This document shows positions 1 to 64,000 of a DNA stretch of 64,000 nt, one piece after another. The position numbers were made by a program, and so were the translations under genes. Source of the stretch: Tubiluchus corallicola. Its lineage: Eukaryota; Animalia; Priapulida. Position 1 is the stretch's first letter. Each line of letters opens with the position of its first letter. Below the pieces are notes generated by a model. That model did not search any database and had not been told where the DNA came from. It saw nothing but the letters and a program-made list of their open reading frames with translations. Where the stretch lies: NCBI GenBank assembly GCA_030141605.1, contig JAQGDQ010000006.1:1384687-1448686 (forward strand), in the 5' to 3' direction.

Positions 1-1288
1 GACCTGTGGAACCCATTTCTGTAATTTTCATTTCAAAAATGGAGACTGCTTTCAAAATGGCCACCACTAGACTAGAAGAAAATCACGAAAAGGTGCTTCT
101 ATAAAGTTCTAGGGGCATTTTTTTCTAAAAGGATAACATAGATAGTCTTCTCAATCCTGACCGTGCTGTAGTTTTGCAATGTCAATAAATCGACATCTGG
201 TGCTAGGGCAGTGATCAATGCCTGGACAAGCAGTACCTGCCTGATGCACCACTGCACGGGTGTGCCCACCAAATGTGTTGTACACTGTGGAGAAATTTTC
301 ATCAAAAAATCTTTCCTTTCTAGTCAACAAGCCTTTACATGCTTTGCAAACTGACGTTAATGTGCCAGCTTTGTGATACAGGAGTACAACAAAACGTTCC
401 AGCACAGGCCTGAGTTCAAGTCAACAGTTCTGCTTTAGTAGCATTTCTTAAAAATACAAATGCTTCTGTTATGTGGGCCAAGCCATCTTTTTGCTCTTTC
501 TGTAAACTGAAGTCTGGTCGCAAACAGTATTGGCAGTACAGAGCTGATTTTTTTCACATTTTCATATGGTTTAAGATGCCGTTTTTATAAGCTAGCAACA
601 GCTCTTTTTTTGCCATTTTGAAAATATTGGTCATATTGGTGCTACCCTAAATCCTTGACCTTTAAAGCCTACATGTAGATACTAATATCATCGTTCTATT
701 TGCCTTAGGTCGGGCAATATATCTAATATATTACACAAGTGGCTACAAGTATTGTGGCAGCCATCTTAAAATCCTAACTGAGGTGTTGGCCATTTTGTTT
801 TTTACTTGTTGGGCTGTTTGAATCACTTTGCATTATTTTGGGGCTAGTAGTAGCTCTCTGGATTCAAGAAGATCCAGTTGATCGTTTCTTGATTGTATAA
901 TGAATCTTATGATGAAACAGTTAATGTAACTGCATGATTGGCATTATTCGCATGGTTGCTAATTTGAAAGCGGTAGTCATTTTTGAATGAAAATGACAGA
1001 AATGAGTTCCTCGAGTCCAAATATCCTGGAATAGATTGCATACTGGTTTTTTGATGTTAATTTTCTGATAGTCTCTCTTAATGTACATTGTTTTTGCTAA
1101 AACTTGGTGGCAAAATTTTGGACTTTTTAGTGGTGGCATTTTTAACCCCTTTCTGATGATTTTTCGAGCTGGCAACAACATTTTTCACATTCAGCATCCA
1201 TGGCCAAATTGATAAGACTGGCTATGTTGCCCACTTTTAGAAAAAAATGCCTTTAGGAGTCAACTTTTCTGAAAATGTGACTAGACTA
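1..1288 (-). mobile_element. Degenerate Academ-like DNA transposon remnant in a UBE2T intron
   Basis: ORF 151..405(-) LERFVVLLY...HTRAVVHQAG resembles the C-terminal XPG-like region of Academ transposases. The right end reads GTGACTAGACTA (reverse complement TAGTCTAGTCAC), and AAAATGGC-type subterminal motifs recur. Frameshifted and decayed; the left end is uncertain. Confidence 0.5.
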
Positions 1289-1326
1289 TAAGTGAGATGT
1301 TACATTATTCAATAAACATTTTTCAG

Positions 1327-9861
<8,535 letters not shown>

Positions 9862-11005
9862 GTCGAAGAAAAGAATATCAAAATTCATTCCTGTGTTTCT
9901 TCTTTTAATTACTTTTCATCTAGCTCTTTACCTACATTGTTACCCTTACCTCTGCCATATACTCTGGGTAACTTGTTGTCTTGTAGAAATTTAAACTATG
10001 CTAATAAATTTATAATAACTGATATGTACAGTCACTTATAGTGTTGTTGTTGTTGTAATCGTTGTTGCAATTTCACTCTGTATCAGAAGTGCTTACCGCT
10101 ACGATCAACAATTTTAAAAAGATGAGTCCAGATAACAAATATGCAAATGGCACTATTTGCGTCATGAACGCTGCCATGGTGAGTATAGATTTTAATGTTG
10201 CAAACATTACAGGGGATTGAAGATCTAAAGAACTTGTTTTTAATTCTTCTAAAACTTTTGTATTTGAAATTCTTGCTACATGTGAAGATGTCCTTGTGGA
10301 GTGTGCAAATTCAGAAAAATCATTTGGCGTGCATGTATATAAAGACCTGTAAGCGTGTTTTTGTGAAATACATTACCGGTCAATGGATTCAGAAAATATC
10401 TCAAAAAATGATTTCTTAATACAATGTGAGAAGAATTCCTTCATCTTGTTAGCTGACCAACGTGATACTTTACGCAAGATCTTATTTGTGGATATATAGC
10501 TTTCAAAACGAGTTTCATGTATTAACTGAAACATCTGATATACCAGAAAACTTATCTAATGTCATCCACTAATTACATGACCGCTGTCCATGAAACAATG
10601 AATTACTGCAACTGAGTACAGATTTCAAATTAGTACCATGACTGTTTTCACAAATGTCTGAAACGTTGAGCATTGTATTTATGAAACTCACTTTTACACT
10701 CCTTTTAAAAAATGATGTAGCATCCTATCACAGTAAAAAAATATACAATAACATGGTCATCTACAGAAAGTAATAGGTATGTACAGTTATTACTGGCTAT
10801 TATATGTCCTTTTTAATAAAAATTCGGGATTAAATGCAAAGACAGACTACTGAAAATAATACATCTGGCTTATGCAATAAATAGTTAAAAAATCATGTAA
10901 AGTAAAAACAAAAGTTTTGCCTGTTACATAAATAAATTTATTAGCTCTAATTATGATAATAAATAATGCTCAAATTTGCTATTAGCAATTGCATTTAATA
11001 ATGTT

Positions 11006-14000
11006 TCAACTTAATTCTTGAGATGCTTCTTTAACTTCCTGGATTAATATCAGTTGTTCTCTGAATTCATTTGATTCTGAAAACTGTAAGCAAAACTTCT
11101 GTTTCAGTGGCTGCATCAGACCTTGTGCAACATTAACTGTACAGTTTTGTAGCTGAGTCAAGTTGCTGTCATTTGCAGAATTTTGAGTGTTATGGCTTTG
11201 TTCAACCTGATTTACAAATTCTGCTACAGTCATTGTTGTCCATTCACCACTTGCAGAGTTGTTGTCACTGAGTTTTCCTCTCTCTTCTTTATGCGTGGAC
11301 AGGTGGTGCTTCAAACTCTCCGAATTTACGGAACAGAAGCTACAATGTGGACAGCTATGATCGAGTTTGCAGCCTGTAAAAATACAAACCAGTTAAAACT
11401 GTTAGACAAACAAAAATAAGGTGTATCTGTTTCAAGAAGAGCTTCTCATTCTTAGTTGAGACTTCACATAATGTAGTTGAGTAGAATATTAACACAGCAT
11501 ATTTGAATGGAATCAGCCATTCCAAAGTTCTATATCAGGTCTAAAAACTCCTAGACTAGAGAGATTCAGTGGATTAATGAAAACTAATCGCACAAGGTTA
11601 GCTGTCACATCTCAAGAGTAAATGTGACAAATTAACATAAAACATATGGTTATGTAGGCAAGGCTACAGTGTCACTATTGTACAGTGTAGACTGCAATTC
11701 AATTTTATTCCTTAGTTTGTAGTCAACAGGTACACTGTGAATAGCTTTTGCAAAAAATTTCCACATCAAAATACTGGGATGCAACACTGAGAAATGAATA
11801 TGTGCTGTTTAGGTGAAAGGAATGCCGAATCACAAGTACAGCAAGTGTATTGAAGTGATCATGTTGTTTAAGTACTCAACTGAATGCATGAATAACAGCA
11901 GTATACATACACGTATAGGATGAATACTAAGATGTTTTAAATTATTATGTTTTTAATTTATGACCGCGACTTAAATAATCTGTGGCATATTGTGACATTT
12001 TGCAAGTGTGTTTTGAGACCGTCAATTAATAAGTTGCTGATTCAACGCAACCCTATATGCTAAAATTTTGCTTACACGGTGGAAAATGACTCTGCAATGA
12101 TTTTCACCTCCATCATAAACTGAGGTCAACCAAGTTCTTCTAGTGACTAGTGTTCATATAATATATTACAACGTGCGCTACACAATAACAAAGACATACA
12201 CATTTTTATGCTAAATGATCTTGACTCCTTCATAAATACAGAAATCGCCTGGATGTTCTTGCATTAACATGTTGTTTAATGCTTGGCTGAGCACATGAAT
12301 ACATGACTAAATATCATAATTACCTGGATGTTTTGAACGAATATGTTGTTTAAAAGTGCTTGACTGTATACATGAATAACCACAGTAAATGCACAAATAA
12401 GGTTTTTCTCCAGTGTGGCGATGTTCATGACGGCGCAACGTACTTTTGTCACCTAAAATCAGTTAAAAAAGTACATGTAGACTGAATTAAAAAAGAGAGC
12501 CCGCAATACTTGAAACATTAAAATGAGGTAAACCTCTTGCAATTCATTTTCAGATACGTAATGACTGAATAAGAAAAAAGTATAATACAGGTAAGATACG
12601 AGGCATAAGGCATGTTATGTCTTATGGCACACAGTGATGTTTTTGTTCACAGATTGGCAAACAAAAAAACAAAATTAACTTTTGATTCCAGTTGACTTTG
12701 CGTTACAGTGGCCGCCGCTTATTGTGGACACCTCGGGCCAGCAGTGTATGTCCATATTAAGCGAAGTGACCCATGAAGACCCCCCCTTCATTAAAAAAGG
12801 CAAAAAACTGTCTGTATCAACTCGTCTCCTGTTTTATTGAAAAAAAAGAAGTCAGACGAGTTTGTTTGGCAGGAAACTTTTCTCTCAACCTTGAACGGAA
12901 GGAAGTTATCACAGTTTCGAAGCTCTCAAGGCCACGGCAAACGGCGAACTGACTGATGCAATGACTCACACAGGCAGCAGAGCGGGAAGCTCTTTTCAAT
13001 CACGCGCGCAGGCCGTGGTTGGCACGGCTGGTTCACGTGCCAAGAATGTTCGCTGTCCATATTAACCGGCGGATTTTATTAGGGGAAAATTCCGTCCCTC
13101 GCGAGTGTCCACAATAACCGGCTGTCCACAATAACCGTGTCCATAATAAGCGGCGGCCACTGTACTGGGTTGTAATAATAATGATTTTAATCTACTCACT
13201 AATCACACCGTTAACTTACTGACAGGAATGAAGAGCTTAGATGATAAAATTTTAAAGCGCCATCATATTTTGAAGCAAAAACCTTGAGTTTTAAGGGCAG
13301 TCTCATCAAGTATGCTATCTTAATTGAGACTGAGTAAAAAAATTAAGTGATGTCACAGGAAAAAACCACTGACAGTTCAGTGGATAATCATTATTAATGA
13401 TTATTCTTGATAATGAGCTATGTTCCAGTTCAACCACAACCGTTTATATTAAGGCCTGTCAGCGAGTGTTAGAACTTGACTTTCACTGTGCCAAACTGTA
13501 TAAAAAACCTACACATTAATCAAACAGCATGCTGAAGTGTCCCAAAAAGAATTGGCTCAATAGTGAACGTTAAAAATTCATAAATATTCTACCTACTTGT
13601 TCTAAAATCACAGTAGCTACAGGCAAAAGGTTTTTCCTTTGTGTGAGCACTTCGCTCATGCAGTGTAATATAATGACTCCGAACTGCCTTGTAATCACAG
13701 TACCGACAATGGAAAAATCTTTTAGGAAGATGCATCTCACGCTTGTGTTTCTGAAAGCTCTTTAGGTTGGCTAATGTTTTTCCGCAAACATCGCAGACCT
13801 TTGGCACATTCTTTTTTTGTTTTTCCTCTGGACGATGCATACAGAAATTGTGTTCTGTTAATGCCCTGCTTGTTTTGAAACACTTCCCACACTCCATGCA
13901 CACACAAGGTTTTTCTTGACTGTGCACTGTTATGTGATTCTGCAGTTTGTATTTGGAATATGTCGCTGTGCCACAGATTGGACATCTGTGCATGCCGTGA

Positions 14001-17000
14001 CCAATTTTGTGTTTTACCCACAAATGTGCTTTCAGAAACTTACAATATTTTGTCCTAAATCCGCACTCTGGACACACAAACTTGTCAGATGTATTTGGAT
14101 CTTTGAAATGACATCTTTTGTGGTAATCCAACTCAAACTGCTTTTTATACTTTGCATAGCATCCCTTTTCTTTACAAGCAAATGGCCACTCATAATCACA
14201 ATTGCTAGTCCTTGTGCCAGATTTAAGTGCTTTAGAGTGGGCTACTTGAGGCTCCATCTCTACCTTGGCTAAATTTTCCACTGTTTCTTTCGGCAAATCG
14301 CTTGCATGTTCTTCTAACTGTGTGAAATTAATAATGGCATATGAAAAATGTACGATACTTATAAATGAAACTGGGTCACAGAGTTATTGTATATAAATAG
14401 CAATCACTGCAAACAGTACGCAAAAGGTTTTTTATTTTTTTAAGAGAAGAGCAAGTCTTTTTCTATGGTTAGTAAATATGCAACTACAGAGCTGCCTTTT
14501 TAGTACATCCAATGAGAACATTGTTTATAGAATCATCAAAATCACAAATGGCACAGAGATAATGTGAGAAAATGGTAATGTCAGTATGGTCAAATTAAAC
14601 TGCTGCATACCAGACGGAGTGGCAGAAGTAAATGATAAAACACCCAATAATAATTCTTTCAATTATGTAAACAAAACGGTTAAGTTATGCCGTGAAAATA
14701 ATCGTCACATTTACATCATCTGTATATAACTCACACGTGGAGCAGCATTTTTTAAGCATTTCTTTGGTCATTGACAGTGCAATTCAAATTATTTTCAGTA
14801 ACACATTCAAGCAACAGTTGTTATATGTAATTTGGAGAGCAACAAATGGCACAAAAACCAGTGCATTAGATTGTCAGAGTGGCCTGTGGTAGTGAAGAAA
14901 AACCACTAAGAGCACCAAAGTAATGCATATTTACGTTTACCAGACACTTGCCAGCACGAAATTCAGAAAAAAATTCAAAAGTAAGTTGTGGCACTTTTAT
15001 AACTGATTTTAGTTAATAGTTGTAGGCATTCATACTATGCAATAATTTATTTTTTAATATTGGCTCACTAGATTATTTTGCAAGCGAGCCCAAAATTATA
15101 GTTATGCTACTGAATGTAAGCATTTCAAAAAAAGAAGTTCCTTACCATATGTTTCTCTACGAGAATGGCAGAAGTAAAAGATGCCAAGCAAGCACCACAT
15201 TGATATGTCGTCTCTTTAGTTGTAGATTCAGGTGTCAAGTGCTGCTTTATATGACCTCTATTAGAAGAATCTGAATCTCCCGTTGTGTCATTTGTATGAA
15301 TGTCCATGTGAAGATCATTGTTTGCAGAAAAGCTAGCCTGATTAAACCAAAAGGTACTGCTGCTATTCAGTTTGAGAATCAAACATAGTGCAGTTACCAG
15401 CAAAAGGCAATGAAATAAACATTTATCAAACAAAATATTCGTTGAATAAAGAAAAGATGCATGACAAGCTTTTGCAATCAGCTAACTGAAGCAAGCACAA
15501 GATAAATAAATCGCCTAATACCTTGTGGCAAAGGACATTGTAGTTCAATTGTACATGTAATGTATGAATCCTGCTTCCTTTACCACTTAAAAAGATTGTT
15601 AAGAATTACTTTCACCTTTAATTGAACAGACCTTAATAACACAAAACACAGCTTTACCAAACACACTTCAACAGTTCTAATGAACTAAGAGTAGTTCAGC
15701 GGAAGCGTACTCGTTTACTCTGTGAAGCCGGAGTTCAATACCCTGCAGAGGTGAGCTAAAGAGTTAAAAAATGGTACTTTCGCTTTTAAGAGGCAAGCAA
15801 AAAACCTGCTCTGTAATGATAATCACTATTAGGTACATTAGGTAGCTATAATTTTGTCGAATTGAACGAAAAATAAAAACGCTATTTATGCTACTGGCCT
15901 AATTGTTGACTTTAAATAAAGATTATTGTTATTGTAGACTTACAGTAATGTGGCCCTCTGAATGCTCAAAAATGTTCGTGGTAAACAGCTGTTGGGTAGC
16001 TTTTGAAGAGGCAACATCAGTACCTTGTATAGTTGCGTTACCATTGAGTTGTCTTGCGACTTGTTGGCTTATCTCACACTGTGGTGACAGTAAGTCCACA
16101 GCACCTACAAAGCACAAATGTCCTATTATTGCAAAGTACCAGCCAAGTTGGTTTTGTACTTTAAGATGGTGTAAACTGTTACTAAAATATGTGGTCGGAC
16201 AGTTAGAAAGTTAGCCAAATGTTTTTTTGTACCAGTAGCAGATTTGAAGCTGGAAACCGGTAAACCACAAAAAATACTGAAAATTTTATACACTGTAAAA
16301 TACAGCAAAATGTCTATTTGAATACCCCAAAAATTACTAATAAATTACAAACTCAGAATGCTCAAACACATATGCACAGTAATAATTGTGTTTTCACTTT
16401 TGAGCTAGAGCAGTAATAGATCAATGTTATTAATCATCATTGTATATAGTGTATTGAATATATGGGAAGTTTTAACAATGTAGAACATGTTACTAATAGG
16501 TCAGCTTTATAATCCTTAACTCTTTATTTGAACCTATCTATTACATTCCATTACAGCTTTGTGGCAGTATGAATCACATTAACTGCTTAAGTATGATCGT
16601 GTTTCTCTAGCTAAGCATGTAATATCATATATGTACTGCTTGCTAACTGGATTTACAATTTTGGATAATGTCAGTTGTGCTGAAACATCTTGTACTTATT
16701 TTTGCAATATAGATAATGCAAAAAATTTACATAATCGATCTGGGTTTAGCATTTCCCATTAATATTGAGATTTCTAGAAATTAATATTTTATTCTTAATA
16801 ACAACAGAATTATGAAAACTTTACCTAGATTTTGTGCTGGTGCAGAAGAATTTGTGTAATGTGCTTCTACCGATGCCTGCTGATAGGTAGCCCACTGGTG
16901 CGAGTTCTGCAGGTGAGCAAGAAACACCTGAGCATGATTTGCAGCAAATGTGCAATATCTGCACTTGAACATTATCACAACATCAGCTAATCCAATAAGT

Positions 17001-17017
17001 TCTGGTGGTAGAGACAT
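11006..17017 (-). CDS. Multi-C2H2 zinc-finger protein; exons 17017(or 17055)-16825, 16104-15944, 15337-15146, 14317-13597, 12452-12324, 11373-11006
   Basis: All six exons have GT-AG boundaries with consistent phases (1,0,0,1,1). About 11 C2H2 fingers with HTKEKPF/HTGEKPY linkers; one finger spans an intron (CDFRTS|DKSTLRRHEHRH). The start codon (MSLPPEL, 17017) is inferred, and an upstream exon exists (acceptor at 17056). Confidence 0.87.
12706..13162. mobile_element. pogo/Tigger-type non-autonomous element (MITE) in the zinc-finger gene intron
   Basis: TIRs CAGTGGCCGCCGCTTATT...AATAAGCGGCGGCCACTG with TA on both sides. The internal remnant ORF 12817..12999(-) ends in the PIP-box-like KQTRLTSFF typical of pogo transposase C-termini. 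Confidence 0.85.
15690..15790 (+). mobile_element. tRNA-derived SINE head remnant
   Basis: A-box-like GTAGTTCAGCGG and B-box-like GAGTTCAATACC at tRNA spacing; no complete cloverleaf. Confidence 0.4.
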
Positions 17018-17410
17018 TATCCTTACTTTTTCTGTATTGCACAAGTGAAGTGACACTAAATTAAATAAATGTAGCCATGTAGGTATACATTTGTTACTTT
17101 AGGTAAATAAATGAGTATTACACCACTTGCCATGCTAGCTATAATTATAGAAAAATAACCAGTTTAATATCACCAACTCATTAGTTTTCATTCAGTTCTT
17201 CCCGGAACAAGCAATCAAATAATCCAGAAAGCAAAGCTTCAAATGAAAAACAAGCAACAATTTGAGGTAAAAGCAAGGAAAAGCATGGACCTTTCTCAGT
17301 TCACAGTATAGTCAAACTATACTAGTGTCATACTCTTTGTGCCGCCTATTTTGTGACTGCAAAAAAGCTGGCATTACAACGAGGCATTATAGGCGTAAAT
17401 TGGCGTTAAA

Positions 17411-19157
17411 GGGTCATTCCAGGTGCAAAAACCCTTATGCCACAGATTTTAGTGCAATTTAGTGTATTGGTTTGGCATATGGAGAAATGCAAAAATCCAA
17501 ATTTTTAGCAAAATTGGGCCAATGGTTCAAAAGTTATGGCCCTTTAAAAATGGTCGAAAGGGCCAAAAAATTTGTCATGACCTGCAATTTTTAAACGTTC
17601 ATAACTCACAAAGTTTATAACCTTTACTTTGACCTTGTGCGTCAGAACTTTTTTGACAGAATGTTCACAAAATCAAAATAAAGGAATACAATTTTAAACA
17701 GTACATTTTATTCCAAAGAAAAGTAGGATTGTTCCTCGGTCAAAGGACTACAATTCAGATGGTCAGAGAACTGATACGCGATATATTAGTTATGATAAGA
17801 TTACATAAAAAAATTTATAAAGTGTCATATATATGTTCCATAGGTGCTGTGACTTTGTGTGCTTTTACCAGTCCTTAATTTTCGCTTGAGGGGATTTTGA
17901 TAAAATAAGAGAGAATCCGCTCAATTCCTCTTGTAATGCCAACCCTGTCTAGTGATGCCCATATCTTTTCCACTTTCAAAATTGTTTGTATGAGTGTGCA
18001 TGATGAAGTTTACTATTTGGGAAAACCATAGAATATCTTCATAGAATAAAAATAACTAACGTTTTACTGGTGTTTTATCCAGAGTGAACAATACAGCATT
18101 AGCATTCATCAAACATACATCTCCGTCACTTTCTGATGATGAAACTTCTGTATATTCCTCCAAATCACTGTCTTATTCATGATCAACATTTTGTTTGAGT
18201 TTCATGCAAAACTTGGACACACTTTTTTTACCAATTACAACAGATTTGGTGGATTTGTAAATTGTCTGAAAAGATCCTCTGTAACGCTTCTCAAAGATCT
18301 GTGGATAATACTCTTGTGAAGAGAAAATGGATCACAGCATTTCCTTTGCAGTTGAGAATAATTAATCAGAAAGAGTTGCTCATGATGCTCACATAGAGTT
18401 GTGATCATTGGTAAAGGGACATCAGTTCTTGAACTTAAATGTCTCGAATGTTTCAGCATTCCTCAAAGATGTCTTCCTGGTGTATATTAGATGATGACAT
18501 GAACTTTCTTTCGAATAAAAACTGCACTTATCTATGTTTCACTAAAATAAATTCACACATTACATAAAATGCATGCTATAAGCTTTTAAAATTTAAAGAT
18601 GACTGACTCCTAAACACCAAATATTGAATGGATGCATATGAAATATATGGTACACATACACACTTTATGATATATACATGTCACCACGAATTAGGCTTGT
18701 ACTGATAAATTCAAATGCCCGTAAAAATTATTCAAAGCAAAAAACACCTTAGCTTTTTACAGAGTGCATGATTCAGATACAGAGGAATTCAGAAATTTCA
18801 GTGTCCATACAAAACATTCTGTCCACAAGGTCATTTTCAAGGTCAAAGTAAAGGTCAAAAATTCTTGTAAATTCAGACACCACCTGTCTGAAGTTTTGTT
18901 GCAGATTCTGAAAGCTTACTGAATTTCCTTTAAGATGACACCACTCCCATCAAAATTGGATTTAAACTTTTTGAGTTTAGGCAATTTTTGGCCCGTTCGG
19001 CCATTTTTAAAGGGCCATAACTTTTGAACCATTGGCCCAATTTTGCTGATTTTTGCATTTCTCCATAAGCCAAACCAACACACCAAATTGCATTAAAATC
19101 TGTGACATAAGGGTGTTTATCTGAAAAAATATTGGGTGATTTGAGGTGGAATGACTC
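17411..19157 (-). mobile_element. Decayed Sola2-like DNA transposon with ~160-170 bp TIRs
   Basis: 17411-17572 is the inverted copy of ~18985-19157 (GGGTCATTCCA...TGGAATGACTC). The internal fragment 18235..18459(-) has LCEHHE...RKCCDPFSLH, a Cys/His motif I associate with Sola2 transposase N-termini. The flanks are AT-rich 4-mers (TAAA/TATA). Confidence 0.65.
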
Positions 19158-20049
19158 TATAACGAGGTGCATTAATACATGCATGTCTATGCAAACAGTG
19201 ACATTTTGTTTTGCTAAAAATGTGGGCATTAAGCGAGATTCGCATTATAGAGGTGGAGGGGTTATAATGAAGTTTGACTGTATTAATCAACTAAAGAAAC
19301 AGAAAAGAAGAATTAAGTAAAAGAGACAACCAAATCTCTTAGTCTGACAGCCCTTGCAAATTGATTAAACAGACTGGAAAAACATAATTTGGCTTTAAAC
19401 CCTTGCCTCCCAAATATAATAGCATACTGATTCAAAGTTGTTATTTTGCACTTTTGCAAATATGAAGGTATGTAACAGAATTGTATATTTTTACATATAA
19501 TAATGACCAGTGGCGAGTCATAGCTAAAATTACTGGGAGTGCTGCTTCAGAAAATTTTTTAGCCACTGTTTTAATACTGTGTAAGACGAAACAAACATAT
19601 GTAATTTTAATAGCAGAAACTTTCAAATATAAAGGCATTTATACGTAGTAAGCAAAAACTCATTTGCAAGTAGTATCGCGAAACATTAAAAAAATTGCAA
19701 AATTTAGTGCAAAACTAAGCAAACACACATTAAGCGATGCTGGCTTTATTCGCTGTACTACAGCATTCGAACTAATAAGGACAATCGCTGCACCATCAAC
19801 AGGTGAAACAAACAAGCTGCTGGAATATGCTATCTTATGTCGTATAATTTAGTTGCACCTAACTTTACGCACACTTAGCATTAGAATGGGATTCATTAAA
19901 CAAAATTTTGTCTCAGCCGGGCGCCTAACTTTACGACACCTCGGAAGCTGTCTTAACTGGTTGAATAGTGTTGTATTTATTGTGTCTCAAAATTATATTG
20001 ATCTATATTTTAGAAATATTGTAATTATGAGAGTTACCAAAGGTTAATA

Positions 20050-20570
20050 TTCATCTTCTCTTCTCTTTCATTTCTTTTTTCTTTTCTTTTCTTTTCTTTT
20101 CTTTCCTTTTTTCTTTTTTCTTTTCTTCTCTTCTCTTCCTTTCCTTCCCGTCTTCACACATCTCCTCTCCTTGCCACTCCTCTATTCTCAGCTACTTTCG
20201 AGCTCCACTTCACTTCACTTTTTCCCCTCCTCTCCGTTGCTTTGCCTTCTCTTTTGCTCTTCTTTTCTCTTCCCTATTTCATTTCCCTTCTTCTCTTTGC
20301 TCCTACCTTTTTCAACTACTTTCGAGCTCCTGTCTTCACTTCTCTTCCATTCCTTTGCATTCTCTCCCTTGTACTAGCTTCTTTTTTCTTTGTTCTTCTC
20401 TTCTCTTCTCCTCTCTTCTCAAGTACTTCAAGTTCCTCTCTTCAGTTCACTTTCCTTTCCCTTCCCTTTCATCCCTGTTGCATTCCTTCTCTTGTCTTTG
20501 CTTCTTTTTTCTTCCCTCTCCCTATCTCCTCTCTCCTGTTCCTTCCCTGTCCTTTCTCTTCCCTTCTGCA
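20050..20570 (+). repeat. ~520-bp polypyrimidine (CT-rich) low-complexity tract
   Basis: Almost purine-free (CTTTT)n/(CTCTT)n with degenerate internal repeats, e.g. CTACTTTCGAGCTCC twice. Confidence 0.9.
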
Positions 20571-21215
20571 TTATTAAAGTGTTTGCATTATTAGGCCTAA
20601 GATATGCATAAGAGAATTGCAACTCGTCAATTCTGACTTATTCAACTCGATAAAAGCTGTATTATAGAAGCAAATAATCCTCATACAGACCGCACCTTCG
20701 AGTCGTGCCTGCAGCTGCTTATTTATTCAGGTTTATTATCATTTTGCGTGTTACAGCTCTTGTGATTCGCTAAAGCCAGAACCGCCTAGGGTGTCTTAAT
20801 CTATGACAAACTTTTCAATCTAACTCAAATAGCGGACTTAAGTGACACCTATGACAGTTTTATGAATTCCAACCAACAGTAAAGCTACGACAACCAGCGA
20901 CGTGGACTTAAGTGCACCCTAAGACAGCTACATAAATACGATTTATGACACTGTCTTAGCGATGTCGTAAGACAAAGCACTGAAGAGCATAAATTAACGA
21001 TGCGTACATGAATTTGGCCCCGGATGTGCAAATGTCAAACTTCAGACAATTGCTTCAAATTCCATTATATCGAAATATTTTAATAACCATGATCCAATTT
21101 ATTATCCCAGCCTCATGTCTCTGGGACAGAATTTAACATTCAAGATTGATGCCGAAAAATGAAATAATCCAATGATCTACTACCACATGTTCTGCTAACA
21201 CCCAACTAACACTTA

Positions 21216-21932
21216 CAGTCAGTCTTCGCTTAATGACTCCCGTTTAACGATGTTTCATTTTAACAATGCTGAATATTTCACAATTTTTTCTCACGTAACG
21301 ACACACATTTTATTTCTGACGACAATTTTTTGCTTTGTTCAAACCCATTTTTTATCAACAACATTTTAACCTAATTTGAAACACTAAAACAGTACATGTT
21401 GCACACTGCACCAAAAGTGCACTAAATAGTAAGTAACGTAAAAATGTACATTTACTATTAATGTTTTGCTTCCCAATTGACTGTTAAATGTATCCAGTAC
21501 ATCTATTTGCAATTTATATGTCTCCAGGCACCCGAGTGCAAACTTTATGCAGGGAGTTTTACCTGAAACCTGTTGTTATAGCAACCAGTATCTACATGAA
21601 ATTGTCTCAAGGCCACCCCCAAGCTTGGCTTTTACTATGTAGCATTCAAATGGCTTCAAGGTTAATGAAAGAGAAAACTGCTAGCTAGGCATTAAGGAAG
21701 TTGTGTGGTTTCAAACAAGCAGAAAGAAATTAATTAGTAGAAATGTGAATAAAACTCATAAAGAGTTTAATTTATACAAATTAGACAGCATTGATTTTTG
21801 CCTTTGGAATGTATATCAGTTCTTTTATATTACTTTCTATGGAAGTCTTGGCTTCATCTAACGTTTTCACTTAGCAATGCACTTTTGCTGATATGCTTTA
21901 ATATTACCGTCGTCAAGCCAGTAGGTAGTGTA
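21216..21932. mobile_element. Degenerate Tc1/mariner-pogo-type MITE; related copy inverted at ~34215-34520
   Basis: Begins TA|CAGTCAGTCTTCGCTTAA. 21488-21585 is the reverse complement of ~34215-34315 (CCTGAAACCTGTTGTTATAGCAA / TTGCTATAGCAACAGGTTTCAGG). Confidence 0.5.
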
Positions 21933-23049
21933 CATTACAAGATCAATACAATACACTGTGGAATTGTTGATTAATGTAAGTGATGAGTAGCATATTTTGG
22001 TTACGCAAGTAGTGACTGTATGGCAGTGCCAAAGCTTTATTTATTGCAGCAATTGATGAAAAGCCTCAGAATTGAAAAAAACGAATAATCAAGGCCTTGT
22101 TGCTTCTTGCAACACTACGTGGGTATTCACACTTGCCAATAGTCCTGTGTATTGTGGTGGCAGCCTAGACCGTTTCACCGTGTGCAGTGGTACACAAAGT
22201 CTGTACACAACAAGGCTGTACACAAGAATGTCAAGCAAGCGCGAATGTCCTGCTACGTATCATGATGCACGTATATCGCACCATGGTACAGTGGTATGAC
22301 AATGGGTATAAGTGGTATGTTGCAAATGTACTTGAGGAACATCTTTCTAAATTAAAGCATAAGACATATTGTCTCAATTGGTTTCAAACAGTTTAACTGA
22401 CCTATGTTTTTTACTCTTTTTTCTACTTTTATTGTATTCACACCTTGTATTCAGTTTTACTGCTATGGTGTGACTTTTTAATAGAACCAATTATTTATTT
22501 ATTCATGTACACTGTGCACCATTCGTACTGTTCTATCGTTTGTATCAACACTGCAAATTCTGCAACGGTACCCAGCGTCATGGTACATGAAGATTGAAGG
22601 TGATAGCACACGGCGATGAATACCTTATCCAAAGAAATAAGGACATAGATGGTGATTATGAGAAAGCGCGAGTATATTCGCATTTCCTTCTCTTAATGTC
22701 TTTATCGTTATCGAATAAGCTGCCAATGGTTTACCTTTATTCTATGCATTATTTCCTTCTGTGCCTATGCTTGCCCTCTGGCCATTTCTGAGCACAGTAG
22801 GTTTACAATACGGGAAGCCTTACTAAAATATTTTTATCCCCTGGTTCGGCTTGGATGTACGATGAATGTATTTTCTTTTCATTCGGTTTTAATAATAGTT
22901 ATGAAAAAGATATCTGCCCGCAAGAAACCGTAAAGACAGCAGTTAATCTAATGCTGTACCAGTGGTTTGTCAGCACCACTTCCAACTAATAATAGATTTC
23001 TTTTATTTTAGAATTCTGCCTGCCAAACGTCTACAATAGACTTAATGGG

Positions 23050-23294
23050 TAGAGGGTGAGCATTCTCTACCGGAAAACAAATTCGAATAGATTCGAATTT
23101 TTGACTTTTGAACTCGAATCGCGCCGAATTTCGAATCGAATTCGAACTGAGTGTGCTAATTGTGATAAGTGTGCTAATTGCATGATGTTCTAATGATAAC
23201 AAACGTAACCACAAAATGCTGAATTATTGAAGTCTAAGTTTAGTTTCAAATCGAATTTGAATGTTCCAACTCGAACGTTCGGTGCTCACCCCTA
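23050..23294. mobile_element. hAT-type MITE (copy 1) with TTCGAA-rich subterminal repeats
   Basis: TIRs TAGAGGGTGAGCA / TGCTCACCCCTA; 8-bp TSD TTAATGGG / GTAATGGG. Confidence 0.8.
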
Positions 23295-23788
23295 GTAATG
23301 GGCTTATGATGATATAATGATGAATAATAGTTATGAAACATTGCTAAAATTTGATGAAACTGCTAGGTACATTATTAGAATTTATACACTTTTGCAGGTA
23401 AATTCAGGTACCCTGTATTTAGGTTGTCCCTATCATTAAGCCACTATAGGCAACACAGTGATTAACAGGCAACAATAATAATATTTACACGAATAGCTAG
23501 AATCTAACGCAGTACGTGCAAAATATTTTAACTGAATTTTTTTGAGTGGTCTGTGATTTCAGGCTTTCTAAAAAATTTTTCGAGTGGCTTGTGACTTCAT
23601 GTAGGTGTGCATGAGCATGTGGAATTTTCTGAATACTTGCACCCCCAAGTTCGCACATGTACACCAACCACCCATCAATGAAGGATCGTTTAATCCACAG
23701 GCCACATGCACCTACCATGCGGTATGGGCTGCACTGCCGTGTTGATATGTGCTACATGCTCAATGCCAACTGCTACATGTGCAGAAAT

Positions 23789-24215
23789 TAGGGGTGAGCA
23801 TTCTCTATTAGAAAGCAAATTCGAATCGAATTTGTGACTTTCGAATTTGAGTCGAACCGAACTTCAGTATTTCGAATTCGAATTGAGATTTGAGCATTTT
23901 TGAACAAGTTTTCGAACCACCAGTAAAGAGTCTTATAACGAACCACCAGTAAAAAGAATATCAGTCCTACAAAGATCATGCATATTACTCGATTTTCTTC
24001 TGGAGTAAAACCACTAATAATTTCTTTAAAAACTGTGCCCAGAAATCACAGGTAAATTATGCTAATTGCATGATGTTTCAAATGTCTCGATGATAAAGAA
24101 CATATGTGTTTGAAGAGCTGAATTATTTGAATCTATATTTTTAGGTTCGAATCGAATTGGAACTGAAAAAACTCGTTCGAATCGAACTCGAACATTCGGT
24201 CGATGCTCACGCCTA
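23789..24215. mobile_element. hAT-type MITE (copy 2, longer)
   Basis: TIRs TAGGGGTGAGCA / TGCTCACGCCTA; same TTCGAATCGAA arrays; degenerate TSD GTGCAGA(A)AT / GTGCAGAT. Confidence 0.78.
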
Positions 24216-24499
24216 GTGCAGATCATGAAGATCGTGCCCAGTTCGACGAGTACAGGGCTATAATTTCTATACTTTTCTTTAAGATTACTTTGCAAAAAGT
24301 TGCAATACTGTAACATTCGAAGACTGCATGGCCTGCATTCGCTTCCTTTTCCTAATTTCAGTCAAGAACAATTTTTATTGTTATTTTATTGAGAGAATTA
24401 AAGGCTGTTTTCATTAACGCGCTTGCGCAGTTACTTATTATTTCTCACGCGGTCCGCTGTAGCGGCGGGAGAGCCACGCAAGCTTTGGTAAGAGATTTT

Positions 24500-24980
24500 T
24501 TATTTTCCCATGTATAAGAGACCCTTGTGTATAAGAGACCCCTTCAATTTTTAGGCAAAAATTCTGGAAAAAAGTTTTTTGGTAATGAATACCTTTGTTC
24601 ATCATAGAAATCATTAAATTCCTCATCACTCTCATCAAAAATATCAACTGGAGTCAGACCTTCAGCAATTCCAGCCAGTTCATCATCAGAGGAGTCACTC
24701 TGCTCAAAAATGGCATTGTCCTCTTTTGACATTTAAAAAAATAATAACTTACCCGGTACATTAATTTTATCATTAGAATTTAGCCATGGAGAAGATTTAT
24801 TGAAAGGAAACTATAATTATTCGAAATAAAACAGTTGTAGAGCACTTATTTCTTTAAAATCATTAGTGTCACAATTTATGCATTTTATTGAAAAGACTTA
24901 CTCCCATGTATAAGAGACCCCCTATTTTTAAAGTGAAAATTCTGAGCAAAAAAGGGTCTCTTATACACGGGAAAATACGG
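24500..24980. mobile_element. pogo-like MITE
   Basis: TATTTTCCCATGTATAAGAGACCC is inverted against GGGTCTCTTATACACGGGAAAATACGG|TA. An internal acidic remnant (DIFDESDEEFNDF) resembles pogo transposase tails. Confidence 0.7.
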
Positions 24981-27900
24981 TAGTATAGTTGTTTATAGGT
25001 GTTTATATATATATATATATTGAAGAGCAAGAAGTGAGAACAGAAGATATTAATAGCATTATATATTGAAAATTAAATGGGAGAAGATAATGCAGGAGAA
25101 TTATTGAATTCTGTAAAGAGTAAAGTAAAGTGGTTAGAACTAGAAGGGATAGTGGCTTGAGATTAAAATAAGATTATACGATTTTCCTTGCGTTCGTTAG
25201 CGCTAGATGTTGCTACCGACGCCGGGTACGGCGAGGGTGCATCTAGAACCTACAAGAGAAGTGCAGTTAATGCTTGCTCTTAGCATGGATTTGCCACTCT
25301 GCTTATTGCCTATATTGGTTATTTACTGAAAGGACCGCCCACACGGCACGCGCTGGTACATACAGCTTACTAGCTAGTCATTGTGGCTTTGAGTTATTTG
25401 TCATAAGTAATTGTTCAGTTGTATTTATATCGAACATGATTGAATCGGTTGTATAATGTTAACTTAAATAAATTTCGCATACATGCAATATTATTGTATA
25501 TAAGAGCTGGTATAAAAATATGCGGGGAAATGCACGATGATTTATAATGGAAAAAATGAAAAGGTCAGAGGATTTTCCACTGTTACTATCCACAGTTTCT
25601 GAAACATTTTTTCTACAAGCAAAACTATCGTGGACGATGATCAACACAGGAGACCAGGTTAGTAGTTGCTTTTTATCGTATATTGCCGATATGTTTATAA
25701 GTCACACTTTTGAATTGTTATAGTTACTTATACTTGTATTGCCACTATTTTGGTTTTTTACAAGTGGGGATTCGATTTTGTCATTGTGAATTCGGTATGT
25801 GGTTGTAAATGTTTTATAAACTTAGCCGTTTTCGTAATTATTTAGATTCCTATATTCATATTTGTTCATTTACATGCTCATAAAAATTACTCAATTACAT
25901 GCCAATAAACTCTTAGCAATTGGCTATAGTCATTTTTTCTCAGACTGAGCTGTCATCTATCGTCAGTTTTTTAATTATTTCTGCAAAGTATATTAATTAG
26001 CATTAACAGTGGAATGGTTAGTTGTGATAGGCCAATATTAAATAAATGCACATTTTTAGTTAGCTGTATTTACCCAAATTTACTGCTGTAATGATTCATT
26101 AGATCAGAAATTTAGTTTTCATTAGTTTGTGTTGTGTGATGAAAACTGGTTAATTCAAAGGTGTTTATGTAGTACATTCAGAATAATGAATTTTAAGCAA
26201 TTAAATCACTCGCTGAAAGTAAAAGTTGAATGGGAGAGCTTAAAATCAAAGTTTGGTAGTGTGAGCAAATTTTCAGTTTGAAAAAATAAAGTACAATATC
26301 GATCTCAAGTAAAAGTTTTTAATGCAGTTAAATACTTTTGGATTGTTTTTAAAGAAATTTAACAGGCAGTACAATGCTAGATGGCGTGAGTCACAGTGTG
26401 TATGTGAAATTTCAGAGAATTAAAAACTTTCCCATGCTATGTGAACTTCAAAAATTTTGTACTGAATTTCGTTTAGCTCAGTCTCTTAAAAATTGTGCAT
26501 ATAATTTTTTAAATTCCAGTTCCATACGTCAGTACCAGATATTATCAGTTACAAATGACTGCTTATATAGCTTTTTTCTATTTTGTATTATTTGCATTGA
26601 AAAGTTTTTTGAGTTGGATATACTGCCCAATCTTCAAGAGTCTCACGAAGAATGCATGTACGTTTCTGCCTATGAATAACAAGCCCAACACGACTATAGT
26701 ATAATAAGTGTAATGTACAGTATAAACGGTGTGTTGAGAATGCACCCGTCGCTGGACACGATTCACGTGTTCAGTCATTCTCAGTGAGTGCAATGTAAAG
26801 TAATTGTCGGGTTTCTTCACTTCAAATAACGCGATTTAATAATTGGAATGATTTGTCTGGTGACATGTTTCTTGGACCTAATTAAGTTATACAAAATTAC
26901 CATTCTGAAGTGTATTATAAGATTTTTCATTGCTACTTAATTAGATAAGATGTTTTGATGCACCTTGTCCAACTTATAGCCTATGTTCAAATTATTATAG
27001 TACACAAACAGGAAGGCTCGACCAGAAGACAGTGATAAAATAAACTGTTAGCTACTTGTTGCTGGCAGCATGATTATCTGTATTTGATCAGACTTACACA
27101 CCCTTAGTCGCCCTTAATGTTACTGACATCATACTCTTCTAATGGCTAGTTAATTGAAAAAAAGCTGGAACACTGTGGGTCGATGAGGACTTGAACGCAT
27201 AACCTTGTGATTTCAGATCGGCTGTACTGACTTCTGGTCTGATAGTGTAGTAGGTTACAGATTTTTTCCTAGCAGTACACAATCAATCGGAAACATCTAC
27301 ACGATACCATAATTGTAGTGATATGGCTCTCTATTTTTAAAAAAAACACTGACATGATGTACAAGCTCAGTGGTAATTTACTGTGTTAAAGAGATCATAA
27401 TTTGCTGCCTTTATTTATTTTCAGATTATACCATGTGACCTTCAGGCTTCAAGTGTGTTGGAACTGAAACATTATTTTAGTGAATCTGAGTGCTGTGTTT
27501 CATTGCATCATTTGAACCCTAGATAAAATTTAAGCCTTTACTCCTTCATTTGCTGTATACCGCTTGTGCGATGTTTTAAAAACCAGCTGACCCTGAAACA
27601 CGACAGACACAGTGCGATTGATGATTACTTTGCATATGTACAATGGTGAAATAAAAGACATGCGTCAACTGACATTTTTCCTAAGTTGCCATTTTATGTA
27701 GAAGCAGGTCTAAGAAAAATGATAGAACCTGTAACTGGCAGTTCTGTTCTTTAGAACATTGAATTGATTTATACACGATTAAAGACAGTATGTCATATTT
27801 GGATATACTAAGGAAATGCGTGGAAGTTCAGAACTGCTTGAAGCGACTGAAGTCAACTTATGCGAAATTTACAGCAAATCTTGAATGTTTTTACAGTTAA

Positions 27901-29637
27901 TCTTTGAAATAATGATGATGGTGGTTTATCTATAAGCTGATAGACCATAAAGTAAAATTTTAATGGTGATGGTAATGATTATGATGAATTTATTTATATT
28001 AAGCCTGCAAGATAGACTGAGTCACATTGTTGCTTCAGTAATTAGAACTTTATTTAATATTTATACCATTAATTCATTTTCATATTGACTGAGTCAAGCA
28101 GCAGTATGTGTAGGCCTAAATCTCGTAGCTTGTAATGCCAATCTTTTTCTTTAAGTGGCGGCTCATACTTTGCATAATATATACCACTGTTTTTACAGCA
28201 TGTGTTGCAGCACACGAAATCTATTATTGAACTAATAAAAGTTCGTATCATTTATATTTAGACAGAGCTTCGTCAATTGTACTGGCTTAATAGATTTGCT
28301 ATCTTTTCGGCTGCACTTTGACATAATAAATTGTTCTGTAATTGTTGCTTTTGTACCCCTAGCAAACTGTTATGTACCCTTTTAAACTGGAACAGCAAAC
28401 CACTAGTCAAAACCAAGCCTTCTAAAGTATAGATGCATGGATGTAGCTGACCTTTAAGTAGGTTGCAGGGGGGTTTTAGACACGGGTTTTAGGCACAAGA
28501 CTGTGTCTAACCGAATATTTGTTCAAGTTATCCTTTTGTCCAAATAATCTGTGTCCTTTTGTTTATGTGTGTCCAAATGACCTATGTGTCCATAAGTTTG
28601 GCAGTGAGGCATCCTATAAAAAATGTCTGTATCGAAATATGTGCACACCATTCAGCTAACTTAATATTATTAAGCATAATAGTTCTTTAAGGTAAGACAC
28701 TGAATCATCAGAGATTGTTTAGCCCTGTGGATGAGTATACATCCTTCATCAATAGATTTTTCCTAATGGTCATTCAACAGTTTACTACTCTATTCAGCAT
28801 TGCTTAATTTCTCTGTTAAGTATTCACTGCTATCATGATGCAGCTGTTCTTGTTTGGTGATACAGGCATAGCTCAATGGTAGTAATAGGCTAGCACTACA
28901 GAATTTGGTGTAAAAATTTAAGTGTTATAGGCCTATTGTTGTTGTAATGTTAAAATGTATAACGAACAAGTTCAACAAACAACTACGTCATTTTGTTTGT
29001 TTTACTTAAAGTTTAATAAACAGATGCATTGTGTTACTGTTAAACTAGTGTATTGAAAATAGAAAAAACCTTGATGTTAAAAAGTAATAAAGTGTGTACA
29101 TAGTTACACAAGTGTTTTGGGTTATGTTATAGATTTTTTTTCAGATTTTTAAATTAATTAATAATTTTTAGTTATTTTCAGACGTAAAAGTATCATAGTC
29201 CATGCCTATAGAAAAAAGTAGTTTTGATACGAATACACGTACATACACAGAGTTTATCAAATGCATATTTGCTTAAAGGTTACTTTTGTTGGAGTAACCT
29301 CCAACACAGCTCCTCTAAAATGTAACCCACATCATCGTGCAGCCCTATTCCTCTTCTTTTCAAAGAGCTATTATATTTCCTTCCAAGTGTCCCACCAGAT
29401 GCCAGTAGAATATTTTTCTGTGGTCTGTTTTTTTGAAAAAATCAGGAGTTGGGTCTGGGAGAACACCCATTACACTACTACACCCATCTAACTTCATGAA
29501 TTTTGTGATATGTTGATGGAATACAAAAAGCTCTATGTACTAAAGTTTAAATAAGATTGCAGACAGTTCAAATAATGCCTAGTGTATGTTGTACATGCCA
29601 AAATAATAAGGTCGAGCCTAAAATAGTCAAATGTGAT

Positions 29638-29985
29638 TTGTGAATTCGAACATTCGAATTCGATTCGTACGAGTTTTTTTAGTTCGAATTTGATTCGATA
29701 ATTCAGCACTTCAACCTCATACTATCATTAAAAGCTTTGCAACATTGTGCAATTAGCGTAATTTAGCTGTGATTTCTGTGCGCAATTTTTAAACAAATTA
29801 TTAATAGTTTTATTGCAGAACAAAGTCTTCTAATATGCAAGATCTTTGCAGGACTAATTTTTATTGGTGGTTCGAAAACTTGTTTTCGAAAATCTTTCAA
29901 TCTCAGTTGGAGTTTGATTTGAATTTGAAATACTGAAGTTCGGTTCGATTCGAATTCGTTTTCTGCTAGAGAATGCTTGCCCCTA
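29638..29985 (-). mobile_element. hAT-type MITE (copy 3, inverted, one end truncated)
   Basis: Reverse complement of the 23789-24200 element; ends AGAGAATGCTTGCCCCTA. Confidence 0.72.
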
Positions 29986-31407
29986 GTATTGACTTATACA
30001 CGATGTATTGGTTTATACATGATAAAATAAATCAAATTAAACAATCATACTATTGCAGTTTTGCTTAAATACGGGTTTTATTGAATAGTCTGAAAATAGT
30101 CTGAATAGCTTTTGAAAGAATAAGGCTGCTTTTAAAATACTTAACACTTTACTACATAACATTAATCATTAAACACGAACACAGATTTACTAATCAGAAC
30201 AATTTTTATACAGCACCAATTATCGCTAACTGAAAACGACATAACATTACAGAGTTTATAATTCTTTTCAACTAGAATTCCAAGAAAATTCGGTTCGGTT
30301 TCTTTCTGTTATTTTATTCAGAATTCGATTTGGCAGCACAATCGATCATTCTGTTAAGCTTTGGTTTATTTGCAGTAAGAATAAAAAAATCTGTTTCGGT
30401 TCAGTTGATTAAAATGTGCCTTTTGTTGCACCGCTAGTCGCACTCAGCAGTACAATATGGGATACCTCTAAGTGGTGCACCTGCAGCTTTGCCTTGTGAC
30501 GGAAATTGCATTTTTTATTGTTATAGTTCATTGCACATGTCCATGGCAATTTTTCTCAGAGAGAAATTGCGCGACAAGTTGTGAGAGAAGTCTCTACGTC
30601 TGAACCACATAACACATAAGTGGCTGGCTGGCCTAAGAACGATTCAATCTTTGATTCTTGGTGAAGTCACTGATGAATCATTTGCGTGTTGTTAGAAATT
30701 ATTAAGCAGCACTAAATTGTTAATTTTGCCGTATATTGAGTTCTGCATTGGGATTTCAAAAGGCAAATCAACTCTTTGTGCCACTATCGAAAGACTGAAC
30801 AACGGCTTTTTTGCTTCAAATGACAAAACTAAAAAAGAACCAAAAATTTGGTAATTGACTAAATTGTTTTTCACTTCATCGCACAACCTACCGGCTTATT
30901 TTATCGAAATTTTATTCTTGGTATAATAATGTTAATAATAATTACTCCATTGTGATGTATTCTGTTTGCTGTATGGTTGGTGTCATAATAAACGTTCCAA
31001 ACATTTAAAAAAAATTATAGAGGTTCTCAAAACAGTTTTTCTTGTGTCTTGTACAAGGTGGTCTGGAGTTATCTAGAGTTTTTTCTTGATGTGTATGAGT
31101 TATGATAATTGTAATTACAACAAGTTTTTTATTTATTATTAATTAGAAATGGCTCCAGCTTTGTGCTTATAGATGACCCTTGTAGTCAGAGACTCTGAGC
31201 TTGCCTCAAATGACTTTTACGTTCGTAAATAATGTGCTATTGTACTTCTTGCTATAGTGTTACCGTTTTTAAAATTAAAATAAATTCTACATTTTGAAAT
31301 TTGTAAAAAAGTTTCCAAAGCTTTATCACATTTTCATTAATTTTTATTTGCACAGGAATTTGAGCAATCTTTGCATTATTTAGTTGGCATAAGGCCCATT
31401 GGCAAGC

Positions 31408-34400
31408 ATGTCTGATGATGATTGGGGATCTCCTACTGCTGCAGGCAGCAGCTTCAAAATGTCAGGTAAAAACTGAATGTTAAAAGAGAAATATAACGAA
31501 AATCAAGTTGAGCTTGTTTTGCAACTGACTTACTCGGTCGTAATTTGGCTGTGTTGTCTAATTAATGTGTAATTAAGTTATTTGTATCTCACGGGAAAAG
31601 CTGTGGAGTGCTCTTTACGCTCAACACAGTTAAATCTGCGAACCAACAGAGCTTTTACTAGATGACCAGGGTCACATTCATTGTTGTGGTGTTTGCGACA
31701 TATACATTATCGGGTACTCATTATGATGTTTACAATATTTATAGTTCAGTTACTGTACCTGATTGAAAACTTCGTCTAAAAACCATTGGTCGCAAGTCAC
31801 AAGACCCGCTGTAAAATTACTGGCCCGCAGTTGTTGTTGCAGAAACAAACTCGACAAAAAGTCGCAAGTCAGTTGATCAGTCAATGAATAACCTTTGAAT
31901 TATTATCACACAGTGCCTCTAAAAAGTGAAAAAAGCCACTATTATGAAGAAATGTGTTGCATTCACTAATGTTTATTAAACTTCAGCTGATTCTCAGTTG
32001 TCACAATGGCTGTGGTTGGTTAAACTTGTGAACGCCTACTTGCGTAAAGCTTGAGATCAAGATTAAGTCATAGCGGTCGACCTGTGACTTTGCCTGGGTT
32101 GCATGTATGCACACCCAAAGATTACTGTGTGAATTACACTTAGGCCTTACAACTAGGTTTGTCGTACGCTTCGTACCTGAATCTAGTGCCAGATATATAA
32201 ATGCTTAGTAACATTTGTGTTTTTTACAACAAGCAAATTCAATACTCTAATTTTCTTTGTCTGCTGTAGGTCATAGCTCAGCATGTTGTTAAGCACTTAC
32301 TCATGGTTACATGCACTACTTACTCATGGTCACAGCGCTATGTAGAGCTATCTATAATTGTGGGCTACAAGCTCACATTCACTGTGAAAAAATGTTGCAG
32401 AACAACTGTTTTATATCTATAATTGAACTCTGAAACGTGTTATTAGGAGATGCTGCATGTTGACGTATTTACTGAATTTATTTTATTACTTTTGTCTTGT
32501 TTCACAAGTTGATGACCCTGCCACTTGATCTGTAAAGGCACAATATAAATATAATTTCATTGCTGTTCTTGACCAATAGATACTTTTTTAGAAACTGGGC
32601 CAGGTTTTTATTGTTTTTGTAAAATGTTAATGATCTTTCTAGCAATATTTGCAATACCCTTCTGTGGCAGGCTGCTTTATAAGCATTTTGGTCTTTGTCT
32701 ATTTTACAGACATGCAAGAAATAGAGTCCTCAATAATTCTACATTTAGAAATTTACTTAAAATTCTTCTGATCAAAGAATACTGGCAGAATCTTATTTGC
32801 TGATTTAATGCAAACTACAATTTCCAAAAGCTAAATATCGCAATCATTATAGACTCCAGATCCTGTCACTGAGAGTTCAATTCCAGGCTTCCAAGTCACA
32901 ATGTGCTGAATTTGCATGAAAAATACTTTGCAAGGTACTTTAGAAACCTGCAAGTGGCGTCAGAAAATGTACTCTCTGACAACCTAAAACATGGGCCCTG
33001 ACTTGTAATGTCTTCCACGTTACATTAGTAAATGACTTTTATTTTAAGTGCATTTAGTGGTTTTATTTCAAACATTATAACTAAATTATTTACTACAAGT
33101 TTTACAAAAAATTGTGTACTTTTTTTGTAGGCATTAGCAACCGATCTCCAGGAATAGGTTTCGGACGAGGATTGAGTTTTCAGAAAGTTGCTGGAGATGT
33201 CAGCACTAATGGCTGGAATAGCTCTAACACGTTTTCTCGACCAGGAGGTAATAAAAAAACGTTTAAATTTTTGAATATGCATTGCGTAATTTGTAATTTC
33301 TATGTGCTATTTAAGAAAGTAGTCTTTCGACAAACTGAGATTACTGATGATTATATTTAAAGGTATTCTAAACTGTAATAAAATACGAGCTCAGAATATT
33401 TGCTGTGTCTTGCTAAAGTGATTTCATTAATAATTTTTAAGAGATACACTTTACCAGCGCATAAAGAACAAATGTTTACATTAAAAAATTCAACCCTTCA
33501 CCCTGTGATTGGCACTTGCAAGTGTTACACCATCATTGGTACATTTCTTCCCATCATGAGTGATGTCAGCATGATATACTAAACATTCACTGTTGAAAGG
33601 AACAATGTGTAAGCCGATGACTGCTATAAATCGGTATGTGCAGTGAACAGTAGCAAAACGGAAAGAGGTAGCATAACTTTATTTGTTTAGAAGAAGTTGT
33701 AAACTCTTAAACATTAGCGATAAAATTTTGATTGTTTTGCCAGAATTCATCTTTTGCATACTTTTCCCATTTTAGCTATTAAGATTTGGTCTCTAAGAAC
33801 GTTCATACAGGCTGTTTTTGAAACAAATTGCTCTCTCTATGTCAAACTCCGCATTTTTATATTACGGGATAACCCCGCTTAAGCACTAGTGCGTTCCAGC
33901 AAAATGTGACATTAAGTGAAACGTCGTCAGATGAAGTCAAGACTTCCACAGAAAGGAATGTAAAAGAATTGAGATACGTTTCAGAGGCAAAAATTAGTGC
34001 TGCCTAATTCACATAAATTAAACTTTTCATGAGTTTTATTCATATTTCTATTGTTTAATTTGTTTTTGCTTGTGTGAAACCACACGTCGTTCGTATATAC
34101 CTAGGAAGCGATTTTCTCTTTCATTAACGTTGAAGCCTTACGGAGTTAGTATTTGAACAGTGCATAGTAAAAGTCAAGCCCTGTGGTGGCCTTGAGACAA
34201 TTTCATCTAGCTATCACTTGCTATAGCAACAGGTTTCAGGCAAAATTCCTTGCACAAAGTTTGCACTTAAGTGCCTGCAGGCATATAAATCGTAAATAAA
34301 TTTGCTTGATACATTTATACATTGATAACAATTGTACTGGTTTACATTACTAGCACTTTTTTACAAAGAATAAGGCAGTAGGCACTGTTTTAATGTTTCA

Positions 34401-37400
34401 AATGAGGTAAAAGTGTTGACGACAAAAAAATTGATTTGAGCAAAGTATAAAAAAATCCTCATCAAAATAAAACGTGTCGTTAATTGAAAAAAGGTGTCAA
34501 ATGTTTAGCATTGTTAAAGTTAAATCTATTAATTCTGTGACATTTTGATAAAGTGTAGTTATTAAAAAATTCAAAAGATCTTGAACTATTATGAGACAGA
34601 TCTATTAATTAGTAATGTTGCTGAAGTTCCTCATTCTGTGATGAAAGTGTTCATTCTTCCCGTCTCAAACTGCTCAAGCAGTACATTTGGAGTCAGTACA
34701 AGTTAATTTAGATTAATCTAGAATCTGAATAGAGAAGACCATGTCTTGACACATGAAGTTTTAGCCATGTGCAAAAATTTATTTTGACATTTTGGAGCCA
34801 GGGCTGGCTCTGCCACTAAGCAAACTGGGTAGTTGCCTAAGGTGCCAAATTCTGGCAATAACTTTAAATCTAGTGTAAGTAAAAGCATAGTATATGTGTA
34901 ATTCCTTAATGCACCATACTAATTAAATGAAAGGAATAAGTTGCATTACTTTCCTGTCGAAATGTATGATTCATTGATGCTTGCATGTTCCCTTGGCAAA
35001 ACACTTATAATTTTTGCTTTATCTGGTTTCCTGAGGTTACATGATTTCTGACATTACGTTGCGCAGACATTACTGATGCGTTACCCTGCTTTTGCTCTCA
35101 GTTTCTGTATATATATACGACGTGCTTATAGAATGACCCTTCGATTAATATAAAATTCTTATTCTCTATTACACTAGCATTTATTTAACCGTGGCAGATA
35201 AACCTATAAGAATAGAATTCTGCAAGACGGAATACAAGGAATGAAAGGTAAATAAGCTGGTGAGTCAAATACAATACAATGGGGTCATAAATCCAATTTC
35301 TTAATTCTAGCAATCATAAATTCAATTTCAAATTCAGTCAGCACAAGCTTGATTGGGGGTGTGCGGGGGACTGTGCGAATGAGTTGATCATTGACGACGG
35401 GAGCTAAAAAACTTTTGCCTAGGGCAAGAAACTGTCTAGGGCTGGTCCTGTGCAGTTGTATTACAGTTTAAAATTCCTTTAACCTATTATGTGTGCAAGA
35501 AGTATTTCTATGCCTGTGAGGCCAACTCCTATAACTGTATCCTTAATTTGTTTATTTTAAAACTGAGAAAATAGAAATAGGTTCACACTCGTTTCTGCAC
35601 AATTATCTGAGATACTATTGTGTTTTATTAAGCAAAGAAATTTATATTTAATTATTCATTTTTCAATTTAAATTACCAATCAAGTCCCAAGTCATTTATT
35701 ATGAGTCCGAGTAAAGTCTAAAGTCACCGACACTCCAATGTCAGAGTCAAAAGCAAATTATGAGTCTGTGACTTGAGTGTTACAACGTTGAAATTAGTAA
35801 CTAAAGAAAGACACCGTCTGCGTAATTTGCTATGACATTGCCTAAATAGAGTAACTACGCTTTTAGCCTTTAGTTTATATATTTGCACCATCTGTGTAAT
35901 TATAATTGATGATTATTTAAAATAAAACATACAGGTGGCACTGGATGGAGTGGTAGTAATTCATTAGCTAGTGACTCTCCCAGTGATAGTTGGAGTGCTG
36001 GCGGAAACAGTGGAGGAAGCAGTGCAAGAGGAAAAGGTTGCTTCAACTGTGGAGAAGACGGTCAAATGTCAAAGGATTGCCCAAATCCAAGGAAGAGTGG
36101 CAGCAAAACCTGTCACAAGTGCGGTGAAGAAGGACACTTTGCAAAGGAATGCACGTCTGGCAACCGTGGTGGCAGTGGAGACAGGGGCTGCAGGAAATGT
36201 GGCGAAGAGGGACATTTTGCCAGAGAATGTCCAAACAACGGGAGTAGTAGGGGTGGAGGTGGGGATAGAGCATGCAGGAAGTGTGGAGAAGAAGGGCATT
36301 TTGCAAGAGAATGTCCGAATGCCGATGCCGAAAACCCAGACAGGAAGCCTCCACAAACATACGTACCTGTCGATATTGGAGATGATGATCTTTTCTCCGA
36401 GTCCGGGATTCATACTGGCATCAACTTTAACAAATATGATGACATCCCAGTTAGTGTGACTGGCAATGACAAACCGAGGCCTATTATGCATTTTGAGGAC
36501 GCTGGTCTTTTCGATACCTTTCTTAATAATGTAAAGAGAGCTGGATATACCAAACCTACTCCAGTCCAGAAATATGCTATGCCCATTATTAAAGCGGGTC
36601 GTGATCTTATGGCATGTGCTCAGACAGGCTCAGGCAAGACTGCTGCATTTCTTTTACCTGTTCTAACAGAAATGATTAACAAAGGGCTGCACGGCGGTAG
36701 TCTTAGTATGGTTCAAGAGCCAAATGCTGTGGTGATTGCGCCTACACGTGAACTTGCAAAACAGATTTTTCTTGAGGCTCGCAAATTTGCATTAGGCAGC
36801 ATAGTTAAGCCATGTGTTGCTTATGGTGGAACTGCTGTTGCTCATCAGTTACGGCAAATAGAAAAAGGTTGTAATTTATTAGTGGCAACCCCTGGACGAT
36901 TGCTGGACTACGTTTCCAAGCAGAAAATATCCTTAGCTAAATGCACTTACCTGATTTTGGATGAGGCTGACCGTATGCTAGACATGGGCTTCATTCCTGA
37001 TGTACGTAGGATAGTTCAAGATTTTAATATGCCAAGAAAGCAAGAACGGCAAACCCTTCTGTTCAGTGCAACATTTCCCAGAGAAATACAAATTCTTGCA
37101 GCTGATTTTATGAATGATTACTTGTTTGTTGCCGTAGGCGTTGTTGGTGGTGCAAATAATGATGTCAAGCAAATATTCTTTGAAGTCGCTTCTAATGAAA
37201 AACGAGATAAGCTGTGTGAGCTATTGAGCAAGACCGGGACTGACCGAACGCTTGTGTTTGTGGAACGGAAAAGAAATGCCGACTTTTTGAGCTCGTATCT
37301 GTGCCAATCTGGATATCCTTCTACTAGCATTCATGGTGATCGCGAGCAGTACCAAAGAGAGGAAGCCCTCAGTGACTTTCGTTCGAATCGTGCTCCTATT

Positions 37401-37787
37401 CTGCTGGCTACACAAGTAGCTGCTAGAGGCCTGGATATTCCTGATGTGAAACATGTTATCAATTATGATTTACCATCCAACATTGAAGAATACGTTCACC
37501 GCATTGGACGTACAGGACGTGTTGGCAATCTCGGCAAAGCAACAAGCTTCTACGACAGTGCTCAAGACCGTGAGTTGGCTTCGGCTTTGGTGAAGGTTTT
37601 AGGAGATGCTCAACAAGAAGTGCCAGAATGGCTGGAAAAAGAAGCCGGTTCAGGCATGTATGGTGGTGGTGGTGGTGGTGGTCGTGGATATGGTGGACGC
37701 GACTTGCGAGGAGGTAGAAATAACTCAGATAGTAATTTTGGGTTTAATTCTACCATGGCAGCTCATGCTGAAGAAGAGGAGTGGTAG
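31408..37787 (+). CDS. vasa: Vasa DEAD-box RNA helicase (675 aa); exons 31408-31465, 33131-33247, 35935-37787
   Basis: MSDDDW N-terminus, a GFGRG exon and four zinc knuckles (three CCHC, one CCQC). Complete Q, AQTGSGKT, PTRELA, TPGR, DEAD, SAT, ARGLD and HRIGRTGR motifs, with the vasa-typical acidic EEEEW end. Splice phases 1/1 are in frame. An acceptor at 31355 indicates upstream UTR exon(s). Confidence 0.96.
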
Positions 37788-37857
37788 TTGTTGTAACCAC
37801 CAACAGGGATCACTGTTTACTTAACTAAAGCTATTCTAATTAAAATTTCATCTTCAG

Positions 37858-37911
37858 TTATTATCCTAAATTTTTGCTTTGGCTTTATTATCCTAAATTT
37901 TTGCTTTGGCT
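37858..37911 (+). repeat. Perfect 27-bp tandem duplication in the vasa 3'UTR
   Basis: TTATTATCCTAAATTTTTGCTTTGGCT x2. Confidence 0.9.
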
Positions 37912-40487
37912 ATTAGCTATGCAATTTTTGTCACTCTCACAGTTCATCTCTAAGCTCACAGACTCTCATATATTTTTATAAAGAGAAAATGATGCATTAC
38001 ATGATGACCTGTTAGAGATACTGTGAAAGAGAATGTTTTAGGATAGAATTATGTTAAATGATGCTTTGATGAACATCTTTTTCAGTAAGATAATATGCTA
38101 AGAGTCCAATGTTTAGTTTTGAAATTTGAGTGACATTTAGAGTGTTCTAATGAGTGCGGCCATCAATTAGCTAAAGCTATATAGTTAATTGTATTTCTGT
38201 TATTGATAATTAGTGTTAAACAAACATTTATTAGTGATACAGATACAGATCAAAATTTTTAAATTTTTTATATGTAATTGCAAAATTACACATTATTACT
38301 ATAACTTCAGTAGTAACTCAACTATAGCCATTTTGTATTTTTGTGCACTGAAGTATTGCATCTATAAATCACAGAAATTATCCTTTGGTAAAGCCATGCT
38401 GATTACCATGTTTTTTTAGGTAAGGGCATTTCAGAAGCTGTTATTTGAAACTTGCAACCGCTTTAGTCATATATTGTACATTGTGTGTATGCTACATGAT
38501 ATTAAATGCGTGATCATTAGTTTTTGCTTTGCTCATTGGTTTGCCATTCATTTACGTTACCTGGGTATTCATCTAGGGTTGTTATTCTTTCTAAGATAGT
38601 TTGTTTGGGCATCTTATAACTTTGGCAAGTTCTTTTAAAGTACGTTTTCGGAAGTATACAGATTATAATACGATATAGTTTTTATTTTCGATTTTCTACA
38701 CTAAAGGATTTGAAGGATATATAAGATTGGAATTTCTTGGGTGGGCCAAAATCGGTGAATAGAGAGTAGTGTAAGTAGTGTATGAAAATTCAAGTTTCTA
38801 ATATTCAAATTTGCTCAGAAATTCCGATGTTCATGCATTTGGGTACGTTAACTTGCAAAATCTTGTTCAGTGAGGATCCTTTCATTCAACCTCTGGCATT
38901 GTGACCATTATCAATGCCAGTTATTCACTCTGAGTCGTTTTCTTTATCTCAGTAGTGATTATGTATGCGCCTGAGTGTTAGTAATCCTTTTAGAGGATAT
39001 CTCTGTGAATAACAGCTTATTGTTGTTTTGTTGCTTGTAAATTCAGCTTCAGGAAAGCTGATCATTTATAGGGCGATTGTAAAAAAAGTAGCGAGGTTCC
39101 TTGAAAATACTGGAAAGTATGACTTATTATGTTGTTTTGTTATTGAAGTTTTGTTATGTTAGTCAAAGCAAACGCTTTTTCTCCTTTGTATTTATTTTTG
39201 TTCATGTTATGTATAATGTTGTTTAACTGAATTGTAAACTACTGTACTACATACTTTATCTTATGCTTTATCACCTTTTGTGTTTTGTAATTCATTCGAT
39301 ATTGCATCCCTTATTATAATTATAATATCAATAAATAATTGAAAACAACTTACAGTTTTCTTGTTGTTAATATGGATTATTCATCACAAAAATTAAACCT
39401 AGACAAACTTACACTATTAAAGCATTTTCGCTTAAAAAATAATATTCACTGTACTAGAGTTTTGGACGACTGTTTAAATTGGAATGTAGCTGATTGGTAC
39501 GTGTCATTGATTTCTGGTACCTTGCTAGACATACATTTTTCTTCATGTTGTCAGCAGCAGTTATACATGTGATAGGATCGAAAAACACAGTGAGATTAAT
39601 TTAAAAAATGTAAAACAGCAAAGCTCCAGGGACTGCAATTTTGCAACATTTGAGCGTTCGAAGTTGGTTTTTTTATGCACCCAAAATACTTTGACATTTT
39701 TTATTATGGATTAGCATGCTTCGATCATTGGTGTAGCATATTCTAGAAACACCACATAGGTAACAAAATGGTTACGTCAAGTTTAATGCAGTATAATTTT
39801 TTGCTTAGCCCACTTGGGTTCTCGTCTTGGGGACACAATTTGTGCTATTAATATATTACATATATATTATGTACTTTTTGAGATCAATAAGGGCCATTAA
39901 TTGTGATGGGTATTATTTGTCTGCATTATTTACGTATGATAAGCTGCCGTGCGTTTCCCGGAGCATATTTCATTTTCTTAATCAGTAAAAATTTTATTAA
40001 TTGTACTTAAATTAGGAAGTTATTATAATGTAATATTTTTGAAAGTAGCGATAATAATAATTGCATAATATGACTACACTGCAAATTCAAGTGAAACCAA
40101 GCGCCGGACACTTGGGCACGAGACATTTTGGCACTAATGAAACTTTAATGGTGTTGCCTGTTTTTTATTTCTGTTCTATAAATTTTTACTAATTCACTAT
40201 TTTACTACCTTTCGCAATATTTTTTAAAATCGCTTTAAGTATTATTAGTTTAGACTTTAGCGGCAGTGTTTTTACAGTTGTTTCCAGCTTTTATTACGTA
40301 ATCATACTCCCCAAAATAATTACATGTATTACTTTTTTTAGATGTTATATAAAAGTTGTAGTTATGGATTCTCATAATTTTAGTGTACTATCCAGAGTGA
40401 TCACGCAGTAAATTTCTCCAGGTGATGGAGTTGCATACTTGTAATACATTTCTTGGTGATCGAGTCGCATACTCGCATTACTCTATA

Positions 40488-40686
40488 AAGTGTCGTTTAC
40501 GTAGCATCCGGATTCGTAAGCGTTTTGGAGGGTGCGGAATAAATAAAATCGGCTTATATTGTTTTCAGCGCACCCGTTTATGCAGACAGCGTGTGCGTTA
40601 TTCCTGTAGCTATTCATATTGATTTTTCCGCAGCTATTCCATAGGTAGAAACGTATACGCATCCGGATGCTACCTAATCGCGACTT
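40488..40686. mobile_element. ~200-bp MITE with ~38-bp TIRs (Harbinger-like)
   Basis: AAGTGTCGTTTACGTAGCATCCGGATTCGTAAGCGTTT is inverted against AAACGTATACGCATCCGGATGCTACCTAATCGCGACTT; TA/AA flanks. Confidence 0.65.
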
Positions 40687-41699
40687 AACAGCACAGCCGG
40701 TAGGGTCACAATGGCCTGATTATCTCTGTAAGAACCATGTTTGGAAAAAGGAAAAACAGTATGATTTTTGATAGCCTGCGGGTGGTCCTATGCCATTTTG
40801 AAGTACAGTACGGTAAAAAAGTTTATTCAGTGTGATATGCAAAACTTGACAAATTTGAAAGGAAATTAAAGCGGACTCAATCTTAAATCATAGCTGAAAC
40901 AATGTACAAGAATAACTTACGTGAAAGAATTATTACCGCAGAAATCTAACATCACCTTTGAGCGGCACTAGCGCCTTTATCTCGGAAACGCATTTCACAG
41001 AAAAAACTGACATTCTCTTTTGTATACTCTTTTGAATTATTTAAGGTTATAGGCAAAATTGGCAAATGTCAAATAGCCTTTACTCATTCAGACAAGGTCA
41101 ACAAAATCTGCATCGTTATTTTGGTTCCTCCTATAGACGTTGCAAATTCCATGATACCTAGTATTGTCACTACGGAGCCTCTAAAGGCTGTAGCAGAAAA
41201 CGAGATAATTGACTTTGACTCATTGATCCAATGTCACAGAATGTTCACCCTTATTTCAGCAACTAGTCCAGGTGACTGGAAAGCAACCTTTCTGATTAGC
41301 TGTTATGACCCTGTTTTAAGACTTTCATCCATGTCATGTGACTTGCCTCGCTCACTTTCTGAAAATACTTAGTGGACGTCTTCCCTTACCTAGCTATCCA
41401 TACGTGCAAAAACATAAACTTTGTATGTAATACTGTAAGAGGAGTTAAATGACAAACCCATTTGCCCTAATTTTCACTGAACGGCTCCTAGTGGTATCAC
41501 TATTCATTTACATCACTATCTGAGCATCTACCGCAGGCGGCAACCCTGCAAGTTTTATGACTCCACCTTTTACACTTATGAAATTAATAACATAATCCCG
41601 GAGTTAACACTTTCGTCCCTGTCACGTTACTTGGCAACGCCCACTTTTTGAAAATTAATTTGTGTACATCTACCCTACTCGGCTACATACGCATACAAA

Positions 41700-42065
41700 A
41701 ATATGTACTACTGATCCAATACTGTAAGAAGAATTGCCCTATTTTTAACATTTTGGCGCCTATCTTGGGCTGTTACGATATCTCAGCTTTGTAATCCTCA
41801 GTGCCACATCTAGCCAACAACACCTACTGTAAATACTTTTGAAAAAACAATTCAATGTAAGCCCTAGGAGGAAATGCAGTTCAATCGAAAAAATTGAGAA
41901 ACTCCCGATTTTCACATTTGGCTCCTATCTCAGGCCGTTCAAGAATCCCATTTTTTTAAACGTCAGGTGCACATCTGCTTAATAATACTTAATTTATACC
42001 TGTCGGAAAAAATTCAAAAGCCATATATACAGGAGAAGATACTGTTCAATTGAAAAATTGACTGA
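41700..42065. repeat. Degenerate ~166-bp tandem repeat, probably part of a larger repeat element from ~40900
   Basis: Motif pairs recur at 166-167 bp spacing: TTTGGCGCCTATCT/TTTGGCTCCTATCT, GTGCCACATCT/GTGCACATCT and GTTCAATCGAAAAAATTGA/GTTCAATTGAAAAATTGA. Confidence 0.6.
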
Positions 42066-42727
42066 GATCGGATGTCAGCATCATTCCTCCATTGATAGTG
42101 AGGCTCTCAATTCTGACCCTAGACTGCACATGCAAAGAGCTATTAAGCAAAACGTTGGTAGCGAAACAAATGACAATAAACGCTATGAATTTCAAAAAGA
42201 TTTTGCTGTGACGAAATCTCTTGAAGACTTTCTATGGCAAAATGTTAATGGAAATAAAAATCGGAGGTAACAAGAAGATTCTACTGCACGTTTAATCCAT
42301 TAGGTCATTATTGCAGTCACTGTCATGCTTTATAAATTAATGCTATATACAAAGCTTCTTACGAATAAGCACAATTCCCAGACGGTTCATGTTAACATCA
42401 TTATAGTTCTGGAATAGTGTATGATACTAGTGTCACACAGACTCCACAAAGGAAACCATTATGTAGGCCTGATTGGAAAGTAAACATGCGCTGTCGCGAA
42501 GAAGCTCGAAACTGTCTAACGGCTGTCTTTGCTCAAGGTAGACCGGGGCTACTGCGAAGCCAGGTCGCAGAGCGCAGGCAGAGTGCAGCAAAACGAGACA
42601 ATCAGGTGACAAGCAAGAAACGTGCATTAGGAGATTTATTTCGTGTGCCGAAAACAACACGTGAAACCTGAAGAAGAAACGCGAAAATTGGAAAGGTGAA
42701 GCGACTTATTATCAGAGATGAAGCGAC

Positions 42728-42735
42728 TATAAAAG
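42728..42735 (+). promoter_or_regulatory. Candidate TATA box of the NIT-guanylyl cyclase gene
   Basis: Consensus TATAAAAG after a CpG-richer patch (42480-42720). It is followed by a plausible short UTR exon (donor ~42777, acceptor 42846) ahead of ATG 43008. Confidence 0.45.
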
Positions 42736-43007
42736 CATGTGACAGAGATTTTTGTATTCGCGTTTCTCTTAAACGGGTATTATATTTTTTGCTATTACTT
42801 TGGTCATCTAAGTAATTGCTTAATTAGTGGTAAATATTAATTTCAGGATAAAATGTCTCCTGAATAGGAAGGAAATTATACGGTGTTCTCAGTTAATCTT
42901 GTGACTTCAGAAACTTTGAAAACAGAAAACTGTTTAATTTTATTAATCTAGACAAATAAATTTTGGACTACGTAAAAGCATATATAGTGCGATACTGTCT
43001 GTCTTCT

Positions 43008-56134
<13,127 letters not shown>

Positions 56135-57538
56135 GTGAGTTATCTGAATCCTGGGACTATTGAGGTGTGTTTAATCTACGTGTAGATGGGTAGAAGCGGG
56201 CCTAAATAAATTTTTCATTTATAATTTGTGTCTTTCCTTTATTTAAAGTATTTTAGGCTTTTAACTAAAAAGTAGTTTCAGTAACTTGGCAAAAATCGCC
56301 CAGCCTTTATCCTCCCTAGCTTTGTTTTTCTGCACAAATCAATCATTTTTCAGGCATATGATTACATTTATCTGTTTATTTATATCCCATTTGATTTTTG
56401 CTTTTTTCTCACCATTTTAGCACCATGTATGGTAAATAATTGTCTCTGTTTCATGTAATCTGATTTACTAGTTGTGTAGTTTGGTAGTCATCTAGAAGAA
56501 ATGGGAGGCAAAAATTATGATTTTGTGTGTTTTTTTGCTATTCAGTAGACGATATAGCCTCCTAATATTCATGACAGGACTCATTTTGCGTAAGCTGTGA
56601 TAGATGCTGACTTTAAGTGGCCCGTAATTTTGTGCTATGACCTTTATTGGCAGAGACCAATCAAAATTTTTACAAAAAATTCTGGTATCATGAAATCAAA
56701 GCTAAAGTAATAAGTGCAGTCTCAGAATTCGACTTTTGTGGTTTTGTGAATTCCTAGTGAGAAATTGTAAAATGTTTACGTGAGCGCTGTCACAAATTGG
56801 ATGAACACACAGACAAAACAGAAAGCGTAATGGCGGGTTACAAGACAACTCTTTATTCCCTAATGCGCATGTGTGCTTCAAGAGAGCTATATAAAGATTA
56901 CGTCATTACACTTTTCCCCTCTTAGAAAAAAATTTGCAATTCAAATTTTTCACAATTGCATAAGAAGTACAAAACTGCATCACAAAAACTACAGTTAGAA
57001 ACACCTATTATGAATTCAATTTAAATTCACTGCAAAAGAAAGGATTAAATGAAACTCTACCAAATGGTTAACATAATTGCAGCTAAATAGCCATGGAAGT
57101 ATGCCAACATGTAACTATCTACTATAACCCTAAACTCTTATTTTTTTTAGAATTCAACTAACCAACAAGACTGTTTACCGATAGCTAATCTACCAACTGC
57201 TATCAAATACTGATAGAAAAATATATGCCTGCCAAAACCATAAAAAACACAAATTCAACTTCAAAGTGTTTTCAATGCATATGAAAAGTCACACATTATT
57301 AATGAACAATTCAATCACACAGTTCATAAATTTAGTCTTTCGGTTGGTTTCCGTACACACAAAGAGCGACATACTTCTGAAGTACTAGATTGTTTGCTAC
57401 CACTGTCCATTTCAGTGTTCATTGGATTTGCGATAGTAGGTTGTTCCCGAACCTCTGTGACAGGAGCTGGTGGAATAACTGAACTAACTAAAGTAGATTG
57501 GTTAGTAGTTGCATATGAGGCATGATGTACATACCTGT

Positions 57539-58886
57539 TCAAGTCTTTGTGTAATGCTTTATGTGCACATACCTATCACCATCATTAGTTTTAACTTGGT
57601 AAGTCAGATGTCCTTTTTCCTCCACAATTTTGCCAGGAATCCACTTTTCTGGACTGCCACGAAAATTTTTAATATTAACCGATTCCCCTTCAGTGAAAAT
57701 TCGTTGTTTAACACCATGTTTATCATGCCGCTGTTGCTGCTTAATTTGCTTATCAAAAACATTCTGCTCAAGATGTGGTTTTAGCAATGAGAACCGAGTT
57801 CTCAGCTGTCTCTTTAAAAATAGTTCACAAGATGTTGCTTCAGTAACTGAATGAGGTGTACTCCTATACATGAGTAAGAAGTTAGCAAGCTTATGCTGCA
57901 CTCTCAAATTGCACTGAGACTTGTCAAGTCCTTGCTTCTTTAAAGCACGCTTTACAGTTTGAACAGCACGTTCTGCTGCACCATTTGATGCTGGATGATG
58001 AACTGGCGTCAAAAAGTGACAGATGTCATTCTTGCTTAAAAATGTTTTAAAAAGTTCTGATGTGAACTGGGGTCCATTGTCGGACACCAACATTTCTGGC
58101 AAGCCATAACTAGCAAACAATGTTCGAAGAGTCTCTATTCTCTCAGCAGTCATGCTTGACATAGGGAAGCATTCCAGCCACTTGGTGTAACTGTCAGTCA
58201 CAATAAGAAGATACTGTTTACCAGTCTCTGCAAAGTCAATATGCACCCGCTGCCATGGATGAGTGGCCCACTGCCATGGATGGAGTGGAGCTTTAGGTGG
58301 ATTATTCTGAACTGCTTGGCAGACTGAACATGAGTTTACCATCTGTTCAATGTCACGATCTAGATTTGACCACCAAAAATAGCCTCTCGCAAATGACTAT
58401 GTGCGTGAAATGCCAATGTTGTTCCATGAAGTTCTTCCAACATGCGTGGGCAGAGCACTTCTTGAATTATCACTCGCATGCCCCATAAAAGACAATTCTC
58501 ATCAAGAGAGAGTTCATTCTTTCTCTGAAAGTATGGGAAAAAGTTTGTTGTCTTTCACAGATTTTGGCCAACCATTCAACACAAAATCACGAACTTTGGA
58601 CAACACTGGATCATTCTGCGTAGCACGGCTAATGCATTTCTGCATGGTAGGTAATTCGTCTACGTAAGAAATTGTATGTACCATGTGATCCTCAAAATCT
58701 TTTGTCTCTGGTTTACTTCCAGCACTAGTCATAGGTAAACTCGACATTGTATCAACGTTGCAGTGGTCGGATGATCGACGATACTCAATGTCATACTGGT
58801 AGCCGGAAAGAATGACAGCCCAAAACTGTAAACGGGCTGCTGCCATTGTGGGTATTGCGGTTTTGGAATTGAAGATAGTCTTCAAA
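57539..58886 (-). pseudogene. Frameshifted RNase H/integrase region of the outer Gypsy pol
   Basis: AAARLQFWAVILSGYQYDIEYR, CSVCQ (HHCC), PWQRVHIDFA, SDNGPQF, HPASNGAAERAVQT (DDE) and YRSTPH motifs, split across frames. Confidence 0.88.
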
Positions 58887-61526
58887 GGAATTGTGAAAAA
58901 CCGGCTTCGCGTCAGACTTGAACTGCACTTCCAGCTCAAGGAGTACACCACGGTGGGTGCTGAGAGCTAGCCTGCGTTGACTCTTGGGTGCCAGCTTAAT
59001 CTGGTTGTAGGCATTAGCAAGGTCGATCTTCGTGTAGCCATATCCGCCTCCGAGCTTCTGCATCAGTTCCTCTGGGAGTGGCATCGGATGATGGTGGTCC
59101 TCTAGCTGATCATTGATGCCGACTGAGTAGTCACGACAGATCTGCAGTGATCTGCAGTTTGGCCTCCTGAGTGCCCGGAGTGTAAGCTTTACGAATCTGT
59201 ACCACTGGCGTTCCACTCAAGGAGTACACCACGGTGGGTGCTGAGAGCTAGGCTGCATTGACTCTCGGGTGCCAGCTTAATCTGGCTGTAGGCATTAGCA
59301 AGGTCGATCTTCGTGTAGCCATATCTGCCTCTTAGCTTCTGCATCAGTTCCTCTGGGAGTGGCATCGGATGACGGTGGTCCTCTAGCTGATCGTTGATGC
59401 TGACTGAGTAGTCACCACAGATCTGCAGTTTGGGCTCCTGAGTGCCTGGAGTGTAAGCTGTAGAAATCGGTACCACTGGCGTTCCGTTTTCGTTGAACTG
59501 GACTGACTTTCAGGCACCTTTGGCGATCCCTTCTTCGTAACCTTTAGCTAGGTCATCATGAAGAGCGAATGGAACCGGTCGTGCCTTGTGAAAAACCGGC
59601 TTCGCATCAGACTTGAACTTCAATTCCAGCTCGAAGTCCTTAAGACACCCCTATTCTTCTTTGAAGAGATCTGGGAACTCATCACACAGGTTGTGGCAAT
59701 CTCGTTGCAGGGAAGCATAAGACGTATCAGAGGTCTTCGGATGTGACGTTTTTACACCCTCTCTCTTGTCTTGACTCTCTATGCTCCTCAGTCCCAGAGC
59801 ATTGTCTACAGAAATTCCCAGAATCTGGAACTGTTTTGTCCCGGCAGGTTCAGGCAGGGATCTTGGTGATGGTGTAGGGAATTGAGCTTTGTTTACCAGT
59901 CTTTGGACCCTTTGTCTGGCCCGTGAAAGTTCCCAGCACTGGCAGGTCGTGCTTGCTGGCAGACTCGTAGTGATGTCTGACGTCATCCAGCTTTGGCTTT
60001 CCTAGTTGTTTCCAGACCAGCACTGAAACGAAATTTCCCATGGTTGCAGTGTCCATCTTGAACTGTTGGTCTTGGATGTTGACTTAGACATCCAAACTAG
60101 GAGTCTTCAGGAACTTCACCGAGGATCGCCTTACAAGCTCAGCCTTTGTGATTCTCCTCACGGACTTTCCAGATTTTTGGTCCCATTGCTGTCATTGCTT
60201 CTTCATGCAAACAGCCTCCAAATGTCCTTTCTTGTCACAGAAATGGCACTTGGCATCTTTGTAGGGACAGTCATTCACTTTGTGGGCCTTTCCACAATGG
60301 TAGCACTTTGTATCCATGTTTGTGGAATTTGACTGCTGATGGTTCCTTCGTTGACCCTTGTTCTGCTTCAGCTCGACTTTGTTGACGGGTCTGGTCTTGG
60401 AACCGTAGACAGTTTCCTTGGAAACCTTTGCCGCATCTTCAGTCTCGATAGCGACTTGGACAGCACTGGTGAAAGGCAGATCTTCATCCTTGATCTTGAA
60501 GATAGCTTTCAAGACAGTTTCGTTATTGTCAGAGCATATGAATCTCTGCCTCAGAGCTTCATCTTGTGGGTCTTGGATTGAAGAAAAGTCACAGGTAGCA
60601 GTGTCTTGGCATATGCGAGTTGCTAACTCCTGGAGAGTTTCGCCTGGCTTCCATTGCATGTCACTCCGGAACTTGAAATATTCTCACACAATGAAGAGTT
60701 TCGGGTCAAACTGTTCCTTTATAAAGTCTATAATCTCGTCTATCGTCAGTTTGTTGATATCCTTGGATGGAGACTGTTGAGTCGCTAGATTCGCCTGTTG
60801 TTTGTAGATGGCAGCAGTGTGATTTGTCAGGAAAACTTGAGCCTTGTGTTGGTCAGGCACTGCGTTTGCTGCCACGAAGGTACAAAATCTTGACCAGTAG
60901 TCAGGCCACAGTTCAGAAGTTGGACAAAAAGCAGCAAATGGTGGAATACCAGCTGTAAGTGCCGATACGAATGGAAAACGAGTGCTTCAACTGGCATCAT
61001 CTTCAAGAGTTCGAGGCTGTAGCAACCTCCTCATAGCGTCCATCTGTTCCCTATGGAGATCCATTTGTTCCTTATGCTGCTGCGTGAGGAACTTGATAAG
61101 TTCGCCCATCTGCTCTGCCATCATTGCTAGGATAAACAACTGTCCACTTAGTCACCAAGGATCCTGTCGACTGTGCCAAAATTTGTTGTGTTTTGTTTCT
61201 CTCGGAAGGCTCGTAGAGAAAAACCAGAAAACACGTCGTCAAGTTAAACTAGTTTATTATACGAGAATTCTACAACACGAAAGTATGAAGGAACATGAAA
61301 TGTTTACAGTAAATGTGATAATCTGGAAACGTGAAAGCGAGAAAGCGTATCTGAGAATACAAGGATACAAGAGAATAAACTTCAGCGGCCAGCTCCGCCT
61401 TACATATCAGTGCAAATCAACCATCTAGAAAGCACTACGCGCATCGCGTATAGAAGGTTCTCGAATCTTCTACAAGGTAAGAAGATTGTTCTACTATACT
61501 ATAGAATATTCCAGATCTCCACAACA
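58887..61526 (-). mobile_element. Second Gypsy element inserted in the outer element's gag; 5' LTR 61184-61526, gag-protease-partial RT, 3' half missing
   Basis: The LTR is followed by PBS TGGCACAGTCGACAGGAT (tRNA-Ser-like). gag has two CCHC knuckles (CYHCGKAHKVNDC, CHFCDKKGHLEAVC); protease MDTA; RT N-terminus ICGDY...KIDLANAY. Many stops and frameshifts. Confidence 0.88.
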
Positions 61527-62830
61527 GGTTTAGGTGAAAAATGATCCTGCAGAGCCTTAGTTATGTGGTCAAAAGTCTTCTCACTGGGTTTTGTAGGCGC
61601 CAAAACGTTTCTCAGTGTACCGCATGCTTTAGCGCCCAGTGAACTAAGCAACACTGCTTTCTGCTTATCAGCCTCTACAACACCATTAGCGATAAAAAAA
61701 CTGTTGTAACCTTTCCAATTTACATTCGAACGGCTCGTTCGACTCGTCGAATGTTCCAATTTTTCCTGTCAGTGACATTTTGTCAAAAACTCGTCGCCAT
61801 TTGTCAGAAATTGGATGAACACACAGATAAAACAGAAAACTAAACTCAAAACGTAATGGCGGGTTACAAGACAACCTTTATTCTCTAATGCGCGTGCGTG
61901 CTTCAAGAGAGCTATATAAAGATATAAAGATTACGTGATTACAAGCGCTACAGCCCTAAAACCGACAAGTCCTAGCCCTACAGATGTAGTTGTGACATAT
62001 TATTTCTGTAAAAATAATGTGTGGTATGAATTGTTCATACAGTATCAGCAGAATCTCTTAGTAGGATAGATGTTACACCTCTGGCCGATTTCCCGGGGGG
62101 GTGGGGATTTCCCCGGGGGGGTGGGGAAAAACACCCCTAAAAAAGTGCGAAAATCCGGGAAAACCCCTAAAAAAGTGTGAAAACCCGTGTGAAAGTGCGC
62201 ACGTGACCGAAATCGACGAAAAAGCGCGAAAAACAAAGAAAAACGAAGAAAAGGCGTGTGAAACGAGGTAAAAATTTTCCATTTTTTCCCTCCCGCATGG
62301 CTTCATTTGGATCGAATGACCTTGAACTCTAGGTCACGTGACCAAAGTTCATTGACCCCTGGCCCCTGGATGGCTTCTTTTTTTGACGCTCCATTTTAAA
62401 CCGCGCGAAAGCGCGAGAAAGCGCGAGAAAGTGTCTGAAAGCGCGTGAAAGCCCGTGAAAGCGCGCGAAAGCGTGTGAAAGTGTGTGAAACGAGGTAAAA
62501 AGCGCCTCAAAGGAAGAAAAAGGGAGAAGTGGAGTTCCCGCCGAGGACTAATTAGTGCTAATTGGCGCTAATTGGCGCTAATTGGGGAGCCCCTGCCACC
62601 CCTCCGCCGCGTGCAAACGTCCGTCCCGGGGGTCGGGGACACCCCCCCCCCTGCAACCCACCCCTCCGTCGCATGGAATCGTCCACTGCAGGCAATGAGG
62701 GAAATCTTTTTCCCGCCACTCGCGCAGTGCCGGCCCTTTTCCGCGACCACTTCTCTCTCTCGGGTGCCCTCCCTTTTCCGCGACCACTTCTCTCGCGGGT
62801 TTAGATGTGTGTGTGTGTGTGTGTGTGCGT

Positions 62831-62976
62831 GTGGAGATTTATTTCAAATGCCAAAGTTCGATAAATGCATTTTCACAAATCTTTTTTATTGATGGATTAC
62901 AGGTGTGGAGATTTATTTCAAACGCCAAAGTTCGATAAATGCATTTTCACAAATCTTTTTTTATTGATGGATTACA
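62831..62976. repeat. ~72-bp direct repeat x2, each carrying a minus-strand AATAAA downstream of the TBP-like ORF
   Basis: GTGGAGATTTATTTCAAA(T/C)GCCAAAGTTCGATAAATGCATTTTCACAAATCTTTTTTATTGATGGATTACA occurs twice. Confidence 0.9.
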
Positions 62977-63114
62977 AAAAATTTTTTTACATTTTTTATG
63001 CAAAATACATACGTGCTAAAACTAGATTATTATTATTATTATTATGGTGACATGATAGTTCTACATTTTACGTTTTTTTCGCAAATTACACAAATTACAA
63101 AAATTACAGTAAAA

Positions 63115-63696
63115 CTACACTAATGACGACGAGCGAGTACATGGATTGTCGTCGATGCGATACAGACAAACGTTATTGTTGTTAAAAACGAATTCGTTAA
63201 ATTTGCGGAAAACGCGAGAGAAATCCTCGACCTTTGTCCCGCCCATCATTATTATGCTTCCGGTGTGAAAAATGTTCAGAGTAATTTGCTCGCATTTGCA
63301 AGTTAGTTTGGGAAATAGTTCCACTTCGTAAAACACTTCTCTAAAAGAATGCGTCGAAGGACGAACGAGTTCTTCGTACAGTGCACCCAGTTTCAATCTG
63401 CAGCGAATTTTGGCTCTGGCGGTGATGGTGCGAATTGCGATCCCGTCGGCGGGCGTCAGTCTGAGACTTTTCGAGAGTTCTTCGATCGCATTGCGTAGTA
63501 CTTTTTCCTCCGAAAAACCGTTGGCCACCACGGAGCCGGAGGCAAAAATCATCAGCGTCCCGCCCAGTCGCTTTAGCAGAAGCATTTGCGGTTTCCTTTC
63601 GTAGCGTCTTCCGCCCGTTCTCCGCCGGAGTTCGTTCAGATCGAAGCGCTGCGAGAACGAAGCCGTGGCGACGATGTTGACCGTTTGGACTGACAC
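63115..63696 (-). CDS. Divergent TATA-box-binding protein-like protein (~193 aa core; open frame extends to 63945)
   Basis: Two TBP repeats: VNIVATA...FDLNEL...TLMIFASGSVVANG and IRTITA...LKLGAL...FYEVELFPKL...TLNIFHTGSIIMMGG. Intronless. There is no ATG before the domain; the likely start is GTG at 63696 (TAAC-GTG-TCA). Confidence 0.85.
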   Translation of the reverse strand: MSVQTVNIVATASFSQRFDLNELRRRTGGRRYERKPQMLLLKRLGGTLMIFASGSVVANGFSEEKVLRNAIEELSKSLRLTPADGIAIRTITARAKIRCRLKLGALYEELVRPSTHSFREVFYEVELFPKLTCKCEQITLNIFHTGSIIMMGGTKVEDFSRVFRKFNEFVFNNNNVCLYRIDDNPCTRSSSLV

Positions 63697-63998
63697 GTTA
63701 GAACGTAGTTGGCAATCGTTTCGGACGCCCGAATCGCTCTGCCTCGTCCGTTGCTCTGCCAACGTATGGCGGGCGGCGGGTGCTCGCTTTCCAGATCCTC
63801 TACGCGTATGACCATGCGATTTTTGGGGAGATGTTTTTTGACGAAATCGTACATCTCTGCTCCCTTGACGTAGGTGATCCTGCCTCTGGTGGTCTGTCGT
63901 AGAATGTTTTCCAATTCTGCGTACTCGATCATTCCCTCCTCCCACGAGATGCCGTGTATGTGTCTGATTAGGTAGTTGTAGGTGGATCGCTTGTGCTG
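63636..63998 (-). CDS. 5'-partial virus/Polinton-type accessory ORF (possible DEDDh/DnaQ-like exonuclease fold)
   Basis: The frame is open from the window edge: QHKRSTYNYLIRHIHGISWEEGMIEYAELENIL...ITYVKGAEMYDFV...VEDLE. I recognise the HG[IL]xWxxG and YVKGxE motifs, from memory, from a family seen in Mavericks and invertebrate dsDNA viruses. Confidence 0.6.
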   Translation of the reverse strand, partial: QHKRSTYNYLIRHIHGISWEEGMIEYAELENILRQTTRGRITYVKGAEMYDFVKKHLPKNRMVIRVEDLESEHPPPAIRWQSNGRGRAIRASETIANYVLTCQSKRSTSSPRLRSRSASI

Positions 63999-64000
63999 GG

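Follow-up and report, generated by a model that had tools for sequence, protein, structure and literature searches.

The window analysed here is a 64,000-nt stretch of the priapulid Tubiluchus corallicola (contig JAQGDQ010000006.1). Its host side is AT-rich and animal-like, with vasa-like helicase, zinc-finger, UBC and guanylate-cyclase genes, and its right end holds 1.9 kb of a mobile element bearing a TBP-like gene. The relevant features are as follows.

56054–56133, plus strand: last visible exon of the guanylate-cyclase gene (Pfam positions 31–57 of 183), followed by GT
56788–61943, minus strand: complete Gypsy LTR retrotransposon, separate from the Polinton-like element, with rve, RT and gag remnants
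56788–56910 and 61802–61943: Gypsy LTRs, with the 5-bp target-site duplication AGCGC
61944–62059: 116 bp of host DNA between Gypsy and the terminus, starting with the Gypsy target-site duplication
62054–62059, plus strand: TCTCTT, predicted left copy of a 6-bp target-site duplication, as read from the left flank sequence
62060–62065, plus strand: terminus AGTAGG, a five-of-six match to the Maverick end motif (AGT)2
62060–62800: GC- and CpG-rich non-coding terminal block with short tandem arrays, defined by composition and repeat scan
62801–63114, minus strand: 3' region of the TBP gene, rich in AT and holding a tandem duplication of 74 bp
63115–63696, minus strand: intronless mini-TBP of 193 codons and two repeats, identified by Pfam, PDB sequence search, structure model, fold searches and alignments
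63636–63998, minus strand: 3' part of a Polinton-associated gene of a family, here named C2, that has no annotation; cut by the window edge

A motif scan for the next cyclase exon found none before 62060, the continuation of the gene lying outside the window, and the element plausibly sits inside the intron that follows exon 56054–56133. The Gypsy retrotransposon, absent from the initial annotation, ends 116 bp to the left of the boundary at 62060.

At that boundary the element starts with AGTAGGATAG. The sharp compositional change reported there earlier is borne out by rises in GC and CpG and by a step in contig depth in public sequencing runs. GC content is 0.38 over positions 61944–62059 versus 0.53 over 62060–62175 and 0.545 over 62060–62800, and the CpG observed/expected ratio is 1.34 in the element versus 0.60 in host DNA (1–56000) and 0.61 in the adjoining Gypsy element. 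The non-coding block described as repeat-rich does carry tandem arrays, with units of 10, 20, 37 and 74 bp spread across 62087–62976, and the stretch 62060–62800 is likely part of the left TIR. Four minus-strand AATAAA words (from 62965, 62917, 62890 and 62843) lie in the 3' region of the TBP gene. The motif (AGT)2 is the end motif of vertebrate Mavericks (PMC8097293, section 7). Six 17-nt matches to the terminus in a viral-contig scan, none extending beyond 18 nt, look like chance.

Between 64 and 71% of sampled window words were present in four of the six public runs listed, from two studies. Contig depth in run X2 is 187 in the flank versus 24,886 at 63462, and in run X3 it moves from 11.4 to 2,297 across the 62060 boundary. 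The depth step is thus about 130- to 200-fold in X2 and X3, with high depth in X1 as well, depth being a different quantity from copy number; X2–X4 possibly represent the source sample itself. An X2 flank contig covering 61846–62087 without a single difference stops 28 nt inside the element, under a bridging rule of 31 nt, and no contig in the public runs has at least 31 nt on both sides of the junction. We infer that this contig end marks a break in a 31-mer graph, where many different flanks would meet the element at about 62058–62060; together with the depth step it fits a multi-copy element ending at 62060. Over about 740 nt the window copy departs from the main X1 contig at five letters and by one in-frame indel of 9 nt, which suggests a young family; minor X3 contigs with single-base gaps at 63502 and 63544 are broken copies. 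The window probably contains the left terminus of a Polinton/Maverick that is young and seemingly of high copy number, with the mini-TBP as its outermost gene.

The 63115–63999 minus-strand open reading frame matches PF00352 in two stretches (E 6.9e-22), and a structure model of the mini-TBP built from 73 sequences reaches a pLDDT of 93.9 and superimposes on solved cellular TBPs (PDB 3oc3, 1cdw, 1mp9) with TM scores of 0.69–0.77 at 19–25% identity. Pfam, model and fold search agree on the two-repeat saddle of the family, as had been read from the translation. Two overlapping intronless frames, also noted at that stage, are indeed both present; since the TBP fold is confined to 63118–63696, their true double-coding overlap shrinks to about 61 nt. 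In the alignment the mini-TBP keeps N7, F51, F128 and F143, amounting to three of the four intercalating phenylalanines and one of the two asparagines of the TBP DNA face rather than the full set. The first phenylalanine and the second asparagine are substituted, as they are in most of 70 relatives, and the contact roles of these residues are presumably those they have in TBPs generally. E124 and E126, aligning with the cellular pair, preserve the acidic C-terminal stirrup.

The closest protein by word search is P0001, the sole close match at 59% identity, and a HMMER search of 1.84 billion proteins returned 129 matches, these relatives being some 145–220 aa long. In a quick tree of 127 of the 129 matches plus the window protein (two multi-copy fusions were left out), the latter is placed in a group of 18 rows (SH-aLRT 87) made up of short TBPs in which a K/R-P-x-M motif replaces the first intercalating phenylalanine. 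A further tree, of 33 rows, has 15 cellular TBPs on one side of a branch with SH-aLRT 98 and, on the other, the window group together with 13 Polinton-linked TBPs. When three long-branch Polinton TBPs were added, these came out nearer the cellular sequences and the window group still stood with ten Polinton rows (92). An AU test rejects joining the window protein and P0001 to eight eukaryotic TBPs (p 0.006). The phylogeny called for by the initial annotation thus places the protein outside the cellular eukaryotic TBPs, in trees where none of the rows could be recognised as an animal TBP, TRF2 or TRF3. A retrocopy of a host TBP or TRF was rejected on the 19–25% identity, the AU result and the lack of nesting within the cellular eukaryotic TBPs of these trees.

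The tail of the second gene overlaps the start of the TBP fold. Nothing significant was found for it in Pfam or PHROGs, no homologue was found among longer proteins, the C2 family has no significant match in NCBIfam or PDB, and a two-sequence structure model reaches a pLDDT of 34; a D-x-E motif in the family might be read as exonuclease-like. An HMM of 25 neighbour proteins from TBP-bearing loci, on the other hand, picks this frame as its sole match among 1151 window frames (E 1.5e-6). The family adjoins the TBP gene in 15 of 18 loci that have both, in six of them upstream as in the window, and in a second abundant form of the element the C2 frame shows seven synonymous versus four other codon changes.

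Within the window, HMMs for the core cluster (pPolB, integrase, ATPase, protease, capsid) match the Gypsy integrase only, and with no Polinton core gene there, membership is indirect and comes through relatives. Thirteen proteins of the motif group served as seeds for a metagenome scan; of its 125 confirmed places the best 80 were used, and omission of four archaeal loci left 76. Among these best-80 loci a core gene occurs in 43 of the 76: in 18 of 21 loci of at least 5 kb (14 of them with three or more), in 11 of 18 at 3–5 kb and in 14 of 37 under 3 kb. Both window genes have relatives in loci that also carry pPolB, rve-chromo integrase, ATPase, protease, PLA2 and pX. Assignments of pPolB, integrase and protease were confirmed by Pfam for one representative each and that of the ATPase weakly; the capsid candidates gave one weak hexon match (E 0.58), and the neighbour genes called capsid below are ones that we take to be such. 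A scan seeded with the ATPase, and hence not biased towards TBP, found a TBP in three of seven loci, including both of those longer than 12 kb. Loci L001–L002 proved to be false matches in phage tail genes, and L009–L012 look like giant-virus loci. A first metagenome scan yielded no loci, viral-contig scans with the window TBP, the upstream frame, the closest TBP group and the ATPase gave no match, and no TIRs were found in the 20 longer relative loci checked; the closest proteins, P0001, P0002, P0004 and P0008, lie outside the fetched locus contexts. Core-gene linkage, C2 adjacency and the ATPase-seeded scan together mark both window genes as Polinton-associated. The grouping with Polinton-linked mini-TBPs and the C2 neighbour thus uphold, by an indirect route, the original proposal of a Polinton/Maverick-type element with its own TBP. 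The right end of the window is very likely the end of a Polinton, and its TBP belongs to a widespread, little-described group of Polinton mini-TBPs.

What such a protein might do can be gauged from the promoters of its relatives. The most enriched upstream 7-mers in 58 loci forming group A are CATAAAC, ATAAACG, TATAAAC and ATAAACA. Counted over TBP-carrying loci, many of them related to each other, the word YATAAAC, spotted by eye at first, stands 32–98 nt before 58 of 72 virion and integrase genes of these loci, versus none of 72 in antisense, a mean of 2.2 in shuffled sequence, and 7/69, 4/73 and 0/72 in shifted windows. It precedes one of 46 TBP genes in the same group. Ordinary TATA words, in turn, precede 14 of 50 TBP genes (4/45, 2/51 and 2/50 in control windows), and also 12 of the 72 virion genes. 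In group B (13 loci) a different word, WWGCAAA, again first seen by eye, gives 13 of 31 versus none of seven (p 0.07) in the corresponding count, and five non-archaeal loci (L036, L080, L083, L087, L088) belong to neither box group. Other basal factors are found next to the TBP gene: a TFIIB gene directly after it in L098, and PC4 directly before it in L080, L087 and L088. L097 has a TBP yet carries ordinary TATA words, and TATAAAC could be read by the host TBP too. The box-bearing loci are only about 22–33% identical to the window TBP, and in the window itself neither box precedes the TBP gene and YATAAAC is absent from the terminal block.

The start of the window gene sets it apart from these relatives. 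The fold opens at a GUG codon (63696–63694), and no AUG occurs in it before residue 38. Among 76 relatives, the 72 that could be evaluated all have an AUG 4–19 codons ahead of the first strand. Met38 was rejected as the start: a protein begun there would lack the first strand and helix, and the residue belongs to a motif in which it is nearly invariant. The abundant X1 contig (one other letter in 201 nt) and that of X3 share the window's codon-1 letters, making GUG a family trait; a low-depth copy, 85% alike, has a different codon 1 and, carrying changes of CpG type and a premature stop (codon 22), is uninformative on this point. Upstream, 101 codons of the TBP frame are free of stops (P 0.025 under element codon usage, 0.0005 under uniform usage), so that a start beyond 64000 is possible, and the GC pattern of these codons is shifted, as in a shadow frame. 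Any such extension would be unconstrained, given that the second abundant form has one synonymous versus nine other changes in this frame and the 7/4 ratio given above in the frame of the upstream gene. An AG at 63691–63690, a candidate splice acceptor, has no polypyrimidine tract, and inspection by eye of the upstream frame showed no canonical slippery heptamer. The non-AUG opening of the TBP fold is what is new in this lineage. From these letters a near-cognate start at GUG codon 1 may account for the protein, at somewhat less than an even chance; that the TBP is not made is a smaller possibility, a start beyond the window edge a slightly smaller one still, and a start via splicing or frameshift is unlikely. 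Expression may accordingly be throttled, begun beyond the window, or lost.

In the reading that we prefer, the host TBP would transcribe the element's TBP gene at the outset. The mini-TBP would probably be made at a low level, either from GUG codon 1 or from a start that lies past the window edge. With its altered DNA face and intact acidic stirrup it would then bind the element's own box and bring TFIIB and the host's Pol II to the late genes, namely those for capsid, ATPase, protease and integrase. That the mini-TBP serves as the element's own late-promoter factor in this lineage is, on present sequence evidence, somewhat more probable than the opposite, because the capsid and integrase genes of relatives share a private box that their TBP genes are without. 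Of the two roles first entertained, recognition of element promoters and interference with host transcription, the late boxes and the TFIIB and PC4 neighbours favour the former. A broader idea, put forward tentatively, is that transcription is organised in two tiers in many Polintons, which would bring their own modular, miniature pre-initiation kit (TBP and in some cases TFIIB or PC4) and use a late box specific to the lineage; here a non-AUG TBP start in the tail of the upstream gene would throttle the switch.

Several other explanations compete with this late-promoter role. The subfamily may no longer make its TBP, the start having been lost family-wide and the element spreading by means of host TBP or a rarer helper family; this minor possibility draws on the lack of an AUG before residue 38 in the window and in abundant contigs of two studies when every evaluable relative has one, on the stop in low-depth copies, and on the window's three single-base differences from the majority in the TBP frame, all of which alter amino acids. 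Loss sits poorly, however, with 193 open codons and a well-folding model, with an abundant X1 contig that spans the gene and departs from it by five letters and an in-frame 9-nt indel only, with P0001, which at 59% identity keeps the same residues and is likewise called from an internal Met, and with an upstream frame open far enough to allow a start beyond 64000. More doubtful is a role as decoy or repressor, in which the mini-TBP would sequester host TFIIB or sit on host promoters and so damp host or antiviral transcription. A kept stirrup with changed DNA-face residues would suit it, as low-level initiation would suit a toxic protein, but the private box before virion genes that is missing before TBP genes argues otherwise, and the TFIIB and PC4 genes beside TBP in other Polintons point to the building of a pre-initiation complex rather than its blocking.

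Host NFI and Oct-1 help replication at adenovirus ends, and a mini-TBP that bends DNA at the terminal repeats might likewise aid protein-primed replication or integration. The TBP gene does adjoin the terminus in the window, and the group-B word presumably resembles an octamer site. Relatives, however, keep their TBP among internal genes, the box tracks start codons at 32–98 nt, and the terminal block has no YATAAAC, which makes this role quite improbable. Equally improbable is that the right end of the window is no integrated Polinton at all, being instead a host TBP or TRF retrocopy in some other repeat, a misjoin or a contaminant. Such an error would explain why no core gene is visible and why no contig extends at least 31 nt past the junction in both directions, the runs that could bridge it being perhaps the source sample; it is opposed by the 19–25% identity to any solved cellular TBP and the AU rejection, by a second Polinton-associated gene and an AG(T)-like end, and by two studies in which this family occurs at high depth.

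Polintons, Mavericks and adintoviruses, as described in the available sections of PMC8097293 and PMC8502044, resemble the window element in a putative AG(T)-type end, a long non-coding terminal block, and an accessory region beside the core whose genes lack introns; their ends read (AGT)2 or (AG)3, that of the window element AGTAGG. TBP is not among vertebrate Mavericks' eight core genes as listed in PMC8097293. A TBP label does appear in the Fig. 5 legend of PMC8502044, for MELD (midsize polinton-like) viruses with an adintovirus-like PolB, and in the legends of Figs 5 and 6 of the preprint 10.1101/697771. Like the window element, MELD viruses thus have a TBP-like gene, which in the accessible text is a legend label in the section on non-animal datasets, given without clade, promoter or mechanism. 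The supplementary file of PMC8502044 contains neither TBP nor TATA. Term searches of the accessible text of 10.1101/2023.08.22.554363, 10.64898/2026.10.13.758929 and 10.1101/2022.05.25.493380 found neither word; TATA is absent from that of PMC8097293, and in that of PMC12220804 it is an author name. A literature search on Polinton TBPs, promoters and TFIIB, with figures, preprint supplements and most subscription papers outside its scope, returned legend labels only. The initial description of a little-described system was overstated, since TBP recurs in Polintons (the three of seven loci above) and was already labelled in the PMC8502044 legend.

A functional parallel lies elsewhere. The TBP mimic of herpesviruses (KSHV ORF24, PMC7498053) works in the way proposed for the mini-TBP, bringing host Pol II to late genes via a non-canonical TATA, the TATT box of beta- and gamma-herpesviruses. 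ORF24, however, carries a Pol II-binding domain at its N terminus and belongs to a set of six viral factors (PMC7498053), whereas the window protein is a bare core of about 190 aa with clear TBP sequence homology and no such domain. Membership in the herpesvirus family was rejected for this 193-aa core, and the likeness is one of function. TBPs have also been placed in mirusvirus-like elements (PMC10675990). With cellular TBP and TRF and with giant-virus TBPs (PF00352; BFVD matches) the mini-TBP shares the saddle, three of four intercalating phenylalanines and the acidic stirrup; it differs from them in K/R-P-x-M, common to the Polinton group, for the first phenylalanine, in a replaced second asparagine and in having no N-terminal domain. 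The giant viruses that carry a TBP for the most part encode a polymerase of their own.

Taken by itself, the window adds one more lineage and the question of a non-AUG start, the mechanism being drawn from relatives. Virions of vertebrate Mavericks have not been observed (PMC8097293, available text). A small TBP encoded by the element together with a matching box would, if true, provide a direct handle on how Polintons turn on their capsid genes, and expression of the TBP would mark active copies and the tissues in which they are active. A late-promoter role would extend the strategy of the herpesvirus TBP mimics to integrating viruses of 15–25 kb and supply natural TBP variants with altered specificity, and the two-tier programme, should it hold, would rank among the smallest viral take-overs of Pol II initiation.

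Several genes lie in the window to the left of the putative Polinton left end, together with a Gypsy element:

4302-6431, - strand: intronless ankyrin-repeat frame of 710 codons
35913-37784, + strand: vasa-like DEAD-box helicase gene that lacks introns and encodes several CCHC knuckles
42960-56133, + strand: membrane guanylate-cyclase-like host gene with HNOBA and cyclase exons
56788-61943: full-length Gypsy element with PBS and PPT and a 5-bp TSD, AGCGC

The ankyrin-repeat frame is nested between, and lies on the strand opposite to, two exons of a ubiquitin-conjugating-enzyme gene (2429-2668 and 8111-8389), and the guanylate-cyclase-like gene is truncated by the window within its catalytic domain. 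The LTRs of the Gypsy element have diverged (85% identity across 123 nt), and its pol is broken, with the RT region partly repeated.

The gene upstream of the mini-TBP gene occurs in the public sequencing run X1 in a second abundant form (depth 232, a contig depth and not a copy number), about 89% alike over window positions 63708-63845, where the changes are mostly synonymous. In the group-B Polintons, metagenome loci that use a WWGCAAA word, TBP is preceded by an unannotated gene of cluster C11 (L069, L071-L073, L081, L082, L091 and L092), the frame of which overlaps the TBP gene over about 300-400 nt in L073 and L091.

Seven contigs carrying Polinton-type ATPase genes (L093-L099) were found in GTDB bacterial MAGs, and are likely eukaryotic or viral contaminants of these. 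One contig so binned, L098, holds a Polinton that encodes protease, capsid, integrase, ATPase and pX besides TBP; in it (L098:4759-5873), the gene immediately after TBP is a TFIIB homologue, for which the Pfam match to PF00382 was above the cut-off (E 6.8e-7) and that to PF08271 slightly below it (E 2.9e-6). Immediately upstream of TBP, Polinton loci L080, L087 and L088 carry a homologue of the PC4/p15 coactivator (PF02229, E 3e-15 in L087).
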